From the NCBI GenBank assembly GCA_017474285.1, contig JAFVHT010000034.1:9952-73951 (forward strand): a stretch of DNA of 64,000 nucleotides, given 5' to 3'. Shown one piece after another: positions 1 to 64,000 of this stretch. Both the position numbers and the translations under genes were made by a program. The number at the start of each line of letters is the position of its first letter. Within the stretch, counting starts at the first letter, position 1. Source of the DNA: Acetobacter sp. GTDB lineage: Bacteria > Pseudomonadota > Alphaproteobacteria > Acetobacterales > Acetobacteraceae. The notes beneath the pieces were generated by a model. The model saw nothing but the letters and a program-made list of their open reading frames with translations, ran no database searches and was not told where the DNA came from.

Positions 1-395
1 CTGAGAATATCGAAATTAAGTCTGTTGTGGGGCGTTTTTTAGAACATGCGCGTATTTTTGTGTTTGGGAATGGGCATCGTTTACCGTCTCGTCACGCACG
101 TGTTTTTATTTCTTCGGCAGATTGGATGCCGCGTAATATGGATCGACGTGTAGAAAGTATGGTGCCTATCACAAATCCGACTGTTCATGCGCAAGTATTG
201 GATCAGATTATGGTGGCAAATATTCGTGATAATTTACAATCATGGGTTTTGGAAAAAGCAGGTGTTTGGCAACGTTTAAGCCCTGGAGATATGCCTTTTT
301 CTTGTCATGAATGGTTTATGACACATCCTTCTCTTTCTGGGCGTGGGTCAGCAGCGTTTGAAACGGCGTTAATGCCGTCGTTACCGTCAGAATAA
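1..395 (+). CDS. ppk: polyphosphate kinase 1, C-terminal fragment (5' end lies outside the window)
   Basis: The frame is open from the window edge (same frame as ORF 27..395). The translation [24 protein letters not shown]...[16 protein letters not shown] matches conserved PPK1 C-terminal motifs. ppx follows directly. Confidence 0.85.
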
Positions 396-453
396 TGTAA
401 TAAAGAAATACTTATTTTTCCTGCTTGAGTAATGGGATGCTAGAGAAGTCGTT

Positions 454-1956
454 ATGCCGCGTCGATCCGCTGTTGTAGATTTGGGTTCTAACTCAGTGCG
501 CCTTGTGGTGTTTGAGGGTGTTTCTCGTAACCCTCTTCCCATCTTTAATGAAAAGGCTGTTTTACGCCTTGGTCGTGGTCTTACAAAAACAGGCTGCCTC
601 AATGAGGAGGGAGTGGCTATGGCAAAAGGCGTGATGCGTCGTTTTTATTCCATTGTTCAGGCTATGAATGCCGACCCTTTTGAAATTTTGGCAACAGCGG
701 CTGTGCGAGAAGCAAGCAATGGTTTAGCCTTTATTGAAAGCCTTCAAGAGTTTATGCCGGGTGTTTCTATTCGTGTTCTTTCTGGTAAAGAAGAGGCCGA
801 TTATTCAGCAATTGGCGTGTTATGCGGGATTCCGAACGCTCAAGGAGTTGTTGCCGACGTTGGAGGTGGGTCTCTTGAACTTATTCATCTGGCAGAAAAT
901 GGGCAGCGACGTGAGGCAACGACCTTGCCTCTTGGTATTTTGCGTTTATCAGATAGGGCAGAAGGAAATCTTGAAAAAGCGGGTCGTCTTGCAGCGCAAG
1001 ATATTAAATCCGTTTCGTGGCTTTCTCGGGGGAAAGCTGATGGACTTTCTGAAATACGTGGAGAAACACTTTATTTGGTCGGAGGCGCTTTTCGGGCTTT
1101 AGCTAAATTACAGATGGCAAGGACACAATATCCTCTTAACATTGTTCATTACTATACACTTTCTCGGCAAGAAGCCTGTGACATGGTTGAGTGGATTTGT
1201 CGTTATGAGCATCGTGGATTAGAGTGTTTCACCAATATATCACGTAGACGGATGAAAGATGTTCCTTTTGCGGCTGTGGTTTTGCAACGTTTAATCCAAC
1301 AAATCCAGCCTGATCGTGTGGTGTTTTGTGTCGATGGGTTACGTGAAGGGTGGTATATGCTTCGCGTTGCTCCTTCTGATTGTCTTCATGACGATCCGAC
1401 AGAGGTAGTTGCGCAAGAGATGTGTGCCCGTCTTGGGCGGAGTACTACACTGCCCCTTGCTTTACGAAAATGGACAGATTCCCTTATCAGAGGGGAAAAT
1501 GAGTGCCAAAATCATTTAAGACGTTTAGCGTGTTTGTTATCAGATATTGGAAGCCACGAACATCCAGAATATCGTGCGGAACAGACATATTGGCGTATTT
1601 TACGCCTGCAAGGGGCTGGATTTGATCACACAGCGCGCACTTGGTTAGCCTTGGTTTTGGCGATTCGTTATGCGGCAGAAAAAGAGGCATCTTTTTTAAA
1701 TACCTCGCGCGCATTACTAACACCAGAGCAATGGCAAAATGCTGTGGTTTTAGGTGTTGCTTTGAGATTGGCTTATTTTCTATCGGGCGGATCTGATGTG
1801 CTGCTTGAGGGAACATTTTTGCGCTGGGAAGGAGAAGAACTTGTTTTAGGTCTCACTTCTGATCGCGTTATTGTCAACAGTAAGGGGGTTCGTCGTCGAT
1901 TAGAACAATTAGGAGAAGTTTTAGGCGTTGTAACGCGGTTTGCTGTCTACTCTTGA
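454..1956 (+). CDS. ppx: exopolyphosphatase (Ppx/GppA family)
   Basis: 500 aa. The N-terminus AVVDLGSNSVRLVVFE and DVGGGSLEL are actin-like ATPase motifs typical of Ppx/GppA. It sits adjacent to ppk. Confidence 0.85.
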   Translation: MPRRSAVVDLGSNSVRLVVFEGVSRNPLPIFNEKAVLRLGRGLTKTGCLNEEGVAMAKGVMRRFYSIVQAMNADPFEILATAAVREASNGLAFIESLQEFMPGVSIRVLSGKEEADYSAIGVLCGIPNAQGVVADVGGGSLELIHLAENGQRREATTLPLGILRLSDRAEGNLEKAGRLAAQDIKSVSWLSRGKADGLSEIRGETLYLVGGAFRALAKLQMARTQYPLNIVHYYTLSRQEACDMVEWICRYEHRGLECFTNISRRRMKDVPFAAVVLQRLIQQIQPDRVVFCVDGLREGWYMLRVAPSDCLHDDPTEVVAQEMCARLGRSTTLPLALRKWTDSLIRGENECQNHLRRLACLLSDIGSHEHPEYRAEQTYWRILRLQGAGFDHTARTWLALVLAIRYAAEKEASFLNTSRALLTPEQWQNAVVLGVALRLAYFLSGGSDVLLEGTFLRWEGEELVLGLTSDRVIVNSKGVRRRLEQLGEVLGVVTRFAVYS

Positions 1957-2287
1957 GAGTATGAGAGTCATGAAAAGGTAATTTTAATCATCTGTGTTAT
2001 TAGGTTTTGTGCACTTGATTTATACGGCAACACATAAAACATGACACAGGAAGCCTTTGGCAGAGAGTAGCGAATTATCACTCGTATACACCTGAACTGA
2101 ATTGGGACTATCGACGCCAGATTGAAAAAAGAGCAGCCTTCTGGATGGCGTGGTTGCAAAAGCGTTTTATAACGATTGAAGTCCAAAGCCAGACCAAAGA
2201 GACAACCAAGAAAAGCCAGCCTGTAGTGCGGGCACAAACACGCCAGATCTATACAGACCTATGTCCTATCACACACACAACATCACG

Positions 2288-2311
2288 CTCTATACGGGGC
2301 TCTATACGGGT
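2288..2311. repeat. tandem direct repeat, 12 nt x2 (ctctatacgggg / ctctatacgggt)
   Basis: Read directly from the sequence. It lies about 90 nt upstream of the Abi_2 start in a non-coding stretch. Confidence 0.9.
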
Positions 2312-2353
2312 GGCAGATTAAGCCAGAAATACAAGGCTTTCACTGGTAACACG

Positions 2354-2362
2354 TGATATACT
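2354..2362 (+). promoter_or_regulatory. candidate extended -10 element (TGaTATACT) for the Abi_2 gene
   Basis: The sequence tgatatact lies about 37 nt upstream of the TTG start at 2399. I found no convincing -35 element. Confidence 0.3.
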
Positions 2363-2398
2363 GAAGCGACAAAAATTTTAATTAAAGGAATTTATATT

Positions 2399-3361
2399 TT
2401 GAAGAACTTAAAGGAAAGACCTATTCTTTCTTACGATGAACAGATCGAACATCTTAAAGAGAGAGGTATAACGTTCAATAAAAATTTTTCTGAAAATGAA
2501 GCCAAAGAATATCTTCGGTCTCACAATAATCTCTTTAGAGTAACATCGTATCGTGAAAACTTTAAGGACAGAAACCCAAATAATAAATCAAAAAAATATA
2601 ATGGACTTGATTTTTCTCATCTCGTTGACTTATCGCGAATTGATATGAGACTGCGAAGAATTATCTTTAATTTATCTTCAAATATAGAACATTATTCAAA
2701 ATTACAGCTTCTTAATTCAATAACTGAATCTTCAAACGAAAATAGAGATAGTCATAAAATTGTGAAAGACTTTATCAATTCTCTTGAAGATAGAGAAGCC
2801 AACAGATTACAGGGAGAAATAGAGAGAAACGCTAGGAATATTTATCTATCTGGGTTGTATAGAGAATATCATGAAAAATTTCCAATTTGGGCATTTCTTG
2901 AAATTATATCGTTCGGACAGTTTATCTACTTGTATAAGTTTTATACTAACAATTATGATTGTAAACTGAAAAAAGACGATTTTTATTTATTGGAAAAAGT
3001 CAAAAGGGCTAGAAACGCTGCGGCACATAATAATTGTTTTATAAATGACCTACACCCTGGTAAGAAACCATGTAAAGACGAAGAGGTTATGACAGCTCTT
3101 GCCAAAATAGGTATAAAAGAAGGTCAACGTCGTAAGAAAATGAGCAATGAAAGAATCGCTCAAATCATTACTTGCTTATATATGCATCAAAAAATTGTAA
3201 CCCATCATGAACATACAGAAATTCATTTACGTATATCTCGCAAATTACAGGCATTGAGCACGCGATTTTTTGAAAATTTCAAATATGAGTCCAATGATGT
3301 AATTCGAACCACATTTCATATGATGAAAGAAATTATTGACCATTGGTATACAATAACATAG
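2399..3361 (+). CDS. Abi_2 family (AbiD/AbiF-like) abortive-infection protein, HEPN-type
   Basis: 320 aa with a TTG start preceded by aaggaa. The N-terminus LSYDEQIEHLKERGI...SYRENF...DFSHLVDLSRIDMRLRRIIFNLSSNIEH follows the Abi_2 pattern. An RNAAAH (Rx4H HEPN) motif sits at nt 3011-3028. The gene is AT-rich relative to its neighbours. Confidence 0.8.
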   Translation: MKNLKERPILSYDEQIEHLKERGITFNKNFSENEAKEYLRSHNNLFRVTSYRENFKDRNPNNKSKKYNGLDFSHLVDLSRIDMRLRRIIFNLSSNIEHYSKLQLLNSITESSNENRDSHKIVKDFINSLEDREANRLQGEIERNARNIYLSGLYREYHEKFPIWAFLEIISFGQFIYLYKFYTNNYDCKLKKDDFYLLEKVKRARNAAAHNNCFINDLHPGKKPCKDEEVMTALAKIGIKEGQRRKKMSNERIAQIITCLYMHQKIVTHHEHTEIHLRISRKLQALSTRFFENFKYESNDVIRTTFHMMKEIIDHWYTIT

Positions 3362-3400
3362 TATGTTCTTAATAGGAGAGGATGCTACAGCATCCTTGCA

Positions 3401-3435
3401 GGGGCAGCATTCAATGAATGCTGCCCTTTGTTTTT
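3401..3435 (+). terminator. Rho-independent terminator of the Abi_2 gene
   Basis: A perfect 9-bp stem gggcagcat/atgctgccc (3402-3410 / 3418-3426) with a 7-nt loop, followed by tttgttttt. Confidence 0.7.
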
Positions 3436-3440
3436 ATATT

Positions 3441-3472
3441 AGAAAAATCACCTGTTGCAAAAAATGCAACAG
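3441..3472 (-). terminator. candidate terminator for the convergent minus-strand gene
   Basis: An 8-bp stem ctgttgca/tgcaacag with an A5 loop. On the minus strand it is followed by gtgatttttct. Confidence 0.4.
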
Positions 3473-3535
3473 TTGAAAGATGGCAGAAATCTGCGGTTTT
3501 TGGATATCCACAGAATCAGTGGATAGAGTTGTGAA

Positions 3536-4387
3536 TTAACGTCTTGGTCCCCTTGTTCTTTCTGGCTTATCTGGATTGTTTGGCTTAACAACAACAGAGC
3601 GATCTTCGTTTATTTGGAAAAGCAACAAAGATTGGTTATCGACATGGCGCACGCCAAGGAATATGACAGAACCGCCTTTTCCTGTGTAAACTTGGTGCGG
3701 GGGTATATTGATCCCTTCCATGCGTTTTCTTGAACGTTCTTGGCAATATTTGATAGCAGCCTCTTGTTCCTGTGTTGCTGCTTTTGGTGTTATTGGTTTT
3801 GTTGGTGTTGCTGTTGTGCCATTTCCACTCCGTCGCAATTCGTGAGCTCTGTCGGTTCTTTGGTTGTCCAAACGATGCCGCTCATAAGACGGCACCAGCA
3901 CTTCAGTTCGTCTGGCGTGGAAAACCAAAGTGCTGCGAGACAATGTTCGCAAGTCGTTGGCTTTTGTGGGCGATGTTTGGGGTCCAAAGCCTCCAAAGTT
4001 TTGCTGGAATGTGTCTTTTCTGATGATCCGTTGGAACTCTCTTGGGTCGTTTGTGTAGATGGGTCCTGTTCTTGTTGGCTCTCTTGGTGGTTCTCTGCCT
4101 TGGTCATCATTTGCGCCACGAGCGTGTTGGTTTCTTCTATGCGTGTTTTCCTTTCTGAGTGCGTCTAGGTTTTTGTCATCGAATTGTATATCAAGATTGA
4201 GCTTGCCAGCCAAAATAGCCGCACGCTTTTTGAACTCTTCTGATCCGTCTACATGAATAGTATTTGTGTTTTCTCTTTTGGCAGAAGCAAGCATTGCAAA
4301 GACAATCGCTGAATCTTCGACGTTGCTTTTAACAAAAAGCTCCTCTCTATCCCGCACAACGCCAGAAGACGTTTTGAAAACAACCAC
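3536..4387 (-). CDS. LPD7/KfrB-like plasmid-conjugation-associated protein, possibly a gene remnant
   Basis: 283 aa. The N-terminus FKTSSGVVRDREELFV...DSAIVFAMLASAKRENTNTIHVDGSEEFKKRAAILAGKLNLDIQFDD resembles the LPD7 domain of relaxase/polyvalent proteins. The C-terminus AAIKYCQERSRKRMEGINIPPHQVY..GSVIFLGVRHVDNQSLLLFQ resembles KfrB-type domains. The middle is low-complexity. The start is GTG with a weak RBS. Confidence 0.5.
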   Translation of the reverse strand: MVVFKTSSGVVRDREELFVKSNVEDSAIVFAMLASAKRENTNTIHVDGSEEFKKRAAILAGKLNLDIQFDDKNLDALRKENTHRRNQHARGANDDQGREPPREPTRTGPIYTNDPREFQRIIRKDTFQQNFGGFGPQTSPTKANDLRTLSRSTLVFHARRTEVLVPSYERHRLDNQRTDRAHELRRSGNGTTATPTKPITPKAATQEQEAAIKYCQERSRKRMEGINIPPHQVYTGKGGSVIFLGVRHVDNQSLLLFQINEDRSVVVKPNNPDKPERTRGPRR

Positions 4388-4529
4388 ACCTGTTTTCGTG
4401 ATATTGGTGTGGCATTTTTTAGTGCAAGATGTTCTATCTATCTATTGATAAGTAGTTGAAATTGATAAAGAGAAAGTGTATTTATTACAAATAAAAAGTA
4501 AGAATAGTCACCTCGCTTTAACTTTAGTG

Positions 4530-4730
4530 TCATGCTATCCAACCGTCTACATCTTCAAAGTCTTCATCCATATAGTCTTTCAAAGACAGATCTTTACTGT
4601 CAGCTTCTGCCGCAAGCAAGCATTGACGCTGGCATTCTTTGTCGAACTCTGCCTTACTTATAGACTTAATAGATGGTGTTTCATAGGGAACTTGAATATC
4701 TACGTGTTGATAAACAGGGATCACCGTCAT
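4530..4730 (-). CDS. small acidic hypothetical protein (66 aa)
   Basis: The ATG is preceded by aaagagg with 6 nt spacing. The C-terminus is acidic (DYMDEDFEDVDGWIA). The overlapping plus-strand ORF 4476..4736 looks like an antisense artefact. Confidence 0.45.
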   Translation of the reverse strand: MTVIPVYQHVDIQVPYETPSIKSISKAEFDKECQRQCLLAAEADSKDLSLKDYMDEDFEDVDGWIA

Positions 4731-5220
4731 GATTAACCTCTTTTATAAATGTCTTCTTAAGCCTCTCATGGGGTACATCGTTGAGAGGTGTGGGGATTAC
4801 TATCACTTTTATTTTATAGGTTTTGGCCTTAATATAACAACGTTAATCTTCAATTAGCTACCCGTATAAAGCGGGATGTTTATATATAGGCTTCTATATA
4901 AGTCTTGTTGGTGGTATTAACGTGATTGTGGAAGAAGAGTAGTCGTTTTTTTAACAATCTACAATCAAGCTATTATAGGAAAATTATCATGGGTAAAGAA
5001 ATCGACATCGACTTAGGTACAACAAATAATTGATTGCGTAAATACTAAAGATACAGATGCTTCGTCTGACGATAAGAAAAGCTGGGTGCGTCGTGCGTGA
5101 TAATTGCTGGCTCTCTACTTTGCTTCGATATTTGTGTAATATTTTGTATTTTATGGTTATTTATCATCATTCTTTGGTATTGAACGTTTATCGTAAAACG
5201 TAAGATTATGGATATAGCCC

Positions 5221-7566
5221 ATGTCTTCTGAAGAAATTATAGATCCTGTTGTTATAGATGAAACTGAGCAAGAGCGTACGTGGTTGCATTTTGTGGTGCC
5301 GCTTGTTCTTACGTGCTTGGCACTGGGGTTTATTGCGTGGGTAGGTATTAGCTCTTACAAAGCAACCAATGAAGGTGCGTTAAAACTGACGCGTGATTTA
5401 ATGGAGGCGTCTCAGCGTTATATTGGGCAGGAAGTGGGGGATTATATTATGCCCGTTTCTGCGGGGGATATGGTGGCGAGTAATATGTTGGCTTATATCC
5501 CACAGCAATTGCGGGATAAGGTTTTTTACTCGTATTGCACAACGATGTTGCAGAAAGTACCGCAACTTCAGTCCTTTTATTTAGCTAATGAGCAGGGTGA
5601 TTTTATACTTGTTACCCGTGCGCAACAGAAAAATATGTTTGACCATATCCAATTAGTGGTAAAGGGGGATCATCGATTTTTTCGTCATACATTATATGAC
5701 CTTCAAGGGAACAAAATTAAAGAATATGAACAAAGTGCTGGTCAGTATGATCCACGTAAGCGCCCGTGGTATAAAGATTCTGCAGGTGCGAAGGGGATAA
5801 AATGGGCAAACCCATTCTTTTTTCCAGCCGATAGACAGCTTGTTATGACAAGCTCTATTCGTTTTCATTCTGATGATGGACATACATTTGTTTTTGCTGC
5901 AAATATTTCACTCAATGAGTTGAGTGGCTATCTTGGCGATATTAAGATTGGGCATAATGGTAATGCTATGATCGTCGATAGCGAAGGGCGTATGATTGCA
6001 GCACGGGATATGTTGATTGTTCCACATCTTTTTTCGAGCAGATGGGCAGTAGGGCAAAAATTAACACCAGAAAGCAGATTACTTAGCCTGAATAATCATC
6101 CAATTTTTTCACTTGGATATGATCATTATCGTGTGATGGGGGCGGGGGCAGGTAATATTACATGGAAAGGTAAAACTTACATTGTTTTGTCTTCTAAGTT
6201 AGAACATTCGGCAGGTTGGGTTTTACTGATTATTGTTCCAGAAAAAGATTTTTCGAGTTTTGCCCGTCAAAGTCGTTGGCAAAGTCTTAAATTTGTTGGG
6301 ATTATTATCGTTTTTTCTACTCTATTAGGTGGGTTGTTTATTCGGCAGCTACGGCGTGCAGAGCGTGGTCTTCGTGTTGTGGCGGAACAGAAAACTCGAA
6401 TGCTGAGCGAAAGTACAGCTGTATGGCATATTGCTGTAGCGCCTAATGTCTTTAACCCTACTGTAGAGCCTACGGTGCTAACAGAACAATTAGTTCATGT
6501 GACACAGGCACGCCGTGCAAGCTTATGGCGGTTTTTACATGATGGCACTATGATGATTTGTGAAGATTCCTATGATGGTGCACAAAATACACATACAGGG
6601 GGCTTTGAAGTAGGACGTTCTGAACTTGAACAATTTTTTTCTGCTGTAGAAGAAGGGAATGTTATAGAAATTTCACAAGCGGCATCAGATGAGCGTACAA
6701 TAGCTTTTGATCGTTTGGTTATGCGTGAAATTGGTACCAGTGCCTTATCAATTTACCCTATTGTGAGTCCTCAAAGGGTAGAAGGGGTATTGGTATTGGA
6801 AGATGCCACGCCAGAACCACATCAGCAATATTTTATGGCTTTGGTGACAGCTATTGCAAGTATACGGTTTTTGGCACAAAAGCAAAGTGAGGCACAATTT
6901 TCCTTGCAAGATAAAGGGACAAAAAAAGAAAACGGAAAAGAGGGGAATACTCTTTCATCTCTACAATTTGATAACCTTTTGATGCAAGCGTCAGAACTTG
7001 ATTCTGTAAAAGGGACAAAGGTTTATGACTCTGTTGCCGTTCTTGTTATTACATTTTCTGATCCAGTTGTAGAAAATACACAAGATATTATGGATCTTTT
7101 AGAATTGATTAACCGTTTGGCAGTTGATGTTAAAACAATTGCTGAGGAAAAACAGCTTTTTGCTGTTGAATTAGCAGGGCATAGAATGATCTGTATGGCG
7201 GGGTGTACAGCACAACCTGATCTTGGTGCTATTGTACGTGTTGCCGATGCTGCACTGAAAATGCGAGAAGCGTTTATTCGTGCCTTATCCGCTGCTGATT
7301 TAGAGCCAGTTTTTGCAATGGGTATTGATTATGGTCCTGCTTTTGGGGGGAGGTTAGGACCAGAAGGTCATGTTTTTAATTTGTGGGGGCAAACAGTTTC
7401 TTTGGCGGAACTTATGGCAGAAAGTACCTCTGATCCTGGTATTATTCAAGTAACAGATCGGGTTTATACAGTATTGCGTGACCAGTATCTTTTTCGTAGT
7501 CGTGGTACATTTTTTGCTCCTTACCTTGGTATTGGGCGTGCTTATACGTTGGCGACCCGTCGATGA
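5221..7566 (+). CDS. membrane receptor: TM - Cache-like periplasmic domain - TM - GAF-like - class III cyclase-homology domain (apparently degenerate)
   Basis: 781 aa. There are hydrophobic segments near aa 20-45 and 350-375. The Cache hallmark YDPRKRPWY is present. A GAF-like stretch reads ARRASLWRF...SDERT...GVLVLED. The C-terminal 170 aa align by eye to the adenylate/guanylate cyclase catalytic domain. Confidence 0.8.
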   Translation: MSSEEIIDPVVIDETEQERTWLHFVVPLVLTCLALGFIAWVGISSYKATNEGALKLTRDLMEASQRYIGQEVGDYIMPVSAGDMVASNMLAYIPQQLRDKVFYSYCTTMLQKVPQLQSFYLANEQGDFILVTRAQQKNMFDHIQLVVKGDHRFFRHTLYDLQGNKIKEYEQSAGQYDPRKRPWYKDSAGAKGIKWANPFFFPADRQLVMTSSIRFHSDDGHTFVFAANISLNELSGYLGDIKIGHNGNAMIVDSEGRMIAARDMLIVPHLFSSRWAVGQKLTPESRLLSLNNHPIFSLGYDHYRVMGAGAGNITWKGKTYIVLSSKLEHSAGWVLLIIVPEKDFSSFARQSRWQSLKFVGIIIVFSTLLGGLFIRQLRRAERGLRVVAEQKTRMLSESTAVWHIAVAPNVFNPTVEPTVLTEQLVHVTQARRASLWRFLHDGTMMICEDSYDGAQNTHTGGFEVGRSELEQFFSAVEEGNVIEISQAASDERTIAFDRLVMREIGTSALSIYPIVSPQRVEGVLVLEDATPEPHQQYFMALVTAIASIRFLAQKQSEAQFSLQDKGTKKENGKEGNTLSSLQFDNLLMQASELDSVKGTKVYDSVAVLVITFSDPVVENTQDIMDLLELINRLAVDVKTIAEEKQLFAVELAGHRMICMAGCTAQPDLGAIVRVADAALKMREAFIRALSAADLEPVFAMGIDYGPAFGGRLGPEGHVFNLWGQTVSLAELMAESTSDPGIIQVTDRVYTVLRDQYLFRSRGTFFAPYLGIGRAYTLATRR

Positions 7567-8465
7567 CTGATTTTTCTGTTCAGCAAGGACAAGATCCAGA
7601 AGAGTTATCAGAAAATGATTCTAAACATGCGTTAGATCTATCTCAACGTAAGGAGATAGGTTTGTCTGATTTGTTGCGTTGGATACGGCGTAAACTTGCA
7701 TGGACAGGACAAACATTCCGTCGGCATATATGGTTTTTCCTTATTATGTTGGGGGGGGGCTGGGGTGTTATTTTTGAGAGTTTACGGGTACGTTCGTGGC
7801 GAAGAACTGTTCGTTACGAATTTGTAAGTACAACGAATAGCATTATTCGTAGAGGGTTGTTTTCCACCATGTTTACAGGGGTGTTAACAGGGATTGCTGC
7901 TGTATCACAGGTGATTTACTGGTTGGGGCTTACAGGGCTTGCAACAATGACGGGGTCTATTTTAATCAATATCGTGGTGCGTGAAATTGCACCTATTTTA
8001 GTTGGGGTATTGCTCCTTGGTCGTAATGGTATGTTATCAACCACGGAATTAGGCTTACTCGCTATGAACGGAGAAGTTCGTTCTATGCAGGCTATGGGTA
8101 TTGATCCTTTTTTATTGCTTGTTATGCCACGTACTCTTGCTTTTACCGTAGGCGGTTTTACATTAGGAATTTTATTTTCTTTTGCCGCTCTTATTACAGG
8201 TTATATCATAAGCCGTGTTTCTGGTGTTATTACGGCATCTGTTTGGACATTTTTTAATAATGTGACATCAGCGATCTCTCCTTCGGATTATGTGGCTATT
8301 CCCCTAAAATTTATCGCTGTTGGATTTGTTGTAGGACTTGGTGCGTGTTTAACGGGATTAACAGCGACAAATCAAGATACATTACGTTCGATATTACCGC
8401 GAAGCTTTTCACGGGGCATGCTTATTGTCATGGTTGTGAGTGTTGTGTTTAGTTTGGATCTATAA
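7563..8465 (+). CDS. MlaE-like ABC transporter permease
   Basis: 300 aa and polytopic. REIAPILVGVLLLGRNG...EL..M...GE..A....GIDP is typical of MlaE/YrbE permeases. The start overlaps the upstream stop (ATGA). Confidence 0.8.
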   Translation: MTDFSVQQGQDPEELSENDSKHALDLSQRKEIGLSDLLRWIRRKLAWTGQTFRRHIWFFLIMLGGGWGVIFESLRVRSWRRTVRYEFVSTTNSIIRRGLFSTMFTGVLTGIAAVSQVIYWLGLTGLATMTGSILINIVVREIAPILVGVLLLGRNGMLSTTELGLLAMNGEVRSMQAMGIDPFLLLVMPRTLAFTVGGFTLGILFSFAALITGYIISRVSGVITASVWTFFNNVTSAISPSDYVAIPLKFIAVGFVVGLGACLTGLTATNQDTLRSILPRSFSRGMLIVMVVSVVFSLDL

Positions 8466-8467
8466 TA

Positions 8468-9172
8468 ATGAAAACATGTGTTACAGGTCCTTTGCTAGAA
8501 TTGAACAAAGCTGTACCCTCGTTTGAAGAGAGTGGTTTACCACCTGTACCATTTAATATGCGTTTGATGCCTGGAGATTGTGTCTTTGTTGATGTCTACG
8601 ATATAAGCCGTGCTACAACGTTTGCTGATGTTTGTAGTGGTTTAGTTCCTCTAGAATCAGGTAATGTGCAGTTTATGGGGTTAGATTGGTGTCGTTTGAA
8701 AGAGAAAGAAATTAACAGCTTACGTGGGCGTATCGGACGTATTACGAAGCGACGAAGTTGGCCAGATTTTATCCCTGTTCATATGGCAATTATGTTACAG
8801 CAATTACACCATACGACAGTGTCACAAGAGACTTTATTGTTTGAGGCATCTGTGTTAGCAGAGCAGTTTGGCTTACCAGGCTTACCTACGGTTAATCCTA
8901 ATATGATGTCTATGATGGATTTATGTCGCGCAAGTTGTGTACGTGCTTTGCTTGGAAAACCGCAGTTATTGTTGTTGGAAGAACCTATGGAAGGAGCTCC
9001 AAAAGAATTGATAGATGCTTTCTTAAGAGCTGTTACACGTGCAAGAGATTATGGAGCAGGTGTTGTTTGGTTAGCGCGTGGTGGTAGTACTATGCATCGG
9101 TATTATCGACAGGGTGTAACGTCGGCTTTGCGGCTTACGGATAATGGACTCGTAACAGTGCGGGTGGGATGA
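8468..9172 (+). CDS. ABC ATPase-like protein with degenerate nucleotide-binding motifs (MlaF position)
   Basis: 234 aa with ABC-like overall spacing. The Walker A region reads DVYDISRAT, the signature MSMMD, Walker B LLLLEEP, and there is no H-loop His. It begins 2 nt after the permease stop. Confidence 0.65.
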   Translation: MKTCVTGPLLELNKAVPSFEESGLPPVPFNMRLMPGDCVFVDVYDISRATTFADVCSGLVPLESGNVQFMGLDWCRLKEKEINSLRGRIGRITKRRSWPDFIPVHMAIMLQQLHHTTVSQETLLFEASVLAEQFGLPGLPTVNPNMMSMMDLCRASCVRALLGKPQLLLLEEPMEGAPKELIDAFLRAVTRARDYGAGVVWLARGGSTMHRYYRQGVTSALRLTDNGLVTVRVG

Positions 9173-10101
9173 TGTTCCAGTTTCGTTTGAAACAAAAAGT
9201 TAAACCTCTCATTGCTCTACGTTATGTAGATGAATGGGTTGGATTTCTTGTTTTTCTCAGTATAGCAATTTGTATTGGTGCTGTTATAGAAGCAGGTGTT
9301 TTACGCGATTGGTTAACACCGCCTGCACGCTTACGTGTTATTCTCCCATCTTCTGGTGTTGGCGGCTTGACTGTGGGCGGAGACGTCCAGTTTATGGGGG
9401 CGCATGTAGGGAATATTCGTTCTATTAAGATCAACCCGTCGGGAAGTATGTATGCGATCGTAGATCTAGATCCGCAAACAAAGCCTTTTGTACGGCGTGA
9501 TAGTATTGCACTTATTCGTCGTCAGTTTATTGTTGCAGGGGCTTCTTATCTTGAACTCATTCGTGGACATGGTAAACCTATGAATTGGAGTTATGCCGTG
9601 ATTACAGCAAAGCAAGCGCCAGATCCGACAAAAGAAATTATAGCAACTTTAGAGAGTATTAAAGCAGAAGTTATGCCTGTGTTGGCGAGTGCGCGCCATA
9701 TGATGGCACAGCTCGACAGTACGATTACAAATATGCATGAAGGGAAGGGGACCGTAGGGCAACTGATGACGAGCGATAAATTGATTCGTCAGGCAGAACA
9801 AGTTATGGCTTCTCTTAATGACGTGATCAATCGTATTAAACCTATAGAGGAACAGGCTTCTGGTGTTATGGAGAATGTTAAAGCCGTTTCTGGTGATGTT
9901 AGAAAGACGACCCCACATTTGCCAAAAATTGCTCATAATGTTGAGGTGAGTACTGGGGATCTTCCCGCTCTTTTAACACAGGCCCAGGTGAGTTTATATG
10001 AGTTGCAAAAACTCATTGCCCAACTGAGAGGTCTATGGTTTTTAGGAGGGCAAAAAAGTGTGTCACATAATCGGCTTAGTCCTGCTGAGATTCAACCATG
10101 A
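9169..10101 (+). CDS. MlaD/MCE-domain protein with coiled-coil C-terminal extension
   Basis: 310 aa with an N-terminal TM helix. An MCE-like segment reads LRVILPSSGVGGLTVGGDVQFMGAHVGNIRSIKINPSGSMYAIVDLD. The start overlaps the upstream stop (ATGA). Confidence 0.75.
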   Translation: MMFQFRLKQKVKPLIALRYVDEWVGFLVFLSIAICIGAVIEAGVLRDWLTPPARLRVILPSSGVGGLTVGGDVQFMGAHVGNIRSIKINPSGSMYAIVDLDPQTKPFVRRDSIALIRRQFIVAGASYLELIRGHGKPMNWSYAVITAKQAPDPTKEIIATLESIKAEVMPVLASARHMMAQLDSTITNMHEGKGTVGQLMTSDKLIRQAEQVMASLNDVINRIKPIEEQASGVMENVKAVSGDVRKTTPHLPKIAHNVEVSTGDLPALLTQAQVSLYELQKLIAQLRGLWFLGGQKSVSHNRLSPAEIQP

Positions 10102-11000
10102 GAGTGACATTTCGTAATTCTTATTTTCCAGTTGTTGTAGTGCTTTTAGCGCTTTCAGCATGTGGTGAGAAGAAAGCAAGTCCTACTCTGTACAAAGGAC
10201 TTATGTGGGAACAATTTATAACAGCGGGGCACGATTCTTTTATGTTGGGGCGTTATGAAACGGCACAAACACAATATCGTAAAGCCTTTAATTTGGCACT
10301 TCTGCATGATAGTGCTTCTGGTTTGGAAGAAGCAGGTTATAATTTAGCTGTGACTCAGCTAGCAGAAAATCGACCACAACAGGCATTGAAAACAATTCAA
10401 ACGACTCGTAAAGCCGTTCTTTTACGCAAAAATAAACCGCTTCCTTATCTGCTTCTTGTTGAAGCAGCGGCTTATGATCGTCTTGGCTATAATGAAAAAG
10501 CAGAACATTGCGCAGAAGATCTTTTGAAAATACAGGATATAGATATAGCTGCGCGAGCTGCACTTATTTTGGGGGTTTCTGCAGATCAGCTTGGGGACGA
10601 GTTTCGATTAAAACGAGCAATAGCACGATTGGATCAACTGAAAAAACCATTGTCTCCGACACATTTAGCGGATTGGAATGAATTGCGGGCTCGCTTATTG
10701 AAAAAAGATAATCCTGCACAAGCTATTGTTTTTGCCGAACAAGCGGCACAACTTCGTCAACAGGCAGGAGCTTATCGCGATATGGTACGCGCTCTTATCC
10801 TTGAAGCAAGAATAACTGAAATGATGGGATTACACGATAAAGCCCATCGTTTATGGTTACGAGCAGCACAGAGCGCTTGTGTGATATCTGGTAAATTAGA
10901 GACTATTAACAAGTTAGAAACGATGGATACGGCAACATTAATCCGTATAGCATCATCAATAACGGAACCAGAGTTATCTCAGACGCAGGCTTTGCACTAG
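10098..11000 (+). CDS. TPR-like lipoprotein
   Basis: 300 aa. It has a signal peptide with lipobox LLALSAC. The helical-repeat composition (YETAQTQYRKAFNLAL...) is TPR-like. The start overlaps the upstream stop (ATGA). Confidence 0.6.
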   Translation: MRVTFRNSYFPVVVVLLALSACGEKKASPTLYKGLMWEQFITAGHDSFMLGRYETAQTQYRKAFNLALLHDSASGLEEAGYNLAVTQLAENRPQQALKTIQTTRKAVLLRKNKPLPYLLLVEAAAYDRLGYNEKAEHCAEDLLKIQDIDIAARAALILGVSADQLGDEFRLKRAIARLDQLKKPLSPTHLADWNELRARLLKKDNPAQAIVFAEQAAQLRQQAGAYRDMVRALILEARITEMMGLHDKAHRLWLRAAQSACVISGKLETINKLETMDTATLIRIASSITEPELSQTQALH

Positions 11001-11053
11001 TTATTCAGTCTTGTGTAAATTAGCTTTATTGCTTTGAAGAGAATCTAAAAGCA

Positions 11054-13246
11054 TTAAAGTGCTTTAAAGGGTTGAGAAGTATTAAGGAAGGCTGCGTTGG
11101 CATCAAGTTCAGAAGAAATTAGCATGAGATAAGTAATAGCACGGGTGAGTTCAATACGTGTCGTAATATTGAATTCACTAGCTTCCATAGTGCGTAATGT
11201 TTTCATCGCTATGCGTGTTGTGCGTGCTGTGCGCCCATAACGCCCTGTAAATTGGCTCATACGGTGCATAACAATTTCAAGTTTTTTCCGTGCTTCAGGG
11301 GGAAGTTGATTACGTTGAAGTAGCAGTTGTAATCGAATAAGATCGATGCCAATAGTCATGCTCGCGAATGCCCCTTGTAGATATTGTTCGATTGTAGCCG
11401 AAGGTGTTGCACCTGCGTGGCGTAAAAGGCGTGAAAGACGATCAATATTTGTTGTAACCCAATTTTGCATAGAGGATGTTTGATTATCGAGGGCTAAATT
11501 GCGGAGATCTTTTAAAATAATTTTCCGCATATAACGGCGCTCATCTACATTACTAAAAGGAAGTACTAAGCTGAAACATAATGTAGCAAAACCACATCCT
11601 AACACTGTTGCAGAGGTTGAGTTAAACCAAACGATTTCGTCTGTACGTCCTAGGTTAACAGGATGGAGTACGGCGGGAAGTACAAGTGTAAAAGCGACTC
11701 CTTGAATGGCTGTAGACGGGTTACGCATCGCCAGCCCACCAGCAATAAAGGGTACTGCAAGTGTTGCTGCAAAAGTTTCATAAACAGGTTGTGTTGGAAG
11801 GGCTAAAAATGTTAGAAAAAACGAAACAAGCGCAGCCCATAAAGCGCCAATAAAAAATTGCCATGTTACAAGGACAGGATTTTCTCTTGTACCGAATAGC
11901 CCACAGACTAAAGTAGCATAAGTAACAAAAGTTAATCCCTGAGGCCATGCCGTACATTCGTAAATTAAACCACCACCTATAGTGGTTGTAAAAGCGCGAA
12001 TACCATTATAAAAAGCTTCTTTTTTATCAAGATGTCCTTGTATACGGAAACGGAAACGATCTTTAAGGCTAGCATGTTGGGTCGCATCATATTCTCGAAG
12101 AGCATGTTCTAATTCACCGAGTATTTCATTTAGTGAATTATGGAGAATACGGCTATCGAGCAGAGCATCGGCGTTTGTAGTAGGATTAGGAAGCGTATTC
12201 ATTTCCTGTGTGAGTATGTTTACAATTTGTTGACGGCACTCTGCACGGGCTAAGCGCAGATCATGAAGTAATTCATGTACGGGCGTATCTGCATGAAGGC
12301 GTGCGCGTAAAGTTGTTAAAAAATCACTTACAATACTAACTGTTTTACGAAAAAGCGGTTGATCTGTTTGAATAGTTCGAAGGCGTGTGATCATACCTAA
12401 TCCATGCGCTAAAATAACGGAAATTGTTGCAAGAGCAGCGCGTGCGTGCTCTCCTTCGTGAGCGCGAGGTCCCATTTCATTTTCGAGAAACTCAATTTGG
12501 TTATTAGCTGCTAAAAGCTGTTCAAATATGGCACGGGACCGAATAAAAGCTTCATTATCGCCAGAAATGAGACCTGCCATATTTTCAGAGACATCACTAA
12601 GAATAACACGTAATCTATTACGTATATTACGACGGGCTGTACTCGCCATATTGGGGTAAAATAGATTGGAGATAACACTTTCACATACGACACCGAGTGC
12701 TATATAAGTCATACGTGACATAGAAATAAAGAAAATGTTATCAGGGTGAGCAATAGCTGGCGCAGCAATAATTGTTGCGGTGTAACCTGCAAGAACGAGG
12801 GCATAGGATCGGAAATTGCGTGTTAATACGGCTAATGTACAACAAATAGCCATCCAAATCCCTAGACACGGAAAAAAGAGCCACGGTTGTTGATAAAAAG
12901 CAGAAACCAAGGTGAATCCCATAATTGTTCCTAATAGGGTACCGACAAGACGCCACTTAGATTTTGATAGACTTTCTCCACGCGTACCTTGAGCAACAAT
13001 CCAAACACACATCGCTGCCCATGCGGGATCATCAAGTTCTAACCACATGGCAATGATTACCGCGAGTATTGACGCTGTAGTAGCACAAAACGCAAAACGC
13101 AAGGCAGGCATTGTGGGGAAAAATAGCCATGCGAGTGGTATGTTTTTCCTAGTATTAGGGTTTTGTAATTGTTTGACAATGTGGTGGAGACCAAGTCTCG
13201 TAAAGAGAGAACGTGTTAGTGAGACAATAGAATCAGACATAGACAT
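11054..13246 (-). CDS. FUSC family (fusaric acid resistance / AaeB-like) membrane protein
   Basis: 730 aa. Two blocks of multiple TM helices are separated by a long helical cytoplasmic region. This architecture and composition are typical of the FUSC/ArAE family. Confidence 0.7.
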   Translation of the reverse strand: MSMSDSIVSLTRSLFTRLGLHHIVKQLQNPNTRKNIPLAWLFFPTMPALRFAFCATTASILAVIIAMWLELDDPAWAAMCVWIVAQGTRGESLSKSKWRLVGTLLGTIMGFTLVSAFYQQPWLFFPCLGIWMAICCTLAVLTRNFRSYALVLAGYTATIIAAPAIAHPDNIFFISMSRMTYIALGVVCESVISNLFYPNMASTARRNIRNRLRVILSDVSENMAGLISGDNEAFIRSRAIFEQLLAANNQIEFLENEMGPRAHEGEHARAALATISVILAHGLGMITRLRTIQTDQPLFRKTVSIVSDFLTTLRARLHADTPVHELLHDLRLARAECRQQIVNILTQEMNTLPNPTTNADALLDSRILHNSLNEILGELEHALREYDATQHASLKDRFRFRIQGHLDKKEAFYNGIRAFTTTIGGGLIYECTAWPQGLTFVTYATLVCGLFGTRENPVLVTWQFFIGALWAALVSFFLTFLALPTQPVYETFAATLAVPFIAGGLAMRNPSTAIQGVAFTLVLPAVLHPVNLGRTDEIVWFNSTSATVLGCGFATLCFSLVLPFSNVDERRYMRKIILKDLRNLALDNQTSSMQNWVTTNIDRLSRLLRHAGATPSATIEQYLQGAFASMTIGIDLIRLQLLLQRNQLPPEARKKLEIVMHRMSQFTGRYGRTARTTRIAMKTLRTMEASEFNITTRIELTRAITYLMLISSELDANAAFLNTSQPFKAL

Positions 13247-13499
13247 AATGGGTTACTTTAGAGAGCAGAGAGTAAGGAGAAAATGTGTACAGTTTACAAA
13301 GTTCTTTACCTTAATTATCCTTTAAGGGCATACTATATACTATTCTCTTAAAGAAAAAAGTTTATTGCGTCTTAATGAAAGAAATTTATATAATTCGTGG
13401 TTAAAAAATATACTTTGAGTAAATGATTTCTTTATAAGTTATAAGATTATGTGAACGGTAGTGTGAGATTGTGTCAGTAATTATATAACGCGATTTGTT

Positions 13500-14027
13500 T
13501 TGAGTATGAAATTCGGACAATACATTATACGTCTTGATGATTGGCTTTTAGATGAAGTTTGTCAGCCATTGGCAGACAAGCTTCCTGAAAGTTTTTCTGC
13601 TTTTGACATGGGGATGAGTTGCCAGCTCGGGGCAGTTTTGTTTTCTGCAGTATCTATTATAGCTGTTTTTATGGCAACGGGTTTCAAAGATATTTGGGAT
13701 ACTGTTTTTAATATATTCGTGTGGGGGTTGTGCGTTAGTTTTTTTATAGGATTGGGTCGGTTTCGTGGACTTGTCAGAGCAGACAGACCCAATCCATTAC
13801 GGCACATGTTATTTAGTGTTAGGGTGTTGTCTATTCCCTTTATTCCCTATGTTATTTATCAAGCAATAGTTTCTTCTGGAAGTTCTAGTACTCCTGCGTG
13901 GTTTGATGCTTTTTCAAATATTGTCTTTGCTGTAGGATTGTATTTCATTTCTTGTCAACCGCGCCCACCTTATAAACAGTCACAAGAAAATATTTGGTCT
14001 CGGACAACAGTAAGGCAGGGGGTATAG
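13500..14027 (+). CDS. hypothetical membrane protein
   Basis: 175 aa with about 4 hydrophobic segments. I recognised no family. Confidence 0.45.
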   Translation: MSMKFGQYIIRLDDWLLDEVCQPLADKLPESFSAFDMGMSCQLGAVLFSAVSIIAVFMATGFKDIWDTVFNIFVWGLCVSFFIGLGRFRGLVRADRPNPLRHMLFSVRVLSIPFIPYVIYQAIVSSGSSSTPAWFDAFSNIVFAVGLYFISCQPRPPYKQSQENIWSRTTVRQGV

Positions 14028-14062
14028 AGTAGAAGGTTGCTTACTGAGATTAAGACAAATAT

Positions 14063-14806
14063 CTAAAAAGGATTTTGTTCATGTTCTCCTTGTGCAATAC
14101 GTGCTTCTACACTTTTATACCAAGGTGCGCTTTTCGGTGCTGCTGCTAACGCTTTACGAAAAAGATCTAAAGCTTGTGGTGTAACAGAATGATGTGCTTG
14201 TGTTATAGCTTCTGCTGCACGCGCTGCAATTTCTGGATCAAATCCTAAAGCAAGAGCGTGGGAATACGCATCGGCGGCTTCATTATAATGGTTACGTGTC
14301 ATTTCTGCTTGACCAAGGAGCAAATAGCCTTTTTGAAGGTTAGGGTCTGTTTGAGGAAGAGTAGCAAGAGTGTTCCGTAACGTGTGAATAAGGGCGTCTT
14401 CTTGAAGGTCTTGCGTTTGTTGCGCTGCAAGACGGGGGGCAAGAGGTTGAGCCGGCAATAGAGGATGACCGTTAATAAAATAGAGAGCAAGTGCTGCAAA
14501 AGGGGTAAGTATTAAGCCACACCATGCCATTTTACTTGAATGTGTGAATGTGGCGTTTTGCTGTGGGGACAAAGAGTTTTCAGTAGAAAGAATACGTCGT
14601 TCAATTTCTAATTGAAGGGTAGTACCTTCATCAGGGGGGATAAGCCCTATGTTGATATCATTGTTAAGTGTATTAAGCTGTTCTTTGTGTACCGTTAAAA
14701 CAAGTGTTTGATCATGGTCTAGGGATGTTTTTTGGCGGCAGATAAGGGATAATAGGCTTGGGGCGAGGGCTAAAAGACTTATCGTAACAATAGAAAGCCA
14801 AATCAT
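14063..14806 (-). CDS. ccmI: cytochrome c-type biogenesis protein CcmI (CycH-like, TPR)
   Basis: 247 aa with an N-terminal TM helix and a TPR-like C-terminus (GYLLLGQAEMTRNHYNEAADAYSHAL). It is the last gene of the ccm cluster, and its start overlaps the ccmH stop. Confidence 0.75.
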   Translation of the reverse strand: MIWLSIVTISLLALAPSLLSLICRQKTSLDHDQTLVLTVHKEQLNTLNNDINIGLIPPDEGTTLQLEIERRILSTENSLSPQQNATFTHSSKMAWCGLILTPFAALALYFINGHPLLPAQPLAPRLAAQQTQDLQEDALIHTLRNTLATLPQTDPNLQKGYLLLGQAEMTRNHYNEAADAYSHALALGFDPEIAARAAEAITQAHHSVTPQALDLFRKALAAAPKSAPWYKSVEARIAQGEHEQNPF

Positions 14807-15330
14807 GACTCTGTATCCTTAATGAGTGTATTGAGGTGGTCTTTTTCGTCTTGTGTCAGGGGAGCAGGAGGAGGCAGGTTTTTACGGGTACGATAAAAAA
14901 AATAAGCAGCACAACAACCGATAAGGGGAGCGAGAAAAGGCATACTCCACAATAAGAAAGTGCTCAAAGAAAATGTTGGTTGTAGGCGAATAAAGGCTCC
15001 ATAACGCCGCACCATCCATTCTATAATCTGTTGGTTCGTTTCTCCACGTGCGACATGTTCACGTACTATTTTACGTAAATCGCGGGCAAGCCCTGCGCTA
15101 CTATCCTCAATCGATTCATTTTGGCAGACAAGACAACGTAATTGTGCTCCTATAGCTTCAGCACGTGCTTCTTCTTTAGGGTTTGGAAGCATTTCTTCTG
15201 GATCGTCTACGGCAAAAAGAGAAAAGGGGGTAAGCGTTAAGAGCGCAATGATAAAAATGATTTTCAAAGAAAAAAAGCGCTTCATGATGATATTTTTTGA
15301 ACAAGAGGTAGAAGGGTGTTGGTTAAACAT
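14803..15330 (-). CDS. ccmH: cytochrome c-type biogenesis protein CcmH (CycL)
   Basis: The LRCLVCQNESIEDS (CxxC) motif is present. The start is uncertain; the alternative MKRFFSLK start is at 15285. Confidence 0.85.
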   Translation of the reverse strand: MFNQHPSTSCSKNIIMKRFFSLKIIFIIALLTLTPFSLFAVDDPEEMLPNPKEEARAEAIGAQLRCLVCQNESIEDSSAGLARDLRKIVREHVARGETNQQIIEWMVRRYGAFIRLQPTFSLSTFLLWSMPFLAPLIGCCAAYFFYRTRKNLPPPAPLTQDEKDHLNTLIKDTES

Positions 15331-15850
15331 CCTCGGTTAAAGGGTTTGCTTCATGCCAACGAATAATACCACCCGCTCCAATAAGAAAAGATTCAGGTAC
15401 CCCAGAAATCCCCCAATCTATTCCTACTCGCCCCTGTTGGTCTTGTGCAAGACGTGCAAAAGGGTTGCCAGCACTATGTAGGAATTCCTTAATGTTATAA
15501 GGTTTATCCTTATAGGCAATTCCCCATAAAGGCAGAAACTTCTTAAGTGTCATTAAAAGGGGCATTTCTTCAAGACATGGAATACACCAAGACGCAAAAA
15601 AAGTAACGAGAACAGGAGTATTGAGTTGGCGGAGATCATCGGCACTAAAACCCTTGTGAGGTGCAAAACCAGGAAGAGTAAAATCAGGTACAGAGCGATT
15701 TAATACTGGTGTATTGATATTATGAGGATTAAAAGTGCCGACGCGCATATCAGCAAGCATTTTCCAAAAGGCAAAACCAACGCCTGTAGCCCCTATAAGG
15801 GGGATTGTCATCAATAAACGGCGACGTGTGAGAGAAGAAAGGCGTGTCAT
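15323..15850 (-). CDS. ccmG: thiol:disulfide interchange protein CcmG/DsbE
   Basis: Thioredoxin fold with WCIPC and GVPESFLI motifs. The start overlaps the ccmF stop. Confidence 0.85.
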   Translation of the reverse strand: MTRLSSLTRRRLLMTIPLIGATGVGFAFWKMLADMRVGTFNPHNINTPVLNRSVPDFTLPGFAPHKGFSADDLRQLNTPVLVTFFASWCIPCLEEMPLLMTLKKFLPLWGIAYKDKPYNIKEFLHSAGNPFARLAQDQQGRVGIDWGISGVPESFLIGAGGIIRWHEANPLTEDV

Positions 15851-17835
15851 AGTGCTTCTATCATAGGAGGAGAAATGTTTTGATGATATATGGCGCGTGT
15901 GTGCGTGCGGCGGTCAGAAAAAGCAAGAGCGCCTCCAAAAGTCATAACGATTGCGCCTAACCATATCCATGAGGCAAGAGGATTATAATGAAGCCTCAGA
16001 ACATATATTGTGTTATGTGTAACATCGTGTTGTTCGCCTAAAACGCTATAAAAATCTGCCAAAAGGCGCGGGGCAATAGAAACATGGGTTATAGTTTGGT
16101 TTTGGAGGTTAAAATGACGCCTTGCTGGATGAAGAAGCGCAATTTGTTTTCCATGAGAGCGTACATCAAGTGTAGCGATAAGGGCTGTGTAATTAGGGCC
16201 AGGTTTTTCCTCAACATCCGTAAGCGTCCAATCATAGCCTGCGAAATGTTTTGTTGAGCCAATAGGCATTTCTACAATCAAGTGTTGGGCTTGTGACATA
16301 GCAGAGAGTCCAAGCACGGCAATCCCAACACCGACATGGGCAATAGCCGATCCAATAATAGCGCGAGGTAAAGCACGAGCACGGGTAAGACTTATTCGGA
16401 AAGCCACTCGAAACAAGGCAATACGCTGGGCAAGATCAGAAACACTTGTGATGATCACCCATAAAGCCGCTATAGCGCAAAGGAATGGTAAAACACCATA
16501 AAGTCTACGAATAATAATAAAGGCAGCAATACTCGTTAGCCCAATAGAAAACCAAAGTTTGTTAAGAAGCGTCCATAATTGGGCGCGTTTCCAGGGAAGC
16601 ATAGGCGCAACACCCATAGTCATAAAAAGGGGTAGGGCAAGCGGAATAGTGGTTGCGTCAAAAAAAGGTTTTCCGACAGAAATAACGTGTCCCGTTAAAA
16701 GTGCCATAAAAGGGGGGTAGAGTGTACCCGTAAGCACGACAGCACAAAGTGAGCACAATATAATATTGTTAAAGATAAGTAGGGTTTCACGTGAGAGAGG
16801 TGCAAAGAAAGTATTGTCTGTAAGCAAGGGAGCACGACAGGCAAAAAGGAGGAGTGAACTACCAATAACCGCACCGAGCAACCCTAAAATAAATATTCCA
16901 CGTGCAGGGTCATTAGCAAAAGCGTGTACAGAATTAAGAATACCAGACCGAACAAGAAATGTACCTGAAAGTGAAAAAGAAAAAGTGGCTATGGCTAAAA
17001 GAATAGTCCATATTTTGAGTGTATTACGTTTTTCTACAACGACAGCAGAATGGACAAGGGCTGTTCCTGTGAGCCATGGGATAAGAGAAGCATTTTCTAC
17101 AGGATCCCAAAACCAATATCCTCCCCACCCTAGGACGTAGTAAGACCACCATGAACCAGCAGCAATGCCACAAGTGAGAAAGCACCATGCGGTAATCGCC
17201 CAAGGACGTACCCATCGGCCCCATGCCGTATCAACACGCCCTTCTAAAAGAGCGGCTATAGCAAAGGCGAAAGGTACAGCAAAACCGACATAACCTGTGT
17301 AAAGAATAGGGGGATGAAAAGCCAAACCAGGGTCTTGTAAAAGAGGGTTCATACCCTGTCCATCCCATGGTGCGGGAAAAAGCCGCGTAAAAGGATTGGA
17401 CGTTGTGAGGCAGAAAAGTTCAAAACCTGTAGCGATGAGCCCGAGTACAGCAACAACACGTGCTTTAAGAAGAGTTGGTAAAGAATGACGTCCAAAAATT
17501 GAAACAACAGCACCGCATAGGCTAAGAATAAACGCCCACAGGAGGATAGACCCTTCATGATTACCCCAAACGCCAGTTATTTTATAGAGAAGGGGTTTAG
17601 AAACAGCACTATTCATCGCTATATTTCGGACTGAAAAATCATTGGTTACAGCCGCATAGATAAGGCATATGAAGGAAACAGTCAGAGCGATACATTGCCC
17701 ATAAGCAAGCCTAGGAGCTAGATTGATCAATGAGAGATTACGGAAATATAGACCTATAAAGGGAAAAACCCCCTGCACAGCAGCGATGACACAAGCTAAC
17801 GCAAGGGCATAATGACCAAGTTCAGGACTAAACAT
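15847..17835 (-). CDS. ccmF: cytochrome c heme lyase subunit CcmF
   Basis: 662 aa and polytopic. It has a WGGYWFWDPVEN tryptophan-rich motif. Confidence 0.9.
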   Translation of the reverse strand: MFSPELGHYALALACVIAAVQGVFPFIGLYFRNLSLINLAPRLAYGQCIALTVSFICLIYAAVTNDFSVRNIAMNSAVSKPLLYKITGVWGNHEGSILLWAFILSLCGAVVSIFGRHSLPTLLKARVVAVLGLIATGFELFCLTTSNPFTRLFPAPWDGQGMNPLLQDPGLAFHPPILYTGYVGFAVPFAFAIAALLEGRVDTAWGRWVRPWAITAWCFLTCGIAAGSWWSYYVLGWGGYWFWDPVENASLIPWLTGTALVHSAVVVEKRNTLKIWTILLAIATFSFSLSGTFLVRSGILNSVHAFANDPARGIFILGLLGAVIGSSLLLFACRAPLLTDNTFFAPLSRETLLIFNNIILCSLCAVVLTGTLYPPFMALLTGHVISVGKPFFDATTIPLALPLFMTMGVAPMLPWKRAQLWTLLNKLWFSIGLTSIAAFIIIRRLYGVLPFLCAIAALWVIITSVSDLAQRIALFRVAFRISLTRARALPRAIIGSAIAHVGVGIAVLGLSAMSQAQHLIVEMPIGSTKHFAGYDWTLTDVEEKPGPNYTALIATLDVRSHGKQIALLHPARRHFNLQNQTITHVSIAPRLLADFYSVLGEQHDVTHNTIYVLRLHYNPLASWIWLGAIVMTFGGALAFSDRRTHTRAIYHQNISPPMIEAL

Positions 17836-17871
17836 GTGTTACGGAATATTTATCATAAAGAAGTTAGGACG

Positions 17872-18357
17872 TTAATTTTGGTTACTATGCCATATATCAG
17901 GGGGAGGGGGACCAAAACGGGGATCCCATTTTCCAGATTTTCGTAAGGCATCAGCAACTTCTTTAGGCATATAGGTTTCATCATGTTTGGCGAGGACTTC
18001 GGAGGCTGTAAAACGATGTTTAGAAGTCACTGTACCGATAACAATAACACTTTGTCCTTCACGAAAAAGGTCGGGTAAAATACCTTGATAGGTAACTGTA
18101 ACAGCTGTGCGTCCGTCGGTAACATCAAAAGTTACGACAGGTGTTTCTTTATGTTTGCTGTAGTGTACAGATCCAGCAACGACCATGCCACCAAGCTTAA
18201 CAAGACGATGATCAGGAGGGGGAGAGGCTACGATTTGCGAAGGGGTAACAAAAAATACAATGTCAGACGAAAAGGCTCTTAAAATAAGACCTATTGCCGT
18301 ACCGAAACAAGCAATACAAATCAAAACAAGCCAAAGGCGACGGGTTTTGCGTGTCAT
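17872..18357 (-). CDS. ccmE: heme chaperone CcmE
   Basis: 161 aa with an N-terminal anchor. The sequences GGMVVAGSV and VLAKHDETYMPKEV (heme-binding His region) are present. Confidence 0.9.
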   Translation of the reverse strand: MTRKTRRLWLVLICIACFGTAIGLILRAFSSDIVFFVTPSQIVASPPPDHRLVKLGGMVVAGSVHYSKHKETPVVTFDVTDGRTAVTVTYQGILPDLFREGQSVIVIGTVTSKHRFTASEVLAKHDETYMPKEVADALRKSGKWDPRFGPPPPDIWHSNQN

Positions 18358-18368
18358 ACCGTAAGGGT

Positions 18369-18518
18369 TTAAAGGTTAGAACTATGGGAAGTATTTTTTT
18401 CAAGCACAGTTAATTGTGTGCGGGCGCGCCGTAAACGCAAAGCAGCTTCTACAGAAAGTACAGTCACTATAATAAAAGTTATTCCATAGCTAGCAATGAT
18501 AAAAACAGGGTGTGTCAT
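18369..18518 (-). CDS. ccmD: heme exporter protein CcmD
   Basis: A 49-aa single-TM peptide, MTHPVFIIASYGITFIIVTVLSV.... It is the internal Met of ORF 18369..18653, and its ATG overlaps the ccmC stop (ATGA at 18515-18518). Confidence 0.7.
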   Translation of the reverse strand: MTHPVFIIASYGITFIIVTVLSVEAALRLRRARTQLTVLEKNTSHSSNL

Positions 18519-19312
18519 ACGATATTTGATCGACGATGAGAAGGAAAAAGAAGAGCACGGATACGGACTTCTAGAATAGCAGCCCGTAAACGTGCGAAAA
18601 CAAGTGCACAAAACCCAAGAGAAAACCCTAACATTGACAAAATAAGAGGCCACAACATAGAGCGAGAAATTGTCGGTGCCCTTGTTAAGGTAATACTATC
18701 AGGTTGGTGTAGAGTGTTCCACCAATCAACACTGAATTTTATAATAGGAAGATCAATAACACCAGCAAGGGCGAGAATAGCGGCAGCTTGATAGCCACGT
18801 TGTTTGTCTTCAAACGCGCGTATGAGAGAAATATGCCCTAAATAGAGGAAGAATAGAATAAGGACAGAGGTTAATCGTGCATCCCATACCCAATAAGTTC
18901 CCCACATTGGTTTTCCCCTGAGAGAGCCTGTTATAAGACAAAGAGCTGTTGCACAAGCGCCAACAGGGGCTATTTCCATAGCAGCGAGGTTTGCTAAAGG
19001 GTGTTGCCAAACAAGCGTTGATAGACCGCACAAGGCGAGAGCAGCGTAGCCAGCGGAAGCAAGAATAGCCGTTGGTACATGGATATACATAATCCGTACA
19101 GTGTCGCCTTGTTGCCAATCAGGAGGGGAAAAGAATAACCCCCAACCTAACCCTATAAAAGTGAAAAAAAGAGCAGAATAGGTTACGTACGGTTGTATAC
19201 GAGTACTGATATGATAAAATCTCCCAGGGTTGGCATAATAGTGAAAAAAATGGCGCGTTCGTGTAATCATAGTATGAGAGGTACAAGAACGAGGGGGTAT
19301 CGAATCAGGCAT
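18515..19312 (-). CDS. ccmC: heme exporter protein CcmC
   Basis: MYIHVPTAILAS and a WGTYWVWDARLTS tryptophan-rich motif are present. The true start may be the internal MITRTRHFF at 19270. Confidence 0.9.
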   Translation of the reverse strand: MPDSIPPRSCTSHTMITRTRHFFHYYANPGRFYHISTRIQPYVTYSALFFTFIGLGWGLFFSPPDWQQGDTVRIMYIHVPTAILASAGYAALALCGLSTLVWQHPLANLAAMEIAPVGACATALCLITGSLRGKPMWGTYWVWDARLTSVLILFFLYLGHISLIRAFEDKQRGYQAAAILALAGVIDLPIIKFSVDWWNTLHQPDSITLTRAPTISRSMLWPLILSMLGFSLGFCALVFARLRAAILEVRIRALLFPSHRRSNIV

Positions 19313-19465
19313 AAGGTTATTTTATCTTTCGTAACAAGTGTAATTTAGTGAGATATACAAAGTAATAATTGTAAGCTTTTTAGGAACAAATGTTAAAAAT
19401 ATTCTATTAAAATTTTTGTTATCATCATTAAATGAAAAACAATCTAAAGAGAAATAAGGGAAAAT

Positions 19466-19888
19466 ATGGCTTATTGGCTTATAAAAAGCGAGCCTCATGT
19501 TTTTAGTTGGGCAGATCAAGTTGCGCATCAAATAGAACCATGGACAGGGATACGCAATTATCAGGCACGGAAAAACCTTATTGCTATGAAAGTAGGTGAC
19601 CGTGCCTTTTTTTATCATTCCAACGTTCAGAGAGCAATTGTTGGCGTGGTAGAAGTGGTACGCTCTGCTTACCCTGATCCTACGGCAGGTGAAGGAAATT
19701 GGGTCTGTGTAGATGTTAAAACAATAGGACCAATACCTTCTCCTGTCTCTTTAGCGTCCATTAAAAATGAACCTCTTCTAGCACAAGTAGCTCTTATAAA
19801 ACAACCACGGCTTTCTGTTTGTCCTATTTCAGAAGAACAATGGACAATACTCTGCCAAATGGGTAAATGGCAAGAACCAACGCCATAA
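19466..19888 (+). CDS. EVE (PUA-like) domain protein
   Basis: 140 aa. MAYWLIKSEPHVFSW...GIRNYQARKNL..MKVGDRAFFYHSN is the typical EVE domain signature. Confidence 0.8.
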   Translation: MAYWLIKSEPHVFSWADQVAHQIEPWTGIRNYQARKNLIAMKVGDRAFFYHSNVQRAIVGVVEVVRSAYPDPTAGEGNWVCVDVKTIGPIPSPVSLASIKNEPLLAQVALIKQPRLSVCPISEEQWTILCQMGKWQEPTP

Positions 19889-19932
19889 TAACCCAACAAA
19901 ACTATTATTTGTTGTTAAAGCGTAAGGAAAAC

Positions 19933-20274
19933 TTAACTATTATTTTGAATAGCCATATTCCACGCTTGTGCGGCTCGGTTTCCAGTACGACAATAGGCTA
20001 GAACAGGACCAGGTAAAGTGTTAAGAGCTTCTTGCATTTTTTTAATAGTGTCAGATGAAGGGGTAGATCCTGCTTCAATAGGAAGGTCTACAAAGAAAAG
20101 ACCAGACTCTTTTGCAATTTTTGCAATTGTCGCACTATCTGGTTGATTGGCTTCCTCTCCGTTAGGGCGGTTACAGATAATCGTTCTGAAACCAGCTTCA
20201 CGGATAGTCTGTATATCTTGGAGAGAGATTTGAGGGGAAATAGCAAATTCTGGTGTTAGGTGATGGCAACGCAT
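19933..20274 (-). CDS. TIGR01244/DUF442-type phosphatase-like (sulfur-transferase-associated) protein
   Basis: MRCHHLTPEFAISPQISLQDIQTIREAGFRTIICNRPNGEE...AYCRTGNRA fits this family. The start is set at the internal Met of ORF 19933..20307. Confidence 0.65.
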   Translation of the reverse strand: MRCHHLTPEFAISPQISLQDIQTIREAGFRTIICNRPNGEEANQPDSATIAKIAKESGLFFVDLPIEAGSTPSSDTIKKMQEALNTLPGPVLAYCRTGNRAAQAWNMAIQNNS

Positions 20275-20629
20275 AATAGAACAGAACTCCACAAGTAAAA
20301 ACGTCATTTAACTTACAACATACCTCTATTTTTGGTATCTGTTTTTGACATTTGTCAAGCGATGAAAAAATAAAGCCAACATATAATAAATTTTATGTTT
20401 GTTTATTGAAGTCATAATAATTGGTGTATTTGTTAGGCTAGTTATTAAAATCGGTCAATTTAGAGCATAAGACTATAGGGCTACAGTAATATAATATGTG
20501 TGATACTATTTTTTTTAAGACATCTACTATAGTCAGTAATCGTCGCAATAGGTAGTGATACGACTATATATGTATTCTATGTTATCGTATGTTATTGTAT
20601 GCTTTATATCGTAAACAAGTGGGGAATCA

Positions 20630-21478
20630 ATGACAACAAACGAAACGACAAGTGGCGCGTTAATGCCGCAAGCACTGAGTAATCAAGATTTAGGTGATCT
20701 TGAAAAAGCTCTCGCTGCCGTTGAGGCAGGGCGGGGAACATTGGTTCGGCTAGCTGATCTCATGGGGGGAGCTGTTGGCCATGCAGCGCGCCTTGGTATG
20801 CGTGGCTTAGGTATGGCGCCAAAAATTGAAAACAAATTGCGTCATATAGCGGAAACAGCAATTACTTATGCTTTTGAAGTGGCCATTTTAGGAATGCAAG
20901 AAGGTGCTCCTGTGCATAATAACAATATGCCTCTTTGGCGTGATCAAGTAGCGCGAGCCGCAGTAGTTGTTTCTGGCGCTGTGGGTGGTTTTGGAGGACT
21001 TGCAGGCTTTGCGCCAGATGTTGGTTTTACAACTTTAACGATTATGCGTGAAATTGCCCGTATTGCTCGCGAGCATGGAGAGGATCTTACGGATTCTGAT
21101 ACACGAAGAGCGTGTTTAGAAGTTTTTGCTTTGAGGGCTTTTCCGAACGCACGTAACGGGGAAGAAAGTGAGTTAGGCTATTTTTCTGCAAGGCTTTTGC
21201 TTCGAGGGCGACCTGTTGTGATGCTGATTTCTGAAGTAGCCTCACATTATGGGCTTGTTTTGGGGCAAAAACTTTCTCTTCAGCTTATGCCTGTTGCTGG
21301 AGCTTTGTGCGGTGCTTCGCTAAACGCAGCTTTTCTTGCTCATTATCGTGCTTTAGCACAAGCACATTTTACTATTCGTCGTCTTGAGCGGACGCATGGT
21401 CCTGTTGTGCGAGATACAGCTTTAGCTATACGCGATTCTTTTATGACGCAAGGCAGAGACAAAGCTTTTTATGACTAA
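20630..21478 (+). CDS. EcsC-like family protein (assignment tentative)
   Basis: 282 aa. The Gly/Ala-rich hydrophobic segments and overall layout are reminiscent of EcsC. Confidence 0.45.
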   Translation: MTTNETTSGALMPQALSNQDLGDLEKALAAVEAGRGTLVRLADLMGGAVGHAARLGMRGLGMAPKIENKLRHIAETAITYAFEVAILGMQEGAPVHNNNMPLWRDQVARAAVVVSGAVGGFGGLAGFAPDVGFTTLTIMREIARIAREHGEDLTDSDTRRACLEVFALRAFPNARNGEESELGYFSARLLLRGRPVVMLISEVASHYGLVLGQKLSLQLMPVAGALCGASLNAAFLAHYRALAQAHFTIRRLERTHGPVVRDTALAIRDSFMTQGRDKAFYD

Positions 21479-21491
21479 CTCTTAGTTTTTA

Positions 21492-21692
21492 TTAAGAGGG
21501 AGGTTCTTGTTGAGAAGAGGATTGTTTGCTTGGGGTGGTTTGGTCTGTGTCGCGCTCTAGGAAGCAGTCAAGAACAGCGATTCCTAAAAAACCATATCCA
21601 ATCACTTTACAAGCGTTGAGATAATGGGGGGCTAACCAAGAAATAACCATACAAACAAGAATACCTAAAATACAAAATAAGCGAATAGTCAT
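21492..21692 (-). CDS. small membrane protein (66 aa), hypothetical
   Basis: Two hydrophobic helices and a Ser/Gln-rich tail. No family recognised. Confidence 0.35.
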   Translation of the reverse strand: MTIRLFCILGILVCMVISWLAPHYLNACKVIGYGFLGIAVLDCFLERDTDQTTPSKQSSSQQEPPS

Positions 21693-21859
21693 GATACTGT
21701 TCCTAAATGACTCGGCACGCGGTGAGAGAGATTTTGTGCTAGAAACATAATCTAGCTTATTTTTATGTTCCTAGAGTAGTGTCTTGAAAGTTTGTGTGTT
21801 TATTACTTGTAAAGAGTTTGTTGCTTTATTGTGAGAAGGCTTTATAAAAAGAGAACCTT

Positions 21860-22921
21860 ATGAATAAGGCAGTTATGAGAAATAAAAATTTATCTAACAT
21901 CGTAAAGATATGGTGTTACCCTATCTACCAGTGGGGAGGAGTATTAAGTGTTGCTTTAGCTCTTATAGGCTCTTTTCCTTCTGTGGCGCAGTCTGAAGTG
22001 CAACCTTGGCGGCAATCTGGTCAAGTACGGGTTTGCATGGTAATACCCGGGCTACAAAATAGGCAAAAGACTTTAAAAGGAGATATGGCACTTATGCTTA
22101 TTGTGCCGTCTGGCACGGTATTTGTGTACTACGTACCTCCATCTATTAAGCTTATCAAACACTCTAAACAACCTTCTCATCAATCTTCTGGACAGTCTTC
22201 TACTCAACAACCTCTAGAACAAACTTCAGGACAAGCACTGGTGACAACAGAAACTGTGACACTGACAGCAGGTCAACCTTGTGCTGCTGCTGATGCTGCA
22301 AGTTTGCGTTCTCATACACGGAATTGGTTGACGGTACCCGTCCGTCCTGTAAAGCAGGGCACTTTTTTCGCTATAGGGAGGGTACGTGGTAACGGTGTAG
22401 AAACTGATCTTTATGGTGAAGACGATTTTTTCCGTACTATAGTACGATCGGGTGAGCTCCGTGCAACACCGGAGGGGGTGCTAGGAGAGGTTATTGATTT
22501 GCAAGAAACAGCGGCAGATTTGCCAACGGTTTCTTCTGATAATCCGAATGATCCTGATAGTATGAATATTCGTCAAATTGAGCACGATATGACAAATAAT
22601 TTACCGCCAGAAAATACTAATAAAGAAAATCCTAATGGAAACACCAACAAAAAGAGTACAAATATCAATACAACGATCAATCAAGATATGAATAAAGGAT
22701 TAAACGAAAATGCTTATAATATGAATACTAATAGCACGAATAATGTAAACAATACGCCAAATTTACAAAACTTACAAAAAAAATCTTCAGAAATACCCTT
22801 TCAAAAACCTTCTGAAAATCATTCTTCTGTACATCCTATAAGACACCATGTACACCACCACGTAAAACATAGGAATCATAAGGTACATCGAAAGATGTTA
22901 CATAAACAAGAACAAAAATAA
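21860..22921 (+). CDS. secreted protein with Asn-rich low-complexity region and His-rich basic C-terminus
   Basis: 353 aa with a signal-like N-terminus (LSVALALIGSFPSVAQSE). The low-complexity stretch reads NTNKENPNGNTNKKSTNINTTINQD...NTNSTNNVNN. The tail is HPIRHHVHHHVKHRNHKVHRK. Confidence 0.55.
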   Translation: MNKAVMRNKNLSNIVKIWCYPIYQWGGVLSVALALIGSFPSVAQSEVQPWRQSGQVRVCMVIPGLQNRQKTLKGDMALMLIVPSGTVFVYYVPPSIKLIKHSKQPSHQSSGQSSTQQPLEQTSGQALVTTETVTLTAGQPCAAADAASLRSHTRNWLTVPVRPVKQGTFFAIGRVRGNGVETDLYGEDDFFRTIVRSGELRATPEGVLGEVIDLQETAADLPTVSSDNPNDPDSMNIRQIEHDMTNNLPPENTNKENPNGNTNKKSTNINTTINQDMNKGLNENAYNMNTNSTNNVNNTPNLQNLQKKSSEIPFQKPSENHSSVHPIRHHVHHHVKHRNHKVHRKMLHKQEQK

Positions 22922-22931
22922 ATATATTAAG

Positions 22932-25900
22932 TTAAAAAATCTGCCGTAACATTCCCGGTAGAAGAATAGAAAACGGGTTAATGTGGACGATAGGATTTTT
23001 TAAGTTGCCTGTAACAGAAAAAGTAAATGCTAAAAGACCACTACCTGCTTCTGGGCTAAAGAGCCATCCTACTCCTGGAAGTTTTCCAGGCAGTTTGTTA
23101 AGAGTAAAAAGGGGAGCAACAGTCCCCTGTAGATTGATGTTGTGTTGTACAATGTTAATAACGCCTTCTATTGTCGCTCCAAGAGCTGTGTTTCCCGTTC
23201 TTGCATCGTGAATGTTGATTTTTCCATTTTCAAATGTCAAGGGAATGGTGAGATAAGTGATTTTTAAGTTTGAAGGATTTTGTGCTGTTATCCAGTTAGG
23301 TAATGAGACATTGTGCATAATGCGTAGTGCTGTTGGTGCTTTATCGAGTACAAAAGAAGAAACGGTGATTTTTCCATGAAAAGGGTCTAAAGGTTTTGTA
23401 TCGTCAAAATCTCCTGTGATAAGAGCATGTCCTCCTTTAATGTCGGGGAGAATGTTAAACACATCAAGAAAATGACCAACATCACGAATATCGGCGGTTA
23501 AAACACGTTTTTTCTGCAAAGACGTTAAATTGACTTGAACAACTGTTGGTTCTTGCATAGAAAAACGTAGTTTTTCAAAGTGGTGTTTGCTTTCCTCAAA
23601 AGAGGCTGTTACCTCATGGAGGGAAGGCTTGTTTTTAGAAAACAAAAGGTCATGTGCTGTAATATTAACGATCCATGTCATATTTGCCATATTTTGGGGA
23701 GTGTTTGATGTGTATTGTGTTTCTTTGTTAGATTTTGTGTCTGTTAGGCTATGGCTTACGAGAGAAGAGAGATCAAGGCGATTTGCCTGTATATCAACAT
23801 AAACAGCGTTATATGGTTTCTTGGCTGATTCTTCAGAAGATGAGGGAGGAATCGTCAAATGTGCTTGTCCGATAGAATCGTTAATTTGAAATGAAGAGAT
23901 AAAAAGTTCAAACGCTTTGTTAGGGTCAATTTTGGCATTTCCTAAAAGAGAAAGTTTAGGTCCAGAAACAGTGAGATTCTGAATTGCTGTAAGATGTCCT
24001 TGTGTGAGTTCAAGGAGCGCAGACGCTTTGGCGGGTTCGCCAATATTTTTATGCCATAGGGGGAGGTCAATAAGGGAAGGTGTTAAGTTGAATGCGAGGT
24101 TGACAGTGCCTGTATGATTTCCCATTTGGCGATAGTTAACGGTAAGATTAGTGTTACCGTAAAAATGATTATAGGTGTTGTAGCCTGCTAATTTTAAAGC
24201 GGCAGGTGTAAGACTAGAGGTTACGTGAGCTTGTTCTAATACTTCTTGTGGTCCTACATGGTGAAGATTGGCTGAGTAAGAAATATGGGCGGGGATATTG
24301 GCAATAGTGCCTTCTCCAGTAAGAGAGAGTTTGCTTGTGTCTGTATCCAGACTAAAATTCCCGTTTGTAATACTGCGTCCCGCTACAATGTTATCAAGAG
24401 CGGCATGTGTAATGTCAGCGTGTACATTTAAAAAAATATCATCGTTTTTGACATTATTTGCGAGCGGTAAAGAAATTTTGAAAGCAATTTTAGCGTTACC
24501 GCGTGGGTTAGTCAGACCGATTTTACGGTGTGTAAATAAATGTAAACGAGGTTCTTTGAGAAGTTGAAGGACGGTGTTAAGCGTGCCTTCTAAGTTAGAA
24601 ACAATAGTACCCGTTGGAATTTTACGTTCAAGGTGGTTAATCGTCATACGTCCAGGTCCTGCCTGAATGCGACCATGATGGCCTACAGGCTGGTATCCGC
24701 CGTCAAAATCAATCGTCAGCATGTGAAGATTATGGATTTCTAACCGCGCGTTCATATTTTTAAGGGGTGTGATCGGACGTAACCAGTGGACAGTAAGTCC
24801 TTTAGCGTCAACACTGCCATCTAATCCAGAAATTTTAAGCTGTTTCCAGCCTTTAGGGCTCTCAAAGCGTATTTGCGTATAAAGATGAGACGCCATGCCA
24901 GAAGTGATATTTTTTGTAACCCAAATTTTACCACCTTTAGCGGCTTGGCTGGGCCAATATTGATTAAGATCTTGAAAGGCAACTTGTGGAATATCTGCTG
25001 TTAAAGCCCCTTTTATGGTAGAAGGTGCAAGAAAATTCGTCGCTTGCAACCAACCATTAAGGTTGAGGGTGAGTTGATGTTGAGTGTCTGTTGGATAGTC
25101 CGGGTGTCGTAAAATAATGGCTGTATTGGAGAGTTTGAATTGCGCTAGAGAAGAGGGGGATGTGCCTTGTAATGTGTTTTGAAAGGTTAGGGTAAGATGA
25201 CCATGGTCTGTTTCAAAAGTACTCCCAGCTACACGGATATGTCCAGAACCGAGATCTGTATGTAAGAGGATTGTTTGCGGTAAAAGCCATGGTGTTTTTC
25301 CTGAATTTGTTTTTGAGATAAGTGTTTTTTGAGAGGGTAAGACATTCTGAGCGAACCATACATCGGTTGAAAAGGTGAGAGGTGCATCAAAAAAAGATAA
25401 GGAAGGTATAATATGTGCCAAAGAAGCTGGATTAAAAGGGGTTATTTCGACATGCCATAAAATACCGTTATTGTTTTTGGATGGCACAAAAGGAACCTCC
25501 TTTTGCAAGGGAACACTTTGAGAAGAGGAAGAAAGAGATTGTTTGGTATTGGAAGTGTTGGAATTTATACGAAGAGAGGCAGAATCTTTTACTTTTTGTA
25601 AAGCGTGGAGAAATACGCCATGTGCTGTAAGGCGTAAGGTATGATTCGGATCATTATTTTCTGTAAGCGTTGCAGAGATTGAGCCGATTAAGCCTTTTTG
25701 AGTGCCTATTTTATCAAGATTAAGGTGTATATTGAGGGGAGCAATTGTCCAATATGTCTTATGTGAGGAATCACGTATTGTGAGACAGGCATTGTTGAGA
25801 GTAACTTGCTCAATAGCGTTAAGAGATAAAGGGATATTGTTTTGTGATGGGGCATCTGATGTTTGCCCAAAATCAAGGCCTATAGTGTTATTTTGTGTGC

Positions 25901-26393
25901 GTACAAGGGCTAGATGAGCTTGGTGAATCGTTATTTTTCTTGGAGATAAGACACCATGGAGTAAAGCATGAGGTTCTAACGTAAGCGTGAGAGATTGTAG
26001 GCTATCATAAATGTGTTCAGTAGGTTTATCGCTCGTTAAGCCCTTGTTCGTTGAAATTTTACTTGTGATTACTTTAAGAGTAATAGCGTCAGCAGAAAGA
26101 ATTATCGGCGCGTTAAACCCATTATGGAGGATATTCCAACGCACACGAACGTTATTAAAATTTAAGTGTACAGCTTGGTGCCCAAATTGGGCAGGAATAA
26201 CGGTTAAAGGTAAAAAAAGGCGTATAATCGGGGTTATTGAGACAGAACCAAAACTCATACCTATAAGAAGTAGAAAAATGCTCAAAATAGGCAGAAGAAA
26301 CGGTATAAAAAACAAAATACCTACAAGACGAAAAATTCTTATCTTTTTAAGAAAATGTATTTCTTGAGAGAGAAGAGGGGGAATACTATTCAT
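22932..26393 (-). CDS. large AsmA-like/YhdP-like (DUF3971-type) envelope protein
   Basis: 1153 aa with an N-terminal TM helix. A long beta-rich repetitive body and a C-terminus (GSGLLAFTFSVTGNLKNPIVHINP) are typical of the AsmA-like C-terminal region. Confidence 0.65.
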   Translation of the reverse strand: MNSIPPLLSQEIHFLKKIRIFRLVGILFFIPFLLPILSIFLLLIGMSFGSVSITPIIRLFLPLTVIPAQFGHQAVHLNFNNVRVRWNILHNGFNAPIILSADAITLKVITSKISTNKGLTSDKPTEHIYDSLQSLTLTLEPHALLHGVLSPRKITIHQAHLALVRTQNNTIGLDFGQTSDAPSQNNIPLSLNAIEQVTLNNACLTIRDSSHKTYWTIAPLNIHLNLDKIGTQKGLIGSISATLTENNDPNHTLRLTAHGVFLHALQKVKDSASLRINSNTSNTKQSLSSSSQSVPLQKEVPFVPSKNNNGILWHVEITPFNPASLAHIIPSLSFFDAPLTFSTDVWFAQNVLPSQKTLISKTNSGKTPWLLPQTILLHTDLGSGHIRVAGSTFETDHGHLTLTFQNTLQGTSPSSLAQFKLSNTAIILRHPDYPTDTQHQLTLNLNGWLQATNFLAPSTIKGALTADIPQVAFQDLNQYWPSQAAKGGKIWVTKNITSGMASHLYTQIRFESPKGWKQLKISGLDGSVDAKGLTVHWLRPITPLKNMNARLEIHNLHMLTIDFDGGYQPVGHHGRIQAGPGRMTINHLERKIPTGTIVSNLEGTLNTVLQLLKEPRLHLFTHRKIGLTNPRGNAKIAFKISLPLANNVKNDDIFLNVHADITHAALDNIVAGRSITNGNFSLDTDTSKLSLTGEGTIANIPAHISYSANLHHVGPQEVLEQAHVTSSLTPAALKLAGYNTYNHFYGNTNLTVNYRQMGNHTGTVNLAFNLTPSLIDLPLWHKNIGEPAKASALLELTQGHLTAIQNLTVSGPKLSLLGNAKIDPNKAFELFISSFQINDSIGQAHLTIPPSSSEESAKKPYNAVYVDIQANRLDLSSLVSHSLTDTKSNKETQYTSNTPQNMANMTWIVNITAHDLLFSKNKPSLHEVTASFEESKHHFEKLRFSMQEPTVVQVNLTSLQKKRVLTADIRDVGHFLDVFNILPDIKGGHALITGDFDDTKPLDPFHGKITVSSFVLDKAPTALRIMHNVSLPNWITAQNPSNLKITYLTIPLTFENGKINIHDARTGNTALGATIEGVINIVQHNINLQGTVAPLFTLNKLPGKLPGVGWLFSPEAGSGLLAFTFSVTGNLKNPIVHINPFSILLPGMLRQIF

Positions 26394-29300
26394 GATACAG
26401 GCTAAACAATTTCTTTCCCGCGGTATATGGCAACCTCATCGACGTAATGCACAAATGTGGCCCTGTGCACCTTGGGCAAAACCTGCGGATCATACAGCTG
26501 CCACTCAGTTTATGGAGGAAATCCAGTCCCTTATCCGTAAGACCGACTCTTCATTAAAGATAATAGAAAATTCCTCTGTGCGAGCACTTATAGCATGTTT
26601 AGGGGGAAATAGTCCTTATTTGTCTGATCTTGTGCGAGACGATATAGCAGGGTTTATAACTTTGCTAGAAAAAGGACCACAACACTATACACAGGTAGTT
26701 TTTGCAGAGTGTGCAGAGTTTGATCATAACACAGGACGTGAAGAGGTTTCCTTCTTTTTAAGAACGCTTAAGAAAAAAATAGCCCTTGCATGTGCTGTGG
26801 CTAATCTTGGCGGGTTTTGGACATTAGAAGACGTAACAGGCACTTTAAGCCATTTGGCTGAAGTAGCGCTTGATCTTGCTATAAAACATTTATTATTAGC
26901 GGCTTTTCAATCAGGGCAACTCGCATTACCGCATCCAGAGAATCCAACACAAGGCTGTGGGTTTACAGTTTTGGCTATGGGGAAATTAGGCTCACGAGAA
27001 CTGAATTACTCATCAGATATAGACATTGTGGTTTTATATGATCCTTCTCTTTACGAACGTTCTGATGCTATGCGGCGTGTTTTTATACGCCTAACCAATG
27101 ATCTCGTGACGATTCTAGAAGCGCGTGATGCACATGGCTATGTTTTTCGTACCGATCTCAGATTGCGTCCTGATCCTTCTTCGACACCGCCTGCTGTGAC
27201 AATACAGGCAGCGCTTGTCTATTACGAAAGTCTAGGGCAAACATGGGAGCGGGCAGCTATGATTCGTGCAAGACCCGTGGCTGGGGATCTTGCTTTAGGG
27301 CGTCAGTTTTTAGAGGCTATTCGCCCATTTATTTGGCGTCGGCACCTTGATTTTACGATAATTGACGATTTGCACGATATGAAAGGTCGTATTGATAGTT
27401 ATCATCATACAGGACATCACAATTTAGCTGATTTATCGGACAGCATGGTTGCTGAATCGGTTGTGAGTCGTAAGTGGCTTTTAGGACATAATGTCAAATT
27501 AGGGCAAGGCGGAATACGTGAAATTGAATTTATAGCCCAAGCAAAACAACTTATTTGGGGTGGGCGTGAACATGTTTTACGTGAAAAAACAACATGCGGT
27601 GCATTAAAGAAATTAGCCCTAGCGGGGCATCTCTCACACGAAGAAGCCAGTGTGCTTATAGATACGTATCATCTCTTAAGAGAAATAGAACATCGTTTGC
27701 AAATGCAAAATGATTATCAAACACATAGTCTCCCTGAAGATGAGGCACAATTTGAGGCATTTGCTATTTTTATGAACTATCCAAATGGCAATACATTTGC
27801 TCAGGATATTTTACCCTATATGCGAGAGGTAAGACGTATTTTTGAACGGCATTTTGTAGCTGACCCGCAAAATACCAAAACAGAGGGGAATATTTTGTTA
27901 GCTGATTTAGAGGAAAAACATGTTGAAGAATTATTATTAAAACACGGTTTTCCCGCTGAACAGATTCCTGAGTCCAAACAGGTTTTAGTGCGTTGGCAAG
28001 GCTGTGGTTTACGTGCTTTACGGTCGGAACGGGCTCGGGCGCTGTTACGTTCTCTAATTCCTCTTTTATTAGGAGGATTTAGTCAATGTCATAATCCATT
28101 GGCCTGTTTACTTAATTTTGACTCTCTTTTAGCGCGTCAAAATGCAGGTGTTCAAATTTTAACACTTTTTAAACTTAACCCAGAATTGATTAACAGAGTG
28201 GTGCATATTTTTAATGCCTCTCCTTTTTTGTCGGATCACTTAGCAAGCCATTCATCAGCTTTAGAGGGGCTGTTAGAAATGGCATATGACAAAAAACGAA
28301 TAGCCGTAACGCGTTTGTATAACAGCATCAAAGAAGTTGAGAGCGTAGAAGAAAAAATAGCTATTTTACGTCCTCTTTTAAGGGGAGAAGAATTTCGTTT
28401 ATCAGTTGCTTTGCTTGAGGGGCATATCAGTGAAGAGATGGCAGAACGGGAACGGACAAGTTTAGCCGATGTCGTTATAAAAATTTTGTGGAAAGCCGTT
28501 TTACAGGAACATACAGCTCGCTATGGACACGTACACGGTGGTGGTATGGCTATTCTTGCTTTAGGGCGTGCAGGCTCGCGTGAGATGATGCCCGCTTCCG
28601 ATCTTGATTTACTTATTGTTTGCGATTATCCGCAGACTGAGCAAAAAAGTTTTCTTAAAAAAGGAGAGTCTGGGCGCCCCTTAGAAGTAAGCGCTTACTA
28701 CACACGGCTTGCACAGGCTTTTATTGCTGCCTTAACAGCACCCGGACCTGAAGGACCACTTTATGCCGTGGATATGCGTTTACGTCCTTCGGGAGGATCA
28801 GGTCCTGTTGTTGTATCACGTCAAGCCCTTATACACTACTATGCCAATTCTGCTTGGACGTGGGAGCGTATGGCATTGACACGGGCACGTATTATTACAG
28901 CCACAACATTTTTACGGGCAGCTTTACAACAAGATATAGCGCAAATTCTTGAAGGAAAAACCCTTACTGTGCCTCAAACAAGCGAATCATTACGAAATGA
29001 TGCCCGTGATATGCGTATGCGCCTTATGCGTGATTTACCTCCAACATCAATGTGGGATATTAAACGGCGTAATGGCGGGCTGATGGAAATAGAATTTATC
29101 GTCCAAATTTTTCAGCTATGTGCTGCTGATGCGCGCGTGCGAAGCCCTGTAACACGGCATGCTTTACGGCGTTTAGCGCGAGAGGGAGTGTTATCCCATG
29201 AGCACGCAACTAAATTACGCCAAGCAGGTTACTTTTGGCGACAATTACAAGCACAATTACGCCTTTTATACGGACCGAAGCCACCTGTTGACCTTGAAAA

Positions 29301-29439
29301 GGATTTAGGTCCCGTAGCATGTAGTGTGTTATTAAGGAATATGAAAATTCACAACATTCCTACACTTATTGAACGAACGGAGCATTTGGCAAAAAATGTT
29401 AGAAACTGTTTTGAAACGTTAATAGGTCCTCTTCAATAA
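26392..29439 (+). CDS. glnE: bifunctional glutamine synthetase adenylyltransferase/adenylyl-removing enzyme
   Basis: About 1000 aa with duplicated nucleotidyltransferase modules: GKLGSRELNYSSDIDIVVLY...RTDLRLRPD and LGRAGSREMMPASDLDLLIV...VDMRLRPSG. The start is probably downstream of 26392. Confidence 0.9.
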   Translation: MIQAKQFLSRGIWQPHRRNAQMWPCAPWAKPADHTAATQFMEEIQSLIRKTDSSLKIIENSSVRALIACLGGNSPYLSDLVRDDIAGFITLLEKGPQHYTQVVFAECAEFDHNTGREEVSFFLRTLKKKIALACAVANLGGFWTLEDVTGTLSHLAEVALDLAIKHLLLAAFQSGQLALPHPENPTQGCGFTVLAMGKLGSRELNYSSDIDIVVLYDPSLYERSDAMRRVFIRLTNDLVTILEARDAHGYVFRTDLRLRPDPSSTPPAVTIQAALVYYESLGQTWERAAMIRARPVAGDLALGRQFLEAIRPFIWRRHLDFTIIDDLHDMKGRIDSYHHTGHHNLADLSDSMVAESVVSRKWLLGHNVKLGQGGIREIEFIAQAKQLIWGGREHVLREKTTCGALKKLALAGHLSHEEASVLIDTYHLLREIEHRLQMQNDYQTHSLPEDEAQFEAFAIFMNYPNGNTFAQDILPYMREVRRIFERHFVADPQNTKTEGNILLADLEEKHVEELLLKHGFPAEQIPESKQVLVRWQGCGLRALRSERARALLRSLIPLLLGGFSQCHNPLACLLNFDSLLARQNAGVQILTLFKLNPELINRVVHIFNASPFLSDHLASHSSALEGLLEMAYDKKRIAVTRLYNSIKEVESVEEKIAILRPLLRGEEFRLSVALLEGHISEEMAERERTSLADVVIKILWKAVLQEHTARYGHVHGGGMAILALGRAGSREMMPASDLDLLIVCDYPQTEQKSFLKKGESGRPLEVSAYYTRLAQAFIAALTAPGPEGPLYAVDMRLRPSGGSGPVVVSRQALIHYYANSAWTWERMALTRARIITATTFLRAALQQDIAQILEGKTLTVPQTSESLRNDARDMRMRLMRDLPPTSMWDIKRRNGGLMEIEFIVQIFQLCAADARVRSPVTRHALRRLAREGVLSHEHATKLRQAGYFWRQLQAQLRLLYGPKPPVDLEKDLGPVACSVLLRNMKIHNIPTLIERTEHLAKNVRNCFETLIGPLQ

Positions 29440-29477
29440 AGACTTAAAAGAATTCAAAAAAGAAGGTTATCCCTATA

Positions 29478-30014
29478 ATGGAACAGAATATGATAGAACA
29501 AAAAGAACAAAAAGATCCAGCATTTCAAGAAATGTCTCTGAAAATACCTCTTGCTGTGGGTGATTTAGCGCCTTCTTTTAATATGGAGGCAAGTGGCGGA
29601 CGTAGGGTTTCTTTAGACGCTCTAAAAGGAGTGCCTTTTGTTTTGTATTTTTATCCAAGAGCTAACACACCAGGATGTACGCAAGAGGCTCTTGATTTTT
29701 CTCATGCTTTAACTGAACTGACGCAAAGAGGTGTGTCTGTTATTGGTGTGTCGCGTGATATACTCAAAAAGCTTGATAGTTTTGCCAATAAGTATAACCT
29801 TACTTTTCCGCTTGCTTCTGATGCTGATGGGCAGGCCAGTGTTGCCTATGGCGTATGGGTGCAGAAAACTCTTTATGGTAAGACATCAATGGGGATTGAA
29901 CGGGCAACTTATCTTGTCAATGCTCAAGGGCGTATTGTGCATATTTGGCGTAAAGTCAAAGTTTCTGGACATGTAACCGCTGTACTCAATGAAATCATCA
30001 AAAGAGGGCTATAA
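29478..30014 (+). CDS. bcp: thioredoxin-dependent peroxiredoxin Bcp
   Basis: YFYPRANTPGCTQEA is the peroxidatic Cys motif. The start may be the internal MSLKIPLAVGDLAP. Confidence 0.85.
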   Translation: MEQNMIEQKEQKDPAFQEMSLKIPLAVGDLAPSFNMEASGGRRVSLDALKGVPFVLYFYPRANTPGCTQEALDFSHALTELTQRGVSVIGVSRDILKKLDSFANKYNLTFPLASDADGQASVAYGVWVQKTLYGKTSMGIERATYLVNAQGRIVHIWRKVKVSGHVTAVLNEIIKRGL

Positions 30015-30129
30015 AATAAAAAGAAGGAAAACACTTGAAAGAATGTTTTTTATGAGGTTTTATAAGTTGTAATATGAACATGAAAAGAGTAATAAAGAGA
30101 CAAATAGGTCTCTAAAAAATGTTTAAAAC

Positions 30130-30540
30130 GTGGCATGTAGGGGGAAGAATAGGCAAAATATGAGCAAAAAGAAAAATAAAAATAGAGAAAATAATCCCCA
30201 AAACAGCCTAGTGTCTGGCTCTACACAAAATAATTCTACCCCAAAAATGGTACAAAATACCTCTGAAAATGCTTTAATGACATCTTCTGAAGACCTCTCT
30301 CCCGATAAAGTGCCACTTGATTTAGCTAAAGTAGAATCTCTGTTAGAACAAGCCCGTATTCCGTTTATGCCGATAGGGCCTGAAGACGAGGTTGTGACAT
30401 GGGAAGATGTGCGTGATCATGTGATCCGTACTATTGGCAACACACTTGATTTGCCTTATCTGAATAGACCTTTTCATGGTCCACCACCCACGGATAAGGA
30501 AGATTTAAGAAAAACTTTTTATAAGTGGTTGTTGTTTTAA
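30130..30540 (+). CDS. hypothetical protein
   Basis: 136 aa (or 126 aa from the ATG at 30160). The N-terminus is basic and Asn-rich. No family recognised. Confidence 0.4.
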   Translation: MACRGKNRQNMSKKKNKNRENNPQNSLVSGSTQNNSTPKMVQNTSENALMTSSEDLSPDKVPLDLAKVESLLEQARIPFMPIGPEDEVVTWEDVRDHVIRTIGNTLDLPYLNRPFHGPPPTDKEDLRKTFYKWLLF

Positions 30541-30633
30541 AGGAAAAATTATGCCGACTATAGATCCAGCCTTACAAAATTTTTTTAGCAAAAATAATAG
30601 TGATTTATTTATATTGATATAACAATTAAATTG

Positions 30634-31464
30634 TTACAATAATAATGTTTTAATAGGATAGTTACTGATTAACAACTCATTTCCTTTTTTAGCTCTGAGT
30701 TGCTTGTAATTATTCATACCATATTGTAAACCCCATTCTAACAAATAAAAATCTTTATAAAGTTGTCTGATGTAGTCAGAATCATCATAAGTAAGTAAAA
30801 ATTTATGGTTAGTGTTTTGTAGACATTTTAGAAGCCTTTCATGATCAAAACCGCTGTGAAGATCGCCGTTTTTCCCGTAAAGTTTAGATTTAGAAGCACT
30901 ATAATAAGGAGGATCTAAAAACATAAAAACATTTTTGCCCTCTTCGTTGATTAAAGATGAAAAATCAGCACAATCAAATGTGAAATTGTTAATTACTGCG
31001 TGGGTTTGTAAAAGCCTGTCTATAGAACTTTCTGTAAAGCGTTCCTCATAAGCCCTTTGCGAGTATCCTCCGCTATCTGTAACACCCGAGAAAGTAATAC
31101 GATTCAAAATGAAAAAATCTGCACCCCTTTGTAATTCTGTTAGAGAGGCATGTCTTCTTGAAAGAATAAAATTGTAAAGATCTCTTCCAATTTGGTAACG
31201 CTCTTTCATTGTTCTTATTGTTTTGATAAGAGTAGAGGGATTCTCTTTAAGAGATGTCCAGAAACAATAGAGATCGTAATTGAGATCATTGACTTTAATT
31301 CTTATATTTTGTTTTATTTGAGAAATAAAAATTCCAACAGATCCTCCTCCAAAAAAAGGTTCTCTATATTCTTCAAAATGTGGTAAAAAATACGCTTGTA
31401 AAAAAGAGATTGCTCTTGATTTTCCGCCAGGATACCGTAACGGGGATTTAATTATTTTTCCCAC
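30634..31464 (-). CDS. Dam-class (D12, alpha-type) N6-adenine DNA methyltransferase
   Basis: The N-terminus SPLRYPGGKSRA and FFGGGSV (motif I) come before LDPPYY (motif IV). This order and these motifs match the Dam/DpnIIA/EcoRV-type MTases. The gene is markedly AT-rich. Confidence 0.85.
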   Translation of the reverse strand: MGKIIKSPLRYPGGKSRAISFLQAYFLPHFEEYREPFFGGGSVGIFISQIKQNIRIKVNDLNYDLYCFWTSLKENPSTLIKTIRTMKERYQIGRDLYNFILSRRHASLTELQRGADFFILNRITFSGVTDSGGYSQRAYEERFTESSIDRLLQTHAVINNFTFDCADFSSLINEEGKNVFMFLDPPYYSASKSKLYGKNGDLHSGFDHERLLKCLQNTNHKFLLTYDDSDYIRQLYKDFYLLEWGLQYGMNNYKQLRAKKGNELLISNYPIKTLLL

Positions 31465-31473
31465 AGACGTGTG

Positions 31474-32619
31474 TTACTCTACCCAAACTTCAAAATGATT
31501 GATCTGACACTCTTTGTTAAGAGTATGTAGAGTAGCAGACTGATTCTTTGTGAAGGAATAACGATAGATATAATGTTCTAATGATTCAGGAGGTTGTGGT
31601 AAGCATATTGTCTCTCTTAGCATAGAAGACGTTAAACGTAATACAACTTCAAAAGTCTTTTCCTGTTCAGATTCTTTTAAGGTTGAAACGTTATTGTAAA
31701 GCATAAGTTTTAACAATCCATCTTTAATATCATCATTTGATGGCAATAGACTGTTTTTGCTGTGCTTACTTTCAATTAAGTACAAAGTATTACTCTTTTC
31801 TAAAACGTCATCTACTGTAAAGAAATAATAACCGCCTAAGTAATTCTCTAGGGTAATTTTCTTTTTCTTCCCGATACCTATGAGAGATTCCTTAGGTTGT
31901 AATGTAAGGAATTCTCTATTTTGTGCAGTTTGTGCTTTGTCTCTCGAGTATTTCATAAATAATTCTCTATCATGTGTAAGTTTATTGGAAAAATTATCAA
32001 ACCTTTCAAAAGAATGCATTTCTACGCGTAGCTTCTCTGATATATTTTGATAAGATTTTTTAGAAAGTACCGCGATAAGTGACAATTTTTCAGGGCTTAA
32101 TTGATCTAAATTCCAATGAAGTGCTGATTGATGATAATTAGTAAGAAGTTCTAATTGTTTTAATATAAAATTATGATTAAAACATTGATGGGTAATCTTA
32201 TTTTTACGGCGTAAATTATTTTCTGCACTGCTATAGTAACCAATAATAACATACACGTTTAAGAGACTCATAAGAGACACTGTATCCCATTGTAAATAGT
32301 CTATATCTCCATCGGCACCTTCGTCTTTTATAAGGGGGATAATTGTTACTACTTTACAAGCACATGGTTGATCGTAAGTATCGTAAACTCTCGCGTAAGG
32401 GTAAGATCTAGTTCTTTTTGGGCTTACCCACTTGCTTATAGCCATCGTTTTATTACGGACGGTAACTAAAGATTTGCTTGGCAGATCATTTATATTGATC
32501 TCTTCTATTTCAAAAAAATCTAATTCTGTTTTCCATTCTTTTTGATATGAGAAATTTTTAATTTTTTCCGAATAACATTGTCTATACTGGCATTTTGTAA
32601 AAGTTTGAAGAACCAACAT
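31474..32619 (-). CDS. putative type II restriction endonuclease (family not recognised)
   Basis: 381 aa, lying 9 nt upstream of and co-directional with the MTase, and equally AT-rich. A candidate PD-(D/E)xK motif, FTVDD-x11-LIESKH, is at nt 31765-31812. Confidence 0.5.
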   Translation of the reverse strand: MLVLQTFTKCQYRQCYSEKIKNFSYQKEWKTELDFFEIEEININDLPSKSLVTVRNKTMAISKWVSPKRTRSYPYARVYDTYDQPCACKVVTIIPLIKDEGADGDIDYLQWDTVSLMSLLNVYVIIGYYSSAENNLRRKNKITHQCFNHNFILKQLELLTNYHQSALHWNLDQLSPEKLSLIAVLSKKSYQNISEKLRVEMHSFERFDNFSNKLTHDRELFMKYSRDKAQTAQNREFLTLQPKESLIGIGKKKKITLENYLGGYYFFTVDDVLEKSNTLYLIESKHSKNSLLPSNDDIKDGLLKLMLYNNVSTLKESEQEKTFEVVLRLTSSMLRETICLPQPPESLEHYIYRYSFTKNQSATLHTLNKECQINHFEVWVE

Positions 32620-32645
32620 ATTCTATCAGTATATTAATTACATCG

Positions 32646-33374
32646 CTATGTCTTATAAACAGGCAATGTGATTGGGATGTTGAGGATTTCAGAAGTATAG
32701 GTTTCAAGAAGAGCACTAAAGGGAACACCGTTATTGGTGTGTAAAATAGCAATATATTCAAAAAGATTATGGGGCACGGGCAAAGGGGGAGCTTCTCTTT
32801 CATAAAGTTTATTTTTAAAGGTTTTGTTTTCAGAGGTTTTTTCAGGTTTTTTTTCAGGGGGGGTGTTTTGTTCCTGAAAGAGAACTCTTTGCCACTCTTG
32901 GGGAAGGGGAGACCATAAAACGCGATGTTCTAAAATTCGACGAAAAAAACCTAAAGGACGCACAACACGCCCAAAGGGAATATCCGTTGTTTCAAGTTGA
33001 GTAATCATAGAGGGGGTAAGAATATCAGGCCTATACCAATTATCGGCAATGCAAAAAACGCGTCCCTCTGCTAAAAGATGAATTTTTCTATAAGCAAGCG
33101 ATGAAGCAGATAAAGAAGGATCAATTTTAAGAGCTTTGCACAAAAGAGGAGGAGGGCAAGGTGGTGGTTCTGTTCCAGTGGCTTTATGTTCTATATGAAG
33201 CGGAAGGCAATGTGCCATTTGGTTTTCTCTCAACCATTTTTCTATTGTTGCGGTTGAACTATGATGTGTAAGAATCCTATTAGCAAATTCGTTAATAAGG
33301 GTTGCAAGTACAAGACGATGGAGGGGAGTATCTTTCCACAAATGTAGAGAATGAGACTGTTTTTGAGAGAGCAT
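32646..33374 (-). CDS. hypothetical protein, possibly chorismate-lyase/UTRA-fold (UbiC-like)
   Basis: 242 aa. YRKIHLLAEGRVFCIADNWY...TTDIPFGRVVRPLG resembles the chorismate pyruvate-lyase-like family. The GC content is host-like. Confidence 0.35.
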   Translation of the reverse strand: MLSQKQSHSLHLWKDTPLHRLVLATLINEFANRILTHHSSTATIEKWLRENQMAHCLPLHIEHKATGTEPPPCPPPLLCKALKIDPSLSASSLAYRKIHLLAEGRVFCIADNWYRPDILTPSMITQLETTDIPFGRVVRPLGFFRRILEHRVLWSPLPQEWQRVLFQEQNTPPEKKPEKTSENKTFKNKLYEREAPPLPVPHNLFEYIAILHTNNGVPFSALLETYTSEILNIPITLPVYKT

Positions 33375-33499
33375 TTTTCTAGTGTAAACGATAGAAATGT
33401 TTTTTAACAGTAAGTTTTTTTGTATTTTTGTGTTTGTCAGAGTATTAAAAGATTAAAAGTAACCTTTACTAAAACCTTATAGTGAGGAGTGCAAGGGCT

Positions 33500-33712
33500 A
33501 TGTCTCAAAAAATAGAAATCCATGTTCACGGTATGACATGTGACGGGTGTGCTTCGGCAGTTAAGCGGGCGTTAATGAAGCTTGAAGGGGTCAAAGAAGT
33601 TGATGTTCACCTCGAACAAAAAAAAGTTCATGTTGCCTATGACCCTGCTCATCTCGATGCAGCAAAAATTCATCATACGATTCGCGAAGCGGGTTATGAG
33701 ATTGTTGGCTAA
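33500..33712 (+). CDS. copZ: heavy-metal-associated (HMA) copper chaperone CopZ-like
   Basis: GMTCDGCASAVKRAL is the MxCxxC motif. The ATG at 33500 is preceded by gaggag at 33484-33489. Confidence 0.85.
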   Translation: MSQKIEIHVHGMTCDGCASAVKRALMKLEGVKEVDVHLEQKKVHVAYDPAHLDAAKIHHTIREAGYEIVG

Positions 33713-33758
33713 AAAATGTTAGGCTTGTATAGCCCAAGAGGGCAAAGAGGCGTGTTTT

Positions 33759-34079
33759 GTGATGCGTAAACACATTTTAACTCTTATGGCTTATAGCTCT
33801 CTTCTCTTTGTCTCTTTTGGAGTAGGGGGCTGTAGTTCAGAAATTGGGCGTACAGTTTTTGATACAGACGTCAGCTGTTTGCGTAAGCAAATGGCTGGTC
33901 CTATGTTTCTGAGTTTTCCAATAGCTGCTAATACATGCCAACGCATTACAGGAGATGGTTTTTTGTTAGCACGGTTTGTTTCTAAGAAAAAACCAGGTGT
34001 CCCTATTCCGCTTGATTTACGTGGTGCCCCCGATTTACAAAAATTAGCGGAAAAATATAACTACAGTTATATCCGCTAG
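33759..34079 (+). CDS. hypothetical lipoprotein
   Basis: 106 aa with a signal peptide and a lipobox-like FGVGGC. Confidence 0.45.
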   Translation: MMRKHILTLMAYSSLLFVSFGVGGCSSEIGRTVFDTDVSCLRKQMAGPMFLSFPIAANTCQRITGDGFLLARFVSKKKPGVPIPLDLRGAPDLQKLAEKYNYSYIR

Positions 34080-34088
34080 AGTTCTTTC

Positions 34089-34904
34089 GTGATGAAAGAA
34101 CAAAGGCGTCAAAAATTACCTCATCATTTTAGAAATAAAATTTTTGTAGGGGATATACTTCATCATATAAAAACCATTCCTGATGGTTCAGTTGATCTAG
34201 TAATCACTTCACCGCCCTATAATCTTAAAAACTCTACAGGAAACGGTATGAAATGTGGGCGAGGTGGAAAGTGGTCTAATGCTTCTTTAATCAAGGGGTA
34301 TACCGATCATAACGATTGTATGCCGCATGAGGATTATGTCGCATGGCAAAGACAATGTCTTGATCAAATGATGCGGGTAATCCACGATGAAGGGGCTTTG
34401 TTTTATAATCATAAATGGCGGGTACAGGGTGGGCTACTGCAAGATCGGCACGATATTGTGGCGGGTTTTCCTGTGCGCCAAATCATTATTTGGCGACGGG
34501 CGGGCGGTATCAATTTTAACCCGGGTTACTTTCTTCCGACTTATGAAGTAATTTACCTTATAGCAAAAAAAGGTTTTAAGTTATTACCGAAAGCCAATGC
34601 TGTTGGTGATGTATGGGAATTTCCTCAAGAAATGAACAATCCACATCCGGCTCCCTTTCCTATAGCGCTTATAGAAAGAATTGTTCAATCAACATCGGCA
34701 GAGATTATTTTAGACCCTTTTATTGGTTCTGGAACAACGGCTGTTGCTGCTACGAAAAATGGAAGAACTTATATCGGTATTGAACTTTCAAAAGACTATG
34801 CCACCTATGCCGAAGAAAGAATAAAAAGATGTTTCAATGAGACAGGCAGCAAAAACATAGAAGCCATAAAAGATGAGTTGCCACTTTTTAAGGGTTCTAG
34901 TTAA
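34089..34904 (+). CDS. beta-class DNA methyltransferase, SPPY type (probable N4-cytosine MTase)
   Basis: DLVITSPPYNLKN (motif IV) lies N-terminal to DPFIGSGTTAVAA (motif I). This is the beta-class order, and SPPY rather than DPPY favours m4C. Confidence 0.85.
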   Translation: MMKEQRRQKLPHHFRNKIFVGDILHHIKTIPDGSVDLVITSPPYNLKNSTGNGMKCGRGGKWSNASLIKGYTDHNDCMPHEDYVAWQRQCLDQMMRVIHDEGALFYNHKWRVQGGLLQDRHDIVAGFPVRQIIIWRRAGGINFNPGYFLPTYEVIYLIAKKGFKLLPKANAVGDVWEFPQEMNNPHPAPFPIALIERIVQSTSAEIILDPFIGSGTTAVAATKNGRTYIGIELSKDYATYAEERIKRCFNETGSKNIEAIKDELPLFKGSS

Positions 34905-34932
34905 AGGTTGCTAGGGAAAAAAGACTCTGACC

Positions 34933-35727
34933 ATGTTTGATCAAACAATTATTTATACGAAAGAAACTCTGATTGATAAGTTAAAGGAAATTCGGAAAAG
35001 GGGATGGGTTGAAGGAACACGTACAGGGAATGTAGGGAATGTTGGGAATACCTTAGAAGATTTACTTGGGATTAAAGAAAATAATCTACCACTTCCTAAC
35101 GCTGCAGAATGGGAACTTAAGTGCCAACGTCTGCAAACAACATCGTTAGTCACTTTATTTCACATGGAACCAAGTCCAACAGCATTGAAATTCGTTCCTG
35201 CCATTTTATTGCCAAATTATGGTTGGTTCCATAAAGAGGCAGGTAAGAAATATCCGTTAGATGAAATGAGTTTTAGGCAAACGATTTCAACACAAGGGAG
35301 AAGTGACAGAGGTTTTCAAATTGTTGTTGATAGAACGCAACAAAAGGTTATGGTTTCTTTTGATTATTCTGCCGTTTCTCAGAAACATGAGGCATGGTTA
35401 ATAGGCGTTGAAAAGAAAATAGGGCTTGGAGAAATCAACCCTCAACCCTATTGGGGTTTTGAGGACTTATATCATAAAGCGGGAACAAAGTTACATAATT
35501 GTTTTTTTATTGGGGTACATCATAAAAATGTAAATGGTATTGAGTATTTCCAATATTCAAAAATTTTGATGCTAAAGAGTTTCAGTAAAGCACGCTTTAT
35601 AAGTGCGATAGAAAAAGGTGAGATTTTGGTCGATTTTGATGCTCGTACAGGGCACAATCACGGAACAAAATTTCGTTTTAGAAATAATAAATTACACGAA
35701 CTCTATGATGAGGTAACTGAATTGTAG
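34933..35727 (+). CDS. MvaI/BcnI-family type II restriction endonuclease
   Basis: 264 aa. KLKEIRKRGWV, GNTLEDLLGIKENNLPLPNAAEWELKCQR, SLVTLFH and a C-terminal DFDARTGHNHGTKFRFRNNKLHELY parallel the BcnI/MvaI layout as I recall it. It lies directly downstream of the MTase. Confidence 0.75.
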   Translation: MFDQTIIYTKETLIDKLKEIRKRGWVEGTRTGNVGNVGNTLEDLLGIKENNLPLPNAAEWELKCQRLQTTSLVTLFHMEPSPTALKFVPAILLPNYGWFHKEAGKKYPLDEMSFRQTISTQGRSDRGFQIVVDRTQQKVMVSFDYSAVSQKHEAWLIGVEKKIGLGEINPQPYWGFEDLYHKAGTKLHNCFFIGVHHKNVNGIEYFQYSKILMLKSFSKARFISAIEKGEILVDFDARTGHNHGTKFRFRNNKLHELYDEVTEL

Positions 35728-35730
35728 ATT

Positions 35731-36858
35731 TTACCTCAAAGAGGGTTTCATCAAACTAGGCAAGGGGAAGCCATTGATGGTGAGCACACCATTTTCCCAT
35801 ACGGTGTTCCACGTGTTTGCGGTGTTAGTATGATGGCTGACAAGGCGTGCAAGAACAAGAGCTGCCATAATGTTCATTTGTCCTTCGGAGCGGGCAAGGG
35901 CAATCAATTTTTCTAAATGGCTTATTTCAAGATGACCTGAGGCAGTACTACTACTCATGTCACCCGTAAAAGTTGCGTGTCCTTGTCCGTCAAGGAGAAT
36001 ATCTTCTCGAGAGGCGTTAAGATCCGTTATATCAACATGAATAACGGGGGTTGTTTCTGTTGTGTTACCAATAGCATTTAAAAGTGCTGGTAATTCAGAA
36101 GCGGGGATAGAAAAACGTGTATGTACTTGGGAGGGAAAAATATCTTCATAAGCGATATGATGATAGTCTAATCCGTTGAGGGCTAAATTGGCTTCAGAGC
36201 GTCCATTGTGTGTACTACCGCGTAATGTAAGCTGTGCCGATTTTATACCAAGTTGCGTTTTTCCAAGACTGATAGCAGCAGTATTCCACGAAAGAGCAAT
36301 ACTTTTGCCTTCGGTAAGGAGACGCCATGCTTGTTGTCCCTGTTGTTCAAGCCAATGGGAACAAGCTGCCTTGTGTTTTTCTGTGAGGGATAACACAAGT
36401 AAAACCGAAGCCGCTTCTGCCATGTTATGAAAAACCTCTTGTGGATTGGAGAGAGAGGTTTTAGGTTGTGTTGTGAGTTGCATATGGGCAGCATGGAGCA
36501 CGTAAGGTGTTTTGTTTTGGGCGTTTTTGGAATTGATGGTGAGGGTAAAATTGCTATAAGAAACGCCTTTTTCGGTTTCGTTTGCCTTTGTATAACGAAT
36601 ATGGGCACATGTTGTTGGAATAATTTCCTTTTTTTCCGTGTTTTTGGAATCTGCGCTTGATTCTGTCTTTATTGTTGCTTCTAAAGTATCAGGCGTTGTT
36701 CTCTGCGGTACGCTGACTTCTGGTAATGGATCAGCATAGGCTATTGTTTTTGTTATATAAAGCGTAAGAAAAAACAAAACAGAAAGGGATTTCAAAACCT
36801 GTGTAAAACGCATGGGCGCTAAACGAAATAAACGAAAAAATATAAAATTTTTAAACAT
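35731..36858 (-). CDS. secreted/anchored hypothetical protein (possibly DUF2125-like)
   Basis: 375 aa with a hydrophobic N-terminal signal/anchor. The family assignment is tentative. Confidence 0.45.
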   Translation of the reverse strand: MFKNFIFFRLFRLAPMRFTQVLKSLSVLFFLTLYITKTIAYADPLPEVSVPQRTTPDTLEATIKTESSADSKNTEKKEIIPTTCAHIRYTKANETEKGVSYSNFTLTINSKNAQNKTPYVLHAAHMQLTTQPKTSLSNPQEVFHNMAEAASVLLVLSLTEKHKAACSHWLEQQGQQAWRLLTEGKSIALSWNTAAISLGKTQLGIKSAQLTLRGSTHNGRSEANLALNGLDYHHIAYEDIFPSQVHTRFSIPASELPALLNAIGNTTETTPVIHVDITDLNASREDILLDGQGHATFTGDMSSSTASGHLEISHLEKLIALARSEGQMNIMAALVLARLVSHHTNTANTWNTVWENGVLTINGFPLPSLMKPSLR

Positions 36859-36913
36859 TGTCTTTTAAGAGGCTGTTATAGAGTGAAACATTTTATTATA
36901 ATCCGTCTTTTTT

Positions 36914-37954
36914 ATGATAGGTAAAAATATTATGCGGTTTTTGAAATTTGATCCTTTTTTAATGGGGCTGCTTACGGCTGTTTTGTTGGCAACGTTGTTT
37001 CCGTGCCACGGAAAAGCGGTACCCGTTTTTCAGTATCTTGCTATAACCCTCATAGGGTTAATGTTTTTTTTACAAGGGGCGCGCTTATCACGCCAAGCTG
37101 TTTTTCAGGGTATTGTTGCTTGGCGGCTTCATAGTGTTATTTTACTGTGTACTTTTGTGTTATTTCCCGCTCTTGGTTTGCTTGCCCATGCTCTTTTACC
37201 CAATATGTTTATCCCAGAAGTGTGGTGTGGCGTATTGTTTTTATGTTGTTTGCCGTCAACTGTGCAATCCTCTATTGCGTTTACCTCTATTGCAGGAGGG
37301 AATATTCCTGCTGCGGTCTGTGCAGCAACAGCGTCTAATATATTAGGGATTTTTATAACGCCCGCCTTAGTAAGCGTTATTTTACAGCATGATGGAACAG
37401 CTATGGGGAACCCGATGGACATTGTCTATCAGTTGCTTGTACCGTTTATTTTTGGGCAAATTTGTCAACCTTTTTTGGGAGCATGGGCGCACCGCAATAA
37501 AACGTTGCTCTCTTTTACAGATCGTGGGTCTGTTTTGGTGGTGGTTTATGTGGCGTTTAGTAGTGCTGTTGTTGAGGGGCTGTGGCATAAATTACCCCTT
37601 GATCAACTTGGTATGATTGTTCTCGCAGATACAATTTTATTATTTACGGTTATTACGATTACAACGATCATAAGTCGTGTTTTACATGTGCCTTATGAAG
37701 ATGAAATTCCCATTGTTTTTTGTGGTTCTAAAAAAACATTGGCTTCAGGTATTCCTATGGCAGAAATTTTATTTCCACCATCAACAGTAGGGATTACGGT
37801 GATTCCGTTGATGATTTATCATCAAATACAATTATTTACGTGTGCTGTGCTGGCACAACATTTTAAAAAGAAAATGGATCAGATTTCTGCAATAAGAGCA
37901 CAGACTTATAAAGAACAAATTCAAGAGATGCCTCAAATCCCTAAAAGGGTTTAA
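36914..37954 (+). CDS. bile acid:sodium symporter (BASS/YfeH-like) family transporter
   Basis: Polytopic. LCCLPSTVQSSIAFTSIAGGNIPAAVCAATASNILGIFITP is typical of the SBF-like family. The start could be the Met at 36932. Confidence 0.8.
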   Translation: MIGKNIMRFLKFDPFLMGLLTAVLLATLFPCHGKAVPVFQYLAITLIGLMFFLQGARLSRQAVFQGIVAWRLHSVILLCTFVLFPALGLLAHALLPNMFIPEVWCGVLFLCCLPSTVQSSIAFTSIAGGNIPAAVCAATASNILGIFITPALVSVILQHDGTAMGNPMDIVYQLLVPFIFGQICQPFLGAWAHRNKTLLSFTDRGSVLVVVYVAFSSAVVEGLWHKLPLDQLGMIVLADTILLFTVITITTIISRVLHVPYEDEIPIVFCGSKKTLASGIPMAEILFPPSTVGITVIPLMIYHQIQLFTCAVLAQHFKKKMDQISAIRAQTYKEQIQEMPQIPKRV

Positions 37955-37974
37955 GTTCATTGAGGCTAAAGAAC

Positions 37975-39432
37975 ATGTCTAACCTTGATCCAGAAAATTG
38001 GGACCATATCAGAGTTCTTGGGCATCGTATGCTTGATGAGATGCTTGATAATATTCGAACCGTAGAACAGCAACCTGTTTGGCAGCCACCTCCTCATGCT
38101 GTCAGAACCTTATTTCAAACAGCCTCTTTGCCTCAAACGGGGGTTGATTTAGAAGCGTTATATCAGCAATTTATCGAGCATGTTGTGCCATATGCGGTGG
38201 GGAACCGTCACCCTCGTTTTATGGGCTGGGTTCATGGAGGCGGTACGGCACAGGGTATGTTAGCCGATATGTTAGCGGCAGGGCTTAACGCCAATGTTGG
38301 TGGGCGTAATCATATGCCTGTTGATGTTGAGCACATGGTTATACGTTGGGCAGCAGAATTATTTGGTTTTCCACAAACAACAACAGGGCTTTTAACCTCT
38401 GGATCATCAATGGCGAATTTTGTTGCACTTTTAACCGCATGTCGTGCGATGGCGGGGACAGAAATAAGGCAAAAGGGTGTTGGTGGGCGACTCCTTGTTG
38501 GCTATGCGTGTGAGAGTGCACACGGCTATATTCCACGGGCTTTTGATATGGCAGGGTTAGGGATACAAGCCCTACGATATGTGCCCGCTGATCGCCATTT
38601 CAAAATGGACATAACAGCTCTAAAACAGAGGATTGCCGTCGATCGTGCGCAAGGGTTAGAACCTTTTGTGATAATTGGTACGGCTGGCACGGTTAATGTT
38701 GGGACCATTGATCCATTAGAGGCTTTGGCAGATCTTGCTGCAGAAGAAAAACTTTGGTTTCATGTTGACGGTGCTTTTGGGGCTATGGCACAACTCTCAA
38801 AAGAATATGCGCCTTTGTTACGTGGAATAGAACGTGCCGATAGCCTTGCTTTTGATTTTCATAAATGGACACAAGTTCCCTATGACGCGGGCTGTGTGCT
38901 GATCCGCCATTCAGAGTGTCAAGCAAAAACTTTTGCCCAATCTTTAGATTATTTATCACGAGAAGATAGGGGGCTTGCCGCTCTTGCGGGAGAATCTCCT
39001 TGGTTTTGTGATTTAGGACCTGAACTCTCTCGGGGGTTTCGCGCTCTTAAAGTGTGGTTTGCTTTAGCGGGATTTGGCACAGAAGCGCTGGGAGAAGTCG
39101 TTGAACGTTCTTGCGTAGTGGCGCATTATTTAGAAACACGCGTATACACACTGCCATGGTTAGAACTTATGGCGCCTGTGGTATTAAACATTGTTTGTTT
39201 TAGGGTCGTGGTACCACAAGTTAAAGATCTTGATCATTTTAACGCTGAATTAGTCAAAGATTTACATGAAAGTGGTGTTGCAGCGCCTTCAACAACAAAA
39301 ATTGAGGGGCATGTGGTTATTAGGGTTGCCATTGTCAACCATCGTACAACCGAACGAGATATTGATATTTTGTTAGAGGCTTTGCATAGCCTTGCGTTTG
39401 CAAGAATAAACAGCCTTAAAGAGGTTAAATAG
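37975..39432 (+). CDS. PLP-dependent group II amino-acid decarboxylase (aromatic-L-amino-acid decarboxylase-like)
   Basis: SGSSMANF and DFHKW (PLP-lysine motif) are present, with the overall length and layout of group II decarboxylases. The ATG at 37975 was chosen within ORF 37960..39432. Confidence 0.85.
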   Translation: MSNLDPENWDHIRVLGHRMLDEMLDNIRTVEQQPVWQPPPHAVRTLFQTASLPQTGVDLEALYQQFIEHVVPYAVGNRHPRFMGWVHGGGTAQGMLADMLAAGLNANVGGRNHMPVDVEHMVIRWAAELFGFPQTTTGLLTSGSSMANFVALLTACRAMAGTEIRQKGVGGRLLVGYACESAHGYIPRAFDMAGLGIQALRYVPADRHFKMDITALKQRIAVDRAQGLEPFVIIGTAGTVNVGTIDPLEALADLAAEEKLWFHVDGAFGAMAQLSKEYAPLLRGIERADSLAFDFHKWTQVPYDAGCVLIRHSECQAKTFAQSLDYLSREDRGLAALAGESPWFCDLGPELSRGFRALKVWFALAGFGTEALGEVVERSCVVAHYLETRVYTLPWLELMAPVVLNIVCFRVVVPQVKDLDHFNAELVKDLHESGVAAPSTTKIEGHVVIRVAIVNHRTTERDIDILLEALHSLAFARINSLKEVK

Positions 39433-39494
39433 GGGATATTTGAGAAAATGGGAAAAATAGACTAATTGTCTCAACACGAGTTTTGATAAACAGA

Positions 39495-39527
39495 AAAAGG
39501 CACGTTGACGTGCCTTTTGTCGTTTTT
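39495..39527. terminator. Rho-independent terminator (possibly bidirectional) between convergent genes
   Basis: A 10-bp stem aaaaggcacg/cgtgcctttt with loop ttga, followed by gtcgttttt. Confidence 0.6.
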
Positions 39528-39633
39528 AGAACAGGTTCAGACACGATAAAACGTAAAAAATAAAGCAAATGAAGAATTTATATGGTTGCAAAATTTTTAT
39601 TTTTAGGAATACTATCTATCTATAACAACATTT

Positions 39634-41604
39634 TTAACGAGGTTTTTTATAACGGGGAGAGGCGTCAAACAAAACAGAAAGAGAGTCTAACATTGTCCCA
39701 CCTAAATCTTCCGCGTGGGTAATAGTGACAGCGCGTTGATAATAGCGGGTGACATCGTGCCCAATACCAATAGCGATGAGTTCCACGTCTTTTTTGGTTT
39801 CAATGGTGTGAATCACTTCACGTAAATGATCTTCAAGATACGAGGTTGAGTTAGCCGATAATGTCGCATCATCAACAGGCGCACCGTCAGAAATAACCAT
39901 AAGAATACGGCGGGATTCAGGGCGGTTTTTCAGGCGTGTCCAAGCCCATAAAAGAGATTCCCCGTCAATATTTTCTTTGAGTAGCCCCTCTCGTAACATA
40001 AGCCCAAGATTAGCGCGAGCACGACGCCATGGCGTATCAGCGGCTTTGTAAATAATATGGCGTAAGTCGTTCAGGCGCCCGGGGGAGTCAGGTTTGCCCT
40101 CTTTGAGCCATAACGCACGGCTTTGCCCGCCTTTCCAAGCACCTGTTGTAAAGCCTAAAATCTCGACTTTCACACCGCAACGTTCAAGGGTGCGCGCCAA
40201 AATATCTCCACACATAGCAGCCACGGAAATAGGGCGCCCTCGCATAGAGCCTGAATTATCAATGAGAAGTGTCACAACTGTATCTCTAAATTCTGTATCG
40301 CGTTCTTGCTTATAGGAAAGAGAGAGAACAGGGTTGACAATCACGCGCGAGAGTTTTCCCGCATCTAAAAGCCCCTCTTCTTGGTCAAAAATCCATGAAC
40401 GTGTTTGCCGCGCCATTACGCGCCTTTGAAGCCTATTCGCAAGGCGGGCAATAACGCCTTGAAGCGTGACGAGTTGTTGATCAAGTTGCCGGCGTAAACA
40501 AGCAAGCTCTTCAGGGCTACATATTTTTTCTGCGGAAATTTCTTCATCAAAGCGGGTTGTATAAGCACGGTATTTTGACGCTAAAGGCGCTGTCTCTATT
40601 TCGGTTTCTATATCATCAAAAGGACATGTTTCAACAGCAGCGTCGTTATTTTGTTCCTCTTCAGAAGGGAAACTCTCTGGGAGGTCCTCTAACACAGGAT
40701 CAAAAAGAGAATCACCTGTTCTCATCGGAAGGGGTGACGAGGTTTCATCGGGCTGAGTGTCTTTTTCTTGAGGTGGAGCTTCGTCATCAGAAAGAGACTG
40801 GGGTGTCTCTTCCTCATCAGTAGAAGAAGAAGGAGCGTCAGGCGGGGTATCATTGATAAAAGGTGAGTCTTGTAAAAGACCGCAGCCTACAAGTAATTGA
40901 TGAATAGCACGAGCATAAGCGGCTTGGTTGTTTTTTTGTTTGACAAGAAACTCTAAAGCCTCAAGCGCATGAGGGGGAAGGGTTTCTTGCCATTGGGTCA
41001 GTGTTTTACGCGTAGAGTCAGGGCTTGGAGTGCCTGTGAGCTTTTCTCGTACAAGTAACGTCAAAGCAACACAGGGGGAGAGAAAGCTGCTTTCCGTCAG
41101 GCGGTCTAACCCATAATTTTTTATTTCTTGTTCAAGGCGATAGGCTAAATTTGCGGCAACGCCTTTAAATTGTTCTGCTCCAAGGGCTTCAATACGGGCT
41201 TGTTCGAGAGAGTCATAAATCTCACGGGCAAGGGGTTCTGCGGGTTGGTAAGCGATATGTAAGGCGTTATCGTGGTATTTAAGGCGAAGAGCATAGGCAT
41301 CGGCTTCACCACGAAGACGATTATAATCTGTATCATGAAGCGTAGGAGATGGCGCTTGTAAACGGATTTTTGTACCAAGACTTAAGGGCGCTATAGGCAT
41401 AGGTCCCGAGAGAAAAGAAATGTCAACCTGCCCCTCTTTCCCAAGCCCACCGAGTGCGCGAAGAGTGGCTGTTGTTGCTTGACGAAAAACTTCCGCTTGT
41501 TTTTCGGCGTGTTTCTTTTGGGTTTCTTGGCTTATTGGGGTGAGATTTTGTTCTTGCTTTAGAGAGGAACGTCTCTCTGCAGGGTCTTTTGTCTGTTTTG
41601 CCAT
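39634..41604 (-). CDS. cobT: CobT-like VWA-domain protein (cobaltochelatase CobT family)
   Basis: 656 aa. The C-terminal VWA domain reads [17 protein letters not shown]. There is a long acidic disordered insert, and the gene is paired with cobS. Confidence 0.85.
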
Positions 41605-41626
41605 AAACCCTCCTTAAGGCGATGGT

Positions 41627-42643
41627 CTAAAGCGAAGCCGTGGCGTGTGGGGAGAGAGGAGTGGCATTAAAACAACGTTGATAATATTCAGCAATAATAG
41701 GACGTTCAGAGTCATCACATTTGTTAAGAAACGTAACCCGAAAAGCAAAAGCGATGTCGTTAAAAATTTTATCATTTTCTGCCCAAGAAATCACAGAACG
41801 CGGTGACATCACGGTAGAAATATCCCCTGCCATAAAACCAGCACGGGTTAAACCAGCTAAAGCGACCATATCACGGATTTTTTCGCGGTTTGATGCGTCT
41901 TCTTGGGCAATACCAAGGCGTGAGCAAACAATATCAATTTCTTGTTGCGGGGGAAGATAGTTGAGAGAGGTTACAATATTCCAACGATCCATTTGTCCTT
42001 GGTTAATTTGTTGGGTGCCGTGATAAAGCCCTGTTGTATCTCCTAAGCCTATGGTATTCGCAGTTGCAAAAAGCCGAAACCATGGGTGAGGGGTGACAAT
42101 ACGGTTTTGATCGAGTAGGGTTAGCCGCCCCTCTACCTCAAGGATACGCTGAATCACGAACATCACATCAGGGCGCCCGGCATCATATTCATCAAACACC
42201 AAAGCACAAGGGCGTTGCAAACACCACGGTAATAACCCCTCTTGAAATTCTGTAATTTGTTGCCCGTCTTGTAACACAATGGCATCTTTACCGATGAGAT
42301 CAATGCGTGAAACATGGCTATCAAGATTGATCCGCACACAAGGCCAGTTGAGCCGTGCGGCAATTTGTTCAATATGCGAGGATTTTCCCGTGCCATGAAA
42401 GCCTTGTACCATAACCCGCCGATTATAGGCAAAACCTGCCAAAATCGCTAAAGTTGTTTCGGGGTCAAACAAATAAGTAGGGTCAATATCAGGCACGTGA
42501 TCCGTTCGCACAGAAAAAGCAGGGACGATCATATTGCTTTCAATATGAAAAACCTCACGCGCTGAAACAGAAAGATCAGGGGTTGCTTGCGCAGAAACAG
42601 GGGGAAGCGTATTTGCGGAAAGTGTCGACGTAGTCTGTGGCAT
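41627..42643 (-). CDS. cobS: CobS-like AAA+ (MoxR-type) ATPase
   Basis: [21 protein letters not shown] is the Walker A motif and ALVFDEYD the Walker B motif. The size is typical for CobS. Confidence 0.9.
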
Positions 42644-42881
42644 AGATGGCGTTCCTTATGTGTTAGGAAAAAAATATATTGAGGAAATTTTGAAAATAAA
42701 ATGATTAAAGGAAAGTAAGGGGCAGGTTGAGGCGCGCTTTTATTTTAGATGAGTCTTCAAGAAATATCTTATAAAATAAAAGTGTTATCAAAGACTTTAA
42801 CGAACCACGCTCTTAAAACACATTAAGGGTAAATAATTTTTGCAAAAACGTAAATTTAAGAAAAAGTGAAGGGAAAAGAAA

Positions 42882-43223
42882 ATGACAGCATTTTCATTAC
42901 ACGAAACACATCAAGAGAAGCAAGAAGGATCACGGGTTACACGTATACGGGCACTTCTTAAAGCACGATTCAACCCGCAGAAATTAGACATTGAAGATGA
43001 GAGTTACCGTCATGCTCATCATAGAGAAACAGAACGCGGTCCAAAAGCGGGATCTTCTGAAACTCATTTACGCCTACATCTTGTCAGTGCCTCTTTTGAA
43101 GGCGTTGGGCGTGTGGCACGTTCGCGCCTTGTTCATGAGGCATTGGCAGATGAATTTGCCAACGGTCTGCATGCATTAACATTGACCCTTCAAACTCCTG
43201 AAGAATATTCAAAAGCTATTTAA
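42882..43223 (+). CDS. bolA: BolA family protein
   Basis: LDIEDESYRHAHH...HLRLHLVSASFEG..RVARSRLVHEALADE matches the BolA family. Confidence 0.85.
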   Translation: MTAFSLHETHQEKQEGSRVTRIRALLKARFNPQKLDIEDESYRHAHHRETERGPKAGSSETHLRLHLVSASFEGVGRVARSRLVHEALADEFANGLHALTLTLQTPEEYSKAI

Positions 43224-43297
43224 AAATAATTCAAAAAACATAATAAAAAGGCTAAAAAGACCAATCAAAAACGTTAAAAAGAGATTAGGGCAGCACC

Positions 43298-43939
43298 ATG
43301 ATAACGTCTTTTTTACGCAGTAAAAATTTTTATCCCTATTTTTTCCAATCTCTTTTTTCCAAAGGGAGTGCCTATTTACGGGGTTTTTGTGTTAGCGTAA
43401 TCGTGCTTTCTGGGCTTACAGCCTGTGCTGTTTCTCATAAAGAACAAACAGCTGATAATAAAAAAGTCATTTCGGCTGTTGAATCTTATTTAAGTACTGT
43501 CAAACTCAAAGACGTTCCTTTTGTACAAACGTGGTCAGATGGAGTACAAGGGGCAGGAGTACTCACTTATTATCCGGGTAGTTTGTTTATGCGCTATTCT
43601 CAACCCCATGTCATGACACTAAAAGCCAACGGGAAGTCTGCTGTTTTTATCGATCGTGTTATGGGGTCGGAGACACATATGGGGTTATCTCGTAACCCTT
43701 TGGGTGTTTTGTTAGAGAAGCCCGTGCGTCTTTCAGGTTCTGTTATTGTGACCGATGTACAGCAACGTTGGAAAGGGAACAATGGGAGTATACAAATCTC
43801 AATGGCTCGTAAGGATAACCCTTCTCAAGGATTGGTAACATTGCGTTTTAAGCAATTTGGTAAACAAATGACTCTTTATGAAATTCGTATTTTAGATGAA
43901 ACCCATAAAGAAACGATTATTGACCTTGAATCGCCTTAA
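43298..43939 (+). CDS. putative lipoprotein (LolA-like fold suspected)
   Basis: 213 aa with lipobox LSGLTAC. The functional assignment is weak. Confidence 0.45.
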   Translation: MITSFLRSKNFYPYFFQSLFSKGSAYLRGFCVSVIVLSGLTACAVSHKEQTADNKKVISAVESYLSTVKLKDVPFVQTWSDGVQGAGVLTYYPGSLFMRYSQPHVMTLKANGKSAVFIDRVMGSETHMGLSRNPLGVLLEKPVRLSGSVIVTDVQQRWKGNNGSIQISMARKDNPSQGLVTLRFKQFGKQMTLYEIRILDETHKETIIDLESP

Positions 43940-43955
43940 AATTGCCTTAAGAATT

Positions 43956-44663
43956 TTATAAGAAACAAATTTGAGGCGTGCTGCCAAAAATTGTTGGCCA
44001 TATTGTCATAAGGGCAGCATCTAATTCTTCCATAGTAATAGGCATACCAAGTTTATGAAAACTTGTAACGCCATAGTCACGAAGACCGCAAGGAACGATT
44101 CCCTCAAAATCAGATAAACGCGGGTTGACATTGATCGCGATCCCGTGCCAGCTTACCCAACGTGAAAGACGCACACCAATAGCGGCTATTTTTTCTTCTT
44201 GTCCTGTTTGTGGATCAACAACCCAAACGCCAACACGCCCCTCACGAATTTCGCCTTGTATGTTAAAAAGAGCAAGAGTTTGAATAATCCATTGCTCTAA
44301 AGCGTGAACATAGGCACGCACATCTTTAGAAGGAACAGTGCCATGCGATTTATTCAAATCAAGCATGATATAAGCAAGGCGTTGTTGCGGACCGTGATAT
44401 GTCCATTGTCCACCCCGTCCAGCTTGGTAGGTGGGGTAACCCGCAGGGTTAAAGAGATCTTCTTGTTTGGCAGAAGTACCTGCCGTATAAAGGGGCGGGT
44501 GTTCTAAAAGCCATACACGTTCAAATGTTTTTTGGGCAAGTGTTTCTTGGATAGGTGCTTTTTGGGCGTAAATATCACGCACAAATTGCTCCATACGACT
44601 CAACGCTTGAGGGTAGGAAACTTCTTTTTTACTAATTTCCCATAGAATCTGTTTTTTTATCAT
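43956..44663 (-). CDS. lipB: octanoyltransferase LipB
   Basis: [21 protein letters not shown] and [22 protein letters not shown] match LipB. Confidence 0.9.
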
Positions 44664-44737
44664 TGCCGTTTGTGTGTTGTTGATGTATAAGCCCTTATAT
44701 CACATGGTATCACGTTTGTGGTACAGCTTTGCCGCGT

Positions 44738-44823
44738 GCGGTCGTGGCGGAATGGTAGACGCGCAAGCTTGAGGTGCTTGTGGGGGAAACCTCGTGGAAG
44801 TTCGAGTCTTCTCGACCGCACCA
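44738..44823 (+). tRNA. tRNA-Leu (anticodon GAG), CCA encoded
   Basis: Cloverleaf read by hand. The acceptor stem is GCGGTCG/CGACCGC, the anticodon stem-loop is CAAGC-TTGAGGT-GCTTG, the variable arm is long (15 nt), and the T arm is GGAAG-TTCGAGT-CTTCT. Confidence 0.9.
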
Positions 44824-45034
44824 TTATTTTCCAAAACAAGGAAATTGTCACAATTTTGCCATTAAGCCTCATTAACTCTTAATTATGAAAGCCTAATTGA
44901 CGCTTCTCTTTTCCTCTTTTCGTGTTTTCGTGAGTAGAGAGGATAATGTTAAGGGGTAAAATAAAATGGGTATAAGCGCCTAGAGTTTTGGTTTTGTGAA
45001 CACTATCGTGTTATAAAAAGATAAAGAGGGTTCT

Positions 45035-45910
45035 ATGTCTCACCATATTCCTTTACGTAAGGCTGTTTTTCCTGTTGCTGGTTTGGGAACACGTTTTTTA
45101 CCTGCAACAAAAGTTATGCCGAAAGAAATGTTACCCGTTGTTGATAAACCCTTGATTCAATACGCTATTGATGAGGCACGGGCAGCGGGTATTGAAGAAT
45201 TTTGTTTAGTCACTGGGCGCGGTAAAGATTCTCTCATTGATTACTTTGACATTGCCTATGAATTGGAAGACACCCTTAAAAAACGTGGCAAAACAGACTA
45301 CCTTGATATTTTACAGCCCAGCGTTGTTAAACCCGGTTCACTTGTAGCCGTGCGTCAGCAGGAACCTTTAGGGCTTGGGCACGCGGTATGGTGTGCGCGT
45401 GATTTTGTGGGTAATGATCCATTTGCTGTTTTGTTGCCTGATGATATTGTGCACTCTCCCGTTGGGTGCTTGCAACAATTGGTAGAGGTCTACAACAAAA
45501 CAGGGGGCAATGTGCTTGCTGTTTCAGAAGTTCCCCGTGAACACACGAACCGTTATGGTATTTTAGATATAGGCACTGATGACGGGCATTTGGTTGAGGT
45601 TAAAGGGTTGGTTGAAAAACCCAAACCAGAAGAAGCCCCCTCTTGTTTATCCATCATCGGTCGTTATGTGCTGACAGCCGACATTATGCCTCATTTAGCC
45701 AAATTAGAACGGGGAGCAGGTGGCGAAGTCCAGCTTACAGATGCTATGGCAAAAGTGATTGGAAAAGTTCCTTTCCATGGCGTACGCTATAAAGGGACAC
45801 GTTATGATTGTGGTGATAAAGTTGGATTCCTTGAAGCGCAAATCGCTTTGGCTCTTGAGCGTCCAGACCTTGCCGATGGTGTACGCGAATTTTTAAGACG
45901 TTATCTTTAA
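45035..45910 (+). CDS. galU: UTP--glucose-1-phosphate uridylyltransferase
   Basis: AVFPVAGLGTRFLPATKVMPKEMLPVVDKPLIQY is the canonical GalU N-terminus. Confidence 0.9.
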   Translation: MSHHIPLRKAVFPVAGLGTRFLPATKVMPKEMLPVVDKPLIQYAIDEARAAGIEEFCLVTGRGKDSLIDYFDIAYELEDTLKKRGKTDYLDILQPSVVKPGSLVAVRQQEPLGLGHAVWCARDFVGNDPFAVLLPDDIVHSPVGCLQQLVEVYNKTGGNVLAVSEVPREHTNRYGILDIGTDDGHLVEVKGLVEKPKPEEAPSCLSIIGRYVLTADIMPHLAKLERGAGGEVQLTDAMAKVIGKVPFHGVRYKGTRYDCGDKVGFLEAQIALALERPDLADGVREFLRRYL

Positions 45911-45943
45911 AGTCAAATGATGAAAATAAAGGGTAGGGGAGAG

Positions 45944-47344
45944 ATGTCATTTTCACATAAGTTTGATCTTACAAGCCTGCGCGAATACGATATTCGTGGT
46001 CTTGTTGGTAAAACCCTCACATCGGAAGATGCTTTTGCTATAGGGCGTGTTTTTGGCAGTATTATCCACCGTAAGGGTGGAAAAACTATGGTCGTGGGAT
46101 ATGATGGTCGGTTATCCTCTCCCCTGTTAGAAGAGGCGCTTGTACAAGGTGCCGTTGATTGCGGTCTTAAAGTAATACGCATAGGCTGCGGCCCAACTCC
46201 TATGCTCTATTATGCATCGGTTGCCTTAAAAACTGACGGGGCTATTATGGTCACGGGAAGTCACAACCCTCCCGAATATAACGGCTTCAAAATGACATTA
46301 GGGGGTAAGCCCTTTTTTGGTGAACAAATCCGTGCTTTAGGGGAACAAGCCGCCGCAGGTGATGTTGTGGCTTTAGAAAAAGGCACGGTTTGTGAACATG
46401 CTATCCGAGAGGACTATGTTCGCCGTTTATTGCAAGATTATCAAGGAAGCACGCGGAAGCTAAAAATTGTGTGGGATAATGGCAATAGTTCAGCAGGGAA
46501 AGTGTTAGAAGACCTGGTTGCATCATTTCCCGGGGGTCATGAACATATTGTGTTGAACGCTGCTATTGATGGCACTTTTCCCGCACACCACCCCGATCCA
46601 ACAGTCGCCAAAAATCTCGCGCAGTTAATCAGTGTTGTACGGGATAACAAAGCAGATTTAGGGATTGCTTTTGATGGTGACGCCGATCGTATTGGCGTGG
46701 TCGACAACAAAGGGCAAATCCTTTGGGGCGATCAAATTCTTGTTTTATTAGCGCGTGATATTTTGAAAACCCATCAAGGGGCAACCATTATTGCCGATGT
46801 TAAAGCGAGTCAAGTGTTCTTTGATGAAATTGAGCGGGCAGGAGGAAAACCGCTGATGTGGCGGACGGGACACTCCCTCATTAAATCCAAAATGGCAGAA
46901 ACAAAATCTGTTCTTGCGGGGGAAATGTCGGGGCATATCTTTTTTCTCGATAAATGGTACGGCTTTGATGACGCCCTTTATGCGGGTGTGCGGGTGTTAG
47001 ATATTGTCGCTCGTATGGAAGAACCGCTTTCTGTTTTCCGTGACTCTTTACCTCTTACAGTTTCAACGCCTGAAATTCGCTTCCCGTGTGATGATCGTTT
47101 GAAATTTCAATTAGTGCAAGACGTCGCAACCCGTTTACAAGAAGAAGGGGCAAACGTTTCCACCATTGATGGCGTACGGGTGAACACACCCGACGGCTGG
47201 TGGTTACTTCGCGCCTCAAACACACAAGCCGTTCTTGTCGCCCGTGCCGAAGCAAGTGACTCTACAGGGTTAGAACGTTTGAAAAAAGCCCTTATACACC
47301 ATTTGACCCAAGTAGGGTTAGAAGCGCCTAACTTTGACGCTTAA
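45944..47344 (+). CDS. phosphomannomutase/phosphoglucomutase
   Basis: MVTGSHNPPEYNGFK is the active-site Ser motif and FDGDADRIGVVD the metal site. The ATG at 45944 is preceded by ggggagag. Confidence 0.9.
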   Translation: MSFSHKFDLTSLREYDIRGLVGKTLTSEDAFAIGRVFGSIIHRKGGKTMVVGYDGRLSSPLLEEALVQGAVDCGLKVIRIGCGPTPMLYYASVALKTDGAIMVTGSHNPPEYNGFKMTLGGKPFFGEQIRALGEQAAAGDVVALEKGTVCEHAIREDYVRRLLQDYQGSTRKLKIVWDNGNSSAGKVLEDLVASFPGGHEHIVLNAAIDGTFPAHHPDPTVAKNLAQLISVVRDNKADLGIAFDGDADRIGVVDNKGQILWGDQILVLLARDILKTHQGATIIADVKASQVFFDEIERAGGKPLMWRTGHSLIKSKMAETKSVLAGEMSGHIFFLDKWYGFDDALYAGVRVLDIVARMEEPLSVFRDSLPLTVSTPEIRFPCDDRLKFQLVQDVATRLQEEGANVSTIDGVRVNTPDGWWLLRASNTQAVLVARAEASDSTGLERLKKALIHHLTQVGLEAPNFDA

Positions 47345-47757
47345 TTTTTGACGTCTTATTTTAAGAGGTAAAAGAAGAGAGAAAAAATAGGGTATTTTCT
47401 CTATTCTTTTCTTAACGTACAAAAAATAACCCAAAACACTCCCTAAAAATGGGCTTCATAAAATTTGTGACGTTTTTTGAACGTGTAAAAAAGTAAAATA
47501 CCCCCTCTTAAAACATGTTCAACACGCGCCAAAACAGATTTCACAATGACCCTCAAAATTCTTTTGTGGTGTGTGGCGAGTTATCTCTTGTTAAGAGTGT
47601 GTAAATATGATAAGGAAATAAATAAAATTTCGGCTCTACGCGGCATAAAACTCCTTTGAGGAATATGTATCACAATGATAAAGAACGATATAAAGAACGA
47701 ACACGCATTATAAAGAAAGTGTGAAAAAGGAACAGGAGCAATTTAAGGGGGCTCACT

Positions 47758-49368
47758 ATGACAGAAACCATGACGAAAAAAGAGCAAGAATTAACCGCGC
47801 TTCATGCCACGATTTGGCAAGTCGCCAATGATTTACGCGGTAGTGTCGATGGGTGGGATTTCAAAGCCTATGTATTAGGTATGTTGTTTTATCGCTTTAT
47901 TTCCGAAGACGCAGCGAATACATGTGACATGGCGGCTCAAAGTGATTGTGAGGGGGAGACGTTTACGCCTTACGCACAACAGCTTGATGATGCCGTTGAC
48001 ACTGAAGAAGTGCGGGAGTGGTTTTTACAACAAAAGGGCTTTTTTATCCGCCCGAGTGAGTTATTTGAAAATGTCTGTCGCCGTGTGGCAGAAGATAAAG
48101 ATTTTCGCGATAATATTAACGAAACCCTCACGACGATTTTTCAAAATATTCAACGCTCTGCGCTTGGGCATGCGAGTGAAGACGCGATTAAAGGATTGTT
48201 AGAGGATATTAAACTCAACGATAAAAAATTAGGCGCAACGGTTGAGGAACGCAGTAAAAAAATTGTCAAGCTCCTTACCGCGATTGAGGGGCTTAATTTT
48301 GGTGCCTATAGCCGTAGTTCTATTGATCTTTTTGGCGATGCGTATGAGTATCTCATGGCGATGTATGCTGAAAATGCGGGCAAATCTGGCGGGGAGTTTT
48401 TTACCCCGCAAGACGTGGCAGAATTGCTCGCGCGTATTACGGTGCTCGGCAAAGACCGCTTAAGAAACGTGTATGACCCTGCCTGTGGATCTGGATCTTT
48501 ATTGCTGACCTTTGTCAAAGTATTAGGGGGCAACGGCGATAAAATACGCGAAGGCTTTTACGGGCAGGAAATAAACTTAACCACGTATAACCTTTGCCGT
48601 ATGAATATGTTTTTACACGGTATTAGCTACGATAAATTTCACATTGTGCAAGGCGATACGCTTGAAAAATGGGAAAATTGGGGCGGAAAAAAATTTGATG
48701 CCATTGTTTCTAACCCGCCTTATTCCATTTCGTGGAACGGTATCGCAAACCCCTTATTATTGAATGATGAGCGTTTTTCACCTGCTGGCGTGTTAGCGCC
48801 TAAGAAAAACGCGGATTTAGCCTTTGTCATGCACGCGCTTTATTGTTTAGATCCGCATGGCACGGCGGCGATTGTTTCTTTCCCCGGGGTGTTATACCGC
48901 GACGGGGCAGAGCAAACCATTCGTGAATATTTGGTTGAAAATAATTATGTGCATGCGGTTATTGCCTTGCCCGATAACCTCTTTTTTGGCACGGGGATAC
49001 AAACCGCAATCCTTGTGTTGAAAAAAAGCAAAAAAGACGACTCTATTCTTTTTATTGATGCGAGTAAAAATTTTGTGCGGAGCAAAACCAAAAACAGGCT
49101 AACCAAAGCCATTATTGAGGAGATTTTGCAGCACTATGAAAACCGCCAAACAAGAGAGGGCGTTTCTGCCCTTGTCCGTGCTGAACAAGTGGAACAACAA
49201 AAATATAATTTAAGTGTGGAGTGTTATGTCAACACCCAAACCGATAATGAAGAAGAAGACATTGATATTCTCGCTCTCAATCAAGAAATTGCTCAAGTCG
49301 TAGCCCATCAAACAGCTGTGCGGCATGAGGTTGATATTTTGGTTGAACGCCTTGAGAGTGGTGCTTAA
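47758..49368 (+). CDS. hsdM: type I restriction-modification system methyltransferase subunit HsdM
   Basis: GEFFTPQDVAELL, DPACGSGSLLL (motif I) and VSNPPYS (motif IV) are present, with an HsdM_N-like N-terminus. Confidence 0.9.
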   Translation: MTETMTKKEQELTALHATIWQVANDLRGSVDGWDFKAYVLGMLFYRFISEDAANTCDMAAQSDCEGETFTPYAQQLDDAVDTEEVREWFLQQKGFFIRPSELFENVCRRVAEDKDFRDNINETLTTIFQNIQRSALGHASEDAIKGLLEDIKLNDKKLGATVEERSKKIVKLLTAIEGLNFGAYSRSSIDLFGDAYEYLMAMYAENAGKSGGEFFTPQDVAELLARITVLGKDRLRNVYDPACGSGSLLLTFVKVLGGNGDKIREGFYGQEINLTTYNLCRMNMFLHGISYDKFHIVQGDTLEKWENWGGKKFDAIVSNPPYSISWNGIANPLLLNDERFSPAGVLAPKKNADLAFVMHALYCLDPHGTAAIVSFPGVLYRDGAEQTIREYLVENNYVHAVIALPDNLFFGTGIQTAILVLKKSKKDDSILFIDASKNFVRSKTKNRLTKAIIEEILQHYENRQTREGVSALVRAEQVEQQKYNLSVECYVNTQTDNEEEDIDILALNQEIAQVVAHQTAVRHEVDILVERLESGA

Positions 49369-49503
49369 AGTGTCGCTTTAAAAGTGGAACAAAAATAGTT
49401 TAAGAATACGGAAAACAATACGGAAAAGAGCGGTAGCGGTATAAGAGGAAAAATCGTCTCAAAAGAGGTTATTATGATTTTGGAAAGTAGGATTCATCAT
49501 ATC

Positions 49504-49511
49504 GGGGGGGG
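49504..49511 (+). repeat. poly-G (G8) homopolymer at the 5' end of hsdS
   Basis: Counted directly: atcggggggggtac. Confidence 0.95.
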
Positions 49512-49585
49512 TACACTTCCTCTGCTATAGAGCACGGGCACCCCCGCGCCACTGTAGTAGAGACTTTATTAGAGAAATATCAAAA

Positions 49586-49688
49586 AACCCCTGTTATTTG
49601 GAAAACCATTGGCGAATTAGGGGAAGTTGTTAGCGGAAAAGGCTTAACCAAAGCCGAATTATTAGACAGCGGACCCGTCGGCTGTATT
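49586..49688 (+). repeat. 103-nt direct repeat copy 1 (start of hsdS TRD1), 1 mismatch to copy 2
   Basis: Identical to 50306-50408 except 49676 c versus 50396 t. It encodes TPVIWKTIGELGEVVSGKGLTKAELLDSGPVGCI. Confidence 0.9.
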
Positions 49689-50305
49689 CATTACGGGCAG
49701 ATTTACACAAAATACGGCACAAGTGCCACAAAAACCGTTTCTTTTTGCACCGAAGAAACAGCAAAGAAATTAACGAAAGTTTATAAGGGAAATATTATTT
49801 TTGCGAAGCATAGCGAAAATGTAAAAGATGTTTGTACAGCAATGGCTTACTTGGGAGATGAAGTCATTTATTTAGGGGGTAATTCTTTTGTATTACGGTT
49901 TAACTCAAATATTGAGTGTGATCCTAAATTTTTTAGTTATTACACACAAACAAGACGTTTTCATTTGGCAGTAATAAAATATGTGAGAGGGGCGACAACC
50001 CACTACATAAACACAGGTAGCCTTATTCATCTAAAGGTCCCCCTTCCGCCTCTAGAGGTGCAAAAAGAAATTGTAGAAATTTTAGAGAAGTTTGACTATT
50101 CAAAAAAAGGACTTCTTGGTTCCCTTAAAAAAGAATTAGCTTTAAGAGAAAAACAATATACCTATTACAGAGCACAACTCTTAAAATTTCCCAAAGAGGG
50201 GGAGGACTTAAAAAAACCCTCTCCTCGTCGTGTCCTCGTCACACAAAAACAACACAACGATCCTCATGCGCTTTTACCGCAGACATTATTACACAAGTTT
50301 CAATC

Positions 50306-50408
50306 AACCCCTGTTATTTGGAAAACCATTGGCGAATTAGGGGAAGTTGTTAGCGGAAAAGGCTTAACCAAAGCCGAATTATTAGACAGCGGACCTGTCG
50401 GCTGTATT
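50306..50408 (+). repeat. 103-nt direct repeat copy 2 (start of hsdS TRD2)
   Basis: See copy 1; the offset is 720 nt. A second identical 41-nt pair (50031-50071 / 50748-50788) marks the two conserved helices. Confidence 0.9.
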
Positions 50409-50810
50409 TATTATGGACAACTTTCTACAGAATTTGGGGCTTTAGCCTATAAAACTGTTTCTTTTGTTACAAAAGAAACGGCGGAAAAGTGTACCAAAGT
50501 TTATAAAGGGGATATTATTTTTCAGAAAGCGAGTCAGGTTAAGAGAAATATTTGTAAGGCGGTAGCGTATGTTGGTGAAAGCCCTATTGTTGCAGGCGTG
50601 GGTTCTACCGTGTTTAGAGTTTACTCAAAACAATGTGATTCAAAATTTTTAAGTTACTATACACAAGCCCCGTTATTTCGTGCTGAGGTATATCGCTATA
50701 TGAGGGGGGCTGCGGTTTATAATATGAATAATAGCTCTCTTAAAAATCTAAAGGTCCCCCTTCCGCCTCTAGAGGTGCAAAAAGAAATCGTCTCTATTTT
50801 GGAAGAAAAA

Positions 50811-50846
50811 GAGAGCCTAAAAGAGAGCCTAAAAGAGAGCCTAAAA
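50811..50846 (+). repeat. in-frame 12-nt tandem repeat x3 (gagagcctaaaa; ESLK x3) in the distal conserved helix of hsdS
   Basis: Read directly. The paralogous central helix (about 50080-50130) lacks the repeat. Confidence 0.95.
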
Positions 50847-50983
50847 GAAGAGATACGCTTACGCGAAAAACAATACAAGTATTATCGCTCTCAACTCCTC
50901 AACTTCCAAAACCCCTCTCACTACCCCTTAAATAACCTCAAAACTCTCTAAAAACACTCCCCTTAACAACGAAAGCCTTTTTT

Positions 50984-53900
50984 ATGAATACTTATCAAGC
51001 CATTGCCGATATGCCCGAGACAGCTATTGTTGCCGTCTATGAGCCCAGCCCTACGCAAGCCACACACTACCAATCTGAAGCCGAATTAGAGGCAGAATTT
51101 ATCCGTTTGTTACAAGAAAACGGCTATGCCTATGTTTCTATTAACAACGCTAAAGAGTTGCTCCATAACGTGCGAGAACAGCTTTCTCAACTCAATAACG
51201 TAACCTTTTCTGAAGAAGAATGGCAGCGTTTTTGTCGGGAATATTTGCTTAGTAATCCGCAAGGGATTCAAGATACAAGCTGTAAAATTCAACGCGATTC
51301 AAAATATTATTTTACATTTGATAATGGGCATGCCCAAAATATTATGATTATTGATAAAAATAAAATTCATCGTAACACGCTCCAAGTGATCAACCAATAT
51401 GAGGCACAAGGGGCAAAAACCAATCGTTATGACGTCACCATTTTGGTCAACGGCTTGCCGTTGGTACATGTGGAATTAAAACGTCGCGGGGTAAGCCTGC
51501 ATGAAGCCTTTAACCAAATTAACCGCTATCAGCGTGAAAGTTTTTGGGCAGAGGCGGGGTTGTTTGAATTTGTGCAAATTTTTGTCATTTCTAACGGTAC
51601 CCATACAAAATATTACTCAAATAGTACCCGTCATAATTCGGTTAAAAATAACACAAACAATTCAGGCAATGATCAGGCAATGAGGGAAGCGGTTCATAAC
51701 GAGAATGCGGGCAATAGTTTTGAATTTACCAGCTGGTGGGCAGACGGCAGAAATAAACATATTGCCGATTTGGTGGATTTTTCAAAAACTTTTTTCTTAA
51801 AACATGTTTTACTGACAATTTTAACCCGTTATTGTGTTTTTGATACAGATAAAAACCTTAAAATTATGCGTCCTTATCAAATTGCGGCAACCGAAAAAAT
51901 CTTAGAAAAAATAAAAACAGCGCACCTCAACAAACAATGGGGCTCACCCGAAGCGGGCGGATATATTTGGCACACAACAGGTAGCGGTAAAACCCTGACA
52001 AGTTTTAAAACGGCACAATTAGCCAAAGATCTCCCTTGTATTGAGAAAGTGCTTTTTGTGGTCGATCGCAAAGACCTCGATTATCAAACACAAAAGGAAT
52101 ATAACCAATTTGAAGAGGGATCTGTTGATAGCACGCTTAACACAAGGGAACTCCTCAAAAAATTACATAACCCTGAAGCAAAAATTATTGTTACTACGAT
52201 TCAAAAACTTTCGCGCGCATTAGAACGGCTGAAAGACTATGAAACAGACTATGAAACGGGGTATAATGTGCTTCAAAGCCCTATTGTCATTATTTTTGAT
52301 GAGTGTCATCGTTCCCAATTCGGGAAAATGCATCGCGATATTATTCGGAAATTTAAGAAATATTATCTTTTTGGGTTTACGGGCACGCCTATTTTTGAAG
52401 ATAACGCCTCGACGACTAACGCCCTACACCGCCAAACAACAGAACATATTTTTGGGCGACAACTCCACAGCTACACTATTGTCAACGCGATTGAAGATAA
52501 AAATGTTCTGCCGTTTCTGATTGATTATGTGGGCACGATGAAAGCCAAAAGCAAAAGTGATGACAGAGACAAAAAAATTAAAGCCGTTGATGTACAACAC
52601 GCTTTATTGGCGCCCGAACGCATACAAGAAATTACGCATTATATAGTGCAATATTTTGACAACAAAACCAAAAACCGCGCCTTTAACGCGATTTTGGCAA
52701 CAAGCTCCATCGATATGGCACAACGTTATTATGACGCTTTTAAAGCATATTATGAGGAACACATTGTTAAAAATCCCTTAAAAATTGCCCTTATTTATAG
52801 TTTTGGTGCCCAAGAAACCGAAGATAATGATGAGGACTTAAACAAAAGAACGCCCGGCACTTCTGAAGCCTCTACGCTTGAGAGTGAAAAGCAAGAAATA
52901 TACGAGGCACAAGAGACCAACGAGGGAGAAGGAGTTGAGATTCTTGATAATACCGATAATGAGGGGGTTGGCACTATTCCAGAAGAAAATCTTGATCCAA
53001 CTCGTTTAAGCGCGTCATCACGGATATTTCTTGATGGGGTGATTAAAGACTATAACGCCTATTTTGGGACAAATTTTAGCGCGGCAACGTCTGAAAAATT
53101 CGATCAATACTATCAAGACGTGTCAAAAAAAGTCAAAACGCGCGAAATTGATTTACTGATTGTTGTGGATATGTTTTTAACAGGGTTTGACTCCAAAACA
53201 TTAAATACCTTATGGGTCGATAAAAACCTTAAATATCATGGGTTAATCCAAGCGTTTTCACGCACAAACCGCATTTTAAATTCGGTTAAAACCTACGGCA
53301 ATGTGGTGTGTTTCCGTCCGTTAGAAGACAATGTTAAAAAAGCCCTCGCTATTTTTGGGGAGGATCACTCTCAAAATGTCAAAGACATTGAAGAAATCGC
53401 TGTTTTACCCGGGTATCAGCATTATCTCGAAGACTATGCACAATGTGTGACGGAACTTCAAGATAAATTCCCCAGAGCAGAGGGGGATCCGTTAGGCGAA
53501 ACAGCTGAAAAAGATTTTGTAAAAATTTTTGGAAAACTTCTCCGCTTGCGGAATGTTTTAGAGGCGTTTCCTGAATTTATAGAAAAAGAAAAAACGCAAG
53601 ACAGAGGCGAACAACAAAAAACAGAACACACGCTCACGAGCGAAACGGAGCGTATTATAGGCATAGACAGCGCATCGGAAGACGATATAAAGGACATTAT
53701 AAAAGACGAAGACACCAAAAATACATTTTTATCCGAACGCGCATTACAAGATTATAAAAGCGTTTACCAGAATATTCGGGAAAAATATCGGCGCTCAAAA
53801 GAGCATGAACAAGAAAATATCAATGACGATCTCCTTTTTGAAATTGAATTGATTAAAAGCGTTGAGGTCAATATTGATTATATTCTTGAACTCTTAGCAC

Positions 53901-54376
53901 AAGGGCACAAAATTCTTTGCAGTCAGAATCCTGAAGAAGAGGATAAAAAGCAAGAAGTGCTGCAAAATGTCTTTCGTGTTATGGGGGCAACCTATAATTT
54001 ACGCAGTAAAAGAAAATTGGTTGAGCAATTTGTTAAAAACTTTTCGGTAAGTGCTCAAAACCTTTCTCAAAATAAGACAAATGAGGCGATAAAAGAAACA
54101 TGGTCGACATTTGTTAAAAACCAATATACTCAAGAGCTTGACGCCATTATTGATGAGGAAAAATTGCAGCCCGAACGAACCCGCCAATTTATGGAAGACG
54201 CTTTACAAGATGGTTTTCTTAAAACAACGGGTACGAATTTTAATCAAATTCTTCCCAAAATGTCGCCTTTTAGCAAAAATACCCGTGAAAGAGAAAAGAC
54301 AATTAGCAACCGTCTACAGGATTTCTTTGAGAAATATCACGGTGCCTATAACCCGAACCCTGTCAATCCTTTATAA
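50984..54376 (+). CDS. hsdR: type I restriction enzyme R subunit HsdR
   Basis: 1130 aa. The HSDR_N-like segment reads RYDVTILVNGLPLVHVELKRRG. Helicase motifs GYIWHTTGSGKT and IIFDECHRSQ are present, as is a C-terminal FLTGFDSKTLNTLWVDK. Confidence 0.9.
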   Translation: MNTYQAIADMPETAIVAVYEPSPTQATHYQSEAELEAEFIRLLQENGYAYVSINNAKELLHNVREQLSQLNNVTFSEEEWQRFCREYLLSNPQGIQDTSCKIQRDSKYYFTFDNGHAQNIMIIDKNKIHRNTLQVINQYEAQGAKTNRYDVTILVNGLPLVHVELKRRGVSLHEAFNQINRYQRESFWAEAGLFEFVQIFVISNGTHTKYYSNSTRHNSVKNNTNNSGNDQAMREAVHNENAGNSFEFTSWWADGRNKHIADLVDFSKTFFLKHVLLTILTRYCVFDTDKNLKIMRPYQIAATEKILEKIKTAHLNKQWGSPEAGGYIWHTTGSGKTLTSFKTAQLAKDLPCIEKVLFVVDRKDLDYQTQKEYNQFEEGSVDSTLNTRELLKKLHNPEAKIIVTTIQKLSRALERLKDYETDYETGYNVLQSPIVIIFDECHRSQFGKMHRDIIRKFKKYYLFGFTGTPIFEDNASTTNALHRQTTEHIFGRQLHSYTIVNAIEDKNVLPFLIDYVGTMKAKSKSDDRDKKIKAVDVQHALLAPERIQEITHYIVQYFDNKTKNRAFNAILATSSIDMAQRYYDAFKAYYEEHIVKNPLKIALIYSFGAQETEDNDEDLNKRTPGTSEASTLESEKQEIYEAQETNEGEGVEILDNTDNEGVGTIPEENLDPTRLSASSRIFLDGVIKDYNAYFGTNFSAATSEKFDQYYQDVSKKVKTREIDLLIVVDMFLTGFDSKTLNTLWVDKNLKYHGLIQAFSRTNRILNSVKTYGNVVCFRPLEDNVKKALAIFGEDHSQNVKDIEEIAVLPGYQHYLEDYAQCVTELQDKFPRAEGDPLGETAEKDFVKIFGKLLRLRNVLEAFPEFIEKEKTQDRGEQQKTEHTLTSETERIIGIDSASEDDIKDIIKDEDTKNTFLSERALQDYKSVYQNIREKYRRSKEHEQENINDDLLFEIELIKSVEVNIDYILELLAQGHKILCSQNPEEEDKKQEVLQNVFRVMGATYNLRSKRKLVEQFVKNFSVSAQNLSQNKTNEAIKETWSTFVKNQYTQELDAIIDEEKLQPERTRQFMEDALQDGFLKTTGTNFNQILPKMSPFSKNTREREKTISNRLQDFFEKYHGAYNPNPVNPL

Positions 54377-54422
54377 AGCCTCGCTATAAAAACAAAATAG
54401 GCGTGAGCAGAGGGCTTTTTCC

Positions 54423-55289
54423 TCAAAAAGAGGGTTTGAAAGGGGTTTTAAGAGTTTTTTGTGTTTGGGGCTGTGAGGGATCGGGCGCCCAACCTGATAA
54501 AATAGCCATATGGAGAGGGGTTGCAAAATATCCCTCTTCTGTGTTTTCAAGTGTTGCCGCGGCAAGGGGAAAAAGAGCTCGCGGTGGTGGTGTGCGATCA
54601 CGGAGTGTTAAAGCGTTGGTTTCTCCTGCGGCGCGTAGATCTGACACAAGAGCGCGTAATGTGCGATAGCGTATATTAACCACTTCGCGATCAATAAGAG
54701 GCAACGCAAACCCGGCTCTTTGCATGAGAGTCACACAACTATAATGAGTCGGTAAAGGAGAAATACGCGGGGAAACACCGCCGCGTAAAGCAAGTTCAGC
54801 CTCTTCAAGGGCAACACGTAAAGGTTGCAGGGTTGGCACAATTGGTATACTGGCTAAAAAAAGCCCGTCTGGCTGTAAAATATGGCAAATTTGTCTTAAA
54901 ATACCGGGTAAATCATTGACCCAATGTAAAGAAAGATGTGCCATGACAAGGTCAAAACTGTGCGCCTTAAAAGGCAGTGTGTCCATATCGGCACATATGG
55001 CAACAGAAGAAGGGGCGGAGGAGGGAGCTTTTTTAGCTTGTGCCAAAGAAAAATCAATGGAAAAATCTAGCGAAACAACGGGAATATCACGTTGTAAAAG
55101 TGCTTTGGTAATAAGACCTCGCCCCCCTATATCAAGCGCTGATGTAAAACGTCTTGAAACGTCGTCTAAACGATCAAGCAAAATATCCGCCGTTGCCTCT
55201 AAAAGAGGGGTAATGCTTTTTTGTTGCGCAACAGCACGCGTGCGATGCTGGCGTACAGCATGATAATCAAAAATAAGGGGTACAGTCAT
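54423..55289 (-). CDS. class I SAM-dependent methyltransferase
   Basis: ALDIGGRG (motif I) and FDLVMAHLSLHWVNDL are present. Confidence 0.75.
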   Translation of the reverse strand: MTVPLIFDYHAVRQHRTRAVAQQKSITPLLEATADILLDRLDDVSRRFTSALDIGGRGLITKALLQRDIPVVSLDFSIDFSLAQAKKAPSSAPSSVAICADMDTLPFKAHSFDLVMAHLSLHWVNDLPGILRQICHILQPDGLFLASIPIVPTLQPLRVALEEAELALRGGVSPRISPLPTHYSCVTLMQRAGFALPLIDREVVNIRYRTLRALVSDLRAAGETNALTLRDRTPPPRALFPLAAATLENTEEGYFATPLHMAILSGWAPDPSQPQTQKTLKTPFKPSF

Positions 55290-55425
55290 AGGCTGTTATT
55301 GTGCGGGTTTTTCTCTTTTTTGCCAAGTTGTTTTAGGGAGTTATGAGGGTTTTCCTTTTCTGAAGACCTCCTTAAAAAACGTGTGAAAATGATAAAATAA
55401 AAGTATAATAATTAAAAGTATAATA

Positions 55426-56289
55426 ATGAACGTTAAAACAAAAAAACTCCAATCCATCATAAACGCACAAAATGCGCAACAATGGGCGAAAAAACTCTTT
55501 CATATATTTTTAGAAATACTTTACCCGCCTGTTTGTGTATCATGTGGGGCAGAAGTAGAGCAAACGGGCTTATTGTGTAGTGCGTGTTTTGCACAAACAT
55601 GGTCGGTAACACAGCCTTTTTGCCGATCCTGTGCTATGCCGCAAAAATCTGCGGCTTTTTTGGGAGAGTCTGGGCTTTGTTTTTCTTGTGAAACTCACCC
55701 GCCTATATGGGGGCAAGCGCGCGCCGCGTTTACATATACATCAGTCATCCGTCGTCTTATTTTACAATTCAAATATAGTGATAGGGAAGAACACGCTGCG
55801 TTTTTGGGTACCCATATGGCGCAAGCAGGTGCCGATCTTTTGAAAGAAAATACTTTGTTAGTTCCTGTTCCTGTGCATCGTTGGCGGCTTTTACAGCGTA
55901 AATACAACCAAGCTGCATGGCTTGCCCGTCATATTGCACAAATTTCTGGGGCAGACTATATGCCTGACGCTTTGCTTCGTCGGCATAAAACGGCACGCCT
56001 TGCTCGTTTTTCCCGTAGAGAACGACAACATGAAATGCGCCGTGCTATTGTAGCACGTGCCTCGCGGCAAGCGCTTTTGGCGGGGCGTCATGTTATATTG
56101 GTTGATGATGTGCTGACAACAGGCGCTACGGCTACGGCGTGCACAGAGGCTCTCTATGAGGTAGGGGTGTCCCACGTTGATGTGCTTGTTGCCGCCGTTG
56201 TGCTCATTGATCCGGAAAATAATGCGCCAGAAAATAATGCGGGTAAAAATGATACAGAAAAAACAATGCAATATAGAGAGAGGCAATAG
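55426..56289 (+). CDS. comF: ComF family phosphoribosyltransferase-like protein
   Basis: An N-terminal zinc-ribbon-like CVSCG...CSAC and the PRTase motif VILVDDVLTTGATA are present. Confidence 0.85.
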   Translation: MNVKTKKLQSIINAQNAQQWAKKLFHIFLEILYPPVCVSCGAEVEQTGLLCSACFAQTWSVTQPFCRSCAMPQKSAAFLGESGLCFSCETHPPIWGQARAAFTYTSVIRRLILQFKYSDREEHAAFLGTHMAQAGADLLKENTLLVPVPVHRWRLLQRKYNQAAWLARHIAQISGADYMPDALLRRHKTARLARFSRRERQHEMRRAIVARASRQALLAGRHVILVDDVLTTGATATACTEALYEVGVSHVDVLVAAVVLIDPENNAPENNAGKNDTEKTMQYRERQ

Positions 56290-56392
56290 GAGAGGGGGTT
56301 TGCAAGAGATAAAGAATAAAGGCTATAGTAATATAAGAGACGTAATGTCGTAAAAGAAAATGATCATCAGGAAATTTCACGAAAGGGAAAAC

Positions 56393-56653
56393 ATGGTTCA
56401 AGTTGAGATTTACACACAACCCGGGTGTCCTTATTGTCATCGAGCTGTGGCTTTATTAGAAAGTAAAAAAATTGCTTTTAAACAAATTAACGCTCCTCGT
56501 GGTACAAAAGAACGGGAAGAAGCTATTACTCGTTCTGGTGGGCGGGAAACAGTCCCCCAAATTTTTATTGATGGACAACTTCTTGGGGGCTGTGATGACC
56601 TCGTTTCTTTAGAGCGCCGCGGTAAGCTTGATGCAAAATTGGGGATTGGGTAA
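56393..56653 (+). CDS. grxC: glutaredoxin 3
   Basis: VEIYTQPGCPYCHRA (CPYC) and TVPQIFIDGQLLGGCDDL are present. The ATG at 56393 lies within ORF 56360..56653. Confidence 0.9.
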   Translation: MVQVEIYTQPGCPYCHRAVALLESKKIAFKQINAPRGTKEREEAITRSGGRETVPQIFIDGQLLGGCDDLVSLERRGKLDAKLGIG

Positions 56654-56744
56654 GGATTGGCTAACAACATTTTACTTATAAAAACATCTAAAAATGGCGT
56701 TTCTACCACAAAAGCCCTCAAAAGCAAGAAAGAAGTTAAATTAG

Positions 56745-57257
56745 ATGATTTGTTATCGTCTCCATTGTGCTATCGGTCATGAATTTGAGGGATGGTATAA
56801 AGATAGCCAAACGTTTAGCCGATTACAGAATGCGGGCTTGCTTTCATGTCCAGAATGTGGTGATACGCGTATTAAGCAGGCTTTGGTAGCGCCCGCTATT
56901 CTTAAAGGAAAGGGGGCAAAATCAACAGGCACTCATCATACGGGAGATGAAAAACCGCTTTCTGCATCGTCACTAAAATCATCGTCACATTCTCCCTTAT
57001 CAGCAAAGCAAAACCCATCTCAATCTGGTCGTGTGCCTGATGCTTTGATAGGGGCTATGCAGCGTATGCGCGAAGTTATTGAAAAAAATTGTGACCATGT
57101 TGGCAAAAATTTTGCTCAAGAAGCGTTGCGTATGCACCATGGGCAAGCTCCGCGACGAAATATTTACGGTGATGTTTCTGAAAGTGATCGAGAATTGTTA
57201 GAGAGCGAGGGCGTCTCTTTCCAAACAATACCATGGGTACGTAAAGCTGATAGTTAG
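56745..57257 (+). CDS. DUF1178 family protein
   Basis: MICYRLHCAIGHEFEGWYKDSQTFSRLQNAGLLSCPECGDTRIKQALVAPAI is the typical DUF1178 N-terminus. Confidence 0.8.
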   Translation: MICYRLHCAIGHEFEGWYKDSQTFSRLQNAGLLSCPECGDTRIKQALVAPAILKGKGAKSTGTHHTGDEKPLSASSLKSSSHSPLSAKQNPSQSGRVPDALIGAMQRMREVIEKNCDHVGKNFAQEALRMHHGQAPRRNIYGDVSESDRELLESEGVSFQTIPWVRKADS

Positions 57258-57440
57258 AGCGTTTGAAAGAATTGAATAATTTATTATTTAAGAGATTTTT
57301 TAGGAAATTTTTAGAAAATGATGAAATAACGCAAAGAATCAGAGAAAAACATAAGTTAAAAACATAAGTTAAAAACATGGAGTTTTATAAGAACAATAAA
57401 GACAACGAGAGAAAACTATACACAAACTGTAAGGAAAAAT

Positions 57441-58004
57441 ATGAGGAAAACCGTAAAAGCAAACATAGGTAAGGACAGCATGAGACAAGTACTAAAAGGA
57501 AAGGACAAAGAAAAAAATATAAGAACAGGTGTAAAGAACAGCCTCTGCGTTACACTGATTACTTTTTATTTGATGTGTTTTATAGTCGTTGCACCTCTTT
57601 CAAAAAAGGCTTATGCCACCACACAAGAAGAGGCTTTACTTGGCTATTGGGTCACACCAGAACATGATGGTGTTTTTAAGATTGAACGGTGTGGAAATTC
57701 TTTGTGCGGTAATCTTGTCGGGTTGCGCTATGATGGCAATGATGTGCCTCGTGGGCATGATGGTAAGTCTGAATGTAATATTAGAATGTTGACCGATTTT
57801 CATCGCTTATCGGCAGATAGCACGCATTTAAATGGACATGTTCTTGATCCAGATAGTGGTAAAATCTATAATGCACAATTATGGTCTCCAGATCGGGACG
57901 TGTTAAAATTAAGGGGATATGTTGCTATACCTCTTTTTGGGGAAACACATACATGGACACGCTATAAAGGCGGTCCTATAGGACCAGAATGTAAAATGCC
58001 TTAA
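57441..58004 (+). CDS. DUF2147 domain protein (secreted)
   Basis: GYWVTPEHDGVFKIERCGNSLCGNLVGL...GKIYNAQLW...LKLRGYV matches DUF2147. The start is uncertain because there are several in-frame Met codons. Confidence 0.75.
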   Translation: MRKTVKANIGKDSMRQVLKGKDKEKNIRTGVKNSLCVTLITFYLMCFIVVAPLSKKAYATTQEEALLGYWVTPEHDGVFKIERCGNSLCGNLVGLRYDGNDVPRGHDGKSECNIRMLTDFHRLSADSTHLNGHVLDPDSGKIYNAQLWSPDRDVLKLRGYVAIPLFGETHTWTRYKGGPIGPECKMP

Positions 58005-58024
58005 ATCAAAGGCATTTTGTATTT
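57993..58024 (+). terminator. weak candidate terminator after the DUF2147 gene
   Basis: A 10-bp stem aaaatgcctt/aaggcatttt (only 3 GC pairs) spans the stop codon and is followed by gtatttt. Confidence 0.35.
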
Positions 58025-58106
58025 TCCGTTTGGAACACTCTAGGCATCGTTTGAGAAAACGGAAAAAAAATCTTTGAGAGTAATAAAAGAACTGATTAAA
58101 GTTTTG

Positions 58107-59642
58107 TTAAAGACTATTACTGCGTAGCCGAAACGTAGCGGCTTCTGCCATATGAGCAGGTTCAACAGCAGGGGAGGCGGCAAGGTCTGCAATTGTGCGC
58201 GCAACACGGGTAAGCCGCGTGTATCCTCGTGCAGAAAGGCGAAAACGTTGCGCAATTTTTTGTGCCATGTCTTGTGCTGCAGGAGAAAGGTGTAAATCAT
58301 CAATGGGGGCAAGCGCGTTGACGACATCGCCTTGCCGTTCTTTTTGACGGTTTCGTGCTGTAAAAACACGTTGTGCAACAACGGCACTGCTCTCAGAGGC
58401 AGGTTCTGTCATATAGGTAAGGGGTTCGTAGGGTTGCATCGTCATATGCAGATCTATTCTATCAAGCAAAGGTCCTGAGAGACGCGCCATATATTCCTCT
58501 CCACAGCGCGGGGCTTTACGACATTCTCGCGTTGCATCGCCTAAATAACCACAACGGCACGGATTCATCGCCGCGATTAACTGAAAGCGGGCAGGATAGG
58601 TTACATGGGTTGAGGCGCGTGCAATACTGACGCGCCCTGTTTCAAGGGGTTGCCGAAGAGCTTCTAAAGCGGTACGGCTAAATTCTGGTAATTCGTCTAA
58701 AAATAAAACGCCATGATCGGCAAGACTTATTTCTCCCGGTTTGGCTTTTGTCCCTCCTCCAACCAAAGCAGGCAGACTTGCTGAATGGTGCGGGTCACGA
58801 TAAGGAGGGCGCCTTAAAGGACGACCTCCGTCAAGCAAGCCTGCTGCGCTATAAATGCGCGACACTTCAAGGCTTTCAACAGGGGTCAAATCTGGTAAAA
58901 GTCCCACAAGGCGGGCTGCTAACATGGATTTTCCCGAACCTGGTGGACCGGAAAGTAAAAGAGAATGTCCACCTGCCGCGGCTATTTCTAACGCACGGCG
59001 CCCCATTTGCATGCCTTTTATATCGGCAAGGTCAGGTGTTAAGGATTTATCATGAGTTGTTTGGTCGGCGGGAGGATTTGTAAAAACAGGTTGGATGAGA
59101 AGTTGGCGCCCATGAAAGTGGTTAATGAGCGAAAGTAAATTGGGCGCAGCAAGAATGGCAATATCACCTCCACAAAGGGCTTCCTCTCCTTGGGAAGCAG
59201 GGCAAATCAAACCTAATCCCATAGAAGCCGCTTCTAATGCGGCAGATAAAACGCCAGAAACAGCATTAAGGCGTCCATCAAGTGATAATTCTCCCAAAGC
59301 CGCATAAGAAGCGGCTTCTTCTGAGGGAATAACCTGCATGGCAGCTAAAAGCGCTATGGCAATGGGAAGGTCTAAATGTGCACCTTCTTTAGGTAAATCA
59401 GCTGGTACAAGGTTGACAAGAATACGTTTAGCGGGAAGGGCTAAACCGATAGACGTTAAGGCAGCCCGAACACGCTCACGCGATTCACCAACGGCTTTAT
59501 CAGGTAAACCGACAATCAGAAAAGCAGGGAGCCCTGTTGAAATTTGGACCTCAACCCAAACAGGACGTGCTTCAATACCTGAAAAGGCAAAACTACGCAG
59601 GCGGAAATTAAGTCTCTCCGTCTGCGTTGTCATGATTAACAA
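58107..59642 (-). CDS. comM: YifB/ComM family Mg-chelatase-like AAA+ ATPase
   Basis: LLLSGPPGSGKSMLA (Walker A), VLFLDELPEF (Walker B) and a Lon-protease-like N-terminal domain are present. Confidence 0.9.
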   Translation of the reverse strand: MLIMTTQTERLNFRLRSFAFSGIEARPVWVEVQISTGLPAFLIVGLPDKAVGESRERVRAALTSIGLALPAKRILVNLVPADLPKEGAHLDLPIAIALLAAMQVIPSEEAASYAALGELSLDGRLNAVSGVLSAALEAASMGLGLICPASQGEEALCGGDIAILAAPNLLSLINHFHGRQLLIQPVFTNPPADQTTHDKSLTPDLADIKGMQMGRRALEIAAAGGHSLLLSGPPGSGKSMLAARLVGLLPDLTPVESLEVSRIYSAAGLLDGGRPLRRPPYRDPHHSASLPALVGGGTKAKPGEISLADHGVLFLDELPEFSRTALEALRQPLETGRVSIARASTHVTYPARFQLIAAMNPCRCGYLGDATRECRKAPRCGEEYMARLSGPLLDRIDLHMTMQPYEPLTYMTEPASESSAVVAQRVFTARNRQKERQGDVVNALAPIDDLHLSPAAQDMAQKIAQRFRLSARGYTRLTRVARTIADLAASPAVEPAHMAEAATFRLRSNSL

Positions 59643-60892
59643 TCCTTATAAATAAATCGAGCACGGATAGTGCCTTCAATATTGCGTAAAGTCGAAAGAA
59701 TACGGTTATCAAGCGCCATATCGCCACGCGTATCTGCTTCAATCACAACATAACCAATGTCATTATCTGTCTGCAAAAACTGTCCGGTAATGTTACACTC
59801 TTCGTGCAAAAAAGCCTCGTTTAGTTTTGTCATAATGCCGGGAATATTGCGGTGTACATGCATAAACCGTGTACCCCTTGGGCTAGGGGGAAGTTGCACT
59901 TGGGGGAAATTAACAGCTCCCAACGTTGTACCCACATCAGAATAATCTACAAGTTTACGCGCGACTTCTACACCAATCCGTTCTTGTGCTTCGGCTGTAG
60001 ACCCTCCAATATGTGGTGAAAGAATCACATTGTCTAACCCCATAAGAGGTGTAGAAAGTAGTTCTCCCGCACTTTTAGGTTCTACGGGGAAAACATCAAT
60101 CGCGGCTCCGAGCAAATGCCCACTTTTAAGGGCTTCAGCGAGAGCTTCAAGATCAACCACATTGCCTCGTGCATTGTTGATGAGGAAAGATCCGGGCTTC
60201 ATGGCTTTAATTTGTTCAGCCCCAATCATATTTGCTGTTGTTGGGAGTTGGGGAACATGCAAACTAACAACATCACTTTGGGCAAGGAGATCTTTAAGAG
60301 TGCCTACGGGTTTCGCGTTGCCATGGGCAAGTTTATCCACAACATCGTAATAGAGAACACGCATCCCAAAGGCTTCAGCTAAAACAGAAAGTTGCGAGCC
60401 AATAGATCCATACCCAACAATACCCAGCGTTTTTCCCCGTAACTCCCAACTATTGGTAGCCGATTTATTCCACTGACCTTTATGGCATTCTACTGAACGT
60501 GGGAAAATCCGCCGCATAAGCATAACAATTTCACCGATAACAAGTTCGGCAACCGAACGTGTATTGCTATAAGGGGCATTAAATACGGGAATACCGTTAA
60601 TTTGCGCGGTTGTCAGATTGACTTGGTTGGTGCCGATACAAAAGCACCCTATCGCCATAAGTTTATCAGCCGATTCAATAACTTCTTGTGTTAGCTGTGT
60701 TCTAGACCGAATACCAACAATGTGAACACCTTGCAGAGCTTCTTTAAGGGCTTCTTTTTCAAGGGCTCCTTTTATTCGCACAATATTATCATAGCCGCAT
60801 GTTTGAAGAAGATGAACGGCACTATCATGAATACCCTCTAACAAGAGAAAACGAATTTTATTTTTAGAAAGAGAAAGTTGTACTTGTGTCAT
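59636..60892 (-). CDS. serA: D-3-phosphoglycerate dehydrogenase
   Basis: GIVGYGSIGSQL (NAD-binding GxGxxG), SLHVP...T and a C-terminal ACT-like domain are present. Confidence 0.9.
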   Translation of the reverse strand: MTQVQLSLSKNKIRFLLLEGIHDSAVHLLQTCGYDNIVRIKGALEKEALKEALQGVHIVGIRSRTQLTQEVIESADKLMAIGCFCIGTNQVNLTTAQINGIPVFNAPYSNTRSVAELVIGEIVMLMRRIFPRSVECHKGQWNKSATNSWELRGKTLGIVGYGSIGSQLSVLAEAFGMRVLYYDVVDKLAHGNAKPVGTLKDLLAQSDVVSLHVPQLPTTANMIGAEQIKAMKPGSFLINNARGNVVDLEALAEALKSGHLLGAAIDVFPVEPKSAGELLSTPLMGLDNVILSPHIGGSTAEAQERIGVEVARKLVDYSDVGTTLGAVNFPQVQLPPSPRGTRFMHVHRNIPGIMTKLNEAFLHEECNITGQFLQTDNDIGYVVIEADTRGDMALDNRILSTLRNIEGTIRARFIYKDC

Positions 60893-61049
60893 GAACTAAA
60901 ACCATCGCTTGTGAAAATTCTTTTGCCTTTAGTCTATTGTAAAGGTTGTCTCGTAAAGAGAGCAAGATTTTTAAGAAGTTTTTGAGAGGTTGTTGAGAGG
61001 TTATTGAAACATCATTATAGGAGTAACGGATTTACTATGAAAGGCGGGA

Positions 61050-62232
61050 TTAAGGGCGAGGAATATTCGCTTGTGACAGAAAAGAAACTATAAAGGTAAG
61101 ATTTTTTAAAGATCTCTCAATATAATTTCTCGTAAAATTATCTGTACAATCGGTCCACGGGTGCGAATCAATATAGGACGATAGTTCTCTTGAGAAATCA
61201 TTTTTGAAAGTGCTTACATTAGGGGCATGAGGGTACAAATGTATAACCCGTGCGACAAGTTCTATCCATTTTGAGTACATCAAATATTCCATCCAGCTAT
61301 ATTGCCGTAGCTGAGGGATTTGTGTGTTTTTACGCAAATGATCGAAATAGTCTAAAACAGAGATATTTCCTAAAAGCAAGAAACTCGATAAAATCACATT
61401 AGGATAAACGCTCCCCTGTGTTCCTAATTTGAGAAGAGAATAAATATCTTCTATAAATTGAGGATATTGTGACCCTACGCGTCCGTTATAAGCCGTTTTC
61501 CAGATCGCATCTTCAAATCCTTTATTACTAAGGGATCGTTTTTTCCATACAGAGGAGATATTGGTTCCTGACCCATAGAGTAACGTTATCGCGTAAAAGA
61601 GAGGGAAAAACAACATAACGATGTAAAAAACAGGGCAGAGCATCGGGAGGTATAGAACCAAGCGCGTTAAGATACTCAGTATACATCATAGCGAGCATAG
61701 GAACATTAAGTGTATAGACCATTAAGTCAGGCTGATCTTCTCCAAATTTAATTTTATCTTGATAGGTTTGAAAACTTAATTCGTGAGAAGTGCAGACAAC
61801 AAGCCTAAAAGGTCTCATCTCTTTCCACGCTTGCCATCCTTTACCAATAGGCATTTGTGTGAGAGGCTTCTCACATGTCACGCTGACCATATATTCCTTT
61901 GCGGAGTAACAAGAATCTAAAAAACTTACTGCTTTAGTTGCGTGATTCTGAATACTATCAAAAGACCTTCCTAAAGTATTGAGAGCAGGCTCAATAAATG
62001 TTCTGTACCGTCTAGATTGGTCTCTTTCCTTACGCATATCCTCAATCGGTAACATCGTGAGGACGTATTCTAACATCATCATACCTGAATGTTCTAAAGG
62101 AGAAGAGTTTTTATATCTTTCTAGTGTGGAAAAAACTTCTCGTTCAAGAAATCTTAAATACGCCCCTAATCGAGGGTAGATCTTTGGAGGCATAGGTTTT
62201 AAATAATTTTGAAAAGCACGCTGAAATAACAT
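61050..62232 (-). pseudogene. orphan hypothetical gene split into two overlapping frames (ORFs 62232-61528 and 61661-61050)
   Basis: The two same-strand ORFs overlap by 134 nt in different frames. Both flanking parts look protein-like while the overlap tails look like out-of-frame read-through. The region is AT-rich. No family recognised. Confidence 0.45.
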
Positions 62233-62310
62233 ACCAACCTCCTACAATGCTCTATTTGTTACGTTTCTCATCACTCCTATAAAATGAGAATATTCAAGAA
62301 AGAAAGGGTA

Positions 62311-63123
62311 TTAAGCCTTATCGGTTGGTTTATTTGTTAAAATTGCAACAGCTTCTTGATGCAATTCCGCAGAGCTTGTGGCTAAAACAGTCCCATCACC
62401 GCCCGCTTGTAAAGGCGTTCCATCCCATTGGGTTATAAAACCGCCAGCCCCTTGAATAATAGGGACAAGAGCAGCCCAATCCCATAAGTTCATCGTGCAT
62501 TCTGTAATTAAATCAATATGTCCCAAGGCAAGAAGACCATAGGCGTAACAATCGCCTCCCCATGTGATGCGTTTGGCTTTGTTGTGTAGGGTAAGCCAAC
62601 GATCATGCGGGGCATTTTGTAAAATTTCTGGTGCTGTACAAGACATTTCAGCTTCTGTCAGACGAATATTTTGCCGCGTACCTACATGCCCTCCAAAAGG
62701 CGAAGAAAAAACTGTAGGCTGTCCTATAATCCCCAGCCAACGCTCGTTAAGAATAGGTTGATCTAACACCCCTAAAAGAGGGACACCGTCCTTGAGAAGT
62801 GCAATAAGAGTGCCAAAAAGTGGGCGACCTGTGATAAAGGCACGCGTTCCATCAATAGGATCTAACACCCATTGATAAAGAGAATGTGGATTATCATGCC
62901 CAAATTCTTCTCCAAAAACACCATGATCGGGGACATATTCCGCTAAAAGAGCGCGCATAACCCGTTCAGCGCTTCGATCGGCAATAGTCACAGGGCTTGT
63001 ATCGTCTTTGTTTTGTGTTAAAAGAGCACGTCGGAAAAGGGGGCGTATAACAGAACGTGCCGTATCGGCAAGTAAAGCCGCTATTTTAGTATAAGACTCT
63101 ATTTCGGTAGAGGGTGTCATCAA
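62311..63123 (-). CDS. inositol monophosphatase family protein (HisN-type histidinol-phosphatase likely)
   Basis: VTIADRSAE, FGEEFG, WVLDPIDGTRAF and WDWAA are IMPase-family motifs. Confidence 0.8.
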   Translation of the reverse strand: MMTPSTEIESYTKIAALLADTARSVIRPLFRRALLTQNKDDTSPVTIADRSAERVMRALLAEYVPDHGVFGEEFGHDNPHSLYQWVLDPIDGTRAFITGRPLFGTLIALLKDGVPLLGVLDQPILNERWLGIIGQPTVFSSPFGGHVGTRQNIRLTEAEMSCTAPEILQNAPHDRWLTLHNKAKRITWGGDCYAYGLLALGHIDLITECTMNLWDWAALVPIIQGAGGFITQWDGTPLQAGGDGTVLATSSAELHQEAVAILTNKPTDKA

Positions 63124-63273
63124 AGGGGTTATCCAACACTGTAAACGATATAAACGATCTATAAGCGAGAGGCTTTTTTAAGCACTTTATATTCAATCTA
63201 TAGTATTATATTTTTGTTTGAAAATCTGTTTATTTCTCTTTTCGTTATTGACTCTCTTGATTTTCTTTTTTCT

Positions 63274-64000
63274 ATGAAACCTCTTATTGTGATCCCTGCG
63301 CGGTTAGCTTCAACGCGTTTACCGGGAAAGCCTTTGGCAGATATTGGCGGTAAGCCGATGATTTTGCACGTTTTAGCAGCAGCCGAACGGGCACATCTTG
63401 CCCCTGTTCTTGTTGCAGCAGCTGATCAAGCAATTTACGACGTTGTCTCTCAAGCTGGAGGAAAAGCAATATTGACAGACCCATTACTCCCATCGGGATC
63501 GGATCGGGTTTGGCAAGCCGTACAACAGCTTGATAAAGACGAACAGCACAATATTATTATCAATTTACAAGGTGATTTACCGAATTTTGACCCTGACAGC
63601 TTGCATAAAGTTATGCAAGTGATGAAAAATCCCTTTTTTGATATTGGTACTTTGGTAGCCCCTCTTGCACAGCATGAGGCTTCAATTTCTTCTATTGTTA
63701 AGGTCGCTTGTCATTTTTCCCCAACACAAAATGAAGCGCATGTTCTTTATTTTTCACGTAACCCTATTCCATGGGGGGAGGGGGCTTTATGGCACCATAT
63801 TGGCGTTTATGCGTGGCGGCGTGAAGCGTTGGAACGTTTTGTTCATTTACCCGAATCGGGGTTAGAACAACGTGAACGTCTTGAACAATTACGCGCGTTA
63901 GAGGCGGGTATGCGTATTGGCTGCGCACAAATTGAAAAAGCCCCTTATGGCGTTGATACACCAGAAGATTTACAACGCGCGCGCGATGATTTCCAAATAT
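63274..64000 (+). CDS. kdsB: 3-deoxy-manno-octulosonate cytidylyltransferase, 3' end outside the window
   Basis: This ORF is not in the supplied track because it has no stop in the window. The frame from the ATG at 63274 gives MKPLIVIPARLASTRLPGKPLADIGGKPMI...GSDRV...NLQGD...HIGVYAWRREAL...EQLRALE, the classic KdsB signature. Confidence 0.85.
   Translation, partial: MKPLIVIPARLASTRLPGKPLADIGGKPMILHVLAAAERAHLAPVLVAAADQAIYDVVSQAGGKAILTDPLLPSGSDRVWQAVQQLDKDEQHNIIINLQGDLPNFDPDSLHKVMQVMKNPFFDIGTLVAPLAQHEASISSIVKVACHFSPTQNEAHVLYFSRNPIPWGEGALWHHIGVYAWRREALERFVHLPESGLEQRERLEQLRALEAGMRIGCAQIEKAPYGVDTPEDLQRARDDFQI

Follow-up and report, generated by a model that had tools for sequence, protein, structure and literature searches.

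A five-gene cassette in an Acetobacter MAG appears to link ligand sensing to an envelope machine that resembles a lipid transporter, and the parts of it that would be expected to use ATP and to make cyclic nucleotides lack their catalytic residues. The cassette occupies positions 5221-11000 of the window, which is the whole 64,000-nucleotide stretch of DNA that was analysed. We regard a receptor-controlled MCE complex without ATP hydrolysis of its own as the likeliest reading, with a probability of roughly 45%. The first-pass annotation, made from the sequence of the window, had proposed a ligand-sensing pseudoenzyme scaffold wired to an MCE-type envelope machine; our analysis supports this picture of the components, from which the function and mechanism given here are deduced. 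Full-text literature searches found no description of the five-gene architecture, in agreement with what had been supposed at the outset.

Organization and conservation of the cassette

The cassette consists of five ORFs on the forward strand, and the coordinates and junctions given for them in the first-pass annotation match the sequence exactly. They encode a receptor with dCache_1, GAF and class III cyclase-homology domains (5221..7566, 781 aa), an MlaE-family permease (7563..8465, 300 aa; PF02405, TIGR00056), a P-loop-less homologue of the ABC nucleotide-binding domain, here called the pseudo-NBD (8468..9172, 234 aa), an MCE/MlaD-family protein (9169..10101, 310 aa; PF02470, TIGR00996) and a TPR lipoprotein (10098..11000, 300 aa). 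In profile searches, all five fall in the families proposed for them. The start of mlaE overlaps the receptor stop codon in an ATGA at 7563-7566, and the same four letters join the pseudo-NBD gene to mce (9169-9172) and mce to the TPR gene (10098-10101). The mlaE gene ends in a TAA at 8465, followed by a 2-nt spacer (TA) and the ATG of the pseudo-NBD gene at 8468.

This geometry recurs in related loci. A 4-nt overlap joins the cyclase gene to mlaE in 73 of 85 loci and mce to the TPR gene in 74 of 81 pairs; the pseudo-NBD and mce genes overlap by 1 or 4 nt in 91/103, and mlaE is separated from the pseudo-NBD gene by 0-5 nt (mostly 1-4) in 89/99, with gene starts in GC-rich metagenome loci picked by our own script, which favours short gaps. 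Inside the cassette there is no intergenic space and no promoter signal above chance, which speaks against independent promoters. Overlapping or near-abutting codons, family-wide junction geometry and the lack of an internal promoter excess together uphold the earlier suggestion of one co-translated unit.

The cassette is present in all 22 Acetobacter genomes and also occurs in Dongia soli, in MAGs and in soil metagenome contigs. The order cyclase-mlaE-NBD-mce-TPR is without exception in Acetobacter and its distant relatives: a receptor orthologue is the first gene in 68/68 loci with enough sequence upstream, and a TPR lipoprotein orthologue is the fifth in 71/71 with enough sequence downstream. 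About 100 related loci share this order and these junctions, so the arrangement is not due to chance. The dN/dS values of 0.02-0.35 indicate purifying selection on all five genes, and the permease and the MCE domain are well conserved within Acetobacter (0.02-0.13). The flanking genes vary among related loci, with no conserved sixth gene, and MlaB, MlaC and MlaA are absent from the cassette and its neighbourhood. Of the 22 Acetobacter loci, 21 have the cassette at the same chromosomal position, next to ppx; in the remaining one, the sequence reaches only about 440 bp upstream of the receptor gene, too little for a judgement. Immediately upstream of the cassette, the window contains a low-GC insertion with an AbiD-like gene and a TraI-like fragment; this insertion is missing from the other Acetobacter genomes.

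The receptor and its cyclase-homology domain

The domain order first proposed for the receptor was recovered in full. Two hydrophobic segments, TM1 (aa 20-46) and TM2 (aa 354-377), enclose a periplasmic dCache_1 domain and are followed by a GAF domain (aa ~420-547), a poorly conserved linker and the cyclase-homology domain (aa ~610-781). Each domain reaches its Pfam cutoff: dCache_1 with 45.4 bits (cutoff 45), GAF with 36.3 (22.4) and Guanylate_cyc with 57.7 (21.9). Profile searches of the receptor found no recognisable enzymatic or DNA-binding output.

By alignment, the closest solved structure to the Cache domain is that of PctA. The dCache_1 amino-acid motif has been defined previously, and the PctA substitution D173N abolishes binding (PMC8915833). 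The carboxyl-binding half of this motif is found in the receptor as YDPRKRPWY (Y176, R181, W183, Y184), encoded at 5746..5772. The amino-binding half is altered, with F199 in place of PctA Y144 and N228 in place of PctA D173. The latter change (D173N in PctA numbering) occurs in 23/23 Acetobacter sequences, and the AA_motif is complete in 36/40 family members outside the genus.

The cyclase-homology domain (7048..7563) was aligned to mycobacterial Cya (5o5k) and AC8, and the family sequences were aligned with the reference using MAFFT. It retains one of the six catalytic residues, the first metal Asp (D614), which is invariant in the family. The substrate Lys is replaced by E650, the second metal Asp by H654, the substrate Asp by Q724, the transition-state Asn by S727 and the transition-state Arg by L731, and all 23 Acetobacter sequences carry these five replacements. 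Outside Acetobacter, the substrate Lys and Asp/Glu are usually kept and an Arg is often found one helical turn before the lost one; the second metal Asp is present in 2/56 sequences (His in 37/56) and the transition-state Asn in 0/56. Given these extra residues, residual cyclase activity or nucleotide binding may be possible in the non-Acetobacter members.

The transporter-like proteins

The permease matches MlaE (PF02405) with 121.8 bits over aa 88-297, as expected from its earlier assignment. The roughly 60 extra N-terminal residues initially attributed to it come to about 40 relative to the TIGR00056 model, and this extension is largely confined to the Acetobacter clade, whose proteins have 297-306 aa versus 226-292 aa in distant relatives.

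The third protein had been called ABC-ATPase-like. Although its ABC_tran score of only 20.7 bits lies under the cutoff of 25, the fold is kept: the AF2 model is a confident full NBD fold (pLDDT 92.5), and Foldseek aligns it to YbbA, FtsE, LolD, MacB, BceA and MlaF with TM scores of 0.73-0.82, with MceG of the Mce1 complex also among the matches. In profile searches of the PDB, the family matches BceA of the BceAB-BceS complex best (E 2.6e-15). The motif losses were read from an alignment to FtsE together with family motif tables. VYDISRATT (8594-8620) stands where Walker A is expected, MSMMD (8906-8920) replaces the signature LSGGQ, and LLLLEEP (8966-8986) takes the place of the Walker B hhhhDE with loss of the Asp; the Q-loop Gln has become K and the H-loop His R. 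The family comprises at least 356 clusters (50% identity, E<=1e-30), and a P-loop was found in none of its 150 best representatives. Its own motifs include QLHHT (8801-8815) and FGLPGLP (8867-8887), and its invariant residues, Cys56, His115, Asp151 and two Trp, with a nearly invariant His114, could form a different ligand site. There is no paralogue within the 64-kb window. The view that both nucleotide-using modules are catalytically dead is thus supported at the sequence level, and for the pseudo-NBD this predicted state extends across the family.

The fourth protein matches MlaD (PF02470) with 43.6 bits, and its residues 28-287 match TIGR00996, the mycobacterial Mce family model. An N-terminal TM anchor (aa 19-47) comes first, then the MCE domain (aa 64-133), after which about 170 aa form a helical tail. 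The tail was correctly recognized as helical; it is not the single long coiled coil described at first, as Gly/Pro breaks divide it into several segments. The fifth protein carries the lipobox LSAC noted earlier, with Cys22 and a Gly at +2, and 61/74 orthologues have a lipobox-like motif. Its TPR profile matches are weak, and the AF2 model (pLDDT 88.8) shows a TPR solenoid made entirely of helices, whose structural matches are generic TPR folds, in line with the original assignment. We presume that this lipoprotein is located in the outer membrane.

Known systems, proposed mechanism and alternatives

The combination of an MlaE permease, an NBD-fold cytoplasmic subunit and a membrane-anchored protein with a single MCE domain, all encoded together, resembles Mla-type systems, and the pseudo-NBD model superposes on MlaF (TM 0.73-0.79). 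However, the cassette differs from these systems in its NBD, which lacks Walker A, the Q-loop Gln, the signature motif, the Walker B Asp and the H-loop His; in having no MlaB (STAS), MlaC or MlaA in or beside it; in the helical tail of its MCE protein; and in its additional TPR lipoprotein and Cache/GAF/cyclase-homology receptor. LinKLMN of Alphaproteobacteria comprises a permease, an ATPase, a periplasmic protein and a lipoprotein (PMC4289293). The cassette shares this composition of permease, NBD, MCE protein and lipoprotein, and JGI labels its family members ‘phospholipid/cholesterol/gamma-HCH transport system’. Its lipoprotein, a TPR solenoid, presumably differs from auxiliary lipoproteins of the LinN/PqiC type, for which no cassette protein has a Pfam match. 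The match to the Mce family model links the cassette to mycobacterial Mce1/Mce4. Unlike the cassette, LinKLMN, Mce1/Mce4 and PqiABC own or borrow an active ATPase, and none is known with a receptor gene at its head.

The sensor-output domain order of the receptor is that of dCache_1AA-cyclase fusions such as the amino-acid-binding guanylate/adenylate cyclase of Legionella pneumophila, and most of the receptor family has the AA_motif. In contrast to those fusions, the catalytic set here is incomplete family-wide and nearly gone in Acetobacter, the Acetobacter clade carries D173N (the window also Y144F), and translational coupling ties the receptor to an MCE machine. In BceAB-BceS, a transporter-type module works as one unit with a signalling protein of the membrane, as is predicted for the cassette. 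BceAB depends on ATP hydrolysis and passes its signal to a histidine kinase with enzymatic output, whereas neither cassette partner has a predicted enzymatic activity and the permease comes from another family.

In the receptor-controlled complex that we favour, the five proteins would assemble into one co-translated envelope complex. Its core would be an MlaE permease dimer with the NBD-fold subunit, which would have lost ABC-type binding and hydrolysis of ATP, and the membrane-anchored MCE protein, whose tail would extend towards the lipoprotein. The long tail, the conserved lipoprotein and the absence of MlaB, MlaC and MlaA give a bridge-like composition that counts for such a complex. The first gene would contribute a dimeric receptor with a periplasmic dCache_1 pocket and the cytoplasmic GAF and cyclase-homology domains. 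Since neither nucleotide module would provide enzymatic output or energy, we infer that the GAF/pseudo-cyclase dimer is an allosteric adaptor acting on the pseudo-NBD/MlaE unit. Information would then flow from receptor to conduit: a periplasmic ligand, perhaps with a GAF ligand, would determine whether a non-ATP-driven MCE conduit is open or closed, and the cargo of this conduit would probably be a hydrophobic envelope molecule.

Two alternatives seem to us unlikely. The permease could still be energised by a canonical MlaF/Mkl-type ATPase encoded elsewhere, with the pseudo-NBD regulatory or scaffolding, for example as one half of a mixed dimer or in the manner of MlaB. This counts against our main reading and has a precedent in mycobacterial mce operons, which lack an adjacent ATPase and whose cognate ATPases were suggested to be Mkl orthologues from other loci (PMC1810536); our genome view spans 64 kb, and a second ATPase could lie beyond it. 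However, the pseudo-NBD has a complete NBD fold and occupies the operon slot of the cognate ATPase, and would therefore be expected at the MlaE coupling site itself, while its tight translational coupling suggests a stoichiometric partner. A mixed dimer would have one composite site without Walker A and the other without the signature motif. Alternatively, and with much the same low likelihood, information may flow the other way or nothing be transported, the MCE/TPR bridge serving to sense the mechanical or lipid state of the envelope, or to tether it, and the receptor being a scaffold that relays this state, along with its own ligand input, to a cytoplasmic partner. Sensor roles of transporter-like modules are known, the BceA match fits, and loss of the ATPase motifs is compatible with a non-transport role. 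Yet the receptor has no recognisable output, no sixth gene offers itself as the partner, and the strong conservation of MlaE and the MCE domain is what would be expected of a conduit in use.

It is improbable that the receptor still functions as a non-canonical nucleotide cyclase, with its cyclic nucleotide, which its own GAF domain might sense, as the true output and the MCE genes as mere co-regulated neighbours. The Guanylate_cyc score far above cutoff, the invariant first metal Asp and the substrate residues and nearby Arg usual outside Acetobacter favour activity, but the domain is conserved in Acetobacter regardless of its five replacements, and the second metal Asp and transition-state Asn are rare or absent elsewhere. 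Moreover, the GAF domain, as we read it, has no obvious NKFDE-type cNMP motif, and invariant synteny with overlapping codons points beyond mere co-regulation. Least credible of all, and contradicted by our data, is the idea that the operon is decaying, that its genes are adjacent by chance or that it is a mobile defence cassette. The lost catalytic motifs, the upstream AbiD-like gene and TraI-like fragment and the occurrence of cyclases in Pycsar and CBASS could suggest it. Against this stand the purifying selection on all five genes, the invariant order, the fixed ppx-adjacent position and the restriction of the upstream insertion to this genome among the Acetobacter genomes. PADLOC gave no meaningful match for any of the five proteins, its sole hit being a marginal one of LmuB to the MCE tail (E 0.0055).

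Layout and conservation of the cassette

The cassette comprises genes for a receptor (5221-7566), an MlaE permease (7563-8465), a P-loop-less homologue of ABC nucleotide-binding domains, here called the pseudo-NBD (8468-9172), an MCE protein (9169-10101) and a TPR lipoprotein (10098-11000), all on the + strand. Our ORF table reproduces exactly the five ORFs proposed in the first-pass annotation. The start/stop overlaps and the 2-nt gap claimed there could also be read directly from the sequence, as ATGA at 7563 (receptor/mlaE), TAA-TA-ATG at 8463-8470 (mlaE/NBD), and ATGA at 9169 (NBD/mce) and at 10098 (mce/TPR). The accompanying suggestion of a single co-translated unit held up when independent promoters were sought: there is no intergenic space between the genes for internal promoters, and in a consensus scan promoter-like sites are no more frequent than expected by chance (16 found versus 16.9 expected). 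Terminator-like hairpins were found by consensus scan at a few places within genes, and none lies at a gene boundary where it would split the cassette. An Rfam scan of positions 4000-11500 at a permissive threshold detected no RNA elements in or before the cassette.

The pseudo-NBD shows 100% identity to a protein listed as ‘MAG: Acetobacter sp.’. A search with the receptor gene returned 22 Acetobacter genomes, and the identical five genes are present in identical order in 22/22. Dongia soli also has the cassette, with ~29-42% identity per protein, as do two further complete or near-complete assemblies and additional contigs from MAGs and soil. Scanning metagenomes by pattern yielded 429 confirmed stretches; 80 of these were fetched, and profile HMMs built from the orthologues were used to score all ORFs of 108 loci. 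The mlaE and receptor genes were present in 68/68 loci that extend 3.4 kb or further upstream of the NBD gene, and the mce and TPR genes in 71/71 loci with at least 1.9 kb downstream, with the order cyclase-mlaE-NBD-mce-TPR kept in all of them. The close junctions recur across loci as a 4-nt overlap for receptor/mlaE (73/85), a gap of 0-5 nt, mostly 1-4, for mlaE/NBD (89/99), a 1- or 4-nt overlap for NBD/mce (91/103) and a 4-nt overlap for mce/TPR (74/81), all of these counts being upper estimates because the choice of start codon favoured short gaps. The named hosts are all Alphaproteobacteria, namely Acetobacteraceae genera, Dongia and one Rhodospirillales MAG.

No sixth gene is conserved family-wide either upstream or downstream, and the flanking genes vary by lineage; their synteny is seen at the Acetobacter level only, with ppx upstream and FUSC downstream. 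All five genes are under purifying selection, with dN/dS values of 0.02-0.20 in three Acetobacter pairs and of up to 0.35 in one metagenome pair, where gene starts are less certain.

Domains and active sites of the five proteins

Profile searches assigned the ORFs to the families expected from the first-pass annotation. The 781-aa receptor matches dCache_1 (45.4 bits, cutoff 45), GAF (36.3 bits) and Guanylate_cyc (PF00211; 57.7 bits, cutoff 21.9), and its hydrophobic segments at aa 20-46 and 354-377 flank the Cache domain on both sides. Among solved structures, that of PctA, an amino-acid chemoreceptor, comes closest to the periplasmic domain. The AA_motif of such sensors consists of a carboxyl-binding half (Y121, R126 and W128) and an amino-binding half (Y144 and D173; PctA numbering), and the D173N substitution in PctA abolishes binding (PMC8915833). 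Compared with the dCache_1AA sensors, the window receptor has the carboxyl-binding half of the motif (Y176, R181 and W183, plus Y184) but not the amino-binding half, in which F199 replaces Y144 and N228 replaces D173. Asn occupies the D173 position in 23/23 Acetobacter receptors. Among the 40 non-Acetobacter receptors, R126 and W128 are invariant, position 121 is Y or F, Y144 is found in 40/40 and D173 in 36/40, so that the motif is complete in 36/40. The counts exclude five sequences to which the motif regex could not be matched. On these counts, the receptor family looks ancestrally amino-acid-sensing, with an altered ligand in Acetobacter.

The cyclase-homology domain finds AC8 and mycobacterial Cya in the PDB (E about 1e-12), and was aligned to the latter (5o5k). 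Of the six canonical catalytic residues of a class III cyclase, the window protein has just one, D614, the first metal Asp; E650 replaces the substrate Lys, H654 the second metal Asp, Q724 the substrate Asp, S727 the transition-state Asn and L731 the transition-state Arg. This pattern is common to 23/23 Acetobacter sequences. Across the family, the first metal position is Asp in 74/79 sequences, and the second is His in all 23 from Acetobacter and in 37/56 elsewhere, where Asp occurs in only 2/56. The 56 non-Acetobacter members keep the substrate Lys in 49 cases and the Asp/Glu in 51. They do not keep the transition-state Asn, which is Arg in 38/56 (e.g. in the related loci L023, L024 and L027), and just 5/56 have the canonical transition-state Arg. 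The Arg at the Asn position lies four residues, or one helical turn, ahead of the lost canonical Arg, and could represent a positional shift that preserves the triphosphate contact. By these residue counts, the family is non-canonical as a whole, and most degenerate in the Acetobacter clade. In L027, a soil metagenome locus, a second protein of 656 aa with a cyclase-homology domain and TPR repeats is encoded at 10212-12182 (-), convergent to and directly downstream of that locus's cassette.

The 234-aa pseudo-NBD matches ABC_tran (PF00005) at 20.7 bits, under the cutoff of 25, yet it aligns full length to FtsE and other NBDs, and its family profile matches the PDB with an E-value of 2.6e-15. 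The AF2 model (pLDDT 92.5, pTM 0.90) contains the NBD fold, with a RecA-like part and a helical subdomain, and gives Foldseek TM values of 0.73-0.82 to YbbA, FtsE, LolD, MacB, BceA and MlaF, and of 0.75 to MceG. An assignment to one ABC subfamily was attempted and rejected: sequence and fold matches are spread evenly over BceA, FtsE, MacB, LolD, YbbA and MlaF, and an origin from MlaF is therefore not demonstrable.

While the fold of an ABC ATPase is present, its defining motifs are not. The Walker A site reads VYDISRATT instead of GxSGxGKST, the Q-loop Gln is Lys, the LSGGQ signature is MSMMD, the Walker B Asp-Glu is Glu-Glu and the H-loop His is Arg. The Walker A P-loop GxxGxGK[ST] is absent from all 120 homologues listed and from all of the best 150 representatives when 1.84 billion were searched exhaustively by profile, a search that returned at least 356 clusters at E<=1e-30. 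The same losses run through the 120 homologues listed and a 30-sequence alignment, and the family consensus at the ABC motif sites is LSxxD, no Gln, LLLLE[SD]P and T[RS]. Judged from these sequences, the loss is not local decay, and the pseudo-NBD is predicted to have lost ATP binding and hydrolysis. The family has strongly conserved motifs of its own (FADLCSG, ALRGRIGR, QLHHT, FGLPGLP and RAxCVRAFLGxPxLLLLE), with Cys56, Trp74, Arg86-Gly87, Ile89-Gly90, Trp98, His115, Asp151 and Arg159 invariant and Arg88 and His114 nearly so (window protein numbering). The Cys/His/His/Asp set could form a putative new ligand or metal site in place of the ATP site.

In the permease, MlaE (PF02405) matches aa 88-297 with 121.8 bits. 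The MCE protein has a single TM segment (aa 19-47) ahead of its MlaD/MCE domain (PF02470; 43.6 bits, cutoff 25.1), aligns at aa 28-287 with TIGR00996, the mycobacterial Mce family model, and ends in a helical tail broken up by Gly and Pro. The fifth protein has weak TPR matches and an LSAC lipobox with Cys22; 61/74 orthologues have a lipobox-like motif, and the +2 Gly of the window protein suggests sorting to the outer membrane. AF2 models it as an all-helical TPR solenoid (pLDDT 88.8), for which a fold search returned only generic TPR proteins (TM about 0.5) and thus no functional lead, and a homologue search yielded just 13 proteins, each labelled ‘hypothetical’. Two ORFs take the place of an intact TPR gene in Acetobacter okinawensis JCM 25146 (locus L020, 14868-15802), and one MAG (locus L026, 8738-9501) has only a TPR gene fragment, together with a longer MCE gene (381 aa). 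Misassembly or local loss of the fifth gene may explain these cases.

Proposed function and alternatives

MCE systems are central to the building and upkeep of the outer membrane in two-membrane bacteria, and both their energy source and their direction of action are still debated. The cassette shares the MlaE permease and the membrane-anchored MCE protein with Mla/MCE ABC-type systems, but the NBD fold encoded beside this core is without ATPase motifs, whereas those systems have an active cognate ATPase, Mkl or MlaF. Neither the five proteins nor the flanking genes include MlaB (STAS), MlaC or MlaA. In the literature searched, in which subscription-journal coverage was sparse, we found neither a link between MlaE, MlaD or MCE proteins and a cyclase or Cache receptor nor a P-loop-less NBD associated with MCE; literature on inactive class III cyclases, the dCache_1 amino-acid motif and LinKLMN, with incomplete coverage, does not describe the cassette either. 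The cassette is a real, widespread variant of MCE systems. It is also apparently undescribed, which the first-pass annotation had suggested. Its further view that both nucleotide modules look catalytically dead agrees with the missing NBD motifs and with a cyclase-homology domain that here keeps only D614, and its overall proposal of a sensor-linked MCE envelope module is confirmed as an observation and supported as an interpretation.

The receptor joins a ligand-type Cache pocket to a cyclase fold without the catalytic set, and a conserved lipoprotein completes the module. We propose that the five proteins would form one complex. The lack of MlaB, MlaC and MlaA, together with the long MCE tail and the lipoprotein, makes it resemble bridge-type MCE systems rather than shuttle-type Mla. 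Since the receptor appears to lack an enzymatic output and the cassette has no further conserved partner gene, the co-translated machine is the receptor's most economical target. The dimeric GAF/pseudo-cyclase module would act on a pseudo-NBD dimer, which would in turn set the state of the MlaE and MCE conduit, with gating or regulation rather than active pumping as the outcome. We give receptor-controlled gating of the MCE complex, without active pumping, a probability of roughly 0.45. Only tentatively do we extend it to a novel class of envelope machinery. Here the MCE/MlaE conduit would be operated by ligand binding and not by ATP hydrolysis, and a Cache receptor would gate trans-envelope lipid movement through an inactive cyclase dimer docked on a P-loop-less NBD dimer. 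That the signal is a lipid head group carrying an amino acid, as in phosphatidylserine or an ornithine lipid, is pure speculation.

Energy could instead be supplied in trans by a canonical ATPase. The cassette has a likeness to mycobacterial mce operons, which have been proposed to borrow their ATPase (PMC1810536). We regard this source of energy as unlikely. The 64-kb window holds no second copy of any cassette component. Similarly low odds attach to a reversed flow of information, or to a role as pure sensor or tether. The receptor might also be an unusual cyclase that is still active. The retained first metal Asp, the substrate residues of the non-Acetobacter members and the shifted Arg would suit such an enzyme, but the two metal Asp, the substrate pair and the transition-state residues that define a class III cyclase are not found together in the window protein, and we consider activity improbable. 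Decay, a chance arrangement or a defence cassette is contradicted by the complete synteny, by selection on five genes and by a PADLOC scan, whose one hit among the cassette proteins is a marginal match of LmuB to the MCE tail (E 0.0055); the likelihood of any of these readings is close to negligible.

Under receptor-controlled gating, the cassette would be a bacterial example of two pseudoenzymes retained for signal relay and would add a new kind of output to the dCache_1AA sensor family. As read from its motifs, it may serve as a natural experiment, in which an MlaE/NBD/MCE scaffold without ATP hydrolysis is tied to a ligand sensor. Acetobacter and Komagataeibacter are culturable and genetically tractable hosts, so direct testing is possible.

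Genes flanking the cassette

Between ppx (454-1956) and the cassette lies a low-GC stretch (2399-4387; GC 0.32-0.34 versus about 0.41-0.45 around it). It carries an AbiD/Abi_2 gene (2399-3361, +), the one real PADLOC match, which is unrelated to the cassette, and, at 3536-4387 (-), part of a gene encoding TraI-like C-terminal and LPD7 domains. Because about 190-360 bp are all that separate the upstream ppx from the receptor gene in 21/22 other Acetobacter loci (the 22nd, L001, ends too near the receptor gene to judge), this stretch looks like a mobile-element insertion. The spacer between it and the cassette contains a 66-aa ORF (4530-4730, -) for a very acidic small protein (…DYMDEDFEDVDGWIA). 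A 14-codon frame, MGKEIDIDLGTTNN-stop, at 4989-5033 (+) resembles the N-terminal sequence of DnaK/Hsp70-family proteins, and may be a gene remnant or chance; in L025, a distant relative, a gene for a 413-aa protein of the HSP70 family lies upstream of the cassette.

Downstream, a convergent gene of the FUSC family (fusaric acid resistance / AaeB-like; 11054-13246, -) follows the cassette. It is found at variable distance in most Acetobacter loci and not beyond the genus. After FUSC, cytochrome c maturation genes extend to 17835 (-), encoding a CcmI-like TPR protein, CcmH, a thioredoxin-like protein and CcmF.

What the first reader, a model, noticed from the sequence alone, without database searches (positions are those of the whole stretch)
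49474..49530. hsdS is switched out of frame at a G8 tract: candidate phase-variable type I specificity gene
A well-placed start (RBS aaaagagg, ATG 49474) reads 10 codons, enters GGGGGGGG (49504-49511) and terminates at TAG 49528-49530. The frame that encodes TRD1 is open from 49491 but has no ATG/GTG/TTG before 49842. Adding one G or removing two G fuses the start to the full two-TRD HsdS: MILESRIHHIGGGYTSSAIEHGHPRATVVETLLEKYQKTPVIWKTIGEL.... This parallels the inter-TRD linker QTLLHKFQSTPVIWKTIGEL. Homopolymer-controlled hsdS/hsdM switching is established in host-adapted bacteria such as Haemophilus, Neisseria and Helicobacter. I am not aware of it being described in this kind of alphaproteobacterium. 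As sequenced, only an N-terminally truncated HsdS (from 49842) could be made. That product might be inactive, or might act as a half-subunit with altered specificity.
Basis: partly seen in the sequence, partly recalled or inferred. Interest (0 to 1): 0.7.

Follow-up and report, generated by a model that had tools for sequence, protein, structure and literature searches.

The report
Poly-G frame switch in hsdS
The DNA-recognition gene of an otherwise intact restriction-modification system in an uncultured ruminant-gut alphaproteobacterium is knocked out of frame by a run of eight Gs. One related metagenome scaffold carries nine Gs and an intact gene, so this is probably an ordinary on/off "contingency" switch, but that is not proven.

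Summary
ATG 49474 has a good ribosome-binding site. G8 lies at 49504-49511 and the frame ends at TAG 49528-30. The TRD frame is open from 49491 with no canonical start before 49842. G6, G9 or G12 give a 491-493 aa two-TRD HsdS.

hsdM (47758-49368) and hsdR (50984-54376) are intact, and the system is type IC-like. The window matches MAGs labelled "Acetobacter sp." from a ruminant-gut study.

New evidence:
- One scaffold of the same species (L085) has G9 and a 497-aa HsdS called from the same ATG.
- A MAG contig (L086) identical to L085 over 4.36 kb has G8.
- Every other assembly has G8, including lineages with three HsdM variants and two TRD alleles.

Caveats:
- A control G9 tract inside mlaE also differs by one G between assemblies, and contigs break there. 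Tract counts therefore cannot separate real slippage from Illumina or assembly noise.
- A strong hairpin (49520-49562) starts 7 nt after G_GG.G_GG.U. This is a -1 frameshift-like layout that plain phase variation does not explain.

Verdict: probable (about 0.5) 5'-leader poly-G ON/OFF switch of hsdS. It is a new member of a known kind and moderately interesting.

The parts
47758..49368 (+). hsdM, intact (536 aa)
   Evidence: TIGR00497 hsdM at 676 bits, covering profile positions 4-515 of 515. NCBI names it as type I R-M subunit M in an 'Acetobacter sp.' MAG, MBR2124264.1.
49461..49476 (+). Shine-Dalgarno-like aaaagagg, a 5-nt spacer, and the hsdS start codon ATG 49474
   Evidence: Sequence read. 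The gene on L085 (G9) was called from the homologous ATG as a 497-aa product.
49504..49511 (+). G8 homopolymer at codons 11-13 of hsdS; the frame switch
   Evidence: It is G9 in L085. It is G8 in L001-L004, L086-L090, L191 and the window.
49528..49530 (+). TAG that ends the 18-codon product of the G8 allele
49520..49562 (+). Predicted stable RNA hairpin in the hsdS leader, starting 7 nt after G_GG.G_GG.U (49506-49512); function unexplained
   Evidence: Folding energy -25.1 kcal/mol, z-score -5.8, matched by 0 of 200 shuffles. It is unique in the window and has no Rfam hit. No comparable structure follows the mlaE tract or lies in the inter-TRD linker.
49474..50951 (+). Complete hsdS reading unit, frameshifted at the G tract. 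Approximate layout: leader 49474-49589, TRD1 49590-50039, conserved region 1 50040-50195, linker 50196-50309, TRD2 50310-50756, conserved region 2 50757-50948.
   Evidence: Repaired translation of 492 aa. Pfam Methylase_S at 112.9 bits in 2 stretches. The best solved relative is EcoR124II HsdS, 7bst_A, E 2.6e-19.
49842..50951 (+). 369-aa ORF that gene callers report in the G8 state. It starts in the middle of TRD1 and has no Shine-Dalgarno sequence.
50807..50848 (+). 12-bp in-frame tandem repeat AAAAGAGAGCCT x3.5, encoding KESL x3, in the C-terminal conserved (coiled-coil) region
   Evidence: Tandem Repeats Finder score 84. It is x3 in the window and in the scaffold-type assemblies, and x2 in both k141 (MEGAHIT-style) assemblies, so the difference may be an assembler artefact.
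50984..54376 (+). hsdR, intact (1130 aa), type IC-like
   Evidence: TIGR00348 at 517 bits. Pfam HSDR_N, SWI2_SNF2, T1R_D3-like and EcoR124_C (183.9 bits).

Best explanation
hsdS is the specificity gene of a chromosomal, type IC-like hsdM-hsdS-hsdR operon. It carries a poly-G tract at codons 11-13, inside a roughly 27-residue N-terminal leader that lies upstream of the first TRD.

With G8, the state in the window, ribosomes starting at the only Shine-Dalgarno/ATG pair stop after 18 codons. No functional HsdS is made. Both the M2S methylase and the R2M2S nuclease need HsdS (established knowledge of type I enzymes), so the whole system is OFF without risk of self-restriction. With G9 (or G6 or G12), the same start reads through into a two-TRD HsdS of about 492 aa, and the system is ON.

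Slipped-strand mispairing during replication would move the tract between G8 and G9. That would give heritable, reversible ON/OFF switching of restriction and of genome-wide m6A methylation. The population would hedge between phage defence, DNA uptake and the cost of restriction, and gene expression might also change epigenetically.

Shown here: the anatomy, the frame arithmetic, intact partner genes, and the existence of both G8 and G9 in near-identical sequences.

Inferred: that the difference arises by frequent, reversible slippage, and all phenotypic consequences.
For: - Frame logic: only tract lengths of 3n give full-length HsdS.
- L085 has G9 and a 497-aa HsdS starting at the same ATG.
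- L086 shares L085's HsdM variant and TRD1 allele and is identical to it across 4.36 kb, except that it has G8.
- hsdM and hsdR are full-length in all assemblies. The apparent hsdR split in L085 is only a scaffold gap of Ns.
- The out-of-frame TRD frame has no stop in 487 codons, and three distinct TRD variable halves (A, B, C; 35-48% identical) are all open. Functional copies with this same leader must therefore circulate in the population.
- The same MAG assembly calls an in-frame G9 in mlaE, so a systematic one-G under-call is unlikely.
- Poly-G tracts recur in hsdS genes of this family. L023, L146 and L066 have one in frame; L027 (G10) and L073 (G13) have one out of frame.
- G8 and G9 tracts switch at high rates in Campylobacter jejuni, and G8 mutates mostly by insertion (PMC3401435).
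- About 7.8% of REBASE hsdS genes carry candidate phase-variable repeats (PMC7383803).
Against: - G8 is seen in 6 of 7 sequence sets, spanning three HsdM variants and two TRD alleles. A freely drifting tract would be expected to show more lengths.
- All data come from short-read metagenome assemblies, apparently from one study.
- The only G9 comes from a gap-containing scaffold of the one sample in which the mlaE tract is also one G longer.
- The control tract in mlaE varies (G9 versus G10) and breaks 6 of 10 contigs. Tract length in these assemblies is therefore unreliable, or all G tracts are unstable.
- G8 is below the 9-base or longer criterion used in the REBASE survey.
- The mismatch-repair status of the organism is unknown.
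- One assembly (L002) has an extra 1-bp deletion in TRD1, which fits decay.
- The hairpin at 49520-49562 is not explained by this model.
Confidence: 0.5

Rival explanations
1. Static frameshift, meaning a young pseudogene or a slowly segregating polymorphism. Under this reading an ancestral G9 hsdS lost one G, the dead allele now dominates, and G9 survives in a minority lineage. There is no meaningful reversible switching, and hsdM and hsdR simply have not yet decayed.
For: - G8 appears in 6 of 7 sequence sets, across three HsdM variants.
- L002 has an additional 1-bp deletion in TRD1.
- hsdR shows 10 non-synonymous against 6 synonymous differences between strains, which is weak constraint on small numbers.
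- Strain divergence is only about 0.5-1%, so intact neighbouring genes do not prove selection.
Against: - L085 and L086 differ only at the tract across 4.36 kb. The change is therefore very recent or lies within one population.
- The same frameshift sits on two different TRD allele backgrounds, while all TRD frames stay open.
- The single inactivating lesion is at the one hypermutable site, and the rest of the operon is intact.
Confidence: 0.2
2. Programmed -1 ribosomal frameshifting, or another form of recoding, on the G8 allele. Here G8 is the functional state. A fraction of ribosomes slip -1 on G_GG.G_GG.U (49506-49512), helped by the hairpin 7 nt downstream and perhaps by AGGA 13 nt upstream. 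They enter the TRD frame and make a low, set amount of HsdS.
For: - A -1 shift gives exactly the TRD frame (sequence).
- The X_XXY_YYZ heptamer, the 7-nt spacer and the -25.1 kcal/mol hairpin (z -5.8) follow the canonical layout.
- The hairpin is specific to this leader.
- G8 is conserved across diverged strains while the downstream frame stays open.
- The zero-frame stop follows shortly after the site, as in IS-element frameshift sites.
Against: - G_GG.G_GG.U was the weakest of all 64 heptamers in E. coli, at 0.018% without a stimulator, which is at background. Efficient bacterial motifs allow cognate A-site re-pairing, and GGU to GGG does not (PMC4066793).
- The hairpin is only predicted. 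No divergent homologues exist to test covariation.
- A G9 allele exists.
- Relatives use poly-G as plain in-frame or out-of-frame tracts.
Confidence: 0.1
3. Sequencing or assembly artefact. Under this reading the true tract is G9 everywhere and hsdS is an ordinary intact gene. The mirror case is that L085's G9 is the error and the tract is uniformly G8.
For: - Poly-G tracts are trouble spots in these data. Six of 10 contigs end at or just after the mlaE tract, and that tract differs by one G between assemblies.
- Two assemblies of what look like the same reads differ at a 12-bp repeat and at a 1-bp site.
- L085 contains several N gaps, which suggests low coverage.
Against: - G8 is reproduced in at least four biosamples and by at least three assembly styles: the NCBI MAGs, the scaffold assemblies and k141 contigs, and the Logan contigs.
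- The window's own assembly gets the in-frame G9 of mlaE right.
- The mirror case (G9 is the error) cannot be excluded. It would move weight to the pseudogene or recoding readings.
Confidence: 0.08

Closest known systems
NgoAV type IC system of Neisseria gonorrhoeae (poly-G in hsdS), and the SSR-bearing hsdS genes catalogued from REBASE (Atack et al. 2020, PMC7383803)
   Same: Both have a homopolymeric G tract inside hsdS of a type IC-like system, and tract length decides which HsdS product is made. Relatives of this window's system show exactly that arrangement: L027 has G10 and L073 has G13 between conserved region 1 and TRD2, leaving TRD2 out of frame.
   Different: In those genes the tract lies between the two TRDs and toggles full-length against truncated, still active HsdS, which switches specificity. 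The survey states that hsdS SSRs 'always' lie between the TRDs. Here the tract is at codons 11-13, upstream of TRD1, so the predicted outcome is all-or-none loss of HsdS. G8 is also below the survey's 9-base or longer criterion.
5'-SSR ON/OFF methyltransferase genes: phase-variable hsdM genes with 5' repeats (PMC7383803) and the poly-G type IIG gene cj0031 of Campylobacter jejuni (PMC3401435, PMC4889913)
   Same: In both, the repeat is near the 5' end of the ORF and one tract length in three is ON. Switching turns a whole R-M/methylation activity on and off. G8-G9 tracts are proven switchers in C. jejuni.
   Different: The switched gene here is the specificity subunit, not the methyltransferase. 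No rate, methylome or phenotype data exist. The host is an uncultured gut alphaproteobacterium whose mismatch-repair status is unknown.
EcoR124I / EcoR124II (type IC): change in copy number of a 4-aa repeat in an HsdS conserved region. That the repeat number changes the spacer length of the target site is from my own knowledge.
   Same: The best solved-structure match is EcoR124II HsdS. HsdR has the EcoR124_C domain. A 12-bp (4-aa, KESL) repeat lies in a coiled-coil conserved region, and its copy number differs between assemblies, x3 against x2.
   Different: The repeat here is in the C-terminal conserved region, not the central one. The x2 form appears only in the two k141 assemblies and may be an artefact.
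Bacterial -1 programmed frameshift sites (dnaX, IS3/IS911 family)
   Same: The heptamer, 7-nt spacer, downstream stem-loop, upstream Shine-Dalgarno-like AGGA and a zero-frame stop soon after the site are all present.
   Different: The heptamer G_GG.G_GG.U is the poorest one measured in E. coli. There is no evidence of conservation and no evidence of a trans-frame product.

Membership tests
Type I restriction-modification system | HsdM methyltransferase subunit | tested here: met
   TIGR00497 at 676 bits against a cut-off of 243, with a full-length match.
Type I restriction-modification system | HsdR motor-nuclease subunit | tested here: met
   TIGR00348 at 517 bits. Pfam HSDR_N, SWI2_SNF2 and T1R_D3-like are all present.
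Type I restriction-modification system | HsdS with two target-recognition domains separated by conserved coiled-coil regions | tested here: met
   The repaired protein gives Pfam Methylase_S at 112.9 bits in 2 stretches. It aligns to EcoR124II, M. jannaschii and EcoKI HsdS structures. As sequenced, it is out of frame with its start.
Type IC family (EcoR124 / NgoAV) | HsdR C-terminal EcoR124_C domain, and HsdS closest to EcoR124-type HsdS | tested here: met
   PF12008 at 183.9 bits. The top PDB hit is 7bst_A, EcoR124II HsdS, E 2.6e-19.
Type IC family (EcoR124 / NgoAV) | Formal family assignment by subunit complementation, DNA hybridisation or antibody cross-reaction | not testable with these tools
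   This needs experiments.
SSR-mediated phase-variable (contingency) gene | A repeat tract within the ORF whose length sets the reading frame | tested here: met
   G6, G9 and G12 give 491-493 aa. All other lengths give 17-54 aa.
SSR-mediated phase-variable (contingency) gene | A tract long enough to be hypermutable | tested here: inconclusive
   G8 is below the 9-base or longer criterion of the REBASE survey. However, a G8 tract switches at a high rate in C. jejuni. The host's mismatch-repair status is unknown.
SSR-mediated phase-variable (contingency) gene | Tract length differs between or within closely related populations while the flanks are identical | tested here: inconclusive
   L085 has G9 and L086 has G8, with 4.36 kb otherwise identical. 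Six of 7 sequence sets are G8. A control G9 tract in mlaE also differs by one G and breaks contigs, so assembly noise is not excluded.
SSR-mediated phase-variable (contingency) gene | Measured high-frequency, reversible ON/OFF switching | not testable with these tools
   This needs read-level data or a reporter assay.
NgoAV-type hsdS specificity switching | SSR located between TRD1 and TRD2, giving full-length against truncated active HsdS | tested here: not met
   The tract is at codons 11-13, upstream of TRD1. The inter-TRD linker (50196-50309) has no tract. Relatives L023, L027, L066, L073 and L146 do have one there.
Recombinational hsdS shufflon (SpnD39III / Mycoplasma type) | Additional silent hsdS or TRD cassettes with inverted repeats and a nearby recombinase | tested here: not met
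   The conserved TRD 5' sequence occurs only twice in the 64 kb, both times inside hsdS and in direct orientation. Only one short imperfect inverted repeat was found. The rest of the genome was not examined.
Programmed -1 ribosomal frameshift site | X_XXY_YYZ slippery heptamer in the zero frame | tested here: inconclusive
   G_GG.G_GG.U at 49506-49512 fits the pattern formally, but it is the least efficient heptamer in E. coli.
Programmed -1 ribosomal frameshift site | Stable downstream structure 5-9 nt after the heptamer | tested here: met
   The spacer is 7 nt. The hairpin folds at -25.1 kcal/mol with z -5.8. This is a prediction only.
Programmed -1 ribosomal frameshift site | Evolutionary conservation or covariation of the signal, and a detectable trans-frame product | not testable with these tools
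   No homologue closer than about 35% (HsdS) or 62% (HsdM) exists outside this species. All same-species copies are identical in the hairpin.

The most novel reading that the evidence does not exclude
G8 is not an 'off' mutation but the working state. HsdS would then be made only by -1 recoding on the poly-G run, driven by the leader hairpin (49520-49562) placed 7 nt downstream. This would hold the specificity subunit, and with it the whole type I enzyme, at a very low set level. Occasional G9 variants would act as constitutive-high escapees. It would be a restriction-modification specificity gene controlled by programmed frameshifting, layered on a mutable tract.
Probability: 0.1. Interest if true: 0.65.

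Novelty: new member of a known kind. Interest (0 to 1): 0.4.

Why it matters
If the switch is real, phase-variable type I R-M systems extend to an uncultured commensal alphaproteobacterium of the ruminant gut, where they are so far known mostly from host-adapted pathogens. It would also be an hsdS gene whose repeat sits in a 5' leader, giving all-or-none control. A large REBASE survey reported that hsdS repeats sit between the TRDs and switch specificity.

There is a practical point as well. Annotation pipelines report this gene as a 369-aa 'HsdS' or drop it, and MAG-based defence-system censuses would mis-score it. Combined with strain-level TRD allele differences, the locus could give strain-specific, switchable methylomes and phage susceptibility in rumen communities. 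That is testable with long-read metagenomes.

Tried and rejected
- An exact DNA pattern flanking the tract, with a variable gap, was scanned against JGI metagenome contigs and gave 0 hits.
- HsdM-based locus searches in GTDB representative genomes and in JGI metagenomes found only relatives of 62% identity or less, and none from the same species. No independent strain panel could be built from them, but they did yield the family comparison of poly-G positions.
- The HsdS protein search found no full-length (ON) protein with this N-terminus apart from the truncated 365-aa variant. The nearest others are about 35% identical.
- Cluster members P0124 and P0125 turned out to be unrelated fragments.
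- Look-ups with PgmG and the downstream methyltransferase added no new tract-spanning contigs.
- The apparent hsdR split in L085, which looked like 'S ON but R broken', is only a scaffold gap of Ns. I rejected that reading.
- I considered a shufflon with silent hsdS cassettes and rejected it for this window.
- Rfam gave nothing for the leader.
- The 12-bp repeat difference (x3 against x2) and the 1-bp deletion in L002 follow assembler type. I do not count them as biological variation.
- Synonymous/non-synonymous comparison between strains has too few substitutions to decide.
- The REBASE survey's supplementary tables are not held, so I could not check whether any alphaproteobacterial hsdS is listed there. 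A literature search for alphaproteobacterial cases found nothing specific.

Full report
**What is in the sequence**

The finding is accurate. A Shine-Dalgarno-like aaaagagg (49461-49468) lies 5 nt before ATG 49474. The frame reads MILESRIHHIGGGTLPLL and stops at TAG 49528-30. Codons 11-13 are supplied by GGGGGGGG at 49504-49511.

The neighbouring frame is open for 487 codons, from 49491 to the stop at 50949-51, and encodes a two-TRD HsdS. Its first ATG/GTG/TTG is ATG 49842, which heads the 369-aa ORF that gene callers report. That ATG has no Shine-Dalgarno sequence. It also falls at residue 124, in the middle of TRD1: Pfam Methylase_S and the EcoR124II HsdS alignment cover residues 41/44 to about 219. 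A product from 49842 would therefore lack more than half of TRD1, so the 'half-subunit' idea is weak.

I simulated tract lengths. G6, G9 and G12 give 491-493 aa, and every other length from G5 to G13 gives 17-54 aa.

A G run of this length is only mildly surprising by composition. There are two runs of 8 or more in 64 kb, against a first-order expectation of about 0.6. What matters is where it sits.

**Context**

hsdS lies between an intact hsdM (47758-49368; TIGR00497 at 676 bits) and an intact hsdR (50984-54376, 1130 aa). hsdR has HSDR_N, SWI2_SNF2 and T1R_D3-like domains, and an EcoR124_C domain at 184 bits. The best solved relative of the repaired HsdS is EcoR124II HsdS. The system is therefore type IC-like.

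The operon sits among housekeeping genes: bolA, lipB, galU and pgmG upstream, and a methyltransferase and comF downstream. Its G+C content is similar to its surroundings.

Exact-sequence look-ups place the window in MAGs that NCBI labels 'Acetobacter sp.' (MBR2124264.1 and neighbours). It also matches metagenome assemblies whose record names carry one study tag, XIEF21. My reading, from memory of the accession series and not tested, is that these are ruminant gastrointestinal MAGs of a low-GC gut alphaproteobacterium.

Outside this species, nothing is closer than about 62% (HsdM) or about 35% (HsdS) identity in the protein database, in GTDB representative genomes or in JGI metagenomes.

**Tract length in other assemblies of the same species**

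By fetching contigs that encode exactly the same HsdM, GalU or HsdM variants, I obtained the locus from the sequence sets below.

| Sequence set | Loci | Tract |
|---|---|---|
| Window | - | G8 |
| SAMN15829996 | L001/L087, with a second assembly L002/L088 | G8 |
| SAMN15830000 | L003/L089, with L090 | G8 |
| Run SRR12529319 | L004 | G8 |
| SAMN15829830 (third HsdM variant; a SNP in the Shine-Dalgarno sequence) | L191 | G8 |
| NCBI MAG GCA_017633055.1 | L086 | G8 |
| SAMN15830150 scaffold | L085 | G9 |

On L085 a 497-aa HsdS was independently called from the homologous ATG.

L085 and L086 share the same HsdM variant and the same TRD1 allele. From pgmG through the 5' half of hsdS (4.36 kb) they differ only in the tract. 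So both lengths exist on one very recent background.

**Why this is not yet proof of phase variation**

I used the window's other long tract as a control. It is a G9 at 7751-7759, in frame in mlaE, at codons 63-65 of 300 and upstream of the Pfam MlaE domain.

- In ten contigs fetched through the neighbouring gene, the tract is G9 in two and G10 (a frameshift) in two. The two G10 contigs are L181 and L183, which belong to the same strain as L085/L086.
- The other six contigs end at or within about 100 nt after the tract.

Either all long G tracts in this organism are unstable, or these short-read assemblies are unreliable at poly-G. Both may be true.

L085 also contains several N gaps, which suggests low coverage.

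Assemblies that appear to be made from the same reads by different assemblers differ at a 12-bp repeat and at one 1-bp site. I therefore do not treat those differences as biological.

One point argues against a simple artefact. G8 is reproduced in at least four biosamples and three assembly styles. The window's own assembly also gets the in-frame G9 of mlaE right. A systematic loss of one G is therefore unlikely.

**Evidence that the gene is 'live' rather than decaying**

- Only hsdS is broken, and only at the tract.
- The window carries TRD variable halves A and B. L085 and L086 carry a third, C, which appears in both positions in L085, though that may be an assembly collapse of a roughly 440-nt repeat. 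The three halves are 35-48% identical and all are open.
- The same G8 leader therefore sits on different specificity alleles, which implies that functional donors with this leader circulate in the population.
- Substitution counts between strains are too few to decide: hsdM has 5 synonymous and 3 non-synonymous differences, and hsdR has 6 and 10.

**Family comparison**

Among 160 loci encoding HsdM relatives (54-58% identical), five have a poly-G tract in hsdS. In each it lies exactly at the junction between the central conserved region (...YYR.QLL.F...) and the V-x-W start of TRD2.

- In frame: L023, L146 and L066 (all G8).
- Out of frame: L027 (G10) and L073 (G13). In these the upstream ORF ends just after the tract and TRD2 continues in another frame.

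This is the NgoAV-type arrangement. The REBASE survey by Atack et al. found 7.8% of hsdS genes with candidate repeats. It states that hsdS repeats always lie between the TRDs and switch full-length against truncated HsdS, whereas 5' repeats giving ON/OFF are typical of hsdM (PMC7383803).

The window's tract lies instead in a 5' leader upstream of TRD1. The predicted effect is all-or-none. That makes it a positional variant within a well-known kind.

In Campylobacter jejuni, G8 and G9 tracts switch at high rates, and G8 mutates mainly by insertion (PMC3401435). A two-state G8/G9 locus is therefore plausible if mismatch repair is weak or absent. I could not check that from one window.

**An unexplained feature and the recoding rival**

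Seven nucleotides after the tract begins a predicted hairpin, at 49520-49562. It has an 11-bp outer stem and a GC-rich inner stem. Its folding energy is -25.1 kcal/mol with z = -5.8, and none of 200 shuffles folded as well.

- It is unique in the window.
- It has no Rfam match.
- It has no counterpart after the mlaE tract or in the paralogous inter-TRD linker.

G_GG.G_GG.U (49506-49512) fits the X_XXY_YYZ pattern. An AGGA lies 13 nt upstream. A -1 slip would enter exactly the TRD frame. This is the canonical layout of a bacterial -1 frameshift site, and it would also explain why G8 is so constant.

Against it:
- G_GG.G_GG.U was the weakest of all 64 heptamers tested in E. coli. It gave 0.018% without a stimulator, which is background. 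Efficient bacterial motifs need cognate A-site re-pairing (PMC4066793).
- There is no covariation evidence.
- A G9 allele exists.

I keep this as a 10% rival and as the most novel reading not excluded. The hairpin might instead affect polarity, termination or replication slippage. I have no test for those.

**Other layers of variation**

A perfect 12-bp repeat, AAAAGAGAGCCT x3.5 (KESL x3), lies at 50807-50848 in the C-terminal conserved region. It is positioned like the 4-aa repeats of EcoR124-type central regions. The relatives found here have ELEA/AELE x3 in that region. In EcoR124I/II the copy number sets the spacer length of the target site; that is from my own knowledge. The x2 form occurs only in the two k141 assemblies, so it is unconfirmed. 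No silent hsdS cassettes or inverted TRD repeats occur in the window.

**Verdict**

My weights are:

| Reading | Weight |
|---|---|
| Genuine poly-G ON/OFF contingency switch of hsdS, OFF in the window | about 0.5 |
| Static or young frameshift polymorphism | 0.2 |
| Recoding on G8 | 0.1 |
| Artefact | 0.08 |

It is a new member of a known kind, with two unusual features: the 5'-leader position and an unexplained hairpin. Interest is moderate (0.4). Read-level tract counts with control tracts, and long-read methylation phasing, would settle it.

Noticed in passing
window 7751-7759 (within mlaE, 7563-8465): An in-frame G9 tract lies at codons 63-65 of an MlaE-family permease. It is G10 (a frameshift) in two assemblies of another strain (L181, L183). 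Six of 10 contigs from various samples end at or just after it. It is either a second mutable poly-G locus or a poly-G sequencing trouble spot.
   Followed up: partly
window 49520-49562: A very stable predicted hairpin (-25.1 kcal/mol, z -5.8) with an 80% GC core lies in a 41% GC genome, inside the hsdS leader. Its outer 5' arm contains the TAG that ends the G8 product.
   Followed up: partly
window 50807-50848: A perfect 12-bp coding tandem repeat (KESL x3) lies in the C-terminal conserved region of HsdS. Two k141 assemblies of the same species show x2. If real, this could change the spacer length of the target site.
   Followed up: partly
L085:4679-6172 and L086:5323-5920, compared with window 49474-50951: Strains about 99% identical in the flanks carry different TRD variable halves: window A+B, and L085 C+C. 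The first roughly 57 residues of every TRD are almost invariant, and the corresponding DNA repeats directly within the gene (49561-49807 and 50281-50527). That repeat is a likely substrate for TRD exchange.
   Followed up: partly
window 34089-35727: A second R-M system is present. It pairs a PRK11524-like N6/N4 DNA methyltransferase (34089-34904) with an adjacent MvaI/BcnI-family ORF (34933-35727).
   Followed up: no
window 49405-49427: A 12-nt direct repeat, AATACGGAAAAC x1.9, lies in the 106-nt hsdM-hsdS spacer and may be an operator-like site. A promoter-like TGAACA-16-TATAAT lies at 49182-49209, inside the 3' end of hsdM.
   Followed up: no
window, whole: There is strong strand asymmetry of G runs: eleven G runs of 6 or more against one C run of 6 or more on the + strand. 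G+C is 41%. A single tRNA lies at 44738-44820.
   Followed up: no
L023, L027, L066, L073, L146 (hsdS genes next to HsdM relatives): Poly-G tracts of 8-13 lie exactly at the junction between conserved region 1 and TRD2 in hsdS genes from Saccharibacteria, Singulisphaera, Alloprevotella, Bacteroidales and an unnamed metagenome contig. Two are out of frame. Their central regions carry (AELE)x3-type 4-aa repeats.
   Followed up: partly
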